The position numbers and the translations under genes are program-made. From a virus, in the IMG/VR virus record IMGVR_UViG_3300020215_000021, positions 1-44,263 of that record: 44,263 nucleotides of DNA; one strand, given 5' to 3'. This document shows, piece after piece, positions 1 to 44,263 of the stretch. The notes under the pieces were generated by a model, which worked only from the letters and a program-made list of their open reading frames with translations, was not told the DNA's origin and did not search any database. Numbering within the stretch: the stretch's first letter is position 1; the number at the start of each line of letters is the position of its first letter.

Positions 1-127
1 GGCGTAGGGCATCACGAAGCGGTTTGCCATGTGGTGTCCTCGAAATGAGAAAGGGCGGCCCGTGGTGGACCGCCCTGTGGCGCGAATGTGATGAGCCGGA
101 CTCGACTCCCGGCGAAAAATCAGCGAC
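1..127. repeat. Terminal direct repeat, copy 1 (identical to 44137..44263)
   Basis: Base-by-base identity from ggcgtagggcatcacgaagcgg to aaaaatcagcgac. It contains the first 30 nt of the tail-fibre CDS. Confidence 0.95.
52..76 (-). terminator. GC-rich hairpin with a U-rich tail on the minus strand, just upstream of the tail-fibre start (possible attenuator/terminator)
   Basis: AGGGCGG (52..58) pairs with CCGCCCT (70..76). The minus-strand read continues TTTCTCATTTCG, then the SD GAGGA and the ATG at 30 (=44166). A duplicate copy lies at 44188..44212. Confidence 0.35.
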
Positions 128-172
128 CGTTTCCCCACCGATTTGCACGCGGGATGGTGGTAGGGTCGGACG

Positions 173-1201
173 ATGAGACGCTTAGCTATGGGCGCCCTGT
201 GCGCCTGCCTCGCGACTTCCGCCCATGCCGGGGACCTGAACCAGCGGTTCTCCATCGGCGGCTGGACCGGCAATGCCTACGCCAGCAATACCACTGGCGC
301 GTTCACTCACTGCGGAATGTGGGCCACGTACAAGAGCGGTATAACGCTGCACTTCGCTGTGCGGCAGGATTTCTCGTGGGCTGTTGGCCTTGTTAACGAA
401 GCGTGGAAATTGCCGAAAGGCAACCGCTATCCCGTACGTTACTTTATTGACCGCAACGCAATCAGGAACGGAGAGGCGGCGGTCAATCAAGATAGCCTCG
501 CCTTGATTGAGATGCCGGATGATAGCGACTTGTTTCGGCAGTTTCAGAATGGGCGGCAGCTCACAATCCTGGCGAATGGACAGGAGTTCAACTTCGACCT
601 GGACGGTACAAGCGGCGCGCTTGGTCATTTGATCGACTGCGTCAACCTGAACAGGAAGGGGGCCTCCAGCTCGAACCCGTTTGCCGCAAGCCAGCCGGGG
701 CTCATTCCCGTTCCGCCGCCACCGCCTCCGGCGCCCCCAGCCACACAGGCAGAGACCATGACGCTCGCGGCGAACCTCATATCGCTCGGTGCCCTGCCGA
801 GCATGCTGTTCTTTGCCCCCAACGAGATACCCGACCTACTCAGGAAGTACGACGTGGCGATGCGGAATGACCGGGCCATCCTGGGCATCCGAGCCGTCCT
901 GAGCCCCAACCGCGCGAACCAAGACCACGCCAACTACTTGGCGGCCGGCTCTGCGAGCGACTGCGTCGGCGGCCAGTTCGCGACCCAGCCGCTCCCGGAG
1001 CCCGGCACGCCCACGCTTGGGAGGGCTGCCAGCGTGTGCAAGCTCTCGGACACGACCGTACACCTCCGGTACACCGTCGTGTCGCGCAAAGCTGGCGGGG
1101 TGTTCGAGTTCGTCCTCATGACGGTGAAGGACCAGTCGGATATCGACGCGGTCGAGGAGCCGCTGCTGACGGCCTTGCGCGCGGCGGTGAAGAGTGACTG
1201 A
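173..1201 (+). CDS. Secreted two-domain protein of unknown function (moron)
   Basis: 342-aa ORF. It has a signal-peptide-like N-terminus (MRRLAMGALCACLATSAHA/GD) and a Pro-rich linker (IPVPPPPPPAPPA) between two ~150-aa parts. It lies on the opposite strand to the flanking virion genes. The 5' half has visibly lower GC. Confidence 0.7.
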   Translation: MRRLAMGALCACLATSAHAGDLNQRFSIGGWTGNAYASNTTGAFTHCGMWATYKSGITLHFAVRQDFSWAVGLVNEAWKLPKGNRYPVRYFIDRNAIRNGEAAVNQDSLALIEMPDDSDLFRQFQNGRQLTILANGQEFNFDLDGTSGALGHLIDCVNLNRKGASSSNPFAASQPGLIPVPPPPPPAPPATQAETMTLAANLISLGALPSMLFFAPNEIPDLLRKYDVAMRNDRAILGIRAVLSPNRANQDHANYLAAGSASDCVGGQFATQPLPEPGTPTLGRAASVCKLSDTTVHLRYTVVSRKAGGVFEFVLMTVKDQSDIDAVEEPLLTALRAAVKSD

Positions 1202-1406
1202 GCCCCGCTACACCTTGAACCTCACGCCCAAGCCGGCCTGGTGGCGCAAGCCACTGGCGGTCCTGGCGGCCGGGAGTTTCATGATCGCCGTCGCCGTGAC
1301 AGTGCGGCTCGTCCCGATTGGCTATACCGCCGCCTTCCTGCTTGGCTGCTTCTGGATGTGCCTGCTGCACCGCATCTACTACGGCCACTGGCCCGATTAC
1401 CGCTAG
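1194..1406 (+). CDS. Small membrane protein (two hydrophobic helices)
   Basis: 70 aa. The GTG start overlaps the upstream stop (GTGA). Hydrophobic stretches are LAVLAAGSFMIAVAVTV and AAFLLGCFWMCLL. Wobble GC is very high. Its stop overlaps the stop of the convergent gene at CTAG 1403..1406. Confidence 0.55.
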   Translation: MTEPRYTLNLTPKPAWWRKPLAVLAAGSFMIAVAVTVRLVPIGYTAAFLLGCFWMCLLHRIYYGHWPDYR

Positions 1407-3631
1407 TCCTGCCCAGCATTGATCGCCGCGGCGCCGGTCGACCCGATGAGGCCGGGCGGCAGCTCCTTGAGGGCGACTTCCCCGGAGGTCGCGCCCACCG
1501 CCTTGACCCCGTAGCCGACGTTCCCCAGGACCGGCATAGCGGCCAGCAGGGCCACCCGCGCCTTCTCTCCCAGGAACGAGGATTTCATCAGGCGCTGCCC
1601 CAGGTTCGCCAGAGCCGGCGTGGTGTTGGAGAAGTTTGCGCCCCCCTTGGTCACGGTGGTGGTGCGGATCGCCGCCTGCTTCAGCAGGTCCAGGGTCTTC
1701 AGCTCCTCCGGCGAGAAGAGCGTCTTCATGATCTGCGGGTTGCGCTCCATCGCCGTGTCGAGCGCGTTGGCGAACTTGGCGCCGGAGAACTCCCGCCGGC
1801 CGGCGTCACGCACATAGGGTCCTTCCGCCGCGCGGGCGAGGCGCATGAAGGCTTCCTCCCGGAGGGCGTTCCATTCGACGCTGCTTTCCCCAACGATCTG
1901 CCGGACGCGCTTCAGGTCGCGGGCGAGGTTCGGCTTGTTGACGAACCCGGTGTCCGCCAGGCCGAAGATGTAGTTCGACACCTGCTCCGGCGGCACCTTG
2001 AAGACAGTCGACCCCGAGCGCTGCTCCTTCTCCAGGATGTCCTGAACGAGATCGTTTCCCTCGAACAGTTTCCCGTACTGGCGCCGCTTCCGGATTGCGG
2101 TCTTCCACGCGTTGATGGCGTTCTGGTCGCCGGACATCAGGCCTTCCTTGGCGATTGCCGGGAGCACTTCGTCGAAGCGCCTCACCATGGCTCGCAGGGC
2201 TGACGCATCCGTCCTGTCGGCCGCCTCGCTGGCAAGGGTGGTGGTCTGCCGCCTCCAGTCGAACAGCGCGGATACCAAGACAGAGCTGTCCGCACTGTTC
2301 GTCAGCTTGTCCAGCTCGGCAAGCTGCCCCTGGGCCTTCGGGGAATGGGCAATGCGGTCCCGCACTTCCTGCTCCCCGCCGATCATGAAGCGGAGCCCCT
2401 GCGCGTCGGTCAGCGGAATGCCGGCCTTCGTCTCGCGCGCCGCGTCGTAGGCCTTGTCGACAATGGCGTTGCCGGACACCGCGCGGGTGTTGAGCGCGTC
2501 CTGAAGGATGGCGCCGGCCTGGTTCGGGGCGGAGGTGACCGGGTAGCCCTTGGTCAGCCCCGCCTTCATCGCATCCACATTGGCCCAGAGCGCGTCCTGT
2601 TGCTCCTGGCGCTTGGTCCGCAGGATGCTTTCCGGGACCTTGCCATAGGCCCCCTTTTCCGCCAGGTCCTCAAACATCTGGTCGGAGGCGCGGCGGGTGA
2701 TGTCGCCCTTGGTCAGGGGGACCTCAACGGGGAGCGACTTTCCCACCGCCGCCACGGCGGCGTCGGCCGGGTTGGCGGCGCCCTTGGCGAGCTTGGTGAA
2801 CTGCCGCAGGTAGTCGTCCGTGACCTGGGATGGGTCGAGGCCGGCCTGTTGCAGGGTGAACTTTCCCGCCTCGGTCAGGGTGCCGGTCGCCGGATCGAAG
2901 AGCTTCCTGTCCGACGCGATCTGCCGGAACAGAGCAGACGCGGCCGGCGCCAGCATCTCGGAGCCCCCGGCGAACACGGCGTTCCCGACCGCATTGGCTG
3001 GGCTGATGCCTTGCTCTGAGCCCGCGGCTCCGGCCGCCACGTCCTGGGCCACTGACCCGGCGGCACCGCCCGCCCCCACGCCCAGCGCCCGCAGGCCCAG
3101 ATTGAGCCCCTTCGTGAGGGCGCCGCCCACCATGCCGAACGGCGCCGTGATGGCGACGTTGGCGCCGAAGTTGTCCACGTCCTGCCCGGAGAACCCAGGG
3201 CGGTTCAGGTAGAACTTCTGCCCCTCCATCTCGGCAATGGTGTTGCCGAACTTGTCCTTGGACAGCACCGCATCGGGGAACGCCTTCTTGAAGATGTCCG
3301 CCTGCCCCTCATCGGTCTGGGCCAGGGCCATCTTGGCGCCGATCTCCCCGAAGCCGGGGATGAACCGGCCCGGCAGTTCGGGATAGTCGAACTCCCGCCG
3401 GCCGTCCCCGGTCACGAAGTCCTTCACGGCGCCAGCGCCCGAGGCGATGGCGCCGCCGGCCGCGGACAGGAAGTCGCCGGCCGCGTTGCCGCTGGCGGGC
3501 CGCGTCTCGGGTTCCGGCTGGGGCGCCCTGGGGCCGTTCAGCACGAGGTCGGCATAGTCCGGTGCCGGAGCGCGCTTCGGCTCGTCGTCCTTGTCCCGGC
3601 CGCCCAGGACCATGTCGGCGTAGTCGACCAT
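1403..3631 (-). CDS. Large internal virion / DNA-ejection protein (742 aa)
   Basis: The ATG at 3631 lies 1 nt after the stop of the upstream gene; the ORF-track start at 3727 would overlap it. This is the last of three large genes after the nozzle gene. The sequence is Ala/Gly-rich and I recognised no enzymatic motif. Confidence 0.65.
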   Translation of the reverse strand: MVDYADMVLGGRDKDDEPKRAPAPDYADLVLNGPRAPQPEPETRPASGNAAGDFLSAAGGAIASGAGAVKDFVTGDGRREFDYPELPGRFIPGFGEIGAKMALAQTDEGQADIFKKAFPDAVLSKDKFGNTIAEMEGQKFYLNRPGFSGQDVDNFGANVAITAPFGMVGGALTKGLNLGLRALGVGAGGAAGSVAQDVAAGAAGSEQGISPANAVGNAVFAGGSEMLAPAASALFRQIASDRKLFDPATGTLTEAGKFTLQQAGLDPSQVTDDYLRQFTKLAKGAANPADAAVAAVGKSLPVEVPLTKGDITRRASDQMFEDLAEKGAYGKVPESILRTKRQEQQDALWANVDAMKAGLTKGYPVTSAPNQAGAILQDALNTRAVSGNAIVDKAYDAARETKAGIPLTDAQGLRFMIGGEQEVRDRIAHSPKAQGQLAELDKLTNSADSSVLVSALFDWRRQTTTLASEAADRTDASALRAMVRRFDEVLPAIAKEGLMSGDQNAINAWKTAIRKRRQYGKLFEGNDLVQDILEKEQRSGSTVFKVPPEQVSNYIFGLADTGFVNKPNLARDLKRVRQIVGESSVEWNALREEAFMRLARAAEGPYVRDAGRREFSGAKFANALDTAMERNPQIMKTLFSPEELKTLDLLKQAAIRTTTVTKGGANFSNTTPALANLGQRLMKSSFLGEKARVALLAAMPVLGNVGYGVKAVGATSGEVALKELPPGLIGSTGAAAINAGQD

Positions 3632-3632
3632 G

Positions 3633-4943
3633 TCAGACCCCGAACTCTTCGGTGAGGCGCAGGCGCACGGCTTCCTGGATCTCCGCATCCTGCGCCTGGG
3701 GGTTCGCCCTGCGCAGGTCCGCATCAAGCTCGTTGCCGCGCTTGCGGATGATGTCCGTCATGCCGTCCAGGCTGATCCCGCCGAAGTTCGCCTTGTCCAA
3801 GCCGTTCTGGCGGATGAACCGCAGGCGGGCGTTGGCGAGCTTGATGGCCCGCTCAGTCGCTTCGACCTTGGACATGAACTTGGTCGGCCCGTCGTTGCCG
3901 GGATCGCCGATGGCGGTCAGCAGGCGCTCGGCTTCCTGCGGGGTGACGGCGGCGCCGCTCATGGCCTTCAGGGTCTGGGTCAGCTCGTTCGCGGCGTCGG
4001 AGCGGAACTGCGAGTAGGCCGTGAGTTCCGCTTGACGCTCCGGGGTGAGCTTGCCCCCAAGCCGCTCCTGCCAGTCCGCCGCGCCCATGTCGAGCTGCGT
4101 GCCGAGCTGGAGGTATTCAGGCTTGAACTTCCCCTTCAGCGACTTGACCCGGTCGAGGCGGAGGGCGTTGTCCTTGAGCTGGGTGTCGATCTCGCTGGCG
4201 GTCGGCTTGGCGAGCCCCGCGCCTACGGGCCCGTCGCTCACCACGAACCCGCCCTTCCCGTCGCTCTCCACCCGCATCTGGCGCGGGCCGGCCGCCGGCA
4301 GGCCAGGGCGCTCCGGCTGCATCGAGAAGCCGGTCGGGCTGTTCTGGTCGGGGGCCGCCACGAGGTTCGGGTCCTTCGGCGCGGTGTACAGCGGCTTGAC
4401 GCTCTCGCCCTGGACGCGAACCACCTGGTTGCCGACTCCCATCGTCTTCGGTGCCGGCGCCACGCGGTCCAGCAGGTCTTTGGTTTCCAGGGCTTCGGCG
4501 AGCTGCTGCTGCACGAAATTGGGATCGTAGTCCTCCGGCACGTTGTCGACAGGCAAGCCCATCTCCCTGGCCTTCAGGCGCGCCGCCCTGTACGCCAGGG
4601 GTCGCCCCGCCTCCGGCAGCGCCTCGACGCTCCCCAGCAGCCGGGCCGTCGTCTCGGAGATGTACTTCAGCTTCTCCCGCTGCTCCTTGCTGGCCTTGGA
4701 CAGCACGTCGAGCGCCTGTCCGGCCCGCTCGGGGTCAGCGACCGCCATGGCGCGGATGGCATCTTGGTCGCCCTCCATGACGCCGGGCATCAGGGCGGCA
4801 AGCTGGTTCTCCCGCTTGGCCTTTCGCTCCGTCTCCGCCGTGCGCGCACGGAGGTATTCGTTCTGTAGCCGGTTGCTCTCGATTGCTGACCCCGTCTGGT
4901 AGATGTCGCGCAGGTCGAGCATGGCAAGCTGATTGGTCGTCAT
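3633..4943 (-). CDS. Internal virion / ejection protein (436 aa)
   Basis: The ATG at 4943 overlaps the upstream stop (ATGA). The product is charged and helical (MTTNQLAMLDLRDIYQ...). The call rests on its position in the ejection-protein block. Confidence 0.6.
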   Translation of the reverse strand: MTTNQLAMLDLRDIYQTGSAIESNRLQNEYLRARTAETERKAKRENQLAALMPGVMEGDQDAIRAMAVADPERAGQALDVLSKASKEQREKLKYISETTARLLGSVEALPEAGRPLAYRAARLKAREMGLPVDNVPEDYDPNFVQQQLAEALETKDLLDRVAPAPKTMGVGNQVVRVQGESVKPLYTAPKDPNLVAAPDQNSPTGFSMQPERPGLPAAGPRQMRVESDGKGGFVVSDGPVGAGLAKPTASEIDTQLKDNALRLDRVKSLKGKFKPEYLQLGTQLDMGAADWQERLGGKLTPERQAELTAYSQFRSDAANELTQTLKAMSGAAVTPQEAERLLTAIGDPGNDGPTKFMSKVEATERAIKLANARLRFIRQNGLDKANFGGISLDGMTDIIRKRGNELDADLRRANPQAQDAEIQEAVRLRLTEEFGV

Positions 4944-6694
4944 CCGCGGAACCACCCCTGTGACATGCCATAGGCGAAGAGGCCGTTGCTCAGGCCGTTG
5001 TTGATGGCGCTGGCGACCCCGAGCGCGCCCTGCGCCCGGGCCTGCCCCGCCGCCATCGTCGTGGCGGTGTTGTTGTTCGACAGCCGGTTCGAGATGTTCA
5101 GGTTGGCCGCTGCGTAGTCCCGCAGGCCATTGGACACGTTGTTCGTGTAGTTCCCGCCGGCCGCGGTCATCCCCTGCCCGTAGGTCTGCCCGATCTGAAG
5201 GAGCTGGTTGGTCGTGCCTTGCCCGAGCGCCTGCGCCTGGGTCGCCTGCCCTACCGCCAGATTGGCACCGGTCGTGCCCGAGGTCTGCGCGATGCTGGCG
5301 AGGTTCCCGCCGGCCCGCTCGTAGGTGCTCCCCGCGGCAAGCCCACGGTTGGTACGGATGGTGGAGAGCGTCTGCCCGCGGTTGTTGGCATTGGCCGCCG
5401 TGGCGGCGCCGCGGTCGCGCGCGATGGCGGCGAGTTGGTTGCCCTCCTGCTGGGTCATGTCCGCGACGGTCATGCCCCGCTGGCGGGCGATCTCGGCAAG
5501 CTGGTTCGTGCGCGCCTCGTAGGCCGCCGCCGTGGCAGTGCCACGGTCGCGCTCGTTCCTGCCCAGGCTTTCGCCCATGCCGATTGCCATCGTGCCGAGG
5601 GTCTTGCCGCGGTCCTGCTCGTTGGATGCCAGGTTACGCCCGGCCGCATCCTCCAGCCCCGCGATGTCGGTCGACGCCTGTTGCCCTGCCCCTGCAATGC
5701 CGGCCACGCGGTTGTAGATGTTGCCGAACTCTTCCGAGGCGAGCCCCTGCCCGTACTGCGTGATGCCCTTGTCCTGCGCGCCGGAGCGCAACCGGCCCCG
5801 CGCGGCGGCGGAGCGGTCCAGCGCCTTGACGCCTTCGGAGAGGCGGAACTGGTAGGCGGGGTTCGCCTCCATGAAGGAACGGAGATAGTTGGGGTCGGCC
5901 GTGCCCGAAGTCCCCGCCAGCTTCTCCAGCACGTTGAGCGCACGACCCCCCGCATCGGCATAGGGTCGAAGGTTCGCGGTTGCCCGGTCGCGCCCGGTCA
6001 GCAGGTCGGCGCGCGCCCGGTTGAACCCCATGTCGGCGCGGTCGATACCCTGGCTGTAGCCGGCCTGGAGATAGTCGCGGGCCTTGTCGTAGCCGTAGTT
6101 CAGCCGGTTCTCGACGCCCTCGTACCCCCGCGCCACCTCGCCGCGGGAGGCGTCGAAGCCCTCGCGCAGCAGGTTGCGCGCGCCCCCATACCCGGCCGAG
6201 ACGGCGCGCCCGGCCTCATCAAAGCCAGCGTCGAGACGGCTGTCAGCGTCCGTGAACCCGCGATCTGCGTCCTGGTATGCGCCCTCGAAACTCGCGCCGA
6301 TCTCGTGCAGTGCGTTGCCACGGGCCCACTCGGTGTCCTGCCGCGCCTGCCCGAAGCCAGCCGTCGCGTCGTCCCGGCCACGCTGGTACAGCAGCTCGTT
6401 CCTTGCCTCGCCGCGGTCCATCTGCTCGCGGGCGAGCGCCGTCTGCTCGGTGTTGAGGTCCCGCAGGAAGTTGGTCTGACGGTCATACTGCTGGGTCTGA
6501 AACTCACGGTCTTCCTGCGCCATCTCGCGCGCAAACTCGCGGTCCTCCGCGGCGATGCGCTCGTTGGCGGCGGCAGCCTCGTTGGCGGCCCGGACTTGCG
6601 ACCGGGACGCGCTGCGGGAAGCGCCGGCGCCAATCGCCGTGGAACCGATGATGGCCGTCCCGATGATGGCGGCGCCTAGGGTGCTGACTGCCAT
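4940..6694 (-). CDS. Internal virion / ejection protein with an N-terminal TM helix and an 11-residue periodic repeat (584 aa)
   Basis: N-terminal hydrophobic segment AVSTLGAAIIGTAIIGSTAIGAG. Aromatic residues fall exactly every 11 residues from 136 to 224. The C-terminus is Asn/Gly/Ala-rich. Confidence 0.65.
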   Translation of the reverse strand: MAVSTLGAAIIGTAIIGSTAIGAGASRSASRSQVRAANEAAAANERIAAEDREFAREMAQEDREFQTQQYDRQTNFLRDLNTEQTALAREQMDRGEARNELLYQRGRDDATAGFGQARQDTEWARGNALHEIGASFEGAYQDADRGFTDADSRLDAGFDEAGRAVSAGYGGARNLLREGFDASRGEVARGYEGVENRLNYGYDKARDYLQAGYSQGIDRADMGFNRARADLLTGRDRATANLRPYADAGGRALNVLEKLAGTSGTADPNYLRSFMEANPAYQFRLSEGVKALDRSAAARGRLRSGAQDKGITQYGQGLASEEFGNIYNRVAGIAGAGQQASTDIAGLEDAAGRNLASNEQDRGKTLGTMAIGMGESLGRNERDRGTATAAAYEARTNQLAEIARQRGMTVADMTQQEGNQLAAIARDRGAATAANANNRGQTLSTIRTNRGLAAGSTYERAGGNLASIAQTSGTTGANLAVGQATQAQALGQGTTNQLLQIGQTYGQGMTAAGGNYTNNVSNGLRDYAAANLNISNRLSNNNTATTMAAGQARAQGALGVASAINNGLSNGLFAYGMSQGWFRG

Positions 6695-6695
6695 G

Positions 6696-7136
6696 TTAGA
6701 ACCTCTTCAGATAGCACCGCTCGGAGGGGGTGTAGCCGCGGCGGCGGTAGAGGAGCCCCAGCGTCTCGCTGCGCATATGCTCCACGGCCATCATCGTGAA
6801 CGACTGCGCGCCACGGTCGCGGGCCGCGTCTTCAAGCCGTGACAGCAGGATCGTTCCACTTCCCCGATGGGAAGGAGCGACCCACCAGAACACTTCCTGG
6901 CCCGTGAGGTGGGCTCGGTTGAAGTAGAAGGGGTAGACAAGGGCGCCGGCCATCCCGACGATCCGCCCACCTTCCTCCATGACAAGGAGGATGCCGCCGG
7001 GCGTGGTGATGAGATCGTGCAGCGTCTTTTCGACCGACGCGTCGTCCCACTCCACCGGCCACCCAGCCGCATCGAAGAAGCGACGGCCTTCCACCATCAG
7101 GCTTGGGATGTCCTCCGGTAGCGCGTCCCTGATCAC
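6696..7136 (-). CDS. GNAT-family N-acetyltransferase (146 aa)
   Basis: GNAT-like sequence: (M)IRDALPEDIPSL..., ILLVMEEGGRIVGMAGAL, WWVAPSHRGSGTILLSRLEDAARDRGA (an R-G-x-G acetyl-CoA loop). A GTG start at 7136 overlaps the stop of the small upstream ORF (GTGA). The ORF-track extension to 7307 reads as low-information sequence. Confidence 0.75.
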   Translation of the reverse strand: MIRDALPEDIPSLMVEGRRFFDAAGWPVEWDDASVEKTLHDLITTPGGILLVMEEGGRIVGMAGALVYPFYFNRAHLTGQEVFWWVAPSHRGSGTILLSRLEDAARDRGAQSFTMMAVEHMRSETLGLLYRRRGYTPSERCYLKRF

Positions 7137-7273
7137 AACCCACCCGCCGTCAGCCGCTCGTTGATGACGGACGCGAACTGCGTCAGCCACCGTTGCCAGA
7201 TCGGCGTGACCATCCCCGTCTTGGGATCGACCATGGGCGTCTTGACCGGCGGCGGGGGAAGCGGCTGGGCCAT
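7133..7273 (-). CDS. Small ORF (46 aa) coupled to both the nozzle and GNAT genes
   Basis: Not in the ORF track (under 60 aa). The ATG at 7273 overlaps the nozzle stop (TGATG), and its stop overlaps the GNAT GTG. Product: MAQPLPPPPVKTPMVDPKTGMVTPIWQRWLTQFASVINERLTAGGL. Confidence 0.45.
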   Translation of the reverse strand: MAQPLPPPPVKTPMVDPKTGMVTPIWQRWLTQFASVINERLTAGGL

Positions 7274-8691
7274 CAGGAGGTCCCCTTCTCGAAGTCGAGC
7301 ACGGCACCGATCACCGCCACCTTGACCGGGTCGCTGATCCAGAGCCGGAACACCCGTTCCCGCGCCTGTCCCAGCCGGCGGAACATCGCCCGCTGCCGGT
7401 AGGCACCCCTGGGCCCGAAGGTCACGCTGCGCGGGTTCGACCAGGTGCGCGCCCCGTCGTCCGACCAGTCGAGCCGTACCTGCGGGTCGCTGCCCTGGCC
7501 CGTGTTCAGCCCGACGCCCGCCTCAAGGTCGATCTGGAGGGCGGAGAACGTCATCCGCACGTTGTCCATGCTGATGGGCGGGGAGACGGCCTGCCGGACG
7601 ATCTCCGCCCCGTCCTCGGTGTAGGTGTCCAGATCCAGCTCGTAGAGGGCGCCGGTGGAGTAGTGCCCGACCAGGTGCTTGCCGTAGCAGGCGGCGTAGG
7701 TGCCGACGATCCAGCGGGAGAAGTCCCCTGTCGCCGGGTTCCACGTCCCGCGCTCGTGCCACATGCCCGTGGTCGGGTCGAAGACGATGGTGACGCTCTC
7801 GGAGGGGAAGTTGCACACCACGAAGGGATGGCCCTCCTGGGTGTAGGAGAACATCTCCGCGTCCGAGACGGTGGCGAAGCCGTCGAGCAGGGCGTCGATG
7901 GCGGGGGTGCTGACCCGCTCCTCCTGGTATCCCGCCCCGCGGTAGATGACCCGGTCGTCGCCGATCCAGTACACCACCCCGTCGACCGAGGTCACCGCCC
8001 GCGCCCCGATGATGCCGCACTGGAGGATGGCACCGGCGACGCGTTCCAGGGGAAAGTCGGCGGCGCCGGTGTTGACCCACACCTCCGTGGTCTGGTTGCC
8101 GAAGAGCCACACCTCGGAGCGGTTGACGAACACCCGCACCAGCCCGTCCGTGGAACTCTCCGCCGCGGCGAAGTCCAGCGCGTCGTAGGCGGTCAGGTCG
8201 CGCAGGTCGGAGAGAAAGAACTCCTCGCTATCGGGCCGGGTGAACACGCCGTACCCGTCGATGTAGTCGACCGTCGCAGCCTCACCGAAATCCGGGTCCG
8301 TCACCTGCGCGAACGCCGCGGTGTCCTTGTTGTAGACGTAGAGGTCGTAGAGGTCGTTCAGCACCCCGAGCTGGTAGCCGTTCTCCACCATGTAGACCGG
8401 CCCCGATCCCGGGACGGTCCCGAGGCTGGTGGCCGCCCCCGTCGACGTGACCCGGTACAGCGCATTCCCCGACACGACGTACAGCACGCCGGCCATAGGC
8501 TTCTGCCCGCGGATCGGGCCGGTTCCCACGGTGGCGAAGGAGGCGAGGCCCGGCGTGCCGTACAGCACCACCGGTGACTTGGCGTCCTGGGGCGCGCTCT
8601 CCGGGTAGAGGTTCATGAGCCGTTGCGCGGACAGCGGCTTGGACCGGGACCGGTAGGACTGCGTGGCGAAGGGGACCTTGAGGGTGGGCAT
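7273..8691 (-). CDS. Tail nozzle / tail tubular protein B-like (P22 gp10-type)
   Basis: 472 aa, the size I recall for P22 gp10. The C-terminal pattern (WSDDGARTWSNPRSVTFGPRGAYRQRAMFRRLGQARERVFRL) parallels the gp10 C-terminus as I remember it. The gene follows the adaptor gene with a TGATG overlap. Confidence 0.6.
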   Translation of the reverse strand: MPTLKVPFATQSYRSRSKPLSAQRLMNLYPESAPQDAKSPVVLYGTPGLASFATVGTGPIRGQKPMAGVLYVVSGNALYRVTSTGAATSLGTVPGSGPVYMVENGYQLGVLNDLYDLYVYNKDTAAFAQVTDPDFGEAATVDYIDGYGVFTRPDSEEFFLSDLRDLTAYDALDFAAAESSTDGLVRVFVNRSEVWLFGNQTTEVWVNTGAADFPLERVAGAILQCGIIGARAVTSVDGVVYWIGDDRVIYRGAGYQEERVSTPAIDALLDGFATVSDAEMFSYTQEGHPFVVCNFPSESVTIVFDPTTGMWHERGTWNPATGDFSRWIVGTYAACYGKHLVGHYSTGALYELDLDTYTEDGAEIVRQAVSPPISMDNVRMTFSALQIDLEAGVGLNTGQGSDPQVRLDWSDDGARTWSNPRSVTFGPRGAYRQRAMFRRLGQARERVFRLWISDPVKVAVIGAVLDFEKGTS

Positions 8692-9389
8692 CAGCGCACC
8701 CCCAGGTCCACGCCGATCATCACGGAGGCCGGCTCCACGTCGAAGCCGCGGGCCGTGTCCAGGCTCTCCGCCGCGATGGCTGCCACGTCCGCCCGCAGCG
8801 CCACCCCCACCACGGGAGCGAGGCGGACGGCGAGGTTGTAGGTCAGCGCCTCAAGCCATTCCTGGGGAAAGTCGGGGTTGTTGTTCGCGGCGTCGAAATC
8901 CTCGATCTGCCGGGCGTAGGTGAAGTGCAGCGTCATGCTGTTGCCCGTCGCCATCGGGGGCCAGACGTAGAGCCGGGCCTGGGTGAGCTGCGGGTCGTAG
9001 TAGAAGCTGGTCGGGATGGACGCGGTGCTCTTGTCCGGCAGGTCGAAGTAGTCCTCCCGGGACAGGGCCGTCAGCGGCGTGTCGATGCCGCTCTCGCGCC
9101 GGCGCACGGAGAGGATTTTGAGCGCCCGCACGGCGAAGTCCGGGGCGGTCCCGCCGAAGGTGTAGGACTGCCGGTCGGCGATGCTGGTGAGCTGGCCCTC
9201 GGTCTTGGTCCAGAGATGCGTGCCGGCGGCCTCCCACGCCTTGACCATGGCGTTGAGCCGGCGGGCGCAGCGGGCCACCAGGTCGGAGGACGGCGTCTCC
9301 CCGTCAGCCCCCACCCCCAGGAGGTCGAGGGCGTCGAGGATGATCTGATTGCGCGTCAGGTTGAAGTCGGTCGACCCGCTCGTTGCCAT
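8691..9389 (-). CDS. Head-to-tail adaptor / tail tubular protein A-like (T7 gp11-type)
   Basis: 232 aa. The N-terminus (NLTRNQIILDALDLLGVGADGETPSSDLVARCARRLNAMVKAWEAAG) parallels T7 gp11 ([43 protein letters not shown]) from memory. It sits directly upstream of the nozzle gene. Confidence 0.55.
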   Translation of the reverse strand: MATSGSTDFNLTRNQIILDALDLLGVGADGETPSSDLVARCARRLNAMVKAWEAAGTHLWTKTEGQLTSIADRQSYTFGGTAPDFAVRALKILSVRRRESGIDTPLTALSREDYFDLPDKSTASIPTSFYYDPQLTQARLYVWPPMATGNSMTLHFTYARQIEDFDAANNNPDFPQEWLEALTYNLAVRLAPVVGVALRADVAAIAAESLDTARGFDVEPASVMIGVDLGVR

Positions 9390-9396
9390 GGATCAC

Positions 9397-9648
9397 CTAG
9401 AGGTCGTCGGGGGTCACGTCACCGGGGCTGACGAACACGTCGGCCGGGCGCGGGCGGGGATTGGGCACGGTCTGCGGATCGGGGACGCCGCGCACGAAAT
9501 CCTGCGGCTGGCGGGGCTCCCAGCAGGTATCCGCGCAGACCATGAGGTTGTCCCAGGTCAGGCGGGTGTCCTCGGCATAGCGTTTGCGGGCGCACCGGTC
9601 GCAGATGCGGTAGAAGGTGCCCGGCCGCCAGGTGGTTTCGCAGCTCAT
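9397..9648 (-). CDS. Cys-rich small virion-module protein
   Basis: The ATG at 9648 overlaps the upstream stop (ATGA). Cys pattern: C-x12-CDRC...C-x3-C. Confidence 0.55.
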   Translation of the reverse strand: MSCETTWRPGTFYRICDRCARKRYAEDTRLTWDNLMVCADTCWEPRQPQDFVRGVPDPQTVPNPRPRPADVFVSPGDVTPDDL

Positions 9649-9929
9649 GCCCACACCCGCTTGGGCTCGGTGGGATGCACCGTGTAGGGCTCCAGGCCAT
9701 CAGGAGCATCGCCGCTCAGGACGCGCAGGTTGACGTGGAAGCCCTCATCCACCACGGCGGGGGTGATGATCTCCCCCTCGTCGTCCACCTCTGCCGGGGC
9801 GGTGACGATGGGCCCGATGGGGTCGAGGGCGTGGGCGTGGGAGGCGGTGAGCCAGCCGTCTTCGCCCTGGTAGGCGGAGAGCTTGGCCTTGGCGGTCGCC
9901 TCATCGGCAAAACGGAGCATGATGTCCAT
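9645..9929 (-). CDS. Hypothetical virion-module protein (94 aa)
   Basis: ORF track; tightly packed between neighbouring genes; acidic product. Confidence 0.6.
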   Translation of the reverse strand: MDIMLRFADEATAKAKLSAYQGEDGWLTASHAHALDPIGPIVTAPAEVDDEGEIITPAVVDEGFHVNLRVLSGDAPDGLEPYTVHPTEPKRVWA

Positions 9930-9931
9930 GG

Positions 9932-11188
9932 TCAGGCCCCCGTGATGGCTTGCAGTTGGGCATTGGAGAGGCGGCGGGGGTAGTAGGCGATGCGGCGGAT
10001 GTGGCCGTTGAAGTACGAGGAGCCCACGACGCCCGAAAAGCGCAGCGTCGTCAGCCCGGTCGGGAGCGCCCCGCTGGTGTCCGTCCCCACCGTCCCACCG
10101 TTGAGGCAGGTGGCGTAATCGTCCGCCGCGTAGGCGCCGGCGTGCCGAAAATCGGCCCCTGCCGTGATGGCGCGGGCGATATCCGCTACTTCAGTGCCAG
10201 CGGAGACAACCGTGAGGCGGAAGCTGCCGGAACTGCCGATCCTCTGCATAATCCGGTTGTTGTCCGTGCCATCGTCATACCGGATGCCAGGGTTGCCCGA
10301 TGTCACGCTGAGCAGGCGTCCCTCAAGCAGCGACGTGCCTTGGCTTGCGCTGAACCATGCCCCCAGGGCGATGGAGCACACGTCCGCGGAGCGGGTGACG
10401 GTAGCGGAGGTGGTGCGTATCCGGGAGGTCGGGAACGCCCCCACCTCCGCCTGATACTCGCCCTGGAATATGGCGTTGCCCGTCGCCGATGAGGCCCCGT
10501 TCGCGGAAACCGGGAAGAAATAGACGGTGAATGAAGTCTCCGTCGTCGTGGTGACGGTCAGGCGACACTCATAGACGCCGTCACCAAGATTGCGAATTGT
10601 ATGTGTTGAGTAGACGACGTTGCCAGACCCGGCGGTATTGGTTCCGACGCTCCCGTTGGCTAAGTCGAACCATGCCGCGACATTATCCGAGGCCCCGTTG
10701 ATGCGAACACGGGCGAAGTTGACATTGTCCGCCTTGGCCCAGAACGAAACGGTGATCGCCGATCCTGCCGCCACGGTGATGGTCTGGGCAATGGCGCTGC
10801 TGGCCGCGTTGGCGGTCACGCGGCTCAACCCACGCGGCCCGGCGCCGACGTTGACCGTGCAGCCGCTCCCAACGGCGGCCCAGCTGGCCGCGCTCGGGTC
10901 GGTGGACCGCACCAGCAGGTTCGTCCTGCTCTCCTCCACCAGCAGCCCCTTGGGCGCGAGGGTGACGGGGTCGTAGTCGAAGCGGGGCATGTCCACGGCA
11001 GCCGACTTCAGCAGCCCGTCCGCGCCGAAGTACGCCGCCGTCGATGCCCGGGTGAAGGTCACCGGGAACTGCCCGTTGCCGAACTGACCCGCCAGGAAGT
11101 CGATGTAGAGCGACGGCGACGGCACCCACAGCAGCGGGCGGGCGAAGGGCCGGACGATGGAGCGGGGGATGGTCCTGGCGAGCGTCAC
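9932..11188 (-). CDS. Tail fibre / receptor-binding-like protein with a LamG/ConA-like C-terminal signature
   Basis: 418 aa with a Thr/Ser/Gly/Ala-rich, beta-type composition. The C-terminus (FNGHIRRIAYYPRRLSNAQLQAITGA) resembles the end of LamG-type lectin domains as I recall them. Confidence 0.5.
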   Translation of the reverse strand: MTLARTIPRSIVRPFARPLLWVPSPSLYIDFLAGQFGNGQFPVTFTRASTAAYFGADGLLKSAAVDMPRFDYDPVTLAPKGLLVEESRTNLLVRSTDPSAASWAAVGSGCTVNVGAGPRGLSRVTANAASSAIAQTITVAAGSAITVSFWAKADNVNFARVRINGASDNVAAWFDLANGSVGTNTAGSGNVVYSTHTIRNLGDGVYECRLTVTTTTETSFTVYFFPVSANGASSATGNAIFQGEYQAEVGAFPTSRIRTTSATVTRSADVCSIALGAWFSASQGTSLLEGRLLSVTSGNPGIRYDDGTDNNRIMQRIGSSGSFRLTVVSAGTEVADIARAITAGADFRHAGAYAADDYATCLNGGTVGTDTSGALPTGLTTLRFSGVVGSSYFNGHIRRIAYYPRRLSNAQLQAITGA

Positions 11189-11412
11189 CGGATGCTCTCC
11201 ATGGCGTGGCTGAGGGCGGCGTTGGCCTCCAGCGCAAGGTCAAGCTCGTGCTGCGTCGCGCTCACCTGCGCCTGGAGGGTGGCGCACTCCACCCTGAGGT
11301 CGGCTGCCTGGCGCTCGGACTGGTCGAGCCTGGCCCGCAGCTCGTCGCGCTCCTGCGAGACGCTGCCCAGCATCGTGGACAGCGTCTCGATGGCCTTGCG
11401 CAGCCCGAACAT
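11185..11412 (-). CDS. Small coiled-coil protein (75 aa)
   Basis: Heptad-like sequence (ERDELRARLDQSERQAADLRVECATLQAQVSATQHELDLALEAN). Its stop overlaps the next start. Confidence 0.55.
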   Translation of the reverse strand: MFGLRKAIETLSTMLGSVSQERDELRARLDQSERQAADLRVECATLQAQVSATQHELDLALEANAALSHAMESIR

Positions 11413-11706
11413 CTACAGGAGCCCGATGACGGTCGCGGTGGCGGTCGTCCCGGTCTTGTTCGCCCGGATGTACTTCCACGGCCCGGCGATGACCGCCGCC
11501 CCGGAGGTGGAGCCGGTGGCGAAGTTGACCGCCTGGACCCAGGACGAATTGTCCACCGAGACCTCGATGGCGACGCTGTCGCTGGTGTTCTTGGACACCG
11601 TGACGGAGCGCTCCTGCGACATGGTCGAGCGCCAGTCCAGGGGGTAGGACGTGCCCGCCCCGGCCGAGCTGGTGTCGAGCAGCGTGTGTTGCGTGAGAAT
11701 GCCCAT
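11413..11706 (-). CDS. Small beta-rich virion-module protein (97 aa)
   Basis: ORF track. Its stop abuts the next start at 11412. Confidence 0.55.
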   Translation of the reverse strand: MGILTQHTLLDTSSAGAGTSYPLDWRSTMSQERSVTVSKNTSDSVAIEVSVDNSSWVQAVNFATGSTSGAAVIAGPWKYIRANKTGTTATATVIGLL

Positions 11707-11737
11707 CGGCTCCTCCTCTGGATCGGATGGCCGGGGA

Positions 11738-12424
11738 TCAGCGGGCCTTGACCGCGCCGATGTAGTCGACGGTCATGGTGCGGGCGTTAGCGTCGCCGTT
11801 CTGGATGGCGAAGCTGATGGTCAGGTCTTCGTCGTCCGGCAGGTTCGTGGTGGCGGAGGTGCCCTTCTGCACCCCGTCCACGAAGTAGGCGATCGAGGAG
11901 ATGCCGTCGTAGTAGAAGCCCAACTCCACGAAGGTGTCGGCCGTCACCGTCGAGACCGCCGTCGCCGTGGTGGCGGTGCTGTCCTTGATGACCACGAAGT
12001 CGATGTCGGTATCGCCATCGTCCTTGCGGAAGTACACGCCGTCCGTCACCGCGAGCGGGGTGGTGTCGGTGATCTGAAGGCCGACCACGAAATCCGACTG
12101 CGTGGCCTCGGAGACCTTGAAGCGGGCGGCAAACCAGAGCGGCTTGCCCGATGCGAAGCGGAAGCTCTCCCCCACCTTCTGGAGGGCCACGAGGTCGTTG
12201 TCGGCCGTGGTGTTGGTCAGCAGCAGCAGGCCGCCGTCGCCGTCCGTCAAAGCTTGGGTGGCGCCAGCCTGCGTCTCGGTGACGGTCCAGTCGCCCGCCA
12301 CGTAGGTGTCGAAGTCATTCCAGTAGGTGTGCACGCGGTTCGGGGCCGGGAACGGCAGCATGCCGAACAGGGCGTTGGGAGCGGCGTTGGTGACGCCGGC
12401 GGGGAAGCGGGCGGGAGCGGCCAT
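11738..12424 (-). CDS. Virion structural protein, beta-sandwich-like (228 aa)
   Basis: ORF track. It is the first gene after the capsid terminator. Composition is typical of jelly-roll or lectin-like folds. No search was done. Confidence 0.55.
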   Translation of the reverse strand: MAAPARFPAGVTNAAPNALFGMLPFPAPNRVHTYWNDFDTYVAGDWTVTETQAGATQALTDGDGGLLLLTNTTADNDLVALQKVGESFRFASGKPLWFAARFKVSEATQSDFVVGLQITDTTPLAVTDGVYFRKDDGDTDIDFVVIKDSTATTATAVSTVTADTFVELGFYYDGISSIAYFVDGVQKGTSATTNLPDDEDLTISFAIQNGDANARTMTVDYIGAVKAR

Positions 12425-12489
12425 GGTGATGGTCCTTCATGCTGAGAGCGCCGAGAGGCGCGGGGGGTGACCCCGCGCTCCCAGGCATG

Positions 12490-12512
12490 AAAAAAGCCGC
12501 CCTGAAGGCGGC
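12490..12512 (-). terminator. Rho-independent terminator immediately after the major capsid gene
   Basis: The minus strand reads GCCGCC-TTCAG-GGCGGC followed by TTTTTT. It lies 26 nt after the capsid stop at 12538. A second 8-bp GC hairpin (GCGCGGGG/CCCCGCGC) sits at 12458..12478. Confidence 0.8.
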
Positions 12513-12537
12513 CGGTCGGAGGTGATGCGCCCCGGGC

Positions 12538-13449
12538 TTACGCGCCGGGGGAGCCGAAGAGGGCGCGCCAGTCGGCCCAGCCGAACGAGTACCGCTCGTA
12601 CTTGGCGTACTTGCCGTTCTTCGTGTCGAAGTCGTTGTCCATGGCGATGTCCTGGATGTCGCGCTCGAAGTGGATGAGCCCATCCTTGGCATCGGTCCGG
12701 ATGAACCACGCGTCCGGGTCGGTGAAGTAGTGGTTCACCTTGGCGCCCTCCGGCAGGAGGCCCATCGCCCGGATCGCGTTCACGGCGTTGTTGGCCGTGT
12801 CGTTCTGGAGGGTGGACTTCAGGATGCGGGTGGCGTTGAACGCGTTGTTCGGCGCGATGTGCAGCGACTTCGGCTTCAGCGCGATCTTCAGGCCGCGGTC
12901 GTCGGTCGCCTGCATGATCTGGATGATCAGATCCTCGATGGCGACCTCGGACAGGTCCGCCGCGACCGCCAGCACGTTGGACTGGTTGCCGGCCAGGGTC
13001 GGATGGTCGGAGACGATGAGGGCCTTGCCGTCGCCGCCGGTGAAGGAGGTGTTGTAGGCGCGGTTGTAGATGTTGGCGCCGACGTTTTCGCGGGTCTGCC
13101 GCATCGAGCGGGCCAGGGAGCCGGAGCGACGCTTGCCGACCTTCTCGTACAGGTTGTCCTTGAACTCCTCGTAGGTGACGATGAAGCCCAGGGAGTAGGC
13201 GACGTGCGTGAAGCGCGACACGAAGCCCTGCTGCGTGCTGTCGTAGGAGATCGGCGCGCCCTGGTTCTTCACCGGGGCCAGGCCGAAGCCGCGCTCCTGC
13301 ACCAGCTCCTCGTAGTTGCGGTCGGACGTGTCGACCTCGAACAGGTCGGTGTACTCGGTCTTGTGGTCCTCGTAGGCCGCGCCGAACCACGACTTGACGC
13401 CGGGCCAGAGGGCCTTGGGGAAATTGCCGGTAGTGATGACGCCGGTCAT
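12538..13449 (-). CDS. Major capsid protein (HK97-fold inferred from context)
   Basis: 303 aa. It lies downstream of portal and scaffold, and is followed by a strong terminator, as with highly expressed coat genes. No diagnostic motif was checked. Confidence 0.7.
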   Translation of the reverse strand: MTGVITTGNFPKALWPGVKSWFGAAYEDHKTEYTDLFEVDTSDRNYEELVQERGFGLAPVKNQGAPISYDSTQQGFVSRFTHVAYSLGFIVTYEEFKDNLYEKVGKRRSGSLARSMRQTRENVGANIYNRAYNTSFTGGDGKALIVSDHPTLAGNQSNVLAVAADLSEVAIEDLIIQIMQATDDRGLKIALKPKSLHIAPNNAFNATRILKSTLQNDTANNAVNAIRAMGLLPEGAKVNHYFTDPDAWFIRTDAKDGLIHFERDIQDIAMDNDFDTKNGKYAKYERYSFGWADWRALFGSPGA

Positions 13450-13462
13450 GGGTCAGCCCTCC

Positions 13463-14038
13463 TTAGACGCCGGTGAGGTTGCGGGACTGGTGCAGGTTGA
13501 ACGACACCAGCCACTTCGCATTGGTGCCGATCTCGTTGTCCTCCTGGTTCAGGAGGCGCTCGATGCGGCACTGGAGGGTGTTGGTGGTGTTCGCGGTCGA
13601 GCTGTCGAGCTGGAAGCCGGACAAGCCCGTGGTGGTGGACCCGGCGCCGGCCACGAAGTCGGCGTTCTGGCCGACGTTGGTGGCCGCCAGGGCGCCGCCG
13701 GCGCTGTCCTCCTGGATCGCGAACAGCAGGTTCGGATCGTCGGCGACCAGCACGTACCGCGCGGTCGAAGCCGGGCGGTAGGTCAGGGTGAGGTTGTCCG
13801 GGTCCGGCGCGAACCCGACGACGACGCCCGAGGTATAGGCGCCGGAGCCGGCGGTGGCGCGGGTGATGGTCGGGATGCCGCGGCTGTCCGCCGAACCGGC
13901 GATGATAACCGGGTCGCCGACATAGAGCGCGGTGCCGTCCGATGCCGGCACGTAGTAGGTGTTGACCGCCCCGTTGTAAGGGGCGCCCGAACGGTAGCAG
14001 ACCGGGGAGAACCCGGTCGCGGCGTTGACGTTCGCCAT
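13463..14038 (-). CDS. Head-module protein, possible capsid decoration/cement protein
   Basis: 191 aa, beta-rich and Gly/Thr/Ala-rich, directly upstream of the capsid gene. The function is inferred from position only. Confidence 0.5.
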   Translation of the reverse strand: MANVNAATGFSPVCYRSGAPYNGAVNTYYVPASDGTALYVGDPVIIAGSADSRGIPTITRATAGSGAYTSGVVVGFAPDPDNLTLTYRPASTARYVLVADDPNLLFAIQEDSAGGALAATNVGQNADFVAGAGSTTTGLSGFQLDSSTANTTNTLQCRIERLLNQEDNEIGTNAKWLVSFNLHQSRNLTGV

Positions 14039-14082
14039 GGTTCAGTCTCCGTGATGGATGGGGGATCGGGGCGGCAGAGGGG

Positions 14083-14565
14083 TCAGGTGCGCGAACCGCC
14101 GGTCGAAACCGACATGTTCTTGGCGTAGAAGTTGCCCCCGTCGCCCTGGGACTCGGTGCCGTTCAGCATCGCCTTGTCGACGCCCGTCTGCCCCGTCTTG
14201 GACAGGGCGGCGGTGTTCCGCAGGGCTGCGTCGAAGTCGTCGGCCGGCTTCTGCTTGGCCTTCTGGTCTTCGTCGTAGAACGCCTGGGGGACCTCCATCA
14301 GGAACGCCTTCATAGGGGTGCCGTCTTCCTTGCGGCCGACGAAGCGCTCGACACGGGCGCCGGGCCCGTCCGTCTTGATCTCGTCGGTCACGAAGTCGTA
14401 GCCGCCGGCCTTGGCGCGGTGGATGCGGTCGGCGTCGTCGTTGATCCAGCGACGGACGTAGCCCTCTCGCGTCGGGGCCGAAAGCTTCTGCTGGGGGGTG
14501 CCGAGCGGGATGCGCTCGCGGCGCCCTGTCTCTGCCCGGGTCGCGGGCCGTGCCTCACGCGTCAT
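14083..14565 (-). CDS. Head-module protein (160 aa), function unknown
   Basis: A strong SD (AAGGAG) precedes the ATG at 14565. The gene lies between the scaffold and decoration-like genes. Confidence 0.6.
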   Translation of the reverse strand: MTREARPATRAETGRRERIPLGTPQQKLSAPTREGYVRRWINDDADRIHRAKAGGYDFVTDEIKTDGPGARVERFVGRKEDGTPMKAFLMEVPQAFYDEDQKAKQKPADDFDAALRNTAALSKTGQTGVDKAMLNGTESQGDGGNFYAKNMSVSTGGSRT

Positions 14566-14580
14566 GGGGTGCTCCTTGCC

Positions 14581-15342
14581 TCAGGAAAGGTACTGCTTGG
14601 CGTATTCGGCGCGGCTCTTGACCACGCCCGCCTTGATGAGCCGGTCGCCCATCGCCTTCACGTCGTCGGGCAGGGTGTCCCAGCCGCCGGCCGTGCCGCC
14701 GCCGCCCGACCCGCCGCCCTCGACGGCGTTGGGGGCGGTGCGCTTGGGGTTCTCGAACTTCTCGGGGAACCGCTTCTCCACCTCCTTTCGAACCCGCTTC
14801 AGGTTCTCGGTGATGGACAGGTCGGGTTCGTCGCGAAGCAGCTCGCCGTGGAGTTCCGTGGCGAAGGCGCGCATCTTGGCGTCCTTGCCGAACCAGGGGT
14901 TCTGCTCGACCCAGGCGGTGATGGCAGGATCGGCGGCGGCGGCGGCCTTCTTCGGCGCTTCCGGCTTCTCCTCCTCCAGCTCCTTGATCTCCTTCTCGAT
15001 GGCCTTCACGGCCTTCACGTCGCCGGCCTCGATGGCTTCGTCGCGCTTGGCCTCGCGCTCGGCAATGGCCTTCTCGACCGCGGCACGCTCGCGCTTCGCC
15101 TGGCTGGCCGTCATGTCCTTGAGGATGCCGGTCAGCTCCTCGACCTTGGCCTCCAGCTTGCGGTTGGCAGCCTTCACGATGGGCAGCAGCGTCTCGCCCT
15201 TCTTCACGAAGGTCTCCGCGTCGACCCACTTCTCCGGGGCGCCGCGCCACTCCTCCTTCGGAGACCAGCCCATCTCGCGGGCGCGGCTCTCCACCTCCGG
15301 GTCGGCCTGGGTGGCCTCCGGAGCCGTCACTTCCTCGGTCAT
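14581..15342 (-). CDS. Scaffolding protein
   Basis: 253 aa, highly charged Glu/Lys/Ala-rich helices (EKAIAEREAKRDEAIEAGDVKAVKAIEKEIKELEEEK). It lies between the portal and capsid genes. Confidence 0.65.
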   Translation of the reverse strand: MTEEVTAPEATQADPEVESRAREMGWSPKEEWRGAPEKWVDAETFVKKGETLLPIVKAANRKLEAKVEELTGILKDMTASQAKRERAAVEKAIAEREAKRDEAIEAGDVKAVKAIEKEIKELEEEKPEAPKKAAAAADPAITAWVEQNPWFGKDAKMRAFATELHGELLRDEPDLSITENLKRVRKEVEKRFPEKFENPKRTAPNAVEGGGSGGGGTAGGWDTLPDDVKAMGDRLIKAGVVKSRAEYAKQYLS

Positions 15343-15380
15343 GTCTCTCTTCCTCGGGATATGCCGCTTCGCGCGGCGGG

Positions 15381-15806
15381 TCAGGCGCGAATGATCGCGC
15401 AGATGTCCTTGTCGACGCAGAGCCGGTACAGGTCGGAAATGTCCCCGGCCTTCGGGGGCTGGCCGCTGTACTTGCTGACGATGACCCGGTCGCCGGGTTG
15501 GGGAATGCTGCCCTTCCAGTCCTCAAAGGCGTTCCCGCCCACGGCAATGAGCGTGGCGTACGTTTCCGCAGCCTGCTGACGCTCCTTGGCCTGTTCCGGG
15601 ATGTAGATGGAGCCCCGCTTCTCCTCGACGGGATCGAGGCGAACGAGACACTTGTATTCGACCGGCACCAGGCCGCTCGTGTTAAGCGGCTTGGGCTCGA
15701 CCGCCGTGGGTCGGCTGGACCACATGGCCTCGGAGTCCGCCAGTTCGCGGCGGATGCGCTCCCGCTGCTCAAAGGTCAGGGGTTCATTCGTCTTCTGCTC
15801 GTCCAT
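15381..15806 (-). CDS. GroES (Cpn10)-like co-chaperonin domain protein
   Basis: The C-terminal ~95 aa read like GroES: VPVEYKCLVRLDPVEEKRGSIYIPEQAKERQQ...ATLIAVGGNAF...PGDRVIVSKYSG...DKDICAIIRA. An N-terminal extension of ~45 aa precedes this. Confidence 0.6.
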   Translation of the reverse strand: MDEQKTNEPLTFEQRERIRRELADSEAMWSSRPTAVEPKPLNTSGLVPVEYKCLVRLDPVEEKRGSIYIPEQAKERQQAAETYATLIAVGGNAFEDWKGSIPQPGDRVIVSKYSGQPPKAGDISDLYRLCVDKDICAIIRA

Positions 15807-16017
15807 AGAATGCCTCGATGTCCTTTGCCTCTAAGGTCGCCATCTCCTCAAGGAGCTGGCATTGCGCCTGGGCCTCCGCCCATGCCTCCGGGGACAGGTT
15901 GCCCTTCCCCCACGCCTCCAGCAGAGAATGCCGGAAGTCCCTCAGATACCGGCGGAACACCTGCGTCACCGGGTCCTGCGTCCATGCCCGCCAGAGTTCC
16001 GGGTCCAGTCGGTCCAT
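15784..16017 (-). CDS. Small helical protein (77 aa) overlapping the portal 3' end
   Basis: Wobble GC is about 77% by hand count. The portal frame over the same 170 nt gives about 50%. Confidence 0.6.
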   Translation of the reverse strand: MDRLDPELWRAWTQDPVTQVFRRYLRDFRHSLLEAWGKGNLSPEAWAEAQAQCQLLEEMATLEAKDIEAFYGRAEDE

Positions 16018-18019
16018 TCGGCGTCATCCCCTGTAGCGCGGCCATGATCTGGTCCAGCCGGCTCGCCATGCCGGCCATCTGCATGCGCAGCATCTCGGTT
16101 TCGGTGGCGGTCTTCTCGGCCTGCGCCATGTCCTTGGCGGCCTTGGCCTGGCTCTCCCGCGCCTCCAGCCCGCCCATGACCTCCTGGGCCACCTGCTGCG
16201 GGTCGGGCGGCGGGGTCAGTATCTTCTCGGGCTCCTCGATGTTCGCGGCGGCGAACACGCGCTTGAGGATTTCCTCCGCATTCACCCCCGGCATGCCGAT
16301 GAAGCCCTTCAGGAACTCCGCCCGGACGAGCTTCTGCATGTCGCTGACGGAGGTGGGGTCGGACACCGGCACGATGTCCATGCCGCCCAGCGCGTAGTCC
16401 TCGCGCGCCACGGCCTGCGGCGTGTCGAGGACGGTGAAGTACTCCTCCTCCTCCATGTACCGGGCGTTGAGCTGGTACAGCAGCGAGAGTTCCCGCTTCA
16501 GGGCGCGGTGGATGCGCTTGAAGATGGCGGTGAAGGTCTTCATGCCCTGTTCGATCAGGGCCAGGGTCGTGGTCGCCGGCATGGTGGACGACCCGCGGCT
16601 GTCGCCGCTCAGCACGTCCTTGACCGACGCGATCTCCTTGCCGGCCTCGATCAGCAGCCCGAGGAGCTGGAACAGGACCGCGCTCGGCTCGCGGATGGGC
16701 AGCGGCACCAGATTGTCCTTGATGGCCGCCCCGGCCCCGTCCACCGGCTTCCATTCGCCGGGGGAGAACCGCAGCGGCCCGCCCTTCATGCGCAGGCCCT
16801 TGCCGATGAACCCGCCGCCCGTGTTCGCCAGGGTGCCGGCATCCAGCAACTGGTTCAGGACGGTGTTGACCGCCTCGTTGATCGGGTTCAGCAGCATCCC
16901 GAACCCAACGTCGTAGAAGCTGCCGTCCGGCGCCGGGATGAACGGGTACTTGACCCAATACTGGATCGGCACGATGCGGGCGACCTGGCCGCGGGCGTTC
17001 ATCATCACCCCGTCCGCGTCGAAGCGGGCGACGATACGGACGACCTGCTGCGTCTCCTTGTGGACGGTGACGACGTAGGGCTCGGGGTAGCCGTCCCGGT
17101 CCAGGTCCCAGAGCCGGTGCTGTTCCAGGAACTCGTGCGGCGCCTCATCGTCCTCGCTGCCGTTCTCGGCCATGCCCAGAGGCACGTCGCGGAACACGCC
17201 GGTGCGGATGCGCTCGGTGATCTGGTACGGGTAGAGCTTCAGGAGATGGGTGACGCGCGGGGCCGTGTCGATGCTCTTGGCCCAGTAGTTGACCACGCAG
17301 TCCATGGCGGACACGAGGTGCGAGCAGTTCCGCGCGAGCGTGCGGTCGAAGTAGGCCTTGCGGAAGGCGCAGCCGACGATGGGGAGCTGATGCAGGAGCT
17401 TGTCGGTCTCCTCCTCCCACTCCTCCATCTGGTCGGTGAGCTGCCAGGACATGTGCGTGGCGACGCGGTCGGCGCGGGCGCGCTTCAGGCCGGCCCCGAC
17501 CATGGCTGGCTGCCCGGTCTGCGGGTCGACCTGCTCCTGTCCCGCGTCGCTCCCCACCACGACGCCCTTGACCACGTCCCGGCCGGAGACGATGGCGGGG
17601 TAGGCCCGGGCCGCGAACTGGATCGCCGCCACGGTCATCAGCGGGTACTTGACGTTGGCCGCGTTGGGCCACGGGAAGGTCTTGGACTGCTGCACCTGCA
17701 AGGCCAGGTCCATGGCCGCCTTGGTGCGCTTCTTCCACTCCGCCCGGCTCGTCTCGTCGATCTCGTACTCCCGCACCACGCGGGCACCGAGCTTGCTCAG
17801 CTCCGACACGCCGTCCGGCTGCTGCTCGAGCAGCATGGCGACGTTCGGGCTGTCGACGAAGCTCATAAGCATCGCGTGCGAGCCGCGGACCTGCCGCTCG
17901 AACTCCGACACGCCCTGCGCCGCGGGGTCCTCCCCCAGGGCGGGGTCAGTATCCGCCGGCAGCGCTGCGTCCGGTGTCGTCTGAAGTTCCACGGTCCACC
18001 CCGTCCCACAGCTCGTCAT
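15848..18019 (-). CDS. Portal protein
   Basis: 723 aa, directly after the large terminase and before the scaffold. The exact start is uncertain: ATG 18019 or GTG 17992. The last ~57 codons overlap the next gene and have low wobble GC. Confidence 0.8.
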   Translation of the reverse strand: MTSCGTGWTVELQTTPDAALPADTDPALGEDPAAQGVSEFERQVRGSHAMLMSFVDSPNVAMLLEQQPDGVSELSKLGARVVREYEIDETSRAEWKKRTKAAMDLALQVQQSKTFPWPNAANVKYPLMTVAAIQFAARAYPAIVSGRDVVKGVVVGSDAGQEQVDPQTGQPAMVGAGLKRARADRVATHMSWQLTDQMEEWEEETDKLLHQLPIVGCAFRKAYFDRTLARNCSHLVSAMDCVVNYWAKSIDTAPRVTHLLKLYPYQITERIRTGVFRDVPLGMAENGSEDDEAPHEFLEQHRLWDLDRDGYPEPYVVTVHKETQQVVRIVARFDADGVMMNARGQVARIVPIQYWVKYPFIPAPDGSFYDVGFGMLLNPINEAVNTVLNQLLDAGTLANTGGGFIGKGLRMKGGPLRFSPGEWKPVDGAGAAIKDNLVPLPIREPSAVLFQLLGLLIEAGKEIASVKDVLSGDSRGSSTMPATTTLALIEQGMKTFTAIFKRIHRALKRELSLLYQLNARYMEEEEYFTVLDTPQAVAREDYALGGMDIVPVSDPTSVSDMQKLVRAEFLKGFIGMPGVNAEEILKRVFAAANIEEPEKILTPPPDPQQVAQEVMGGLEARESQAKAAKDMAQAEKTATETEMLRMQMAGMASRLDQIMAALQGMTPNGPTGPGTLAGMDAGPGDAGVPPVSEGLPAFSAGGVGEGQPVPGGMGGGPGAMPAP

Positions 18020-18221
18020 CGGCGCGCTCGCGGACAGCCTGGACAGCCATCCGCATGTCGTCTGCCGAGAGGTTCAGCGCCTGCCCCACCTGGTCCTGCG
18101 GATAGCCCCGCCGCAGCATCGCCACGGCCTCCCGCAGCATCCCGCGAGGCCGACCGTCGATCAGCGCCAGCCGGTCAGTAACCGCCTGTGCTGGAGCGCC
18201 CCTGCTCGTGCCAATCGTCAT
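17946..18221 (-). CDS. Hypothetical small protein (91 aa) between terminase and portal
   Basis: ORF track. Wobble GC is about 78%. It overlaps the terL end by 47 nt and the portal start. It could be a shadow ORF. Confidence 0.4.
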   Translation of the reverse strand: MTIGTSRGAPAQAVTDRLALIDGRPRGMLREAVAMLRRGYPQDQVGQALNLSADDMRMAVQAVRERADDELWDGVDRGTSDDTGRSAAGGY

Positions 18222-19623
18222 AGTCGTCTTCGCCCGTTGGCTTCGTGACGGCGAAGCGCAGCATCATCAGCGCGTAGCGCGAGGCGCTCATCAGGTCGTC
18301 GCCTTCCTTGACCACCTTGCCGTCCTTGCGGTGGTACAGGCGGAACTCGTGGAACCAGTCCCCCAGATGGCGGAACACCTTGAACCGGCCCGTTTGCATC
18401 CGGTCGAGCATGTCGAACAGCCCAGCCTCGACGCCGTTGGAACCGTCCGGGAACGTCGCCCGCTCCCACAGCATGGCGAGACCCTGGGCCCGGTACTGCG
18501 CCGCCAGTTGTTCGCCCGATCCCTTGTCGTGCTGCAACCCGTCGTGCGGCCATGCCCAGGGCAGCCAGTTCCCCCAGGACTTCAGGGCGCCCGCATGCTG
18601 AAGCGGCGTCTGCTCTCTCACCCTGTGCGCCTTGGTGACATAGACCGTGTCGGTGTCGCGGTCGTGGACCAGCTCCACCGCAGCGAAGGGATGGTCCCAC
18701 CCGAAGTCCATGCCGCCGATCCGGGGCCAGTGCGACGGGGGCTCGAACGGTTCGACCTGCAACCACTCCTCGGGCACCGGGAAGATGCGGCCCGAGCCCA
18801 GCACGGGAATGCCCTTGGCCCGGGCCTCCCGCTCGTGCGGGGGGTAGCTGGCAATGATGCGGGCCTTCTCCTCCGCAGTGTAGTGCTCGGCATCGTCGAT
18901 GGTCATCTGCACCACGCAACGATCCGGACTGCTCTCCTCCAGGAAGCGGCGGACCACCTCGGACATACCCAGCAGCGGCGTGAAGGTCATATAGACCATG
19001 CCACCCGTGGCGTTCGTGCGGGTCAGCCCCTCCGTGTAGATGTCCTGCGGCGGCTCCTCATCAAACCACACGCAGTCGAGCGTCTCGCCCTGCCACTTCT
19101 CCCGGCCCTTCTCGTAGCTCTTGAAGGCCAGGATGGAGACGCCGCCCGAGGCGTGCTTGACCTGAACCGTGTCCACCGCGTCGGCGATGCCGCGGGCGGC
19201 CGACGTGCCGATGATGTCCGCCTTCGGGATCGAGCCCGTGCCGATCTGTCCGGGCCGGCCCAGAAGGATGCGTTGGGTGGTGTCCCGAACGCTCTCCCCG
19301 GTGACACCGGACGCCCACATGACGATAGGCCTGTCCCAGCGCCGCCCCTTCCACCAGTCAGGATAGCGACCGGTGAGGTGCATCGCCGCTTCGAACCCGC
19401 CGGACCAGGTCTTGCCGAGCTGGTTGCCGGCCATGAACAGGCGCTCGCGGTACGAGACGCCTACGTCGTGGAACTCCCTCTGCTTGGCATAGGGCCGGTA
19501 CGCCCCCAGCCGGTTAGTGTCGCGTCGTGCCTTCTGGTGTTGGAGCGCCTTCAGAAGCTCCGCCTTCAATTGCGAGGTCGAGAGCGGCTGCGAGCTGTCG
19601 GATGCGCCGGTCAAGCTGTTCAT
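18175..19623 (-). CDS. terL: Terminase large subunit
   Basis: 482 aa. Walker A-like MAGNQLGKTW, Walker B-like LDCVWFDEEP, and a C-terminal nuclease-size domain. Confidence 0.9.
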   Translation of the reverse strand: MNSLTGASDSSQPLSTSQLKAELLKALQHQKARRDTNRLGAYRPYAKQREFHDVGVSYRERLFMAGNQLGKTWSGGFEAAMHLTGRYPDWWKGRRWDRPIVMWASGVTGESVRDTTQRILLGRPGQIGTGSIPKADIIGTSAARGIADAVDTVQVKHASGGVSILAFKSYEKGREKWQGETLDCVWFDEEPPQDIYTEGLTRTNATGGMVYMTFTPLLGMSEVVRRFLEESSPDRCVVQMTIDDAEHYTAEEKARIIASYPPHEREARAKGIPVLGSGRIFPVPEEWLQVEPFEPPSHWPRIGGMDFGWDHPFAAVELVHDRDTDTVYVTKAHRVREQTPLQHAGALKSWGNWLPWAWPHDGLQHDKGSGEQLAAQYRAQGLAMLWERATFPDGSNGVEAGLFDMLDRMQTGRFKVFRHLGDWFHEFRLYHRKDGKVVKEGDDLMSASRYALMMLRFAVTKPTGEDDYDDWHEQGRSSTGGY

Positions 19624-19921
19624 CGGTCAGGTCTTCCAGCGGGTCCACCTTGACATTCAGTTCCTTCGGCAGGATCGAGGCGCACACCTTGACGTAGGCT
19701 ACCGGGTCCTCTTTGCGGACCTGTGCAATGGTCGCTACGCCGTGCTCGTCGAAGTCGTCGGCTAGCGCCTGTAGGAACGCCTCCCCAAGACGGCTGCGAG
19801 CGCCCTTGGGCCGACCGGCGGGGTTCCCGGACTGACCCGGTTGAAACGGCCTGCCGCGCTGCTTCTGCGCTGTATCATCAGCGGCCGGGGTCGGAACGGC
19901 CTTGGTGCGCTTCGATGCCAT
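19514..19921 (-). CDS. terS: Terminase small subunit (DUF5681-like)
   Basis: 135 aa. GRPFQPGQSGNPAGRPKGARS is a motif I associate with small terminases of alphaproteobacterial phages. The last 110 nt overlap terL; wobble GC there is about 49%, against 81% in the terL frame. Confidence 0.6.
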   Translation of the reverse strand: MASKRTKAVPTPAADDTAQKQRGRPFQPGQSGNPAGRPKGARSRLGEAFLQALADDFDEHGVATIAQVRKEDPVAYVKVCASILPKELNVKVDPLEDLTDEQLDRRIRQLAAALDLAIEGGASEGAPTPEGTTRH

Positions 19922-19926
19922 GCGCC

Positions 19927-20070
19927 TTACTCGACGATGGGCAGCACGCCCTCATCCTTGCACCGCTCGTAGAGCCACCAGATGGCCAGCCCTTCGGTGA
20001 TGAGGGTGAGGGATATGCCGATCACGATGCCGGCGGAGAGGAGGAGCCAGACCATCAGCTCATAGCCCAT
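19927..20070 (-). CDS. Small single-pass membrane protein (47 aa)
   Basis: Not in the ORF track. An SD (GAGGGA) lies 8 nt upstream of the ATG. Product: MGYELMVWLLLSAGIVIGISLTLITEGLAIWWLYERCKDEGVLPIVE. Confidence 0.5.
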   Translation of the reverse strand: MGYELMVWLLLSAGIVIGISLTLITEGLAIWWLYERCKDEGVLPIVE

Positions 20071-20207
20071 TGCAGGTCCCTCACCAGGGCCTCCAGCCTC
20101 TCCCGGTCGGCTTGATCCGGTCCGGGATAGGGAGGGATGGGCTTGGGCTCGGGAGGTTGGTGGGGACAGTGGGGGTGGGGGCAGCGGATGGGGGTGGTCA
20201 GTGTCAT
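20055..20207 (-). CDS. Possible small ORF (50 aa, Pro/His/Cys-rich)
   Basis: Hand translation: MTLTTPIRCPHPHCPHQPPEPKPIPPYPGPDQADRERLEALVRDLQWAMS. It has an ATGA overlap with the upstream small ORF and overlaps the next start. Confidence 0.3.
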   Translation of the reverse strand: MTLTTPIRCPHPHCPHQPPEPKPIPPYPGPDQADRERLEALVRDLQWAMS

Positions 20208-20305
20208 CGCTGCATCGTCCCGACCACCAGGGCGGCCAGCAGGGCTGTGCCGAGGCGCCGGCGGTTGCGGTGGGCGACGGTGAGGGAGAGGAGGTGCGGG
20301 GTCAT
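20204..20305 (-). CDS. Possible small ORF (33 aa)
   Basis: Hand translation: MTPHLLSLTVAHRNRRRLGTALLAALVVGTMQR. It starts 5 nt after the upstream stop, and its stop overlaps the next ATG. Confidence 0.25.
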   Translation of the reverse strand: MTPHLLSLTVAHRNRRRLGTALLAALVVGTMQR

Positions 20306-20309
20306 GGCT

Positions 20310-20576
20310 CTACCGGCACCACGTTCCGGCGTCAGCGAAGCTCATGATGCGCGGCGGCTGCCCGGGCTTCCGCAGTAGCTGTGCCCAGCACACGCTCAGC
20401 ATCTGCCCGGGATCGCTTGGCGGCATCGACGCCCCCTCGATGACCAGCCCTACGGCGCGGTCGAACTCCCGCCCGGAAACCGCCACCAGCTTGTGTCCCT
20501 CGGGCAGGCCCAGCACCTCCCCCAGCTCCTCCAGGGTGATGGAGACGACACCGACGTTGCGCGTGCCAGCGGTCAT
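20310..20576 (-). CDS. Hypothetical protein (88 aa)
   Basis: ORF track; lies in the operon between the gp49-like gene and terS. Confidence 0.55.
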   Translation of the reverse strand: MTAGTRNVGVVSITLEELGEVLGLPEGHKLVAVSGREFDRAVGLVIEGASMPPSDPGQMLSVCWAQLLRKPGQPPRIMSFADAGTWCR

Positions 20577-20609
20577 GCCCTGCCTCCTGATGGACGAAGC
20601 CGATGGGGG

Positions 20610-20918
20610 TTAGGCCGCCTTGGCGCGGGTCATGCGGGCTTCGGCCAGCAGGAAGCCGAAGAGAGGCCACAGGTGCCGGAAGGCGTTGTCGTAGGCGATC
20701 TTCTGGCCGATCTCGCGGTTGAAGTTCGCCGGGTCCACGCAGGCGCTCTCGCCACGGACGCTGAAGCCGTTGTCCAGGGTGATGGAGCAGATCGTCACCG
20801 TGGTCTGCGGCAGGACCGTGTAGTCCACGTCGGTGATGCGGGACTTGATGTAGTCCGCGGTCACCTTCTCCCCCGGCATGGCGGCGATGGCGGCCTCAAG
20901 CTGGTCGTTGGTCAGCAT
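20610..20918 (-). CDS. N4 gp49 / Sf6 gp66-family phage protein
   Basis: The ATG at 20918 has an SD (AAGGA). TTVTICSITLDNGFSVRGESACVDPANFNREIGQKIAYDNAFRHLWPLFGFLLAE matches my memory of that family. Confidence 0.75.
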   Translation of the reverse strand: MLTNDQLEAAIAAMPGEKVTADYIKSRITDVDYTVLPQTTVTICSITLDNGFSVRGESACVDPANFNREIGQKIAYDNAFRHLWPLFGFLLAEARMTRAKAA

Positions 20919-20975
20919 GGCGATGTCCTTTCGGTGTGGATGACCCGGCTTCGAGCCGTGGTCTGGAACGACGAA

Positions 20976-21005
20976 GCCGCCCACGATCACGGGGACCGGG
21001 GCGGC
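20976..21005 (-). other. Hairpin near the 3' end of the late leader (weak terminator candidate)
   Basis: The minus strand reads GCCGCCC-N16-GGGCGGC, followed by TTCGTCGTT. Confidence 0.3.
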
Positions 21006-21247
21006 GCCAACTGCAGCAAGCTAAGTGTTTGATCTGCTTGTCGATCGACGCCCTACTCCGGAGATTTCCCGGAGTTTACTGCAGGGCTCAAATCGGGACG
21101 TTGCTGGCCGCCGGTACCGGCTGTTCTGGCGCAGGGCCGCCGCAGCGTCGTCTCGGAAATCTGGGCACCCGTGTCCGAAGCTTCGGGGCCGGTGGCGGGT
21201 GAAGACAGCCAGGGGATCAGCCCGGCACTTCGGACCCGCAGCACTAT

Positions 21248-21257
21248 GGCTACCGCA
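21248..21257 (-). promoter_or_regulatory. ops-like element TGCGGTAGCC in the late leader
   Basis: 7 of 8 match to the E. coli ops core GGCGGTAG. It lies about 40 nt downstream of the predicted transcription start. Confidence 0.35.
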
Positions 21258-21300
21258 GGGCGTGGTGACCGCCGGAGCGTCGCCAAACCCTGCTGCCCAT

Positions 21301-21329
21301 TGTATAACACAATCGGTAGTGGGCTTCAA
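21301..21329 (-). promoter_or_regulatory. Candidate late promoter (sigma70-like)
   Basis: The minus strand reads TTGAAG, a 17-nt spacer, then TATACA, with TGT immediately upstream of the -10. It starts 19 nt after the NusG-like stop. Confidence 0.45.
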
Positions 21330-21347
21330 CGGAAAGCATCACCCGAT

Positions 21348-21959
21348 CTAGGCAGCTAGTTCGGGCTCCTCTTCCACGTCGTCCAGCCCCAGGGTTACCT
21401 CCGTCTCCCTCCCGAACAGGGACAAGAGGACGGTGACGCGGGCGTTGTCGCAGCTCTTGAACAGGCCGGGCCAGCGGGCGAACACCCCGTCCCGGATGCG
21501 GAGCTTGGTGCGGCCGGGCTTCCAGGCGGCGCCGACGCGTTCCGGGATCAGGGACAGCGCCCCGCCGTCGCGCTGGCAGCGGTCGTGGATGACCCGGAGG
21601 ATGCCGGGCTGGATCGTGAGGGGGCGGTTGGCCTTGTCCCGCAGGACGAACGACACGCCGGGCGTGTTGCAGATCGGCAGGAACGCCTGGCCCTGGGCGA
21701 TGCCGACGAACAGGTAGCGGGGGAACAGGGGACGGATCACCTCCTCCACCTTGCCGGCGTGCTTGCGACGCAGGAGGCAGAGCGGAACGAACACCCGATA
21801 GCCTTGCTCCTCCAGCCGTGCCGCGGCGTAGGCCTCCCCATTCACCTTGGAGACGACGACGCACCAGTCCCGGCCGGTGAAGTCGTGGCCGGGCTGCATG
21901 GCCGGCGGGCGGCTTGCCGTGATGCGGAGACCGGGGCCGGTGATGGTGCGCTTGCTCAT
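21348..21959 (-). CDS. NusG/RfaH-family transcription antitermination-like protein
   Basis: 203 aa. NGN-like segment: WCVVVSKVNGEAYAAARLEEQGYRVFVPLCLLRRKHAGKVEEVIRPLFPRYLFV. KOW-like segment: KPGRTKLRIRDGVFARWPGLFKSCDNARVTVLLSLFGRETEVTL. Confidence 0.75.
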   Translation of the reverse strand: MSKRTITGPGLRITASRPPAMQPGHDFTGRDWCVVVSKVNGEAYAAARLEEQGYRVFVPLCLLRRKHAGKVEEVIRPLFPRYLFVGIAQGQAFLPICNTPGVSFVLRDKANRPLTIQPGILRVIHDRCQRDGGALSLIPERVGAAWKPGRTKLRIRDGVFARWPGLFKSCDNARVTVLLSLFGRETEVTLGLDDVEEEPELAA

Positions 21960-21971
21960 GCTGCCCTCTCC

Positions 21972-22295
21972 TCAGGTGATCTTGCCGTGGTGGGGGATGG
22001 TGGTGGTGTTGGCGAGAGCCTTCCGCAGCCGCTCAATCTCCTCCGCAGCGGCCAGCAACGTCATGTCGCCGATGGGGATTATCCCGCCGCGGGCAGCCTT
22101 GGCCCGGAGGCGCGCGGCGATGTCTTCACGCGCATTGGCCGGGCAAGCGGGTATCGCGCTGATCTGGTGTGAGACAGGGGAAGCGCGATGCGGGGTCTCT
22201 GAACACAAATGACTGATTTCCTCCGACACGGATTCACCCCCTAAGCCGTTGCCGCGACTGCCAATTCCACTGATTTCCTCTCCGTGGATTCGCAT
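21972..22295 (-). CDS. Hypothetical protein (107 aa) with a repetitive, low-GC3 N-terminus
   Basis: A strong SD (GGAAGGAG) lies 8 nt upstream of the ATG at 22295, which is 3 nt after the upstream stop. In-frame repeats GEEISG / SEEISH / SHQISA occur at 57- and 54-nt spacing. Confidence 0.55.
   Translation of the reverse strand: MRIHGEEISGIGSRGNGLGGESVSEEISHLCSETPHRASPVSHQISAIPACPANAREDIAARLRAKAARGGIIPIGDMTLLAAAEEIERLRKALANTTTIPHHGKIT
22142..22167 (-). repeat. 26-bp perfect repeat, copy A (inverted relative to 40398..40423)
   Basis: The minus strand reads CCAGATCAGCGCGATACCCGCTTGCC, identical to the plus strand at 40398..40423. Confidence 0.95.
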
Positions 22296-22297
22296 GC

Positions 22298-22645
22298 TCA
22301 AGTCTCCTTCCTGAGCTTGCGGAGATGGGCCAGCGCATCGTCGGCATTGTCGAACACCGGACTGCCCTTCTCCTCCCCTGTACCGGGGGCGGGAGGGGCG
22401 GCGGGATAGGACTTGCCGCAGAACACGCACACGCGCAGCCAATCGGCGTGCGTCGCTAAGCGCGGCCCCACCTCGTACCCCGACTTGCGGAGGGCGGAGA
22501 GGGCGGCGCGGGCCATGTCCTGGACCGCGTACATAGGATTGCTGGAGTACGGCTGGCGGGCGCGCGCGGGGAACCGCTGCTCCCCGGCGTCCCATATCGC
22601 CCTCGCCATCACTTCCACGAGCTGTTGGTCTAGATCCTCGGTCAT
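22298..22645 (-). CDS. Hypothetical protein (115 aa)
   Basis: ATG at 22645, after the upstream stop at 22657. The ORF-track extension to 22990 reads as an Arg/Gly/Pro-rich shadow. Confidence 0.6.
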   Translation of the reverse strand: MTEDLDQQLVEVMARAIWDAGEQRFPARARQPYSSNPMYAVQDMARAALSALRKSGYEVGPRLATHADWLRVCVFCGKSYPAAPPAPGTGEEKGSPVFDNADDALAHLRKLRKET

Positions 22646-22656
22646 GGGGTCAGTCC

Positions 22657-23340
22657 TCACGGGATGGGGTCGTGCGGGATCGCCTGGCGCCCGGCCAGCA
22701 GCTCCATCCCGCGGCGGATACGGTCCTTGGCGGAGAGCTCGGGAGCATCGTCGTCCTTGGCCTTCGGGACGATCTTCACCGGCTCGACACTGGCGAGGAT
22801 GGCGCGGGCGCGGGCAAACTCGGCCGCCGCCCTCTCCGGGTCCACGGGCGGCTCTGCCTTGGGCGCTTCCTTGGGCAGTTTGCGCAGCGCCAGGCGGGCC
22901 CGGGTGAGCTCGCGGTTGCGCCGCTCGAACTCCTCCGCCACGGGCTCCCGCACCTCGGCGGGGGTCGGCATCCGCATACCCCATTTCCACGTCGTGCGGG
23001 CGTGGTGCACGGCCTCGACAAGCAGGTCTTCCGGCAGGTTGCGCAGCCCGTCCACGTAGGCGTCGGTCGCCGCCTGTACGTCGGGGACGGGGATGTTGAA
23101 GGCGCGAGAGAAGGCCATGAGCTCGGCCACCAGCACCGCCACGGTTTCAGGCGCCGACGCCCGCACCGATGCCGCCAGGGCGTGACCGGCCTGGACGAGC
23201 TCACCCCGGCTGACGCCGTCCGGCAGCCCCTCCCAGATTTCCCATCCGTCCAGTGACCGAGGCAAGGACGGCGGCGTTGTGCTCGTCGCGAGTGCCGGCA
23301 CGGTTGCCGCTGCCGCGGGGACGCGCTGGATACTGGACAT
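22657..23340 (-). CDS. Hypothetical protein (227 aa), replication-module neighbour
   Basis: ORF track. Wobble GC is about 80% in its first 60 codons, higher than the overlapping tail of the upstream gene. Confidence 0.6.
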   Translation of the reverse strand: MSSIQRVPAAAATVPALATSTTPPSLPRSLDGWEIWEGLPDGVSRGELVQAGHALAASVRASAPETVAVLVAELMAFSRAFNIPVPDVQAATDAYVDGLRNLPEDLLVEAVHHARTTWKWGMRMPTPAEVREPVAEEFERRNRELTRARLALRKLPKEAPKAEPPVDPERAAAEFARARAILASVEPVKIVPKAKDDDAPELSAKDRIRRGMELLAGRQAIPHDPIP

Positions 23341-24025
23341 TGGCGGGCTCCGGAATGGCGATGGGGGCGGTGCGGTCGGAGAAGGCGCGCGTGATCGCGT
23401 CGGTGAAGTAGCTGAGGCTGCCAGGCGGCCCCTGGGCCTTCCGGTTGCGGCCGTCCATCAGCCGGCGCACGGTCGGGATGATGTCGAGCTCGGGATCGCA
23501 GCCGGCATTCAGCCAGGCTTGGACAAGGCCGTAGTTGCCGGCCCACCGGGGGTCGTCGTGGGAAACCCCGAGCTCGTTCAGCACGGCCCTGCCCACGTCC
23601 CGCAGGCTCGCGCGCCCAACAACAGCGTCTGGTTCTATGACGGTTACTAACGGTTCGGGCGAACCAGCTTCACCCTTTGGCGAACGACGTTCACCCTTAC
23701 GCGAACCAGCTTCACCCTTAGAGGCTGCCTCCTCCGTAGGGCGAACGTCCTTCGCCCTTTCCAAGTCGATGCGGTACTCGGTCGTGGCGCCCCGCCCGCC
23801 GCCGCCGGCCCGCACCACGACCAGCACGCCCATGCCCACAAGGTCCTTGAGGGCGAGCTGCACGGCCCGGTCGCTGAGCTCGGCATCGGCTGCCAGGGTC
23901 GCCACGGCCGGGAAGATGCGGGCGCCGTTCTCGTCCGCGTGCTCAGCCAGCAGCAGCAGGACGAGCTTCCGCGTGGAAGACCCGACCCGGGCTGAGCGGC
24001 AGATTTCGACGGCGCGGATGCTCAT
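23201..24025 (-). CDS. Replication initiator-like winged-helix protein
   Basis: The ATG at 24025 overlaps the upstream stop (ATGA). The N-terminus is wHTH-like (STRKLVLLLLAEHADENGARIFPAVATLAADAELSDRAVQLALKDLVGMGVL). The gene contains four iterons. The last 140 nt overlap the next gene. Confidence 0.6.
   Translation of the reverse strand: MSIRAVEICRSARVGSSTRKLVLLLLAEHADENGARIFPAVATLAADAELSDRAVQLALKDLVGMGVLVVVRAGGGGRGATTEYRIDLERAKDVRPTEEAASKGEAGSRKGERRSPKGEAGSPEPLVTVIEPDAVVGRASLRDVGRAVLNELGVSHDDPRWAGNYGLVQAWLNAGCDPELDIIPTVRRLMDGRNRKAQGPPGSLSYFTDAITRAFSDRTAPIAIPEPANVQYPARPRGSGNRAGTRDEHNAAVLASVTGRMGNLGGAAGRRQPG
23659..23759. repeat. Four 19-bp iterons inside the initiator gene (candidate origin of replication)
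   Basis: GCGAACCAGCTTCACCCTT at 23659 and 23701, GCGAACGACGTTCACCCTT at 23680, GCGAACGTCCTTCGCCCTT at 23741. Spacing is 21, 21 and 40 bp. Confidence 0.6.
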
Positions 24026-24372
24026 GCGCCGCCACCGTTGATGTCGCCGAACTCGCCACTCTCGATAAGCCTCTTGGCGGCGGCGCAGAACTCCATCACG
24101 GACTGATGCGCTTCCTCCGGCGTCAGGTCGAACCACTCCCCGGCCAAGCGGCACGCCTTGTGCTGCTCGTGCAGGTACTGCTCAAGCCCCGCCGCCATGG
24201 GGCGATCGATCATCGGGAAGTGCCAATAGAGGGCCAGCGGACGTGGGTTGCCCGTCTGCAAAGTGGCGAGCCGGGATTTCGGGTCGTTCGCGATGCCGAT
24301 CTTCACCGGGCCGGTAAATGCCGGCACCAGAGCGTCGACGTGACAGATGATGTAGAGGCTGACAGCCGTCAT
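24022..24372 (-). CDS. T5orf172 / MUG113 (GIY-YIG superfamily-like) domain protein
   Basis: 116 aa. LYIICH...GPVKIGIANDPKSRLATLQTGNPRPL...LEQYLHEQHKACRLAGEWFDL matches my memory of the T5orf172 pattern. Confidence 0.6.
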   Translation of the reverse strand: MTAVSLYIICHVDALVPAFTGPVKIGIANDPKSRLATLQTGNPRPLALYWHFPMIDRPMAAGLEQYLHEQHKACRLAGEWFDLTPEEAHQSVMEFCAAAKRLIESGEFGDINGGGA

Positions 24373-24433
24373 GCTTCGCTCCGGCAGTACAGGAGGTGTT
24401 CCAGGGCGATGTCCTGGGGGGAGTGGGTGGGGG

Positions 24434-25369
24434 TCATGCTGCCAACCTCCCCTCAGCAGAGAGGATGGCGCGGCCGATCAGCTCCGGGATTTGCGGGACG
24501 ACCGCGTTGCCGAGGGCCCGCAGTCGGTCCACCCGAGCGGGAACCCCATGAGCCACTCGACCCACGTCGGGTTCAGAGGACCAGGCTTGTCCGAGACGAC
24601 CATGGACAAGTTCATCTGCTGCCCACGCTCCAATCGGCGCTGGATGGCCGGCATGCCGAGATGCCCGCGCGTGCGCGTGTCGCTGGCCTGCGGCGTCGGC
24701 CACAGTGACCGCCATACCGCCGTCGCCAGACCGTCGCCGCTGTTGGGGCTTGCGCCCTTCCTGTTGTAGTTGCCGCTCACCGTTGGGGTGGGCCAGAGCT
24801 TCACGGCGAGGGCTAACGGCATCCCGCCTTGCGCATACAGCTTGCTCCGATCCGTGGCACTGTCCGTAGTTGGGGTGGGCCACAATCCAGATGCGGTCCC
24901 GCTGGTGAGGGGCGCCAACGGCGGAAGCTGGAATGCAGTGCCACTCCGCGTCATACCCGAGCGCGGCCAGGTCTCCGAGAACCTTGCCCAGCCCTCGACC
25001 AAGCAGCGCTGCGACGTTCTCCACGACGACGTAGCGGGGTCGAAGCTCGCCAGTGAGACGGGCGATGTCCCGCCATAGGCCGCTGCGCTCCCCCTCAATT
25101 CCTTCGCCAGCACCAGCCTGGCTGATGTCCTGGCACGGGAACCCGCCGCAGATGACATCGACGGCAATTCCATCGGCAGCAAGCCGGGCAGCGTCGAGGG
25201 TCCGCACGTCGTCATAGCAGGGCACCTCCGGCCAATGCTTCGCCAGCACACGCCGGCAGAAGGCGTCGATTTCGCAGAAGGCGACGGTCTTGAACCCGCC
25301 GGTGCGCTCCAACCCCAGGCTGAAGCCGCCGATGCCGCTGAATAGGTCGAGGACGCGGAAGGGCTCCAT
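24434..25369 (-). CDS. DNA (cytosine-5) methyltransferase; the central part appears to be encoded in the +1 frame
   Basis: Frame A carries FSGIGG (motif I), GFPCQD (IV), ENV (VI), QRDRIWIVA (VIII) and LGNAVVPQ (X). Residues ~166-270 of frame A are low-information with low wobble GC (see finding). Confidence 0.8.
   Translation of the reverse strand: MEPFRVLDLFSGIGGFSLGLERTGGFKTVAFCEIDAFCRRVLAKHWPEVPCYDDVRTLDAARLAADGIAVDVICGGFPCQDISQAGAGEGIEGERSGLWRDIARLTGELRPRYVVVENVAALLGRGLGKVLGDLAALGYDAEWHCIPASAVGAPHQRDRIWIVAHPNYGQCHGSEQAVCARRDAVSPRREALAHPNGERQLQQEGRKPQQRRRSGDGGMAVTVADAAGQRHAHARASRHAGHPAPIGAWAADELVHGRLGQAWSSEPDVGRVAHGVPARVDRLRALGNAVVPQIPELIGRAILSAEGRLAA
24478..24885 (-). other. Alternative (+1) frame segment that carries the codon bias and a methyltransferase variable-region-like sequence
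   Basis: Part of ORF-track entry 24478..25251. It has three LWPTP[TQ] repeats, AIQRRLERGQQMNLSMV and LNPTWVEWLMGFPLGWTD. Wobble GC is about 82-93% by hand count. Confidence 0.5.
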
Positions 25370-25371
25370 CG

Positions 25372-25587
25372 CTACGCCCCCTCCCCTGCCTTCAGCTCGA
25401 CACCCAGGTACTTGCACCAGGCCAGCAGGTTGGGGACGGCAGGCCAGCACTCCCCGCTCTCCCACTTGCCGACAGCGGAGGGGCTGAAGCCGAGAGCCTT
25501 CGATAGTGCTGCTATCGACAGGCCCCTTTGCTCCCGGGCCCGGATGAGGGCGCGGACGATGGCGGTCCAGGTGGCGAAGGTGTTCAT
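25372..25587 (-). CDS. XRE-family helix-turn-helix regulator (71 aa)
   Basis: HTH: LSIAALSKALGFSPSAVGKWESGE. Its stop lies 2 nt before the methyltransferase start. Confidence 0.75.
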   Translation of the reverse strand: MNTFATWTAIVRALIRAREQRGLSIAALSKALGFSPSAVGKWESGECWPAVPNLLAWCKYLGVELKAGEGA

Positions 25588-25703
25588 GCCACCCTCCGAT
25601 AAAAGGCGGCCACCCCATCCCCGGCATGGAAGAACCGCACCGCCGCTTGGACGGAAGGGGAGCCGGGGATGTGGGCTTGGTACGGGGCCGCTAGGTTCGT
25701 CAT
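25584..25703 (-). CDS. Possible small ORF (39 aa), coupled at both ends
   Basis: Hand translation: MTNLAAPYQAHIPGSPSVQAAVRFFHAGDGVAAFYRRVA. It has ATGA overlaps with both neighbours. Confidence 0.4.
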   Translation of the reverse strand: MTNLAAPYQAHIPGSPSVQAAVRFFHAGDGVAAFYRRVA

Positions 25704-26272
25704 GCCGCCACCTCGGAGGCCGGCGGGTACAGGCCCAGGCCCTCGCACTGGGCGATCCAGCGCCGGGCCATCTTCGTGGCGCTACGCTCCATGTTCGGCC
25801 ACTCGGGATGCTCGCTGATGGCGGGGGCGATCATCTCCAGCCCCTTGGCGGCAGGGCTGCCCTCGTACACCTCCAGCCGGCCCGAGGCGGCGAGGTCGGC
25901 CAGCATCAGCCACCCGGCCCCGGCGACGTAGACGGAGCTGCGGCCGGGCTTGTCGTCGCGGGCATAGCAGTCGGCCAGGAGGTGGGACTTCACCTGTCCC
26001 TGGAGGACGTAGCCCTCGTTGCGCTTGAAGATGCGCCGGCGGCCCTCAAGGACCACCACGGGCACCGCCTCCCACGCCTGGTGGATCGAGGCGGCGAACA
26101 GCTCCGCCACCTCCTCGCACCAATCCCCGTGCCCCTCGGCGGTCAGCGGGCCGATGGCCTGGAGAACAGCCTCATGGATGATCCGGGCAGGCATGGTCAG
26201 GCCGATGATGGTGCGGGCCCAGCCGGAACGCTGGAGGGCGGTGCGGAGCTGGCGTTCGGCGCGGGTGAGCAT
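25700..26272 (-). CDS. Hypothetical protein (190 aa)
   Basis: The ATG at 26272 lies 1 nt after the upstream stop. The ORF-track extension to 26416 is Pro/Ala/Arg-rich. Confidence 0.6.
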   Translation of the reverse strand: MLTRAERQLRTALQRSGWARTIIGLTMPARIIHEAVLQAIGPLTAEGHGDWCEEVAELFAASIHQAWEAVPVVVLEGRRRIFKRNEGYVLQGQVKSHLLADCYARDDKPGRSSVYVAGAGWLMLADLAASGRLEVYEGSPAAKGLEMIAPAISEHPEWPNMERSATKMARRWIAQCEGLGLYPPASEVAA

Positions 26273-26273
26273 C

Positions 26274-26669
26274 TCAGCGGCCCTCCACCCAGCGCCGGGC
26301 GCCGCAGGTGGGACGCGAGCACTGGCGGGCCTTCGTCGGCGTGGTGTAGCCGCCGCAGGGGGCGCACTGGACGCGGGCGGCCGGGCTGTACTCGGGCTTG
26401 GCGGCCACGGGGGCAACCGGCGGCGTCGGCTTGGATGCCAGGGGATCGACGACGCGCACGATGCGACCGCGCCCGGACTTGATGATCTCGATTTCCTGGC
26501 AGTCCATCAGCCGGGCGAAGAGGTTGGAGATCGTGCTTCCCGAGCGCGGGATGCGCAGCGCCTGACCGATGACATCATTGGTCGGCAGCAGCTCGCCGCT
26601 GGCCTCATAGCCCCGCAGCAGATCCATGAAGTTCGCCACCTCATCGGGCTTCATTGGCCATCCGCCCAT
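26274..26669 (-). CDS. Hypothetical DNA-binding-like protein with a C-terminal Cys cluster (131 aa)
   Basis: The ATG at 26669 lies 2 nt after the upstream stop. C-terminal motif: CAPCGG...CSRPTCG. Confidence 0.55.
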   Translation of the reverse strand: MGGWPMKPDEVANFMDLLRGYEASGELLPTNDVIGQALRIPRSGSTISNLFARLMDCQEIEIIKSGRGRIVRVVDPLASKPTPPVAPVAAKPEYSPAARVQCAPCGGYTTPTKARQCSRPTCGARRWVEGR

Positions 26670-26671
26670 GG

Positions 26672-27079
26672 CTACTTGCCCTCCGTCTGGAGGGAGAGGC
26701 GGCACTTGAGGGCGGCGATGCAGAGCGCCAGAGCCGGCGTTGCGCCCTCCTGTGCCACCGTCCGGTTCGTGGGGTGCGACCGACCCAACCTCACGACTGG
26801 ATGGAGGCGATGCTCGTCAATTGCGACGGACCATGACCACCCCTTCGGCACCAGCGCCAGCGCACCGTCCAGCGACTGGGTGACGCGCAGCGCCGTGCCC
26901 TGCACCCCGTCGTCATGTAGGTACATGGGGATGTCAGGCATCGAGGCGGGCGCATCCTTCAGCCGGACCATGACCGGCGGCCCGTACAGCGCGAAGGCCA
27001 CCATCTCATCCAGGTCGTAGGACCCAGCCCTGGCTTCCTCCAGCCTCTCGATGACGTCCTTCAGGGTGGGGGTGGTCAT
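26672..27079 (-). CDS. Hypothetical protein (135 aa)
   Basis: ORF track. The start lies in the conserved junction GAGTAACGGCCATGA. Confidence 0.65.
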   Translation of the reverse strand: MTTPTLKDVIERLEEARAGSYDLDEMVAFALYGPPVMVRLKDAPASMPDIPMYLHDDGVQGTALRVTQSLDGALALVPKGWSWSVAIDEHRLHPVVRLGRSHPTNRTVAQEGATPALALCIAALKCRLSLQTEGK

Positions 27080-27084
27080 GGCCG

Positions 27085-27351
27085 TTACTCCCCCTTCACC
27101 GAGAAGATCAGCTTCTCAAGGGCGGCGATCTGCTTCAGAAGCTGGGCAATTTTCTTGGTGCGGCGGGCCTCGGCATTGGCGATGGCATCCGCCTCCGTCT
27201 CGAAGGCGTCGCGGCCCAGCTTGTAGGACGTGAAGTAGTAGGGCCGATTGTCCCAGACGTATTCGGGTTCGTCGGCTGAGACCCTGCACGGGAGGCGCTG
27301 GACACCGGCAGTGAGGGCGTACTTGGTGATGAAGTAGGTCTTCTCGGTCAT
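27085..27351 (-). CDS. Hypothetical protein (88 aa)
   Basis: ORF track. The start lies in the conserved junction GAGTAACGGCCATGA. Confidence 0.65.
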   Translation of the reverse strand: MTEKTYFITKYALTAGVQRLPCRVSADEPEYVWDNRPYYFTSYKLGRDAFETEADAIANAEARRTKKIAQLLKQIAALEKLIFSVKGE

Positions 27352-27356
27352 GGCCG

Positions 27357-27587
27357 TTACTCTGCGTCAGCGAGTTGGCGAAAGATCGCGTTCAGCTTTT
27401 GCGTCGCCTCGGGCGTCAGCTCACGTCGCTTCCCTTCGATGGTGACTGCGACAATGTTCACGTCGCCGTTGCTGTGACCGCCCGCGCATTGCCAGCAGGG
27501 CGACCAGCCGTCCGTGTATGCCCAGCAAGGCCATTGGCCTTTGCCATTGCAGCGATCAGCGCAGCGAGCCATAGCCGGAGAAATCAT
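27357..27587 (-). CDS. Cys/Trp-rich small protein (76 aa)
   Basis: The ATG at 27587 lies in the conserved junction. Product begins MISPAMARCADRCNGKGQWPCWAYTDGWSPCWQCAGG... Confidence 0.6.
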   Translation of the reverse strand: MISPAMARCADRCNGKGQWPCWAYTDGWSPCWQCAGGHSNGDVNIVAVTIEGKRRELTPEATQKLNAIFRQLADAE

Positions 27588-27592
27588 GGCCG

Positions 27593-28096
27593 TTACTCCC
27601 CGCCCATGGCGCGCTGAAGCTCGACCACGTCGGCCGTCTGGAACGGGGGCTCGACGTGGTCGCGGATGCGCTTGGCCTGGTCGATGATGTCCTGCGCCTC
27701 GCGGGCGATGGTGCGGCGCTCGCCGCGGTCCAGCTTGCCGTCCGCCATCGCCACGTCCACGGCGCGCGCCAGCTCCCCGCACTCCGTCGTCACCCGGCGC
27801 AGCCCGTGGTCGAGGTTCAGCGCCGACGCCTTCGCTCCGCCCAGCCGCTCAAGGGCGGCCTGCACCATCTCCTGCATCAGCGGCATGAAGCGGGCCGGCT
27901 TGCCCTTCGCCAGCAGCGCCGCGTCCAGGGCGGCGGCGTCGTCCATGTCCAGGCAGTAGTCGTTGGTGGGGAGGGCGAGCTTGTAGAAGTGCGCCGGCTT
28001 CTTGCCGGTAGCGGTGACGATCTCCTCCGGGGACAGGTCGTTGAGGACCGTCAGGAGGGCGTGCTCCAGGGAGCCGGCGGCGCGGTGGTGCGTCAT
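27593..28096 (-). CDS. Phage CII-type (CP76-like) regulatory protein, tentative
   Basis: 167 aa. TTECGELARAVDVAMADGKLDRGERRTIAREAQDIIDQAKRI resembles the CII/CP76 family as I recall it. It lies in an early-operon position downstream of the cro-like gene. Confidence 0.45.
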   Translation of the reverse strand: MTHHRAAGSLEHALLTVLNDLSPEEIVTATGKKPAHFYKLALPTNDYCLDMDDAAALDAALLAKGKPARFMPLMQEMVQAALERLGGAKASALNLDHGLRRVTTECGELARAVDVAMADGKLDRGERRTIAREAQDIIDQAKRIRDHVEPPFQTADVVELQRAMGGE

Positions 28097-28350
28097 GAGC
28101 GAAAATCCGCTGCGAGATTGGAAAGGAAATCGCCACTACCCCGTTCGATAGTGGCGGCATGAGAAACCAAGCCCCCGCCCACCCGACCGAAGCGCTCGCC
28201 GTGCAGCTCATCCAGTTGTGCGGACGGCTGGCGGAGAGACACCCGGGAGCCTTCGACGAAGCGATGAAGCTTGCCTGTGAGGTCGGCACCGTCACGGGGC
28301 GTATCCTCGACGCGGAAGCGCGCCAGCAGGGATTGCGGGAGCGGGCACAT
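28093..28350 (-). CDS. Hypothetical protein (85 aa); sense/antisense assignment is ambiguous
   Basis: The ATG lies 1 nt after the upstream stop, and the stop overlaps the next ATG (ATGA). Wobble GC falls to about 45% in the last 30 codons. The plus-strand ORF 28159..28362 is a competing model. Confidence 0.4.
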   Translation of the reverse strand: MCPLPQSLLARFRVEDTPRDGADLTGKLHRFVEGSRVSLRQPSAQLDELHGERFGRVGGGLVSHAATIERGSGDFLSNLAADFRS

Positions 28351-28351
28351 G

Positions 28352-28669
28352 TCAGGCGCTGACCCGCGTGTCGTCGGGGCCGGCGGACTTCAGGAAGCGG
28401 CCCTTGTCGTCACGAGGCTGGGCCTTGTGGAAGGGCACGAAGACGTAGCGCACCGTCTCCACCTCGACCGTGTTCACGGGGGCGTAGCGGCGCCAGTGCC
28501 AGAGGGTGACCGCCATCGCGACCAGGGTGCCGGCGCCGAAAGCGGCAGCCGTGCCCCACTCCCCCTTCTCCGCCATCCCCGCGCCGGCGATCAGGCTGAA
28601 GACGCCGGCCGTGTTCAGGATGCCGTCCAGAGCGTGATACCGGATGCGGCTGAAGGCGCTCGGCTCCAT
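28352..28669 (-). CDS. Small membrane protein (105 aa, two hydrophobic helices)
   Basis: The ATG at 28669 has an SD (GGAGAG). Wobble GC is about 93% downstream of it and about 59% in the upstream extension to 28837. Confidence 0.65.
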   Translation of the reverse strand: MEPSAFSRIRYHALDGILNTAGVFSLIAGAGMAEKGEWGTAAAFGAGTLVAMAVTLWHWRRYAPVNTVEVETVRYVFVPFHKAQPRDDKGRFLKSAGPDDTRVSA

Positions 28670-28774
28670 GGCACTCTCCGTTCGTTCGTGGATGGACTTA
28701 ACCCCTTGCGCTATCGGCGCTTCTCCGGAAGCACCCTCACGCCCGACAGGGGGATTGACGTACTGTCGATCCTG

Positions 28775-28792
28775 GGAGGGCCTATGCCCTCC
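28775..28792 (-). other. 7-bp GC hairpin in the 182-bp spacer downstream of the cro-like gene
   Basis: GGAGGGC-CTAT-GCCCTCC with no U tract. Its position recalls the nutR/tR1 region of lambda. Function is unknown. Confidence 0.3.
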
Positions 28793-28851
28793 ACCAGCCG
28801 AAGCCGGGATGCAGGGACCCTGTGCGCCGGTATCCATGGATGGGGCGCTCC

Positions 28852-29100
28852 TTACTCGGCGGCGTTCGGGAAGAAGTCGGCCGGGGTCAGGGGGACGCGT
28901 CGTTCACGAGCCCGCTCCAAGAGCAGCGGCTGATGCCGCGCCGGAATAAGGCCGCCGGTGCCGCCCCTGTCCTTCGGGTAGGTCCACCGGAAGACGTTGC
29001 AGACATCCACGCCGACCATCTCGGCGACGACCCTATGGCCGCCACACTTCTCGATCACGCGCTGAGCGATGGGGAGTACGGTCTGTTCCATGGCCGCCAT
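28852..29100 (-). CDS. Cro-like / YdaS-type small HTH protein
   Basis: 82 aa. HTH-like GGHRVVAEMVGVDVCNVFRW. It is divergent from the repressor gene. The predicted -10 overlaps the ATG at 29100, so the ATG at 29091 (a leaderless start) may be the real one. Confidence 0.7.
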   Translation of the reverse strand: MAAMEQTVLPIAQRVIEKCGGHRVVAEMVGVDVCNVFRWTYPKDRGGTGGLIPARHQPLLLERARERRVPLTPADFFPNAAE

Positions 29101-29127
29101 CTTGCGCTAATCGCAACTTCATCGCAA
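29099..29127 (-). promoter_or_regulatory. Early (cro-side) promoter
   Basis: The minus strand reads TTGCGA, a 17-nt spacer, then CAAGAT. It matches the plus-strand promoter at 31461..31489 at 23 of 29 positions. Operator O1 lies in the spacer. Confidence 0.5.
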
Positions 29128-29174
29128 GCAGAAAGTGCGACAATCGCAATGGGAAGGCGTTGCGCGTTGCGCAA
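29102..29174. promoter_or_regulatory. Three operators of the form TTGCG-N5-CGCAA (O1 29102..29116, O2 29135..29149, O3 29160..29174)
   Basis: TTGCGCTAATCGCAA, GTGCGACAATCGCAA and TTGCGCGTTGCGCAA lie between the divergent cro-like and CI-like genes. Confidence 0.6.
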
Positions 29175-29184
29175 TACTCCGCCC

Positions 29185-29613
29185 ATGGATCCGGAGCAGA
29201 TCAAAAAGCGTCTTCAGGAGCTGCGCGCCGCGGGCAAGACGCAGGCCGGCCTCGCCAAGGCGCTCAACATTGATACGTCCAACGTCTCGCGCATGCTCGC
29301 AGGTCGGCGGGAGATCAAGGCGCGCGAGCTGACGACGATCTACGCCTACCTCGACATGGCCCCTCCGGAGACATCGCAGCCGAACACCAGCGCCCCAGCG
29401 CTGGCGCCGGTTCCCCTACCCTCTGGCCCAGCCGACCCGTATGTTAACGCCGTCGCACTCCTCGACGACGCGCGCCGCCTTGCCGAGGCGGGCGACTTCT
29501 TTCAGGCTGCTGAAGCCAGTACAGCCGCCGCGGCGATGCTCCGTTATGTCGCGGCGATCCGCTCTACCAGCTCCAACCCGAGCACCGCGTCGGCCGATAG
29601 AGACGGAACGTAA
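29185..29613 (+). CDS. CI-like repressor (XRE HTH, no S24 peptidase-like domain seen)
   Basis: ATG at 29185. HTH: KTQAGLAKALNIDTSNVSRMLAGRREIKAREL. The C-terminal half is Ala/Pro-rich with no Ser/Lys protease motif recognised. Confidence 0.75.
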   Translation: MDPEQIKKRLQELRAAGKTQAGLAKALNIDTSNVSRMLAGRREIKARELTTIYAYLDMAPPETSQPNTSAPALAPVPLPSGPADPYVNAVALLDDARRLAEAGDFFQAAEASTAAAAMLRYVAAIRSTSSNPSTASADRDGT

Positions 29614-29870
29614 TAGACATCCACATCCGTGAAGCGGGTCGAGCCAATCTCGATATCCGCGACGGCTGTACGGCCCAGCCGGCCGGCGATCATGAAGGCG
29701 TCCCAGCGGTGCCGGACACGGTGCACCAGGCGCGGCCCGACGAATGTACGAGGGTGCCGAGTGGCCACATGTCCGGAGACCTCCTGACCGCCGATGCGCA
29801 GCACAACGCGCTGCGGCCTCACTCCGCCCAGCCAATCCAGGCCGGCCTCTGTGTCGTCATCGTCTCCCAT
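29544..29870 (-). CDS. Hypothetical protein (108 aa) convergent with the repressor gene and overlapping it
   Basis: The ATG at 29870 has an SD (GGAG). Wobble GC is about 76%, against about 63% in the ORF-track extension to 29999. The 70-nt 3' overlap with the repressor gene shares wobble positions with it, so part may be a shadow. Confidence 0.45.
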   Translation of the reverse strand: MGDDDDTEAGLDWLGGVRPQRVVLRIGGQEVSGHVATRHPRTFVGPRLVHRVRHRWDAFMIAGRLGRTAVADIEIGSTRFTDVDVYYVPSLSADAVLGLELVERIAAT

Positions 29871-30029
29871 CGCCACCGCTCCATCTGGTGATTCGGTCCT
29901 GCGGTAGCCCCTCCCCGCTCCCGGCTTAACACCGGCAGCGTACCCCGAGGGGTATGTTAGGCCCGCCTCATATGGCTCGCAACTGTATGTGGTTGCCAAT
30001 GAAATGCTCGCAATTTCAAGCTTATCGCC

Positions 30030-30067
30030 GTAGGAACCTGCCTATGATGTTCCTACTTTGTTCCTAT
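30030..30067. repeat. GTAGGAAC / GTTCCTAC inverted repeat plus a direct GTTCCTAT copy, upstream of the P63C-like gene
   Basis: GTAGGAAC at 30030..30037, GTTCCTAC at 30049..30056, GTTCCTAT at 30060..30067. A further GTTCCTAT lies at 30310..30317, over the candidate start codon. Confidence 0.5.
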
Positions 30068-30315
30068 GGCAAGAGGGGCCGTGAGAAAGCCCGGATGTCA
30101 CCGGTCCAACGAATCGTTGACGGGTGCGACTTGGGCGCGAGAAAGTCCGCGCCGGAGAGAACTCCCAACAGGTTTTCCCTCCAACCAACGCTGAGCTGCT
30201 GGGGCTGTGAGGGTGGAATCGCAAAAATCGCGCCGCAGCTAAGCGCTGAAGCACGCACTAAATCATTTATGCGCAATTCTGCTTGCTGCGTCGGTCAGCA
30301 AGCACTACGGTTCCT

Positions 30316-31323
30316 ATGTCAGCAAGCATGGGGGCATGGATGACTGATTCTCCGCAGCAGAAGGGTGGCGTTGCGCGATCGCGCGCGTTGCCCGCACAAG
30401 AACGATCCCGCATCGCGCGCGAGGCCGCAAAGGCCAGATGGGGCGAGGCGAGCGTTACCGCTAAGGCGGGTTCGCCGGACAAGCCGATCAAGATCGGCGG
30501 CATCGAAGTGCCATGCTACGTCCTCGATGACGAGCGCCGGGTGATTGCGACCAACGGCGTTCTGGACGCCCTCGAAATGGCCCGCGGCGGGGCCATGGTG
30601 GGGGGTATGAATCGTTTGGAGCTTTTTGCCGCTCAAAACCGCCTTTCTCCGTATGTTTCCAAGGACTTACTGGCGCGAATCGCTAGTCCGATCCGTTTCC
30701 GTGTCGGCAACAACACAGCGCACGGTTTCGAGTCCGATCTGTTGATTGAATTGGCTGAAGCTGTGGTGGCCGCAGACAATGCCGGGGTCCTGCAGAAGCA
30801 ACAAAGCGCCATTGCGCACCGATGCCGAGTGATCCTGGCGAGCCTTACCCGTATTGGCCTTATCGCGCTTATCGACGAGGCTACAGGCTATCAGAAGAAG
30901 CGCGACGCCGACGAGCTGCAACGCATACTGGCAGCGTACCTGCTGCCTGAGCATCGACCGTGGCTGCAGGTTGTGCCGGAGGAATTCACGAACGAGATTT
31001 ACCGGGTCTACGATTGGCAGCGGAAGCCTCAGAACCGAGGCCCCCGCTACGCTGGCAAGCTGATCCGCCAGCTAGTCTACGAGCGGATGCCTAAGCCCAT
31101 CTTGCCAGCACTCGACGAACGCAATCCGTCCGGTAAGGGCCACCGCCGCAAGCATAAGCACCACCAATTCCTGACGCCTAAGCAGGGCCTCGACCACTTT
31201 CGCAGCCAGATCATCACTATCATGACCTTGTTGCGGATTTCGGCGAACAAGCACGAGTTTAAGACCCATCTGCGCCGCCTCTATGATCCACAGCGTGAGT
31301 TCGATTTCAACCATCGCGCTTGA
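30316..31323 (+). CDS. P63C-domain-like protein (about 335 aa) in a low-GC island
   Basis: The N-terminus (GGVARSRALPAQERSRIAREAAKARWG...PIKIGGIEVPCYVLDDERRVIATNGVLDAL) and the later IDEATGYQKKR match my memory of P63C-type prophage proteins. GC is about 50-55% by eye. The start is uncertain: 30316, 30328 or 30340. Confidence 0.6.
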   Translation: MSASMGAWMTDSPQQKGGVARSRALPAQERSRIAREAAKARWGEASVTAKAGSPDKPIKIGGIEVPCYVLDDERRVIATNGVLDALEMARGGAMVGGMNRLELFAAQNRLSPYVSKDLLARIASPIRFRVGNNTAHGFESDLLIELAEAVVAADNAGVLQKQQSAIAHRCRVILASLTRIGLIALIDEATGYQKKRDADELQRILAAYLLPEHRPWLQVVPEEFTNEIYRVYDWQRKPQNRGPRYAGKLIRQLVYERMPKPILPALDERNPSGKGHRRKHKHHQFLTPKQGLDHFRSQIITIMTLLRISANKHEFKTHLRRLYDPQREFDFNHRA

Positions 31324-31404
31324 CGGGCGCAGCCCTACCAACCAGGTATGTTCGACGGGATCGAAGAAGAGTAGCCCCTCACGGCCCCCGCCCCGCGTCC
31401 CCAA

Positions 31405-31434
31405 CCCCGCCCGCTCCGGCCGGCGGGGTTTTTT
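31405..31434 (+). terminator. Rho-independent terminator after the P63C-like gene
   Basis: CCCCGCC (31405..31411) pairs with GGCGGGG (31422..31428) and is followed by TTTTTT. Confidence 0.85.
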
Positions 31435-31446
31435 GTGCGCGCAATC

Positions 31447-31489
31447 TTGCGATTTTCGCATTGACTTGATGTTGCGGTTATCGCAAGAT
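31447..31489 (+). promoter_or_regulatory. Second early promoter with two operators
   Basis: TTGACT (31461..31466), a 17-nt spacer, then CAAGAT (31484..31489). Operators are TTGCGATTTTCGCAT (31447..31461) and TTGCGGTTATCGCAA (31472..31486). Confidence 0.55.
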
Positions 31490-31562
31490 GGGTCTCACCA
31501 GATGACGGCAGTTTCCTCCCGCCCGTCGCCCTGGTCCGGCATCCGAAGGCCGGTGAACTTGG

Positions 31563-31606
31563 CCCCGACGCGCTGACACACAGGCTGCGTCGGGGCCGCC
31601 CTCTCA
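31563..31606 (+). repeat. 44-bp hairpin-containing direct repeat, copy 1
   Basis: CCCCGACGCGCTGACACACAGGCTGCGTCGGGGCCGCCCTCTCA. The stem is CCCCGACGC/GCGTCGGGG with a 15-nt loop. It ends 4 nt before the ATG at 31611. Confidence 0.95.
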
Positions 31607-31610
31607 GACG

Positions 31611-32087
31611 ATGGAGAGCACGGTGCATCTTCTGGACGCGATGACGGTGGTGGAGCGGCTGGACGACCTGCTCGACACCCTGCGCGACTACGCCGATCCC
31701 AAGACCTACGTGGGCTTCGATTGGGTCCGCACCGTCGAGCACGTTTTCGAGGGCGTGGACTGGGTCATCGGCGAGGTCGAGGCGATCAACAAGTTCGCCC
31801 CCAACAGCCTGATCGTCGGTAAGCCGCTGGGCTATCTCGGCCGCGACCGCATCCGCACGCTGCACGCCGCGCTGACCAAGGTGGCGCTCATCGCCAGTGA
31901 CGCGCGGGCCGGCGGCGATCTGGAGGACCGCTGCGGCGACTTCCGCGATGCCGCTGATTTCCTCGGAGACGTGCTGGAGCGGCTCTCCGCCGTCTGCTGG
32001 TACCGCGAGGGCGCCGCCTGTGAAGACCTCGGCTGGGCCGGCTGGCACGGCAACACCGAGGCCGTCGCCTCCCGCCTCAACACCTAA
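31611..32087 (+). CDS. Hypothetical protein (158 aa) flanked by the 44-bp repeats
   Basis: ORF track. No SD precedes the ATG. Confidence 0.6.
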   Translation: MESTVHLLDAMTVVERLDDLLDTLRDYADPKTYVGFDWVRTVEHVFEGVDWVIGEVEAINKFAPNSLIVGKPLGYLGRDRIRTLHAALTKVALIASDARAGGDLEDRCGDFRDAADFLGDVLERLSAVCWYREGAACEDLGWAGWHGNTEAVASRLNT

Positions 32088-32095
32088 CCCCCTGT

Positions 32096-32139
32096 CCCCG
32101 ACGCGCTGACACACAGGCTGCGTCGGGGCCGCCCTCTCA
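32096..32139 (+). repeat. 44-bp hairpin-containing direct repeat, copy 2
   Basis: Identical to 31563..31606. It is followed by an SD (AGGAG) and the ATG at 32152. Confidence 0.95.
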
Positions 32140-32151
32140 AGGAGATGACCG

Positions 32152-32343
32152 ATGCGGACCTACTATCTGGCTTCCATGAATGACGCGCTGTTCATCATCG
32201 ATCAGCCACCGCATCCGTCCACCGACCCCGGCCCGGCCCATCACAAGCGCGGCCCAACGTTCGTTGAACCGTGGGGCGCCGATCGAGTTGGCGCGGAGAA
32301 GCGCTTGGCGGAACTCAATGCCGCCTCTCCGGAGGCCGCGTGA
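32152..32343 (+). CDS. Hypothetical protein (63 aa)
   Basis: ORF track; SD AGGAG. Confidence 0.6.
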   Translation: MRTYYLASMNDALFIIDQPPHPSTDPGPAHHKRGPTFVEPWGADRVGAEKRLAELNAASPEAA

Positions 32344-32687
32344 TGACCACCACCCCCACCAATACCACGCCCCCTCAGAGCGCGTGGAAGGGGCCGTACT
32401 TCGCTGAATGCGGCAACCTCTGGCTCCGGAACCCGGATGGCATCTTGGTCGCCATCGGATGTGCGCGAGGCGAGGACGACGAGCGGGACGAAGAGTTCGT
32501 TGCCGAACGCCTCGCCGCCCTCCTGAACGCCGGCGCCCATGCGGACGCGATGTATGCGGCGCTGGAGAGGGCGCTGGGCCATCTCAGCGAAGTCAATCCG
32601 GCCGACCCCATCAGGTCCGGATGGGCCATCAGGGACGCGAAGATCGCACTTCGCGCCGCCCTCACCTCAGCCCGGGAGGGCCAGTAA
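32343..32687 (+). CDS. Hypothetical protein (114 aa)
   Basis: The ATG at 32343 overlaps the upstream stop (TGATG). Confidence 0.6.
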   Translation: MTTTPTNTTPPQSAWKGPYFAECGNLWLRNPDGILVAIGCARGEDDERDEEFVAERLAALLNAGAHADAMYAALERALGHLSEVNPADPIRSGWAIRDAKIALRAALTSAREGQ

Positions 32688-32992
32688 TGGACACCCGGAA
32701 CGACACACAGGGCTGGCAGCCGATAGAGACGGCGCCGAGGGACGGCAGCCTGTTCGATGCGTGGACGCCACAATATGGAGGCTTTCGCGTGCCGGGCACT
32801 TTCTGGAAGCGCGCCATCTGCAATGGCGAGGATGTAGGCGCGTGGTGGGCCCTTTCCATCATCGGCCGGAGCGGCGTTGACGGGCGTCAGACCTACAAGG
32901 GTGACCCGAGGGGCCACGCCATCGCTGATGTGCCCTTTACCCTGACGCACTGGATGCCCCTCCCGCCCCCGCCCACCAGCAAGGGGAGCTGA
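32687..32992 (+). CDS. Hypothetical protein with a GWQPIETAPRDG motif (DUF551-like, tentative)
   Basis: The ATG at 32687 overlaps the upstream TAA (TAATG). I recall this motif as common in alphaproteobacterial phage proteins. Confidence 0.55.
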   Translation: MDTRNDTQGWQPIETAPRDGSLFDAWTPQYGGFRVPGTFWKRAICNGEDVGAWWALSIIGRSGVDGRQTYKGDPRGHAIADVPFTLTHWMPLPPPPTSKGS

Positions 32993-32995
32993 GCC

Positions 32996-33169
32996 ATGGC
33001 CGACCGCCTGTCTCTCCATGGCCGCATCTACGCCGTCCACTGCGCAGACGCCACGCTGGACCGCTACCGGCCCTACCGCCCGTCCCGCCCCGCAGCCATT
33101 GCGGTGGCGCTGTCTCTCACCGCGCTCCTGGCCGTGTGCCTGGAGGCCTTGATGGAGATCGTGCGATGA
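32996..33169 (+). CDS. Small tail-anchored membrane protein (57 aa)
   Basis: Not in the ORF track. SD GGGGAG. C-terminal hydrophobic segment AAIAVALSLTALLAVCLEAL. Its stop overlaps the next ATG. Confidence 0.5.
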   Translation: MADRLSLHGRIYAVHCADATLDRYRPYRPSRPAAIAVALSLTALLAVCLEALMEIVR

Positions 33170-33567
33170 ACGCCATTTCCCCGCTCTCCCACCTCGCCTC
33201 CGACGCGATGACGTGGGGCCAGATCAAGGCCAGCCTCCGCAGCCTAAGCCGCTCCCTGCCCGAGGGCGAATGGCTGGCCGTCTACCTCAACGTGGACAAG
33301 GACGGCACCTCCCCCGACGACGTGTCGACCGCCCCCGCCATCGCCCACTGGCACATCCCGGCGGACAGCATCTTCTACACGACCCGCACCGTGGCGGTGT
33401 CCGACCACATCGGCGCGCTGCTCTATCACACCCGCCGGTACCTGGCCCTGGCCCCGGCCGAGCGGGCGAAGTGGATGCCCCCGGTGGATGCCGAGCGGGA
33501 GATGCGCGAGGCCGCCCGGGTGGAGACGCTGTCCACGCCGGTCCTCAACATCGCGGCGGCGGGGTGA
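33166..33567 (+). CDS. Hypothetical protein (133 aa)
   Basis: ATG at 33166 (ATGA overlap). Confidence 0.6.
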   Translation: MNAISPLSHLASDAMTWGQIKASLRSLSRSLPEGEWLAVYLNVDKDGTSPDDVSTAPAIAHWHIPADSIFYTTRTVAVSDHIGALLYHTRRYLALAPAERAKWMPPVDAEREMREAARVETLSTPVLNIAAAG

Positions 33568-33570
33568 GCC

Positions 33571-34077
33571 ATGGACACCGCCGCCCTCTTCAACGCCGCC
33601 CGCACCGAGATCGAGGCCCGCGGCTGCCCGGAAGCGGTCCCGATGTTCAACCGCTGCGCCGGCCCCAAGCGCGGCCTCCTGCTGGGCAACGCCAAGCTGG
33701 TACGCCTCGACACCTTCACCTGGCTCCTCACCGCCCCCGGCCTGCGGGCCGTGTACGAGGGCCGGTGGGAGGACGACCCGGTGTCCATCACCGAGGGCGA
33801 TGCCGAGGCCCTGCAAGCCCTCGTGGACGCCCTCCCTGGCATGGTCGCCCCCGATGAGCTGGAGCGCGCCAAGGAGGCCCGGGAGCGGCGGGAGTTCGAC
33901 GAGGGGCTTGTGGCCGCAGGGCAGGCGGTGATCGCCGAGGCCCGCGCCCGTGACGAAGCCGTCGCCCGCACCAAGGGCATGACCCTGGAACAGTACCGCG
34001 CCTGGCGCGCCGACACAGTGCGGGAGCAGCGAGAGGACCGCATCCGCGCGGCCCTCTACTCGGCCCGCTTCCACTGA
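33571..34077 (+). CDS. Hypothetical protein (168 aa)
   Basis: ORF track. Confidence 0.6.
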   Translation: MDTAALFNAARTEIEARGCPEAVPMFNRCAGPKRGLLLGNAKLVRLDTFTWLLTAPGLRAVYEGRWEDDPVSITEGDAEALQALVDALPGMVAPDELERAKEARERREFDEGLVAAGQAVIAEARARDEAVARTKGMTLEQYRAWRADTVREQREDRIRAALYSARFH

Positions 34078-34103
34078 TCCCTACAGCCCCGTGAGGCCGC
34101 CCT

Positions 34104-34313
34104 ATGAGCCAGACCACGAAGAAAGTCCAGATCGCCCTCTGCATCGACCGCCAAGGCGATATCGGCGTGTCTCCCGTGCTCGACGGCGACACTGAGGACG
34201 CGCTGCGCTGGGCGTCTGACCACCTGCTCGACGGCGAGGCCCGGTACATCGTCGAAGTGGAAGTGGCGCTGCCCACCGTCCCGACAATCCAGGCCACCGC
34301 AGAGCCGGCCTAA
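34104..34313 (+). CDS. Hypothetical protein (69 aa)
   Basis: ORF track. Confidence 0.55.
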   Translation: MSQTTKKVQIALCIDRQGDIGVSPVLDGDTEDALRWASDHLLDGEARYIVEVEVALPTVPTIQATAEPA

Positions 34314-34350
34314 CCCTCCCATCTCCCCGAAAGCCCCCAGAGGTGGCGTG

Positions 34351-34950
34351 ATGGCTACGCTGAAGCCCGAACTGAAGACGATCCTCGAACGCTACGGCAT
34401 CGACCCCCGCGACAAGTCGCAGGTATGGGACTGCCACGGAACCCTGGTCCTCTACCACAAGGCCTACGAGATCATCGCGGCCAAGGAGGGCATCCGGTTC
34501 GACCCGCCTACCGTGATCGAGGCCAGCAGCAAGGACAAGACCGTCTCCCTGCTGGTGGTGGGCCACATGGACAACCGGTCGGAGTGGTCCATCGGTGAGG
34601 CGGCGCCGGGCAACTGCAAGAACGCCTATCCCTACGCCATGGCCGAGAAGCGGGCGAAGGATCGCGTCATCGCCAAGCTGGTGGGGCTGGCGGCCTACGT
34701 CTACAGCGAGGACGAGGCTGACGAGTTCAAGGACGCCAAGCCGTCGGCGCGGAAGGGCGGCGCCTCCGCCGATCCGGTCGGTGTCGCCCTCGCCGTGATG
34801 GATGGCTTCGACACGCTGGCCGACCTGGGTGAGTTCTGGGCCGCCAACGCCAAGAACCTGAAGCGCGACCTGTCCGAGGACGACTTCCGCCGGGTCGAGG
34901 CCCACAAGGACGCCCGCAAGGCCGCCCTGTCCCAGCAGAGGGCGGCCTGA
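34351..34950 (+). CDS. Candidate Rad52/Sak-like single-strand annealing protein
   Basis: NAYPYAMAEKRAKDRVIAKLVGLAAYVYSEDE resembles the conserved helix-hairpin region of Sak/Rad52-type annealases as I recall it. The gene lies in a recombination-module context. Confidence 0.4.
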   Translation: MATLKPELKTILERYGIDPRDKSQVWDCHGTLVLYHKAYEIIAAKEGIRFDPPTVIEASSKDKTVSLLVVGHMDNRSEWSIGEAAPGNCKNAYPYAMAEKRAKDRVIAKLVGLAAYVYSEDEADEFKDAKPSARKGGASADPVGVALAVMDGFDTLADLGEFWAANAKNLKRDLSEDDFRRVEAHKDARKAALSQQRAA

Positions 34951-34952
34951 CC

Positions 34953-35381
34953 ATGTCCGCCCCCCTCCTCCTCCGCCGCACCCTCTCCGGCTTCGAGCCT
35001 GCCAACGACCTCTCCGCCGAGCTGGTCCGCAAGGTGAAGCTTGGCGAGGTGGTGAAGTGCGAGCTGAAGCGCCCGCGCTCTCTGCCCTGGCACGCACGCT
35101 ACTGGGCCCTCGTCTCCCTGGTGAGCGACAACAGCTCCCGCACCCCGGACGAGGTGCACGCCCTGTTCAAGCTCAAGGCCGGGCTGGTGAAGCGGCTGGA
35201 GGGGCGCAACGGCACCGTCTGGGCCATCCCCGACAGCATCGCCTTCCACGCCATGTCGCGCGAGGAGTGGGCGGTCTACTGGGACAAGGTGGTCGCCATC
35301 GTCTGCAACGACCTGCTGCCCGGCGTGACCGAGGAGCAGCTTGGGGCGGAACTGCGCAAGCTGGTCGGCGAGGTCGCGTGA
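34953..35381 (+). CDS. DUF1367-like phage protein
   Basis: KLGEVVKCELKRPRSLPWHARYWALV...SIAFHAMSREEWAVYW parallels lambdoid DUF1367 proteins from memory. Confidence 0.5.
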   Translation: MSAPLLLRRTLSGFEPANDLSAELVRKVKLGEVVKCELKRPRSLPWHARYWALVSLVSDNSSRTPDEVHALFKLKAGLVKRLEGRNGTVWAIPDSIAFHAMSREEWAVYWDKVVAIVCNDLLPGVTEEQLGAELRKLVGEVA

Positions 35382-35824
35382 TGGCCCTCCCCGCCCGCAT
35401 CTCCCGCGATGTCCCCGGCCGCTCCGCCGTCAAGGAACAGGCCAAGAAGGAGCGCGAGGCCGCCTCGCACGTCCGCCTGGTCGGCAATCTCACCTGCCCC
35501 ATCACCGGCGCCACCAGCAACGTGGACGCCCACCACCTGATGCGCCCCGAGCCGGGCGCCCGGGGGATGGGGCTGAAGTCAGCGGGCCGGTGGACGATCC
35601 CCCTGCATCGATCGATCCACGAGGAGATCACCCGGCAGGGCGACCCCGAGGCGTACCTGATGGAGAGGTACGGCCTCGATGCCCGCGCCCTCGCCGCCGC
35701 CCTGTGGACCGTCTCCCCCGACGTGGAAGAGATGGAGCGCGTCGTCTTCCGCGCTTTCCAGAAGGTCCAGACCTTTCTCTCCGGCCCCTCCCGGCATCCC
35801 TGGAGGGGCGTGGTATCGCCGTGA
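35381..35824 (+). CDS. HNH-type nuclease-like protein (Ref/DUF968-like, tentative)
   Basis: CPITGATSNVDAHHLM...GMGLKSAGRWTIPLHRSIHEEI. The ATG overlaps the upstream stop. Confidence 0.4.
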   Translation: MALPARISRDVPGRSAVKEQAKKEREAASHVRLVGNLTCPITGATSNVDAHHLMRPEPGARGMGLKSAGRWTIPLHRSIHEEITRQGDPEAYLMERYGLDARALAAALWTVSPDVEEMERVVFRAFQKVQTFLSGPSRHPWRGVVSP

Positions 35825-35847
35825 CGCCCGTCTAGGAGCCTGACCCC

Positions 35848-36201
35848 ATGCCCATGATGCAAGTCACCGACGAGCAGTTCGACCGGCTGGAGGCCGCCCT
35901 GAAGCACCGGGAGGCCGTCGATGTCGAGGATATCCCCGACGAGAAGGCGGCGCTCTACGTCATGTTCCGCGGCTTCGACCGCCTGCGGAAGCTGGGTTGG
36001 CGGGAGGTGACGTACTGCCCGCGCGACGGCAAGACGGTGGAGCTGATTGAGCCGGGATCGACCGGCATCCACCGCGGCTACCGGGACGAGAAGGGCGCCT
36101 TCTGGGTGGTTGATGACGACGTGTGGCCGTCCCGGCCCTGTCTCTGGCGGCCCGTGCAAGCCCCTGATCCCGCTCCGCATTCAAGCAACACCGTCAAGTA
36201 A
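35848..36201 (+). CDS. Hypothetical protein (117 aa)
   Basis: ORF track. Confidence 0.6.
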   Translation: MPMMQVTDEQFDRLEAALKHREAVDVEDIPDEKAALYVMFRGFDRLRKLGWREVTYCPRDGKTVELIEPGSTGIHRGYRDEKGAFWVVDDDVWPSRPCLWRPVQAPDPAPHSSNTVK

Positions 36202-36254
36202 TGCCCTGCGGCTTTACAGCGACGAACGACTGATTTCCGGAAAGGGACCCCGCC

Positions 36255-36467
36255 ATGACCACGGACATTGAGCTGACCGCGATAGACCTCAAGCGCCAGG
36301 TGCTGGAGCTGGAGGAGATGCTGGTCGACCTCGTTGATGGCAACGACGCCAGCGACCTCATGGACGCCACGGACCTGCCACTCGACCGCTGCCAGGAGAT
36401 CGAGGCACGGGCCCAGCAGATCATCGCCCGCGACCGCGCCGAGCGCCGCGCTCGGGCCTCACGCTGA
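36255..36467 (+). CDS. Hypothetical acidic protein (70 aa)
   Basis: ORF track. Confidence 0.55.
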   Translation: MTTDIELTAIDLKRQVLELEEMLVDLVDGNDASDLMDATDLPLDRCQEIEARAQQIIARDRAERRARASR

Positions 36468-36490
36468 CCAACCCTTCAAGGAGAGCGGCC

Positions 36491-36781
36491 ATGGCCGACC
36501 CCATCCAGAAGCTCGACGTTTTGATCGACGCCAACGCCGCTGCGGCGCTGGACGCCACCGACGAAGACGCACTCGCGGAGGCAACGGAAATCGCCGCGGC
36601 GGAGCCGGAGCGCGTCCGCTGCACCGAGTGCGGCTGGGAGGGCGACATGACCGAGCTGGACGGCCCCGAGGGCGATTGCCCCGACGAGGGCTGCGCAAAC
36701 ACGGCCATCGTCTCCGACCCGCCGGCCGACCGCCTCCGCCGGGTCATCAAGGACGCCGTACGGCAGGCCACCAGGCCGTAA
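36491..36781 (+). CDS. Hypothetical zinc-ribbon-like protein (96 aa)
   Basis: CTECGW...CPDEGC. Confidence 0.55.
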   Translation: MADPIQKLDVLIDANAAAALDATDEDALAEATEIAAAEPERVRCTECGWEGDMTELDGPEGDCPDEGCANTAIVSDPPADRLRRVIKDAVRQATRP

Positions 36782-36803
36782 CGCTGACCAAGGACCAAAA
36801 GCC

Positions 36804-37133
36804 ATGAGCATTGAACGCAGCAAGGAATGGTGGTTGGAGCGCGCCAAGCGCGAAGGCGATACCGAGGTGGGCGCGGGCCTGCCCGACCCAATGGAGGCGA
36901 CCATGACCGAAGAACAGATCAGGGCGATGGTGGACCGCTTCCTCCAGTGGAAGCTGCCGGCTGACTTCCGCCCCGATGGCGGGATCAGCTTCAAGCCGAT
37001 CCGCAACGAGGGCACGGCCTTTGAGGGCAGGAACGAGCCTGTGGGCACCAATCTCCTGACTGCCACCCAGGCGGAGGCGATGGTGCGGTTCATGGTCGAA
37101 GGGCTGCCGATCACCAAGGGGACCACGCCATGA
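36804..37133 (+). CDS. Hypothetical protein (109 aa)
   Basis: ORF track. Confidence 0.6.
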   Translation: MSIERSKEWWLERAKREGDTEVGAGLPDPMEATMTEEQIRAMVDRFLQWKLPADFRPDGGISFKPIRNEGTAFEGRNEPVGTNLLTATQAEAMVRFMVEGLPITKGTTP

Positions 37134-37399
37134 AGACGATGCGGATTGTCCTTCGCGTGACCGTCACCGGAGACACGCCAGTCGGGGGTGAGCCGATCCC
37201 CGATGCCGACCTTCCGAGCGTCGTTGCCGACTATGTGCAGGAGCTGGTGATGGACAACTGGCGCGACAAGCACGGACAAGCGCCGCCCCTTGCCGGGTGC
37301 GTTGCACTCGGGCCGCTGTCCGGCCCTGTCGAGGAAATCAACAACGCGCCGCGCGGTGGCCTTTCGGCCGACATCGCCGCCGTCCTGTCTCGAAACTGA
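37130..37399 (+). CDS. Hypothetical protein (89 aa)
   Basis: ATGA overlap with the upstream gene. Confidence 0.6.
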   Translation: MKTMRIVLRVTVTGDTPVGGEPIPDADLPSVVADYVQELVMDNWRDKHGQAPPLAGCVALGPLSGPVEEINNAPRGGLSADIAAVLSRN

Positions 37400-37411
37400 A
37401 GGTCCAGCCCC

Positions 37412-37660
37412 ATGGCCGAAGAGAACCGCTTCCCCACCATCAACGACGCCATTGAGGTGCTGACCGAGCTGGCGAAGGAGGGCTTCGGGGAACTGCCGAT
37501 CCAAATCATCGCGGTCCCGGACAGCACCATCCAGGCCCTCACGAAGTGCAGCGGGGCGATCATGGTCGACTACGACCCCGAGCATGGCCGACTGCCGGTC
37601 GGGCTCATCACGGTCAACCGCATCGCCGGCGACCCGATGCCGACCACCAGCCGCAACTAA
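37412..37660 (+). CDS. Hypothetical protein (82 aa)
   Basis: ORF track. Confidence 0.6.
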   Translation: MAEENRFPTINDAIEVLTELAKEGFGELPIQIIAVPDSTIQALTKCSGAIMVDYDPEHGRLPVGLITVNRIAGDPMPTTSRN

Positions 37661-37682
37661 GGCGAACGCCCCGGAGCCCGCG

Positions 37683-37880
37683 ATGCCCACACCCCGAGAC
37701 ATAGCCCGAGAGATCGCCATGCTCTCCACCGCCCCATCCCCGGAGGCCAGCCACGCGGCCCCTCGTGGAAACTGCCCGGCATGCGACGGCACGGGGGCCT
37801 TCGCCGCGGGCGAAGTGGTGGAGGCTTGCGCGAACTGCGACGGCACGGGGTGCGTCCAGGAGGCCAGCCATGAAGCCTGA
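37683..37880 (+). CDS. Small DnaJ-type CxxCxGxG zinc-finger protein (65 aa)
   Basis: CPACDGTG...CANCDGTG. ATG at 37683. Confidence 0.55.
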   Translation: MPTPRDIAREIAMLSTAPSPEASHAAPRGNCPACDGTGAFAAGEVVEACANCDGTGCVQEASHEA

Positions 37881-38112
37881 GGAGATCGTGGTGGGAGGGG
37901 TGTACGAGGGGCCGTCGCCCTGGGTTCGCATCCTTGAGGTGCGGGGTTTCCTGCCGGCGCCATCGATCATCGAGCGCCCGGGAGTGGTACGGGTCTGCGA
38001 GCCGGGAATGCCTCCGGATTGGCCGCTGCATGAGATGTGGAGCGACGACTTCGCCCGCTGGGCCACCCGCCGCCTCGACACCCAATCATCCGAGGGAGGG
38101 GCGCATGGGTAG
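37870..38112 (+). CDS. Hypothetical protein (80 aa)
   Basis: ATG at 37870, overlapping the upstream gene by 11 nt. Confidence 0.55.
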   Translation: MKPEEIVVGGVYEGPSPWVRILEVRGFLPAPSIIERPGVVRVCEPGMPPDWPLHEMWSDDFARWATRRLDTQSSEGGAHG

Positions 38113-38332
38113 ACCGCTTCGATACGCGCTTCTGGCCTGGGCTGCGGCCTTGGCCTTCTTCGGCTCGCTGGTCGCCGTACTGGAGGTGGTTCACGCCATC
38201 ACCGGCAGCGAGTCCAAGGCCGAGGCGGCAGCGCTGTTCTGGCTGTTCGCCTGCGTGGCTGCCGTGGGCGGCTACATCTTCGGCCGTTGCAGCCCCTCTA
38301 CCGCCGTGACCGGAGGTGATGATGCCGGGTGA
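38105..38332 (+). CDS. Small membrane protein (75 aa, two hydrophobic helices)
   Basis: An SD (GAGGGAGGGG) precedes the ATG at 38105. Hydrophobic stretches: YALLAWAAALAFFGSLVAVL and ALFWLFACVAAVGGYIF. Confidence 0.6.
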   Translation: MGRPLRYALLAWAAALAFFGSLVAVLEVVHAITGSESKAEAAALFWLFACVAAVGGYIFGRCSPSTAVTGGDDAG

Positions 38333-38609
38333 AGCAGTGCAGTTCCTGTCCGAGGCGTCCGTAGCCGGCATGTTTGACGTGTCGCCGGCCACGGTGCGGC
38401 GCTGGGTGGAGAAGGGGGTTCTCCCGCCGCCCGTCCAGATCGGCTCGGTGAAACGCTGGGCCGTCACGGACCTGATGCGCGCCGTCAGCGGGGCGCTTGA
38501 CCAGCGCGCCGGCAGGCCGTCCGATGATGCCGACGAGGCCACCAGAAGGATCGCTCGCAATGCCGAAGCGAAGAGAGCATCCGCGCACACTCGCGGACGG
38601 CACCGTTAA
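38319..38609 (+). CDS. xis: Excisionase / AlpA-type HTH DNA-binding protein
   Basis: VAGMFDVSPATVRRWVEKGVLPPPVQIGSVKRW. An SD (GGAGG) precedes it. It lies directly upstream of the integrase and overlaps it by 50 nt. Confidence 0.6.
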   Translation: MMPGEAVQFLSEASVAGMFDVSPATVRRWVEKGVLPPPVQIGSVKRWAVTDLMRAVSGALDQRAGRPSDDADEATRRIARNAEAKRASAHTRGRHR

Positions 38610-39486
38610 GGTCTACTCCTACCCCGTCAAGCCGAAGTCCGGGCCTAGGCCGAAGACAGTCGGCATGGTGATGGAGGAGTACCGGCGCAGCGCAGATTTC
38701 CGGCGCCTGGCGCACGAGACGCGGGTCACCTACCTACGGGCCATGAACGACTTGGCCGAATACCACGGCACGCCCATAGACACCGTCCGGCGCCGGCACC
38801 TGAAAGGCTTGCAGGATGCGTTCTTCGACACGCCCGCCAAGGCCAACCAAGTGGTGGCGTTCTTCGTGACGCTGCTGTCCTTCGCCGTCGACCGCGAGTA
38901 CATCGCCGCCAACCCCGGGTTCCGGCTGAAGAAGCTGAAGGTGGGGGAGTACACCCGTTGGTCGAACGAGCAACTCGCCTACGCCATGGAGCATTTCAGC
39001 GAGCACATCCGCCGCGCCGTCGTGCTGGCCCTCTACACCGGACAGCGCGAGGGCGACTGCATCCGCATGACCTGGGCCGACTATGACGGGCAGGGCGTGC
39101 GGGTGACGCAGGAGAAGACCGAGGCCAAGCTGTGGGTGCCGTGCCATCCCGCGCTCAAAGCGGAGCTGGATGCGTGGAAGGCGGAGGGGCGCGGGGCGAC
39201 CACGATCCTGACCACGAAGCTCGGGGCACCCTACAAGAACAGCCGGTCCTTCGCCTCGACCTTCGCCGACTTCCGCAAGCGCCATCCGATCATGGCCGGC
39301 GTCGTGTTCCATGGGCTGCGCAAGACGGCTGCGGCGAAGCTGGCGGAAGCCGGGTGCAGCGCCCACGAGATCGCCGCCGTCACCGGGCACCGGTCGCTCT
39401 CAATGGTGCAGCACTACACGCGCGAGGCGGAGCAGCGGACCCGGGCGACAGCCGCCATCCTGAAGCTTTCCGAGCGGCGGAAATGA
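38560..39486 (+). CDS. int: Tyrosine recombinase (phage integrase)
   Basis: 308 aa. Catalytic-type residues: LYTGQREGD (Arg), FHGLRKT (His-x-x-Arg), TGHRSLSMVQHYT (His and Tyr). Confidence 0.9.
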   Translation: MPKRREHPRTLADGTVKVYSYPVKPKSGPRPKTVGMVMEEYRRSADFRRLAHETRVTYLRAMNDLAEYHGTPIDTVRRRHLKGLQDAFFDTPAKANQVVAFFVTLLSFAVDREYIAANPGFRLKKLKVGEYTRWSNEQLAYAMEHFSEHIRRAVVLALYTGQREGDCIRMTWADYDGQGVRVTQEKTEAKLWVPCHPALKAELDAWKAEGRGATTILTTKLGAPYKNSRSFASTFADFRKRHPIMAGVVFHGLRKTAAAKLAEAGCSAHEIAAVTGHRSLSMVQHYTREAEQRTRATAAILKLSERRK

Positions 39487-39678
39487 CCGGATCGGAAACG
39501 CGCGGAAACGCCTCGTAAGCTACTGAGATATAAAGGGACTGGACTAAATGTGAATCACCCGCAATACTAATGAAATCAAGAGCTTGGAAACGCGTTTCCG
39601 CTCATGTTTCACCATGGCGTTCCCCATGCGTGCGAAACGCCCCTTCCCCCTCCCATCCTCTCCTGGGGAGACGACGCG
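39487..39678. other. Candidate attP region
   Basis: Immediately after int. An AT-rich core (about 39513..39585) is flanked by GGAAACGC copies at 39494, 39504 and 39586 (the last as the palindrome GGAAACGCGTTTCC), with a variant at 39634. Confidence 0.4.
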
Positions 39679-39828
39679 ATGACCGCCCCATTCATCTGCG
39701 ACCGCTGCGGGGCATGCCTGAACTGGCTCTCGCGGTTCCTCTTCTGGCTGTACCCCTGCGACATCGTGCAGCCGTGCAAGTGGCCGGCAAGCCGCTCCCC
39801 CTCCCCGACCGGTAAGGAGGCCCCATGA
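39679..39828 (+). CDS. Small Cys-rich protein (49 aa)
   Basis: SD GGGGAG. Product begins MTAPFICDRCGACLNWLSRFLFWLYPCDIVQPCKW... Confidence 0.45.
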   Translation: MTAPFICDRCGACLNWLSRFLFWLYPCDIVQPCKWPASRSPSPTGKEAP

Positions 39829-40055
39829 CCGACCAAGCCGCAGTGACCAAGACGCCGCGGGAAATGGCCCTGGAGGAAGTGGCGCGCGACTACCACGAAG
39901 CCATCGCCAAGACGTTCGAGGAGATGGCGCGGAAGGCGATGGCGGAAGGGTACGCGGGATGGGCGGAGGATCACCGCGCCGTCGCGGCCAAGCACCGGGA
40001 GCACGCTCGCGAAATCCGCGCCCAGGTGTGGCGGACGAAGCCCCCTACCTCCTGA
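39825..40055 (+). CDS. Small helical protein (76 aa)
   Basis: Strong SD (GGTAAGGAGG). ATGA overlap with the upstream ORF. Confidence 0.6.
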   Translation: MTDQAAVTKTPREMALEEVARDYHEAIAKTFEEMARKAMAEGYAGWAEDHRAVAAKHREHAREIRAQVWRTKPPTS

Positions 40056-40299
40056 AGCTCTCCGACCAGTGCCGCTTGGGCTGGGACGTGGGGGCTTCCT
40101 CGGGACGGGCGGTCACCTGGGTAGACCCGCACTGCGAGCACCGGAACCTCAGCCGGGCGATGAGGGCGTTGTGCCGGGCCCCCGACCGCTCCACCTCCGC
40201 CGGCTCGATCCTCCGGGAGTGACCGCACCGGCACTCCACCAGCACCAGGCAGTTATGCCGGTAGCAGTCCCCGATGGTCCTGATGTGCTTCTGCCCCAT
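40045..40299 (-). CDS. Zinc-ribbon protein (84 aa)
   Basis: Wobble GC is about 92%. CRCGH...CSQCG pattern, which I recall as common in small alphaproteobacterial proteins. The extension to 40335 has low wobble GC. Confidence 0.65.
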   Translation of the reverse strand: MGQKHIRTIGDCYRHNCLVLVECRCGHSRRIEPAEVERSGARHNALIARLRFRCSQCGSTQVTARPEEAPTSQPKRHWSESFRR

Positions 40300-40397
40300 A
40301 GGAGAACAATGAGAGAACAGATCGGGCGGAGTCAATGGACCGATCCGGTGCTATCATGGGGTTCAGAGAGAGGGTGTCCGGCTTCCCGGATGGGGTG

Positions 40398-40423
40398 CCA
40401 GATCAGCGCGATACCCGCTTGCC
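40398..40423 (+). repeat. 26-bp perfect repeat, copy B (inverted relative to 22142..22167)
   Basis: CCAGATCAGCGCGATACCCGCTTGCC. It ends 15 nt before the ATG at 40439. Confidence 0.95.
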
Positions 40424-40438
40424 AGATGGAGGTGAGAT

Positions 40439-40648
40439 ATGAGCGGCAGTAACGTCATCGCCTGGATCGTCATGGCCCCGGCGTGGGCAGTGATCGGCGC
40501 TCTCGCCGCGTGGCAGTTGACGGAGTTGGCGGGCGAAAGCTGGCTGGTGGGTGCCATCTTCTGGCTGGGGTGGATGGCGCTGGTCGGGTTCCCGGTGCGC
40601 GGCTACCGTGCCGCCCTGCGCTCCACCGCCCGTCGCGCTGGCTTCTGA
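40439..40648 (+). CDS. Small membrane protein (69 aa)
   Basis: SD GGAGGTGAG. Hydrophobic stretches: VIAWIVMAPAWAVIGALAAW and LVGAIFWLGWMALVGF. Confidence 0.6.
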   Translation: MSGSNVIAWIVMAPAWAVIGALAAWQLTELAGESWLVGAIFWLGWMALVGFPVRGYRAALRSTARRAGF

Positions 40649-40860
40649 TGACCACCCCCAACCCCCTCGCCGGCACCTACAACGGCCACCGCTGCATCGA
40701 TGAGGCGTGCGGGCGCTTCGGGGCATTTGGATTTTCCCGGCCGGGCGGGCCTACGGTGTGGGCCTGCAACGATCCCGACCACCAGCAGGCAGCCGAGGCC
40801 CGATCCCTCACCGCTCAGTTCCCTGTGGTGGCGGCGGAGACGGAGGAGAGGCCGTTCTAG
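40648..40860 (+). CDS. Small Cys/His-containing protein (70 aa)
   Basis: The ATG overlaps the upstream stop (TGATG). Its stop overlaps the holin stop at CTAG 40857..40860. Confidence 0.55.
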   Translation: MTTPNPLAGTYNGHRCIDEACGRFGAFGFSRPGGPTVWACNDPDHQQAAEARSLTAQFPVVAAETEERPF

Positions 40861-41258
40861 CGGCTCACCCCCCGCACCTTCTCGAACGACCGCAGGCCGG
40901 CCACCCCCAGCAGGCACCCCAGCAGGTACAGCAGGTCGCCCGTCTCCACCGCCGGCATCACGAAGCCCGGCTGCCAGAGTGCCACCAGCCCCTGCCCCAG
41001 CGGGCGCACCAGGTACTGGTAGGCCAGGGCGGCGGAGCACACCCACCCCACCGAGGGCCGCCACCCCGCCACAAACAGGGACGAGGACGCCGCCTCCACC
41101 TTGTTCACCTCCACCTGCTGTGCATCGGCCGACGCCAGCTTGTTGAGGAGGTCGGCGGTCGCCTCCGCCTTCGCCCGCTCCCGCTCACCGGGATCGGGGA
41201 TGCGGTCGACCAGCTTGTCGACGACGGGCCCCAGCAGGGGCAGCAGAGCTGCGAGCAT
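40857..41258 (-). CDS. Holin (3-TM, GTA-type holin-like)
   Basis: 133 aa, ATG at 41258. Hydrophobic segments: LAALLPLLGPVV, FVAGWRPSVGWVCSAALAYQYLV and LLYLLGCLLGVAGL. It resembles the 'holin of 3TMs' family from memory. Confidence 0.6.
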   Translation of the reverse strand: MLAALLPLLGPVVDKLVDRIPDPGERERAKAEATADLLNKLASADAQQVEVNKVEAASSSLFVAGWRPSVGWVCSAALAYQYLVRPLGQGLVALWQPGFVMPAVETGDLLYLLGCLLGVAGLRSFEKVRGVSR

Positions 41259-41260
41259 GG

Positions 41261-41698
41261 TCAGTCCTTCCGGTTCCAGAGTTCCACTTCCGCCTGCCGC
41301 CGGGCGACCAGGCCCTTCAGCTCCTTGCCCCCGGACTTCGTCCACCGGAGCATCTGGCGGGGCACCTCCGCCTCCCACTGCGGGGAGGACAGCGCCGCCG
41401 TCATCCCCGTGCGCTGAAGCGCGAGAGGCCCGCAGTTGAAGATGAAGCTCACCAGGGCGGAGAACTGGTTGTCGGTGAGCGGGCGCTGCACCTGGGACAC
41501 CCGCTTCTCGAACCGGTCGAGGTCGCGGCGCAGGAGGTCTTCCGCCTGCTCCCGGGTGATGGTGAGGCCGGGGTAGACGTGCGGGCCGGTGCTTCCAAAC
41601 CCGATAGTCCACTTGCCGGCTGGGCATCTGTAGGCCGTCAGCTCGCACCCCTCGTACCGCTTGATGAGGGCAAGCCCGGCCTCATTGATCCTGCGCAT
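41261..41698 (-). CDS. Endolysin, GH24 phage lysozyme
   Basis: 145 aa. INEAGLALIKRYEGCELTAYRCPAGKWTIGFGST... contains the Glu/Asp/Thr-type lysozyme signature. Confidence 0.9.
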   Translation of the reverse strand: MRRINEAGLALIKRYEGCELTAYRCPAGKWTIGFGSTGPHVYPGLTITREQAEDLLRRDLDRFEKRVSQVQRPLTDNQFSALVSFIFNCGPLALQRTGMTAALSSPQWEAEVPRQMLRWTKSGGKELKGLVARRQAEVELWNRKD

Positions 41699-41861
41699 CC
41701 TGGATCTCCATGGCAGCGTCCAGCAGGGAGCGGGCGAGGTTGATGGCGGCCGTCCGGTCGAGCGGGACCAGGAAGCACACACGGGAGCCTGTCTCGTAGG
41801 AGACCAACCCCACCACGCCGTCACCGGGGCGGGCGACGGCGCGGCGGGCGGGGGTTGTCAT
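41682..41861 (-). CDS. Hypothetical small protein (59 aa)
   Basis: The ATG at 41861 overlaps the upstream stop. The gene overlaps the endolysin start by 17 nt. Confidence 0.45.
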   Translation of the reverse strand: MTTPARRAVARPGDGVVGLVSYETGSRVCFLVPLDRTAAINLARSLLDAAMEIQDAQDQ

Positions 41862-42124
41862 CACTGCCCCCTCGGCTGGTCAAGGCGTTGCTCGATCCGC
41901 GCCAAGCGTCCGTTCGCCGCCTCCAGCGCCGTCCGCATCGCCACCATGTCGGCACGGAGGGCATAGAGCCCGTCCTGCTGCTGCTCGAGCTTCTCCAGCC
42001 GCTCCGACTGCGCCCGGTTCTCCCAGTACAATCCGCCGGCCGCGAACACGCCGATGCAGATGGTTAGGACCGATGCGAGGGGGAGCCCGCCGCGGTCGCC
42101 GCCGGTGATGTCCTTCAGCGTCAT
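41861..42124 (-). CDS. Membrane-anchored coiled-coil protein (87 aa), possible lysis accessory
   Basis: N-terminal TM (LPLASVLTICIGVFAAGGLY), then heptad-like SERLEKLEQQQDGLYALRADMVAMRTALEAANGRLARIEQRL. Confidence 0.5.
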   Translation of the reverse strand: MTLKDITGGDRGGLPLASVLTICIGVFAAGGLYWENRAQSERLEKLEQQQDGLYALRADMVAMRTALEAANGRLARIEQRLDQPRGQ

Positions 42125-42190
42125 TATCCCTCGCTCCTACCTACAATGAGTGGTATCTTTGGCGTTGCCACACACCAAATTGAGTACGAG

Positions 42191-42213
42191 GGGCCGGCCT
42201 GAGAGGGCCGGTC
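42191..42213 (-). terminator. Hairpin after the gene ending at 42222 (weak terminator candidate)
   Basis: CCGGCC/GGCCGG core stem with a 6-nt loop. The T-rich run is on the plus-strand side only. Confidence 0.3.
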
Positions 42214-42221
42214 TTTCTGCC

Positions 42222-42674
42222 TTACGGCAGGGCCAGCCAAACCGCCTGGATGGCCGAGATCTGTGCCGTGCTGTAGTGACCTTTCACCTGCCAGAGGGCC
42301 CAGACCGGCCCCATGTCTGCGAAGTCGATGTCCCGCGCGCGGTCGTAGCGTTTCCAGAAGACGCGCTCCAACTGGTCCGCGCTGGCCTTCATCGCCTCTT
42401 CGACATCGTCGAGGTGTAGCGCGGCGGCTTCCTCCGACCCGAAATCGGCCGCCGTCGCCGCGACAACCACGTTGGCGAACCCGTTGCGGGAGAGGCTGCG
42501 CGGCGCGGGCGGCGGGGGTGGCGCTGGCCGCACGAACTCCCCGTCCACATGGAGGTCGCCGGGCTGCACCGTGGCCCCGCATGTAACCCATCCCTGCGCG
42601 GCAGCGAAGTCCGGGTCCGCGAGCACGACATTGGTCACGATGCCGTCGACGACGATGGCGTAGCGCTGGCTCAT
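42222..42674 (-). CDS. Hypothetical protein downstream of the tail fibre (150 aa)
   Basis: ORF track. It starts MSQRYAIVVDGIVTNVV and has a Pro-rich linker. Confidence 0.6.
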   Translation of the reverse strand: MSQRYAIVVDGIVTNVVLADPDFAAAQGWVTCGATVQPGDLHVDGEFVRPAPPPPPAPRSLSRNGFANVVVAATAADFGSEEAAALHLDDVEEAMKASADQLERVFWKRYDRARDIDFADMGPVWALWQVKGHYSTAQISAIQAVWLALP

Positions 42675-42684
42675 TGTTCCGTCC

Positions 42685-44166
42685 TCACCAGGAAATCACT
42701 TCGCAATAGCCAGCGGCGCCGTTGCCGCCAGCCCCGGAGTTGTTGCCGTTCACGGAGGCAGCGCCGCCGCCGCCCCCGGCTCCGCGGCTCCCGCCGGCCC
42801 CGCCCGCGCCGCCGGTGGTGGCCCCCGACCCGCCGCCGCCGCCGCCCTGGCGCCCCGTTCCCGCAGTGCCGTTGGCGCCCGTGGCGGCCCCGCCCGCGCC
42901 GCCGCTCCCGGACACGCCGGAAGACGTGCCCCCGGCGCCGCCTGCCTTGGCCGCGTTGCCGCTGTCGATGCTCCCGCCGCCGCCGCCGCCCGGGCCGCCC
43001 TGGAACGAGGCGCCGCCGGCCCCACTCGCTGACGACGCGCCTGCCGAGTAGGATGCTCCGCCCGCGCCGCCACCCATGGCCGAGGGCTGACCGTCGAGGT
43101 TCGTGGTGGACGCGTCCCCGCCGCCGAACTGCTGGGAGCCGGCGCTCGTGGCGCCGTTGCGCGGCTCACCGCCCGTGGTCGTGCTGCCGGCGGACAGCAC
43201 GCCGCCGCCGCCGCCGCCGCCTCCAGAGGAGTTGGTACCACCCCGCCCCCCTGCGCCGCCGAAGGCCGTCAGCAGGTTGGCGCCAGAGCTGAAGGTCGAG
43301 TTGCCCCCCTGCGACCCGGCGTTGCCGTCCGTCCCGTCCGCCGTAATCGCCGCGCCCCCGGTGCCCCCGGCCCCGATGCTGACGGACTCGGTCGAGGACA
43401 GCGCCGACGCCAGGTAAAAGCGCTCGGCATAGGCGCCGCCCCCGCCCCCGCCCCCGCCGCATCGCGTCGAGCCAGAGGCGCCGCGCCGTCCAGACCCGCC
43501 GCCCCCACCGCCCGCGTAGAGCCGGACCAGGACGAACGTCGCGGTGCTGGGCTTCGTCCAGGTCCCGGAGGCCGAATAGGTCTGCACGTCGGCGGCGGAG
43601 GGCGGGTCGCTGATAAGGCGGAACGCGCTGCCGTCGTAGACGATGGTCACCACTCCGCCGGTGACGATGTCCCCGCTCGACAAGGCGTTGCCCGTCGCAT
43701 CCAGCAGGCTCTTGCTGCCGAGGCCCGACACGTTGACCGTGACCGGGCCGGTGTTGTTACCCTCTGCGACGAACTGGTAGCGGTTGCCAGCCTCGTAGAC
43801 GCTCAAGGGAGGCGCCGGGGTCAGGGCGATGGCGTCGGCGGTCCCGCTGACGTTCGCGGCCGGCACCCAGATCGTGCCACCAGAGGAGTCCGGCGGGGAA
43901 TAGGGGTCAGCCGTCCAGACGGACACGTCGTTCGCGTCCGTCAGAACGACCCGGAAGTTCTGGGTATTCGGCAGGAAGATCGCCGGCCACACCCCCGCGC
44001 TGTCGGCCACGACCGGGTTGGCGTTCGGCGTGGTCAGGGCGGCGTCGGAATAGGTCGTCTGCGGGGTGCTGGTCCCGCTCTCATAGAAGTAGAGCTTTGC
44101 CCCTCCCCGCGGAACGCCGTTCGTGTCGAAGGCGTCGGCGTAGGGCATCACGAAGCGGTTTGCCAT
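42685..44166 (-). CDS. Tail fibre with a long Gly-rich C-terminal domain (493 aa)
   Basis: The N-terminus (MANRFVMPYADAFDTNGVPRGGAKLYFYESGTSTPQTTYSD) is typical of phage fibre N-termini as I recall them. From residue ~205 on, the sequence is about 50% Gly in GGxGG runs and ends GYCEVISW. Confidence 0.75.
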   Translation of the reverse strand: MANRFVMPYADAFDTNGVPRGGAKLYFYESGTSTPQTTYSDAALTTPNANPVVADSAGVWPAIFLPNTQNFRVVLTDANDVSVWTADPYSPPDSSGGTIWVPAANVSGTADAIALTPAPPLSVYEAGNRYQFVAEGNNTGPVTVNVSGLGSKSLLDATGNALSSGDIVTGGVVTIVYDGSAFRLISDPPSAADVQTYSASGTWTKPSTATFVLVRLYAGGGGGGSGRRGASGSTRCGGGGGGGGAYAERFYLASALSSTESVSIGAGGTGGAAITADGTDGNAGSQGGNSTFSSGANLLTAFGGAGGRGGTNSSGGGGGGGGVLSAGSTTTGGEPRNGATSAGSQQFGGGDASTTNLDGQPSAMGGGAGGASYSAGASSASGAGGASFQGGPGGGGGGSIDSGNAAKAGGAGGTSSGVSGSGGAGGAATGANGTAGTGRQGGGGGGSGATTGGAGGAGGSRGAGGGGGAASVNGNNSGAGGNGAAGYCEVISW

Positions 44167-44263
44167 GTGGTGTCCTCGAAATGAGAAAGGGCGGCCCGTG
44201 GTGGACCGCCCTGTGGCGCGAATGTGATGAGCCGGACTCGACTCCCGGCGAAAAATCAGCGAC
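44137..44263. repeat. Terminal direct repeat, copy 2 (identical to 1..127)
   Basis: Exact identity over 127 nt. Confidence 0.95.

Follow-up and report, generated by a model that had tools for sequence, protein, structure and literature searches.

Late transcription in this phage is probably governed by a switch that resembles the Q/PR'/tR' module of lambda but is built from a cis-encoded, RfaH-like paralog of NusG, a reading to which we assign a probability of about 70%. The window, namely the whole 44,263-nucleotide stretch of viral DNA analyzed here (IMG/VR record IMGVR_UViG_3300020215_000021), carries the components of this putative switch on the minus strand, between the early gene run and the late operon (Table 1). 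The original prediction had proposed that the late operon is preceded by a specialised phage NusG paralog and an ops-like loading site, and this core proposal gains support from the profile matches of the protein and the conservation of the ops motif in relatives. We found in addition that the ops motif is fused to an RNA hairpin and that the entire arrangement recurs in diverse phages.

Table 1. Features of the predicted late-gene switch and of the late gene run in the window
Feature	Position	Strand	Details
RfaH-like NusG paralog gene	21348..21959	-	ORF, 203 aa; last gene of the early run
Domains of the paralog			NGN at residues ~30-118; beta-barrel KOW at ~150-197; first 29 residues (N-terminal) disordered
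Promoter-like site	21301..21329	-	TTGAAG 21329..21324, 17-nt spacer, TATACA 21306..21301
Conserved hairpin, predicted 5' end of the late transcript	21255..21293	-	Folding and covariation
Putative ops element TGCGGTAGCC	21257..21248	-	Sequence match and conservation 3' of homologous genes
Leader segment, ~245 nt, group-specific	21006..21247	-	Absent in relatives
Palindrome CCGAAGCTTCGG	21186..21175	-	Sequence
Leader hairpin ACTCCGG-N7-CCGGAGT	21075..21055	-	Sequence
Predicted intrinsic terminator of the leader	20961..21005	-	12-bp stem 21005..20976 and tail TTCGTCGTTCCAGAC
Exchangeable cassette, 1,048 bp	20961..22008	-	Paralog gene, promoter, hairpin, ops, leader, terminator
First late gene, Phage_gp49_66 family	20610..20918	-	Pfam 5.3e-25; AAGGA ribosome-binding site upstream
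Predicted intrinsic terminator inside the late run	12485..12513	-	8-bp stem, 6 GC pairs, tail TTTTTCATGC; directly after the major capsid gene
Terminator-like hairpin, far end of the minus-strand run	52..76	-	10-bp stem, tail TTCTCATTTC

The RfaH-like NusG paralog

The ORF predicted to encode a NusG-like protein with NGN-like and KOW-like segments was located as expected. The lack of NGN and KOW profile matches had been named beforehand as a possible refutation; matches were found in both Pfam and NCBIfam. Residues 31-118 matched the NGN domain (PF02357) with 45.1 bits against a cut-off of 22.2 (1.5e-11), and the KOW part was covered by the full-length alignments to the RfaH, NusG, UpxY, and LoaP models, among which the RfaH and NusG models aligned to the paralog end to end, as far as residue 196. 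The score was highest with RfaH (67.7 bits), followed by UpxY (46.6), NusG (40.4), and LoaP (38.4), all four being below the respective family cut-offs (144.5 for the curated RfaH model TIGR01955, 100 for UpxY, NF033644, and 125 for LoaP, NF033641). The second curated RfaH model, NF006534, likewise gave 40.5 bits against a cut-off of 124. A profile search against PDB retrieved RfaH at 7.9e-25 with a profile spanning the KOW domains of NusG and RfaH, and PHROG 6386 was matched at 3e-20. The label of the latter already reads 'transcription antiterminator'. No homology to the Q protein families was found, the Pfam and PHROG matches being exclusively to NusG-type families.

In the AF2 model of the paralog (pLDDT 89), the NGN domain is accompanied by a beta-barrel KOW domain, of which the strands at residues 152-197 were modelled at pLDDT >90. 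The NGN domain was superimposed on that of RfaH (5ond) with an rmsd of 1.6 A. The C-terminal domain is a beta-barrel in the best model, which is the one model inspected, and AF2 can miss alternative folds. Judging from the sequence comparisons, we regard the paralog as a NusG-fold protein that is nearest to RfaH but is not an equivalog of the curated RfaH family. In a pairwise alignment with E. coli RfaH, three of the eight residues contacting ops are kept (K10, Q24, and T72), the other five are changed (R16->Y, H20->R, R23->E, T68->I, and R73->P), and the HTT motif of RfaH reads FLP. R23 and R73 are retained in some members of the paralog family.

The loading site, promoter, and leader terminator

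The predicted ops-like motif TGCGGTAGC(C) is present 91 nt downstream of the paralog gene, and its extended form TGCGGTAGCC agrees with E. coli ops (GGCGGTAGCGTG) at positions 2-9. Loss of the motif from relatives had been the second refutation named beforehand, and it turned out to be conserved: among the 163 loci encoding relatives of the paralog, which were collected by a search seeded with a 6-sequence alignment, GCGGTAG occurs on the sense strand within 200 nt 3' of the paralog gene in 63. In the same loci, the antisense strand gave one match and the next two 200-nt bins gave 0 and 1. The position of GCGGTAG relative to the paralog gene is highly non-random across the relatives, and its conservation is seen in both phage loci and chromosomal polysaccharide loci. 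The consensus 3' of the homologous genes is TGCGGTAGC(G/A/T)TG, of which the form TGCGGTAGCGTG is identical to E. coli ops save at G1. The phage ops itself does not carry the G10-T11-G12 pause consensus and reads C-A-T. A 15-nt exact match in the ops region is common to the window and locus L007, of which the protein is just 39% identical, and the position variants GCGTTAGC and GCGGCAGC (at positions 5 and 6) are clade-specific. Bases 3-8 keep the C3:G8 mini-hairpin known for ops DNA, with predicted G-C and C-G pairs around GGTA. The core GGCGGTAG lies in the predicted leader of the late operon, as is characteristic of RfaH-type systems. Altogether, we take the motif to be a real ops element on the grounds of its sequence and its conserved placement.

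The sole other copy of TGCGGTAGC in the window, at 29900 (+), was judged probably a chance match, as it is not preceded by a hairpin. The 7-mer GCGGTAG was not significantly enriched in the window (9 matches vs 4.4 expected). The exact 15-mer CTGCGGTAGCCATAG matched 96 times in IMG/VR, never adjoining a NusG-like ORF; this count is at the chance level for that database and was set aside as evidence, and the search was anchored on the protein instead.

The original prediction overlooked a hairpin that abuts the ops motif, of which the 3' arm extends into the first two bases of GCGGTAG. We assessed this hairpin by per-sequence folding statistics and a covariance-model alignment. The hairpin in the window folds at -24.7 kcal/mol (z = -3.53), and the mean z over the family is -2.4 against 0.0 in a control window, with the 3' end of the helix located at 0 to +2 relative to the ops motif in 38 of 49 loci. 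In the covariance-model alignment, nine of the 13 pairs bear compensatory changes, and 85% of the cells are paired vs 37-47% with the partners slid. The covariance model built from the chromosomal seeds (R1) was too sequence-specific (GGGTG/CACCC) to detect the phage hairpins, which were folded one by one, and RNAalifold on the MAFFT alignment of the hairpin region, in which loop lengths vary, predicted the ops mini-stem alone. In this family, ops is always directly preceded by a covarying RNA hairpin.

The promoter-like site begins 19 nt past the TAG stop codon of the paralog gene, and TGT at 21309..21307, upstream of TATACA, places TG at -15/-14. The sequence elements of the predicted promoter are present as described, but the site was not called by a strict sigma-70 scan because TATACA lacks the final T. 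Hexamers resembling TTGACA and TAnnnT were found 41-45 nt from GCGGTAG in other loci (L104, L105, L184-186, L191, and L193); this fixed spacing between promoter and ops, seen in several lineages, had escaped the original prediction. The late transcript is predicted from these elements to start near 21294.

Downstream, GCCGCCC-N16-GGGCGGC at 21005..20976 is followed by the tail TTCGTCGTT; the stem extends to 12 bp (-21.4 kcal/mol) and the U-tract is interrupted. This and the two other predicted leader hairpins all lie where they had been placed. The claim of a structured leader with lower GC holds in part: the GC content does go down, albeit marginally (63.9% vs 67.6% in the window), and the structure is modest (z = -1.9 over 341 nt). 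What is conserved is the 5' hairpin at ops and the terminator, whereas the relatives lack the intervening ~245 nt and have their terminator 15-42 nt 3' of ops. In L007, L104, and L184-186, ops is followed by terminators equivalent to that of the window, with TTYGTCGTYTC-like tails, and L105, L197, and the L203 group have other compact terminators there. We interpret the hairpin at 21005..20976 as an intrinsic terminator; its recurrence immediately 3' of ops, seen in at least seven lineages of phages or prophages, had also escaped the original prediction. No intrinsic terminator was found within 300 nt in some of the ops-bearing phage loci (L199, L224, and L251). The leader gave no Rfam match at the gathering threshold, only chance-level ones. 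We rejected the idea that the leader encodes protein, as a 1-nt indel relative to L004 would shift every candidate ORF out of frame, and the ~245-nt segment is probably non-coding.

The cassette comprising all these elements recurs at 99.3% identity in contigs L004 and L006, of which the flanking early and late genes differ (with terminases of the Sf6 and Terminase_3 types), and the identity ends 15 nt past the terminator stem. The cassette moves as a unit between phages. The order of regulator gene, promoter, loading site, terminator, and late operon was found in the window, L007, L104, L105, L184-186, L197, and the L203 group. The terminase genes 3' of the module belong to multiple unrelated packaging types, namely Terminase_6 in the window, Terminase_3/Sf6 in L004, gpA in L007, L184, and L198, and Terminase_6C in L224 and L251. 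In the chromosomal relatives, the same combination of hairpin and ops lies ahead of polysaccharide genes, the classical class of RfaH targets. Within the minus-strand run of the window, the two further terminator-like sites claimed previously (12513..12495 and 76..52) were recovered, and the former, after the capsid gene, is a likely substrate for processive antitermination.

Proposed switch and its alternatives

We propose the following scheme for the late-gene switch. The paralog would be produced from the last gene of the early operon, and the promoter directly downstream (start near 21294) would yield an RNA opening with the stable hairpin. When the polymerase is at ops (~+38 to +47), the exposed non-template GCGGTAGC would recruit the NGN domain of the paralog, as in E. 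coli RfaH. The 3' end of the hairpin would be positioned ~10 nt upstream of the counterpart of the U11 pause of ops, a geometry of a hairpin-stabilised, anti-backtracking pause, which would probably extend the loading window. Without the paralog, transcripts would end at 21005..20976, leaving a leader RNA of ~330 nt. The polymerase bound by the paralog would be resistant to pausing and termination and would read through the leader terminator, the terminator at 12513..12495, and any Rho-dependent sites, and this read-through is proposed to allow expression of ~20 kb of packaging, head, tail, and lysis genes. The imperfect -10 hexamer TATACA, the changed contact residues, the interrupted U-tract, and C-A-T in ops were counted against the switch, as were the ops-bearing loci without a terminator (L199, L224, and L251) and the modelled beta-barrel KOW, which gives no sign of autoinhibition. 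Monomorphic RfaH homologs have been reported to work independently of ops (PMC13015549, preprint).

The strongest competitor, which we consider unlikely, assumes that nascent RNA instead of non-template DNA recruits the paralog, with the hairpin and single-stranded GCGGUAGC being bound and an RNA tether leading to antitermination. A covarying hairpin that always abuts the motif suggests selection at the RNA level, as a hairpin of 30-40 nt cannot form in the transcription bubble, and several of the residues with which RfaH contacts DNA are not conserved in the paralog. There is also a precedent in LoaP, a NusG paralog binding a leader RNA hairpin and acting at leader terminators; lambda N/nut is a further likeness. 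On the other hand, the motif is identical to the core of E. coli ops, a signal recognised in its DNA form, the C3:G8 mini-hairpin typical of that DNA is kept, and the LoaP profile gave the lowest score of the four paralog models (38.4 bits). In addition, the clade variants GCGTTAGC and GCGGCAGC alter ops positions 5 and 6, the two bases that in E. coli are flipped out of the DNA and read by RfaH.

Less probable still is a paralog that works solely in cis and independently of ops, being a monomorphic RfaH loaded co-translationally on the polymerase transcribing its own gene. The late genes would then be reached by early read-through, with the 'promoter' unused and the motif acting chiefly in pausing or in mRNA stability. 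The predicted beta-barrel KOW and the position of the gene directly upstream of its target fit such a paralog, as do the monomorphic RfaH homologs that adjoin their operons and work without ops (PMC13015549). Furthermore, ops lies at or inside the 3' end of the gene in L104 and L198-L201, and just 50-90 nt separates the stop codon from ops in chromosomal loci. However, loci so widely diverged would hardly have kept the exact ops core unless it is recognised sequence-specifically, promoter hexamers stand at a fixed spacing from ops in the phage loci, and the hairpin and ops are 2-3 kb away from the paralog gene in L106, L123, L127, and L141. We give very little credence to an incidental arrangement, in which the paralog is a general elongation or host-takeover factor, the U-tailed hairpin ends early transcription, and an unrelated activator-dependent late promoter lies elsewhere in the 430-nt gap: the terminator would indeed block early read-through as well and the ~245-nt group-specific segment could hold other signals, but the element order is kept across lineages with unrelated late genes and the cassette boundary falls exactly after the terminator.

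Returning to the switch based on ops DNA, we tentatively extend it, at somewhat less than even odds, to a composite loading signal used in Alphaproteobacteria phages and the related polysaccharide loci. A covarying hairpin in the nascent RNA, fused to ops DNA, would halt the polymerase and so load an RfaH-like factor that is encoded in cis and free of autoinhibition. In phages, late expression would be decided solely by a portable 'Q-replacement' cassette of 1 kb, and clades would retune specificity at ops positions 5 and 6 (GCGGTAGC, GCGTTAGC, and GCGGCAGC). If so, phage and host factors could cross-activate operons because the same ops core is present in phage and chromosomal loci; for instance, a phage could alter the synthesis of host surface polysaccharides, or host RfaH could leak late genes.

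Comparison with known systems

E. coli RfaH serves long operons gained by horizontal transfer, with ops in their leaders. The phage paralog has the same NGN and KOW fold, RfaH being its top hit among both the profiles and the PDB entries; the phage system also has the ops core in what is predicted to be the transcribed leader of a long operon, and processive resistance to pausing and termination is likewise expected of it. In contrast, the phage paralog is 30% identical to E. coli RfaH and below the TIGR01955 cut-off, and it is cis-encoded, its gene lying just ahead of the predicted target, whereas E. coli RfaH controls multiple distant operons in trans. The KOW domain of E. coli RfaH is an autoinhibited alpha-hairpin, while AF2 predicts a beta-barrel for the paralog, and five of the eight ops-contact residues as well as the HTT motif are changed. 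Ops in the phage family is always preceded by the covarying hairpin and, in phages, followed by an intrinsic terminator.

The arrangement is akin to that of lambdoid Q (Q gene, PR', qut, and tR') in that the regulator gene closes the early region just ahead of the late promoter, the loading site is close to that promoter, and packaging genes open a single long late operon. If the factor is missing, a short, terminated leader RNA results (here predicted); in both systems, the module is exchangeable between phages. The proteins have no homology (NusG fold vs Q folds), and Q uses a promoter DNA site and a sigma-dependent pause, whereas loading of the paralog is predicted at the ops pause ~40-50 nt into the transcript. 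LoaP of Bacillus and other Firmicutes, which serves antibiotic gene clusters, is also encoded in cis beside its target and overcomes an intrinsic terminator in a leader with an RNA hairpin. Nevertheless, the paralog scores lowest with the LoaP profile, far below the cut-off of 125 bits, the LoaP signal is RNA, and the phylum and targets are different. We know of no description of an ops DNA core for LoaP. The GTA antiterminator GafZ of Caulobacter was weighed as a possible relative and rejected, as it is not a NusG homolog.

PrfaH/ActX of IncX plasmids, TraB, Bacteroides UpxY, and the monomorphic beta-RfaH homologs (PMC11880322, PMC13015549) are likewise specialised NusG paralogs on a mobile element or operon beside the long operon they activate. 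PrfaH uses an ops-like site downstream of a promoter, and the monomorphic homologs have a C-terminal beta-barrel like the one predicted for the paralog. In IncX, however, ops comes ahead of prfaH, and prfaH and virB are co-transcribed; in the window, the gene is followed by the promoter and then by ops. The monomorphic homologs are reported to be ops-independent, whereas the clade of the phage paralog keeps a near-invariant ops. The phage paralog also differs from these plasmid and cis-encoded paralogs in its predicted target, the late operon of a phage.

The remark in the original prediction that such control has not been characterised is fair, but to call it unknown would not be, as rfaH-like genes on prophages were noted earlier (PMC7593976) and the PHROG 6386 label exists. 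RfaH and ops are already known; our literature search found no description of the architecture running from gene through promoter, hairpin, and ops to terminator, or of the hairpin-ops composite. To our knowledge, late-gene control is known in molecular detail for few phage types (lambda Q, Q21, Q82, P2/P4 Ogr-Delta, and T4) and unknown for most Alphaproteobacteria phages. If true, the switch proposed here would solve the Q problem with a third, unrelated kind of protein, and one using the NusG-type fold, the only universally conserved transcription factor fold. Research on RfaH would gain a natural minimal system with one gene, promoter, ops, and terminator within 1 kb, in which one may ask how non-metamorphic paralogs keep their specificity, and both the aid of the hairpin to ops pausing and the co-evolution of ops and protein specificity would become testable. 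The cassette could also serve synthetic biology in high-GC hosts as a compact antitermination part if its function holds, and the ops-hairpin-terminator signature could mark late operon starts in metagenomic phage contigs. Among cultured phages, tblastn gave a sole match, in Bradyrhizobium phage ppBjS10J-1 (27% identity, annotated as hypothetical), downstream of which GCGGTAG was not found, and blastn similarity to the window was confined to the gp49_66 gene.

The RfaH-type paralog

The 203-aa ORF predicted as the last early gene is present, and its product (hereafter the paralog) matched the Pfam NusG NGN domain with 45.1 bits against a cut-off of 22.2. Four NCBIfam models aligned to the paralog from end to end, with RfaH the best (67.7 bits), followed by UpxY (46.6), NusG (40.4) and LoaP (38.4), albeit the paralog falls far under the curated cut-offs of all four. 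PHROG 6386 ('transcription antiterminator') matched it as well (3e-20), and the profile of the paralog family matched the structures of E. coli RfaH (7.9e-25) and NusG (5e-22). In the AF2 model (pLDDT 89), we found an NGN domain and a beta-barrel KOW domain, with the N-terminal 29 residues disordered; the NGN domain superposes on that of RfaH at 1.6 A. E. coli RfaH shares 30% identity with the paralog, in which K10, Q24 and T72 are the same but R16, H20, R23, T68, R73 and the HTT motif are altered. Therefore, from the profile scores, the structure match and the residue comparison, this protein is a specialised NusG paralog of the RfaH type, outside the curated RfaH equivalog.

The ops element and its hairpin

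The predicted TGCGGTAGCC, a candidate copy of ops, the RfaH loading element, was located in the window. GCGGTAG occurs there nine times against 4.4 expected, none of the 96 exact matches to the 15-mer in IMG/VR adjoins a NusG-like gene, and the ops-like motif taken alone, without anchoring to the protein, does not stand out from chance. The closest distinct relative of the paralog, P0002 (39% identity), is encoded by a phage whose terminase is of the lambda-type gpA kind, and the gap downstream of its gene carries the identical 15 nt CTGCGGTAGCCATAG and then a terminator. We collected 160 further loci encoding relatives, 80 from viral contigs and 80 from genomes, the latter mostly of Alphaproteobacteria (e.g., Azospirillum, Bradyrhizobium and Rhodospirillales). 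Sense-strand GCGGTAG was found no more than 200 nt past the stop codon in 63 of the 163 loci, a lower bound because in L104 (an Azospirillum MAG prophage) the 3' end of the ORF itself contains the motif and other clades carry variants; the antisense strand gave one, and the following two 200-nt bins gave 0 and 1. E. coli ops, GGCGGTAGCGTG, equals the family consensus, TGCGGTAGC(G/A/T)TG, except for G1 -> T. Other clades of the family keep the hairpin described below and have ops altered at position 5 or 6; a large set of viral contigs has GCGTTAGC, and GCGGCAGC is the form of several genomes. Since positions 5 and 6 of E. coli ops are the flipped-out bases read by RfaH, this pattern suggests a co-evolution between the specificity of the protein and that of the site. 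A second exact TGCGGTAGC in the window, facing plus-strand genes in the regulatory gap between an HTH_31 repressor-like gene and a P63C gene, is probably a chance occurrence, as no hairpin was found upstream of it.

A hairpin is fused to ops, a feature absent from the original prediction. In nearly all loci, the 3' end of the stem-loop is the base before GCGGTAG or lies 1-2 bases into it. Over 49 non-redundant loci, folding the 38 nt before GCGGTAG gave a mean z of -2.4 (67% below -2), as opposed to 0.0 (4%) for a control window 30 nt downstream; the helix ended at positions 0..+2 in 38 loci, and the pair at position -1 was G-C in 18 and C-G in another 18. When 50 distinct chromosomal sites were aligned with a covariance model, an alignment fitted to the structure and hence leaning towards it, 85.4% of cells were paired versus 74.6% in shuffles (0/500 reaching the observed value) and 37-47% in slid controls, and 9 of 13 pairs showed compensatory changes. 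In the phages, stem sequences are unrelated but the hairpin has the same placement. Recognition of the hairpin-ops at the RNA level, in the manner of LoaP, is the best of the alternatives, and we consider it unlikely. If polymerase pauses at the equivalent of ops U11, the hairpin would end ~10 nt behind the RNA 3' end. Hairpin-stabilised pauses, e.g., the his pause, have a similar spacing, and on that ground the hairpin would stabilise the ops pause or block backtracking there.

The promoter proposed in front of the hairpin is present as a -35/-10 pair with TGT just upstream, albeit a strict sigma-70 scan gave no call. In the window, L104, L105, L184-186, L191 and L193, the distance from such a pair to GCGGTAG stays within 41-45 nt, and several of these loci have the consensus TTGACA. 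This fixed spacing supports the promoter call and puts the predicted transcription start right at the hairpin foot. In L104, a putative late promoter (TTGACC-18-TAACTT), the hairpin and ops all fall within the 3'-terminal coding part of the paralog gene; a terminator begins right after the stop codon, followed by a tail-collar protein gene.

Leader, terminators and the mosaic cassette

All three predicted leader elements and both terminator-like sites of the late run were recovered (see the table), and the stem proximal to the late genes is better than described, its inner pairs giving 12 bp with a 5-nt loop (-21.4 kcal/mol). The lower GC of the leader holds in direction but is marginal (63.9% vs 67.6%), and its structure is modest over the whole length (z = -1.9). 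A compact intrinsic terminator lies 3' of ops in seven lineages, the stem starting at +15 nt in L197, +19 in the L203 group, +32 in L007, +34 in L184-186, about +40 in L105, +42 in L104 and +251 in the window; a TTYGTCGTYTC-like tail is common to the window, L007, L104 and L184-186. As the spacing is far shorter in the other lineages, the stretch of ~245 nt that separates ops from the terminator in the window is an addition specific to its phage group. This segment had no Rfam match, and its available copies are all about 99% identical; a 1-nt indel relative to L004 argues against coding.

The window cassette (1,048 bp) is 99.3% identical to segments of L004 and L006, of which the early and late genes are otherwise unlike those of the window and the packaging module is Sf6/Terminase_3; the identity stops 15 nt past the terminator stem. 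Thus, judging from sequence comparison, gene, promoter, hairpin, ops, leader and terminator travel jointly as one mosaic cassette.

Coordinates of features in the window and in loci encoding paralog relatives
Locus	Feature	Coordinates (strand)	Detail
Window	Paralog gene	21348..21959 (-)	
Window	Cassette	22008..20961	
Window	Predicted promoter	21329..21301	TTGAAG-17-TATACA
Window	Hairpin	21293..21255 (-)	-24.7 kcal/mol, z = -3.53
Window	ops	21257..21248 (-)	
Window	Palindrome	21186..21175	CCGAAGCTTCGG
Window	Leader hairpin	21075..21055	ACTCCGG-N7-CCGGAGT
Window	Terminator stem and tail	21005..20976	GCCGCCC-N16-GGGCGGC, TTCGTCGTT
Window	Terminator-like sites	12513..12495 (-); 76..52 (-)	
Window	Second TGCGGTAGC	29900..29908 (+)	
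Window	Cpn10/GroES-family gene	15381..15806 (-)	141 aa
Window	ORFs at far end	173..1201 (+); 1403..3727 (-)	342 aa; 774 aa
L004	Cassette	1298..2344	
L006	Cassette	544..1590	
L104	Promoter, hairpin, ops	4455..4610	
L123	Distant hairpin-ops	7590..7634	
L127	Distant hairpin-ops	7589..7633	
L141	Distant hairpin-ops	7588..7632	
L106	Distant hairpin-ops	6809..6849	
L159	Distant hairpin-ops	5581..5644	
L197	Altered ops	1681..1720	
L203-L226	Altered ops	4633..4672 (L203)	
L152	Altered ops	4527..4565	
L164, L174, L202, L256	Altered ops		
L264	Paralog homolog	OP596615.1 29025..29657	27% identical

Chromosomal relatives and the proposed late switch

On alphaproteobacterial chromosomes, the hairpin and TGCGGTAGC(G/T)TG come immediately after the paralog gene and lead into polysaccharide-type genes, the classical class of RfaH targets. 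The hairpin-ops lies ~50-90 nt after the stop codon in L107-L118, L128, L129, L142 (Bradyrhizobium), L133, L136-L139 and others, and because a promoter for the target alone would hardly fit into this gap, paralog and target may share one transcript. The polysaccharide genes, which follow the same hairpin-ops in some 'viral' contigs as well, include UDP-GlcNAc 2-epimerase (L191 and L221) and a Gfo/Idh/MocA-like N-terminus. Other genomes carry the hairpin-ops 1-3 kb downstream of the paralog gene instead, reading GGCGGTAGCGTC in L123, L127 and L141 (matching E. coli ops at positions 1-11); here the paralog would have to act in trans or, at any rate, over a distance. Monomorphic beta-RfaH homologs encoded beside their own operons act independently of ops (2026 preprint, PMC13015549). 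The AF2 model bears no sign of an autoinhibited alpha form of the paralog; a monomorphic protein acting purely in cis and without ops is nevertheless quite improbable in our estimate. Downstream of the module we found terminases of several unrelated types, namely Terminase_6 (window), Terminase_3/Sf6 (L004), gpA (L007, L184 and L198) and Terminase_6C (L224 and L251), and we give hardly any credence to an incidental arrangement.

The window thus reads regulator gene, promoter, loading site, terminator and a long late operon that has an internal terminator past the capsid gene, the same logic as lambda Q/PR'/qut/tR' but built with an RfaH-like factor. We give a late switch of this kind, of which we infer every functional step, a probability of roughly 0.7; the original prediction of a phage-encoded NusG paralog and an ops-like loading site serving the late operon was essentially right.

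JUMPstart leader stem-loops were reportedly studied in the 1990s. Alphaproteobacteria hold 18% of rfaH genes (Wang et al. 2020, PMC7593976), IncX PrfaH works with an ops-like site past its own promoter, and a 2024 survey of H. pylori prophages speculated about a NusG-like regulator. In the literature searched, most of it outside subscription journals, we found no account either of an RfaH-like factor switching the late operon of a phage or of ops joined to a covarying RNA hairpin. The finding is real, and this recurrent architecture, for which that search found no precedent, makes a compact, testable system.

In INPHARED, only one record that is clearly a phage contains a recognisable homolog, Bradyrhizobium phage ppBjS10J-1 (L264; annotated 'hypothetical protein'), which has no GCGGTAG downstream of the gene and a strong terminator ~300 nt past it; the other four matches are unannotated, named Staphylococcus or Listeria phages, two of only 1.4 kb. 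Two neighbouring ORFs at the distal end of the minus-strand late run, one of 342 aa, formerly described as an antisense insert, and one of 774 aa, had no Pfam match. The late head block contains a Cpn10/GroES-family gene (Pfam) between a putative portal gene and the head genes.

Follow-up and report, generated by a model that had tools for sequence, protein, structure and literature searches.

Canonical DNA (cytosine-5) methyltransferases read DNA with a small domain made up of the target-recognition region and motif IX. In M.AquI-type systems two ORFs overlap and the split falls within the variable region. Enzymes of this type were described as C5-methyltransferases of two polypeptides (PMC3404938). 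A nested arrangement was reported for M.EcoHK31I, the alpha/beta C5-methyltransferase of E. coli HK31 (YGGCCR), in which the alpha gene contains, in a different frame, the coding sequence of the beta chain (PMC2836561). The alpha chain of this enzyme carries motifs I-VIII and X, the beta chain carries motif IX, and both are required (PMC2836561; PMC3404938). Activity was lost when the Met codons of the beta frame were removed and was restored by a separate beta gene (PMC2836561). Moreover, several in-frame Met residues near the beta N-terminus can be used as starts, and the first tens of residues of beta are dispensable, the next ones being needed for association (PMC2836561; PMC3404938).

In our study we analyzed a viral locus in the window, i.e. 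the whole stretch of 44,263 nucleotides of record IMGVR_UViG_3300020215_000021. The product of this locus is very probably a DNA (cytosine-5) methyltransferase of two polypeptides, encoded by two overlapping genes on the same strand, since a conserved +1 gene nested in the alpha gene makes an enzyme of two proteins the most likely reading. Its nested layout is like that of M.EcoHK31I, a likeness of architecture drawn from the published description, and the motif split is also the same, with motifs I-VIII and X in alpha and motif IX in beta. However, the predicted recognition domain of M.EcoHK31I has been placed in alpha, whereas the recognition-type repeats of our locus are found in beta. The "variable region" of its alpha looks like an unconstrained linker, unlike the recognition domain assigned to the M.EcoHK31I alpha chain. 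The genetic context may differ as well: the name M.EcoHK31I comes from the EcoHK31I restriction-modification system, and the gene in the window belongs to a phage replication module with small HTH genes and a MUG113/T5orf172-domain gene as neighbours. None of the three flanking ORFs that were checked resembles a restriction endonuclease.

The M.AquI-type layout was found exactly in gp32/gp33 of Streptomyces phage Lilbooboo, where the second ORF lies in the +1 frame. Unlike in this type, alpha of the window reads through past motif VIII to motif X, and therefore beta is nested in alpha and not downstream of it. The single-chain enzyme gp71 of Mycobacterium phage WillSterrel (391 aa) has the same N-terminal domain and LLPTP/LWPTP repeats as our locus and shares the signatures of motif IX (LNPxFxEWMMGxPxGW) and motif X (GNxVVPQ). 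In gp71 a single frame holds all parts and GW is separated from IGN by 15 residues; in the window, the DNA coding for the end of motif IX and that coding for the pre-motif-X stretch overlap in two frames. Compared with single-chain relatives like gp71, the layout counts as frame-shifted solely on a deep evolutionary scale. For Escherichia phage K1ind3, GenBank lists a 265-aa ORF29 ("Mte8-like protein") inside the 309-aa ORF30 ("C-specific methylase") in the +1 frame. ORF29 contains WPTP repeats, like beta of the window, and carries LNPAHSRWLMGYPPEW. ORF30 is of another alpha subfamily (PPCQPFS type), and the annotation gives neither a function for ORF29 nor a link to the methylase; a literature search on "Mte8" found no source for the name.

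Motifs and domains of the two reading frames

The first-pass annotation, made from the sequence alone, had described a long ORF in frame A with five methyltransferase motifs. The ORF is present on the minus strand and all five motifs were located in it:

24434..25369, minus strand: alpha gene (frame A, 311 aa plus stop), from the ORF list
25380..25384, minus strand: GGAGG, Shine-Dalgarno-like, 10 nt upstream of the alpha ATG (25369), read from the sequence
25325-25342, minus strand: motif I, FSGIGG, frame A
25130-25144, minus strand: motif IV, GFPCQ, frame A
25013-25021, minus strand: motif VI, ENV, frame A
24878-24904, minus strand: motif VIII, QRDRIWIVA, frame A
24491-24514, minus strand: motif X, LGNAVVPQ, frame A
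24875..25369, minus strand: alpha residues 1-165, large-domain part for catalysis and AdoMet binding, with motifs I, IV, VI and VIII, from Pfam and PDB matches
24527..24874, minus strand: alpha residues 166-281, linker and "shadow" of beta, from third-position GC (0.58) and phase entropy
24434..24526, minus strand: alpha residues 282-311 plus stop, with RLRALGNAVVPQIPELIGRAIL, the pre-motif-X stretch, motif X and the C-terminal helix, from a single-frame entropy pattern

The order in alpha is thus motifs I-VIII, a long unconstrained linker and motif X. In the alignment to PF00145 proposed by the first-pass annotation, frame A was matched at residues 4-167 only (profile positions 1-163, E 9e-43), and the same residues matched residues 12-173 of M.HhaI among the PDB sequences. 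The N-terminal motifs of the PF00145 type, I (FxGxG), IV (PCQ), VI (ENV) and VIII (QxRxR), are present in alpha. Motif IX was not found in alpha, the Pfam match ending at residue 167. The linker is poorly conserved with many indels in the homolog alignment, and EPDVGRVAHGVPARVD within it is what the DNA of beta motif IX spells in the other frame. Motif X (GNxVxxP) follows this variable region on the same chain as motifs I-VIII. It lies in LGNAVVPQIPELIGRAIL (alpha residues 286-303), which is conserved with ordinary codon-phase variation, and the equivalent segment of the relative L074 aligns to motif X of M.HhaI (FGNSVVINVLQYIAYNI).

An ORF at 24478..25251 in the +1 frame with three LWPTP[TQ] repeats had likewise been pointed out, and both the ORF and the repeats were recovered:

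24478..25215, minus strand: beta gene (245 aa plus stop), +1 frame, counted from the open frame's first ATG; nested wholly inside the alpha ORF (24434..25369), on the same strand
25225..25229, minus strand: GGAGG, Shine-Dalgarno-like, 9 nt upstream of the beta ATG (25215-25213), formed from alpha codons P47-E48-V49
25156..25173, minus strand: additional in-frame beta ATGs, MELPS (25173-25171) and MSSAAG (25158-25156), formed from alpha codons D66 and D71
24862-24885, minus strand: LWPTPTTD, +1 frame
24775-24798, minus strand: LWPTPTVS, +1 frame
24682-24705, minus strand: LWPTPQAS, +1 frame
24598-24648, minus strand: AIQRRLERGQQMNLSMV, +1 frame
24523-24576, minus strand: LNPTWVEWLMGFPLGWTD, +1 frame, C5-methyltransferase motif IX of beta, by homology via L074
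24523..24981, minus strand: conserved core of beta (residues 79-231), from FSETWPRSGM through the three LWPTP repeats to motif IX, corresponding to the target-recognition region

No family was found in Pfam and NCBIfam searches with beta. Among its homologs (n=3209), the best 120 all have no Pfam domain on record, and beta matches phrog_1008, "DNA methyltransferase" (E 1.5e-33). With hhalign the beta profile was aligned to residues 196-358 of WillSterrel gp71 (97.9%, E 3.7e-13), and judged by this profile comparison the beta core is homologous to the part of a single-chain enzyme that comprises the target-recognition region and motif IX. In L074, LNPDWVEWLMGYPISWTD is near-identical to motif IX of beta and in frame with motif X. 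The PF00145 match of L074 spans the profile (2-322 of 324) and includes LNPDWVEWLMGYPISWTD, and the region aligns without gaps to M.HhaI 270-318, LHPRECARVMGYPDSY...FGNSVV. The beta alignment profile gave no match against PDB sequences even at E values up to 10. An AlphaFold2 model of beta alone, built from a 60-sequence alignment, was of moderate confidence (mean pLDDT 62.7, pTM 0.33), and a Foldseek search with this model found no match in the PDB; the modelling was uninformative.

Distribution of the layout and selection on both frames

Of 80 viral loci at least 56 have the two-frame layout, as do 71 of 80 loci in bacterial genomes; these loci come from many phyla, with a GC content of 0.42-0.73 and a protein identity of ~40-65%. 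Cultured phages with the nested layout include Che9d (gp80), Microcystis phage Mwe-JY08 and Escherichia phage K1ind3. Three layouts can be distinguished. In one, alpha ends after motif VIII and beta holds the recognition region with motifs IX and X, as in Lilbooboo gp32/33; an alpha ending in the variable region with motifs IX and X in beta, which is the M.AquI-type feature, was seen in 2 of 80 genome loci. In the window type alpha has motifs I-VIII together with X; beta has the recognition region and motif IX. In the remaining one, represented by L074 and L077, motif IX has returned to the frame of alpha. Alpha and beta jointly carry every motif in all three layouts, whereas a frameshift product would not. 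Two candidates for stand-alone beta-like proteins, P0122 and P0125, were rejected, the contig of P0122 showing nesting in a methyltransferase gene.

The first-pass annotation had reported that the codon-bias signal jumps to the +1 frame in the variable region. This core observation is real, as the protein-like signal moves to the +1 frame between alpha residues 166 and 281. Third-position GC of frame A is 0.58 over residues 166-270, where 57% had been counted by hand, compared to 0.78 over residues 1-165 and 0.80 over residues 282-311. Over the DNA of residues 166-270 the +1 frame reaches 0.83 (82% by hand). For the last 30 codons of the +1 frame the 93% given was slightly too high, our recomputed values being 0.83-0.90 depending on the stretch counted. 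The highest third-position GC values among the long ORFs of the window are 0.83-0.97. Two sites had been proposed as switch points, TGGCCCACCCCAAC at 24869-24882 and GGGCCC at 24514-24519. Both indeed lie near a change of the constrained frame (alpha residues ~160-166 and 281-283), but they did not hold up as sites of a shift.

In the window alone the open frames are not significant, with a probability of finding no stops of 0.18 for the N-terminal region in the +1 frame and 0.06 for the middle of frame A. When synonymous codons were permuted across 49 related loci, kinship between loci being ignored, 5 stops were seen in the +1 frame over alpha motifs IV-VIII versus 95.3 expected, and none in the alpha frame over the middle region versus 118.5 expected. 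The control frames showed 195 stops versus 182.8 expected over motifs IV-VIII and 280 versus 259.6 over the middle region. Restricted to the 19 loci with a GC content <0.53, the middle region of the alpha frame again had no stops (57.2 expected), and the +1 frame was open even in loci at 42-47% GC. Depletion of +1 stops was absent over alpha residues 7-59 (112 seen, ~85 expected) and strong from residue 70 onward (5 seen, ~135 expected). It sets in sharply at alpha residues 60-70, just where the +1 ATGs cluster. Selection keeps both frames in place.

Codon-phase variability revealed which residues each frame holds. Amino-acid constraint in alpha, recognized as an ordinary coding pattern by third-position variability, covers residues 7-165 and 282-305. 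Across residues 1-165 third positions are near saturation with positions 1 and 2 conserved, the wobble positions of residues 135-166 being under extra constraint, and residues 282-311 show a single-frame pattern with a third-position entropy of 1.5-1.9 bits. Residues 166-281 have no amino-acid constraint of their own, yet the frame is kept open. In beta, residues 1 to ~78 are unconstrained, which parallels the dispensable first residues of M.EcoHK31I beta, and constraint begins at FSETWPRSGM; from SGLWPTP to GWTD positions 1 and 2 are conserved and the third-position entropy is 1.3-1.9 bits. Where beta is conserved, the first positions of alpha codons are free and the second and third are fixed. 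For alpha residues 263-281, third positions are nearly fixed (0.24-0.9 bits) and first positions variable (up to 1.75 bits), which is the pattern expected if beta and not alpha is selected there.

Two chains or a shifted frame

A separate overlapping gene in the +1 frame, one of the interpretations offered initially, is supported by our data, as both frames are selected and M.EcoHK31I provides a precedent (PMC2836561). In such an enzyme alpha (311 aa) would supply the large domain, with motifs I-VIII at the N-terminus and motif X at the C-terminus, and the ~115 alpha residues between motifs VIII and X would need only to stay free of stops. Beta (~226-245 aa) would be initiated inside alpha, with candidate ATGs at 25215 (behind GGAGG), 25173 and 25158, and would supply what alpha lacks, namely the target-recognition region with its LWPTP repeats and motif IX. 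The two chains would be expected to associate into one active enzyme, as in M.EcoHK31I. Independent initiation of beta, formation of a heterodimer and its specificity are thus predicted, and activity of the alpha/beta pair is likewise assumed by analogy. A start of its own for beta is suggested by features of the sequence, i.e. the ATG cluster, the GGAGG and the stop-free zone beginning at the ATG cluster. GGAGGTGCCCTGCTATG at 25229..25213 runs from the GGAGG through the beta ATG, and the GGAGG may function in ribosome binding. The first +1 ATG shares the position of the window's beta start in 24 of 51 loci and often follows a run rich in purines; conservation of the putative ribosome-binding site is not strong, and the start position differs between loci. 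Within the constrained parts of alpha, Asp is encoded by 10 GAC versus 2 GAT codons, and both GAT codons (D66, D71) create +1 ATGs. Across loci, codons ending in T are over-represented at sites 52, 66 and 71 (60/98 versus 102/228, p = 0.008, kinship of the loci being ignored).

Recoding by +1 and -1 frameshifts had also been considered. A +1 shift after motif VIII and a -1 shift after GWTD would yield one canonical-looking chain with motifs I-VIII, the recognition region, motif IX and motif X, a domain order that exists in single-chain relatives (WillSterrel gp71), and the boundaries of constraint are close to both junctions. Nevertheless, we consider programmed recoding quite unlikely because both frames are kept open beyond the junctions: the alpha middle (0 stops versus ~118 expected) and the ~100 codons of the upstream +1 frame (5 versus ~95) have been purged of stops, although neither would be needed if frames were switched. 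The fused product would also have ~5 residues between motifs IX and X compared to 12 in M.HhaI and L074. GFPLGWTD of beta and VPARVDRL of alpha are encoded by one stretch of DNA, and a fusion could keep only one of the two. The Pfam match was not extended past residue 167 on the hypothetical A/+1/A chimera. An AlphaFold2 model of this chimera, made without an alignment, had a pLDDT of 36.6 and was too poor to be of use. Besides, the layouts of L074 and Lilbooboo would require different sets of shifts, and the first junction has no stop codon and, by eye, no obvious slippery motif; its DNA is conserved, but as coding sequence of the beta WPTP. A single +1 frameshift, giving a fusion of the N-terminal part of alpha to beta beside full-length alpha and leaving beta without initiation of its own, would produce a complete enzyme in Lilbooboo-type relatives. 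In the window type such a fusion misses motif X, and the stop-free zone of the +1 frame starts ~100 codons before the junction, at the ATG cluster. Since removal of the beta Met codons of M.EcoHK31I kills activity and a separate beta gene rescues it (PMC2836561), this variant is very unlikely as well.

The locus could also be read as a complete enzyme in frame A with an odd Arg/Gly/Gln-rich variable region, the +1 signal being a decaying relic. Gene callers and PHROGs treat frame A in this way (alpha residues 2-307 match phrog_363), and its thousands of homologs (~65% identity) cover 97-100% of its length. We regard this as highly improbable, given a middle region free of amino-acid constraint of its own, an alpha without motif IX and a +1 frame under clear purifying selection that is open even in loci of low GC content, where a relic would have gained stops. 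Compensating indels, whether from assembly errors or a recent scrambling of the enzyme, were the third interpretation proposed at the outset. The NCBI pipeline does call an E. coli prophage copy two partial pseudogene fragments, but both frames are intact in that copy. Such prophage copies were found with a K1ind3-type query against E. coli genomes, in which blastn with a relative of 51% GC gave no match. Well over 100 independent loci, cultured phages included, share the layout, and both frames are selected; this recurrence refutes sequencing or assembly indels and recent inactivation, whose probability is practically negligible.

Annotation and wider significance

The nested methyltransferase layout has been described once before, for M.EcoHK31I, and is found here across many phages and bacteria, where it is usually mis-annotated. 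In our literature search no description of a family-wide nested gene was found; two papers on alphaproteobacterial phage methyltransferases proved unrelated, dealing with enzymes of ~700 aa or with m4C. Most phage records annotate alpha only, in actinophage records the locus is split into two "DNA methylase" genes, and Pfam and NCBIfam have no beta model. Standard pipelines overlook beta or call the locus broken. Whether nested alpha/beta is an old and very widespread architecture of phage and prophage C5-methyltransferases, with the DNA-reading module in a rarely annotated +1 gene and the alpha variable region as a mere open linker, is to our mind evenly balanced. If so, specificity predictions and pseudogene calls would be systematically wrong for these enzymes. 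If the recognition region lies in beta, matching methylome motifs to genes via the annotated protein would fail, and cloning of alpha alone would give inactive or relaxed enzymes. The pair would also be among the longest well-supported same-strand overlapping genes in prokaryotes and, with ~740 nt nested at 42% to 73% GC in many phyla, an unusually clean case of overlap. A functional rationale would be that the two halves of an enzyme are kept in fixed genetic linkage, which would make the pair useful for studies of dual-coding evolution.

Regarding its origin, the layout may go back to a recombination between the +1 "shadow" of motif VIII, (S)GLWPTP, and an LWPTP repeat that lay in frame in a single-chain ancestor. 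Two exact copies of TGGCCCACCCCAAC are still present in the window, 87 nt apart.

Reading frames at the methyltransferase locus

The methyltransferase gene, alpha, its nested +1-frame ORF and their neighbours are arranged as follows.

Features at the methyltransferase locus
24434..25369, minus: alpha (frame A ORF), 311 aa; start MEPFRVLDLFSGIGG, end LGNAVVPQIPELIGRAILSAEGRLAA
24478..25251, minus: +1-frame ORF of the mechanical ORF list, wholly inside alpha; called beta from its first ATG
25375-25587, minus: HTH_3 protein, its stop codon 2 nt upstream of the alpha ATG
24025-24372, minus: neighbouring MUG113/T5orf172-domain protein (Pfam)
23204-24040, minus: neighbouring HTH_36 protein (Pfam)

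The first-pass annotation had described the nested +1 ORF and a codon-bias signal that switches between the frames, and both were confirmed in the ORFs, the wobble GC and the places of the motifs. Frame A wobble GC drops from 0.78 (residues 1-165) to 0.58 (166-270) and is 0.80 at residues 282-311. Over residues 166-270 the +1 frame reaches 0.83, and the long window ORFs with the highest third-position GC lie at 0.83-0.97. Three LWPTP repeats, AIQRRLERGQQMNLSMV and LNPTWVEWLMGFPLGWTD are read in the +1 frame where they had been reported. Long Arg/Pro/Gly/Ala-rich ORFs are also found on the opposite strand and in other frames nearby, e.g. 25412-26482 (+) and 24106-24708 (+); these look like a side effect of the 67% GC, and ORF length by itself therefore proves no coding in the window. 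Small genes for phage replication or regulation surround alpha (23204-24372 and 25375-25587, minus). Since none of the three flanking ORFs checked with Pfam resembles a restriction endonuclease, the enzyme looks, on this limited evidence, like an orphan phage methyltransferase.

Matches of alpha to Pfam PF00145 and M.HhaI are confined to residues 4-167, which hold motifs I-VIII. All of the at least 8000 scored candidate homologs of frame A were significant, the best with ~65% identity over 97-100% of the query. In an alignment of 18 homologs, residues 1-165 and W..EPDVGRVAHGVP.RVDRL.ALGNAVVPQIPELIGRAIL are strongly kept. The middle region, for which the first-pass annotation had proposed such alignments, lies outside the PF00145 match and shows many gaps and weak conservation. 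Its few kept residues (LA[NDHY]A[ND], VADA) are exactly the alternate-frame reading of WPTP, and where frame A varies between N, D, H and Y (all NAC codons) the changed base is the third position of a Pro codon in the +1 frame. Because the homologs show this WPTP shadow, the two-frame property belongs to the whole family and not to this contig. The +1 peptide has 3209 homologous proteins, and among the best 120 of these (85-258 aa) none has a Pfam domain on record. In PHROGs it matches phrog_1008 'DNA methyltransferase' (E 1.5e-33), and alpha matches phrog_363. One beta-like match (P0122) was rejected as a stand-alone protein; on its contig it is nested in another methyltransferase gene.

Selection on both frames and candidate beta starts

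Synonymous codons were permuted within each of 49 loci while the protein of one frame was held fixed. With alpha fixed, five +1 stops were seen against 95.3 expected between residue ~67 and the end of motif VIII, and the +2 control frame held 195 against 182.8 over the same region. With the +1 protein fixed, alpha-frame stops were absent from motif VIII to GWT (118.5 expected; third-frame control 280 against 259.6), as they were in the 19 loci with GC <0.53 (57.2 expected). Along alpha, +1 stops showed no depletion over residues 7-59 (112 seen, ~85 expected) and fell to 5 against ~135 from residue 70 on; these counts ignore kinship of the loci, and control frames with equal kinship behave as expected.

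The boundary of stop depletion is also the place of recurrent +1 ATGs. Counted back from the PCQ proline, their distance is 25-27 codons in 24 of 51 loci, and most of the remaining loci have them at 7-18 codons. The first beta ATG of the window (25215) has GGAGG 9 nt upstream and is made by the TAT of Tyr52, TAT being two of the three Tyr codons in the constrained parts of alpha. The next two beta ATGs are made by the sole two GAT Asp codons in these parts (10 GAC, 2 GAT). Across loci, T-ending codons are commoner at the three ATG-making sites (60/98 vs 102/228, p = 0.008, phylogeny ignored).

Column entropies on codon alignments gave the following map.

Constraint by frame (alpha residues unless stated)
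7-64: alpha constraint only; third positions saturated (1.7-2.0 bits), positions 1 and 2 conserved
69 to ~134: same pattern as 7-64; beta frame open
~135-166 (LGYDAEWHCIPAS...RDRIWIVA): dual constraint; several alpha wobbles fall to 0.5-0.75 bits
SGLWPTP to GWTD (beta): normal coding pattern in beta (third positions 1.3-1.9 bits); alpha first positions vary freely
263-281 (W..EPDVGRVAHGVPARVD): third positions nearly fixed (0.24-0.9 bits), first up to 1.75 bits
R282/L283 onward: ordinary alpha pattern resumes; third positions 1.5-1.9 bits

The alpha-only pattern at 69 to ~134 means that the first 60-80 residues of beta are merely a shadow of alpha. In the zone of dual constraint the beta partner is SETWPRSGMxxNG...SGLWPTP, and the 'conserved alpha motif' W..EPDVGRVAHGVPARVD is itself a shadow of beta LNPTWVEWLMGFPLGWTD.

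A probable two-chain enzyme and its alternatives

In the M.HhaI structure the target-recognition region and motif IX form the small DNA-reading domain, and motifs I-VIII and X the large one. At the homologous locus L074, the alpha frame reads LNPDWVEWLMGYPISWTD with LGNSVVP 12 residues further on; its Pfam match spans the profile (positions 2-322 of 324), and the segment aligns gap-free to M.HhaI 270-318 (LHPRECARVMGYPDSY...FGNSVV), that is, to motifs IX and X. Motifs I-VIII, LLPTP repeats, LNPAFPEWMMGWPTGWVT and IGNGVVPQQ all stand in a single chain in a relative, Mycobacterium phage WillSterrel gp71, and the beta profile matches its residues 196-358 (97.9% probability, E 3.7e-13). Based on these alignments, the beta core is the target-recognition region plus motif IX. 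As the middle region of alpha is without amino-acid constraint, recognition is placed in beta in the window family.

A comparable arrangement was described for M.EcoHK31I, in which alpha holds motifs I-VIII and X, beta holds motif IX, and association is required for activity (PMC2836561, PMC3404938). There, translation can start at any of the beta-frame Met codons 1, 17 and 26; beta can do without its first tens of residues, and those that follow govern association (PMC2836561, PMC3404938). Going by description, the window matches this layout point for point, which makes it quite probable that its nested genes encode the two chains of one enzyme. Beta would be initiated independently within alpha, and the chains would associate into an active enzyme with a target sequence. 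However, for M.EcoHK31I the literature locates the predicted recognition domain in alpha, whereas it would lie in beta in the window family. Structure prediction gave no added support for the two-chain reading.

The first-pass annotation had also offered compensating indels or assembly errors, recoding and a separate overlapping gene. Assembly error or recent scrambling is excluded by the recurrence of the layout across viral and genome loci. Recoding, by which +1 and -1 frameshifts would yield one doubly shifted chain, is unlikely in view of motif overlap, motif spacing and the layouts among relatives. In the window, the end of motif IX (GFPLGWTD) and the stretch leading up to motif X (VPARVDRL; compare gp71 SRNDQLRI) are encoded by overlapping DNA in different frames, so that such a chain would lose one or the other, and its motifs IX and X would be only ~5 residues apart rather than 12-15. 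In layout 1, which resembles M.AquI, alpha ends after motif VIII, leaving the recognition region and motifs IX and X to the +1 ORF. This is seen in Streptomyces phage Lilbooboo (L082, 1254-2310; motif IX LSPEFAEWLMGLEPGWVT, motif X IGNGVVPHQ), where genes 32 and 33 are both annotated as 'DNA methylase'. Layout 2 is the window type. In layout 3 (L074 1492-2547, L077 1492-2520; GC 0.44) the alpha frame reads LNPDWVEWLMGYPISWTD...LGNSVVP and the LLPTP repeats are still in +1; here the switch back to alpha precedes motif IX instead of following it. A frameshift product would hold the full motif set in layout 1 only, but alpha and beta together hold it in all three, which strengthens the two-chain conclusion. 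The separate overlapping gene is supported by the purging of stops from both frames, by beta having a family of its own and by the M.EcoHK31I precedent.

Two methylase genes are also listed under the match in many mycobacteriophage and Paenibacillus phage records. In the window, TGGCCCACCCCAAC occurs twice, exactly, 87 nt apart (24782-24795 and 24869-24882, minus; 0.05 expected by chance). One copy falls within the DNA of alpha motif VIII (IWIVAHPN; beta LWPTPT) and the other within that of the second LWPTP repeat, so that the +1 shadow of motif VIII resembles a recognition-region repeat. The +1 junction could stem from unequal recombination between such copies in a single-chain ancestor.

Spread of the nested layout

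The nested two-chain methyltransferase is a kind already known but obscure, and what is new is its very wide spread. Loci were scored as nested when a motif-IX-like W[LM]MG[FY]P lies in +1 relative to PCQ and the PCQ frame continues to GNAVVPQ. This pattern search found at least 56 of 80 fetched viral loci (GC 0.42-0.68), and all 13 pattern-negative loci open to inspection were nested by eye. The layout persists at 42-47% GC, a range in which stops abound in the third frame. When species-representative genomes were scanned, >591 stretches matched, and 71 of the best 80 are nested (GC 0.44-0.73). They come from Alpha-, Beta- and Gammaproteobacteria, Actinomycetota, Verrucomicrobiota, Planctomycetota, Chloroflexota, Acidobacteriota and Patescibacteria as well as Leptospira, Paenibacillus and one archaeal MAG. 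Among cultured phages it is found in Mycobacterium phage Che9d gp80, Microcystis phage Mwe-JY08 and Escherichia phage K1ind3. For K1ind3, GenBank lists the nested +1 ORF as 'putative Mte8-like protein' (265 aa, 1240-2037) within a 309-aa 'C-specific methylase' (1152-2081) of a different alpha subfamily (PPCQPFS); no source of the name Mte8 was found in the literature searched.

The nested kind is routinely mis-annotated. In an E. coli ECCTRSRTH03 prophage (1363-2532), NCBI annotates two fragments, each as a partial 'DNA cytosine methyltransferase' pseudogene. There the alpha frame is intact as far as GYGNAI (about 390 aa), and so is the nested +1 frame with GWPTPT repeats and LNPAHSRWLMGLPHAW.

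A second alpha subfamily (L088, L096, L099, L146, L160 and other genome loci) has the N-terminus ...LFAGAGGG... and motif X IGNGQVP. Beta is nested likewise and ends GWPIGWTDLKPLEMDKFQEW, and nesting thus spans more than one alpha lineage. In an alphaproteobacterial MAG (L089) the alpha frame reads ...RVDRLKGLPTWVEWLMGYPLGWTALKG beside a normal nested beta, as if a local duplication or rearrangement had fused the alpha stretch before motif X to a copy of motif IX.
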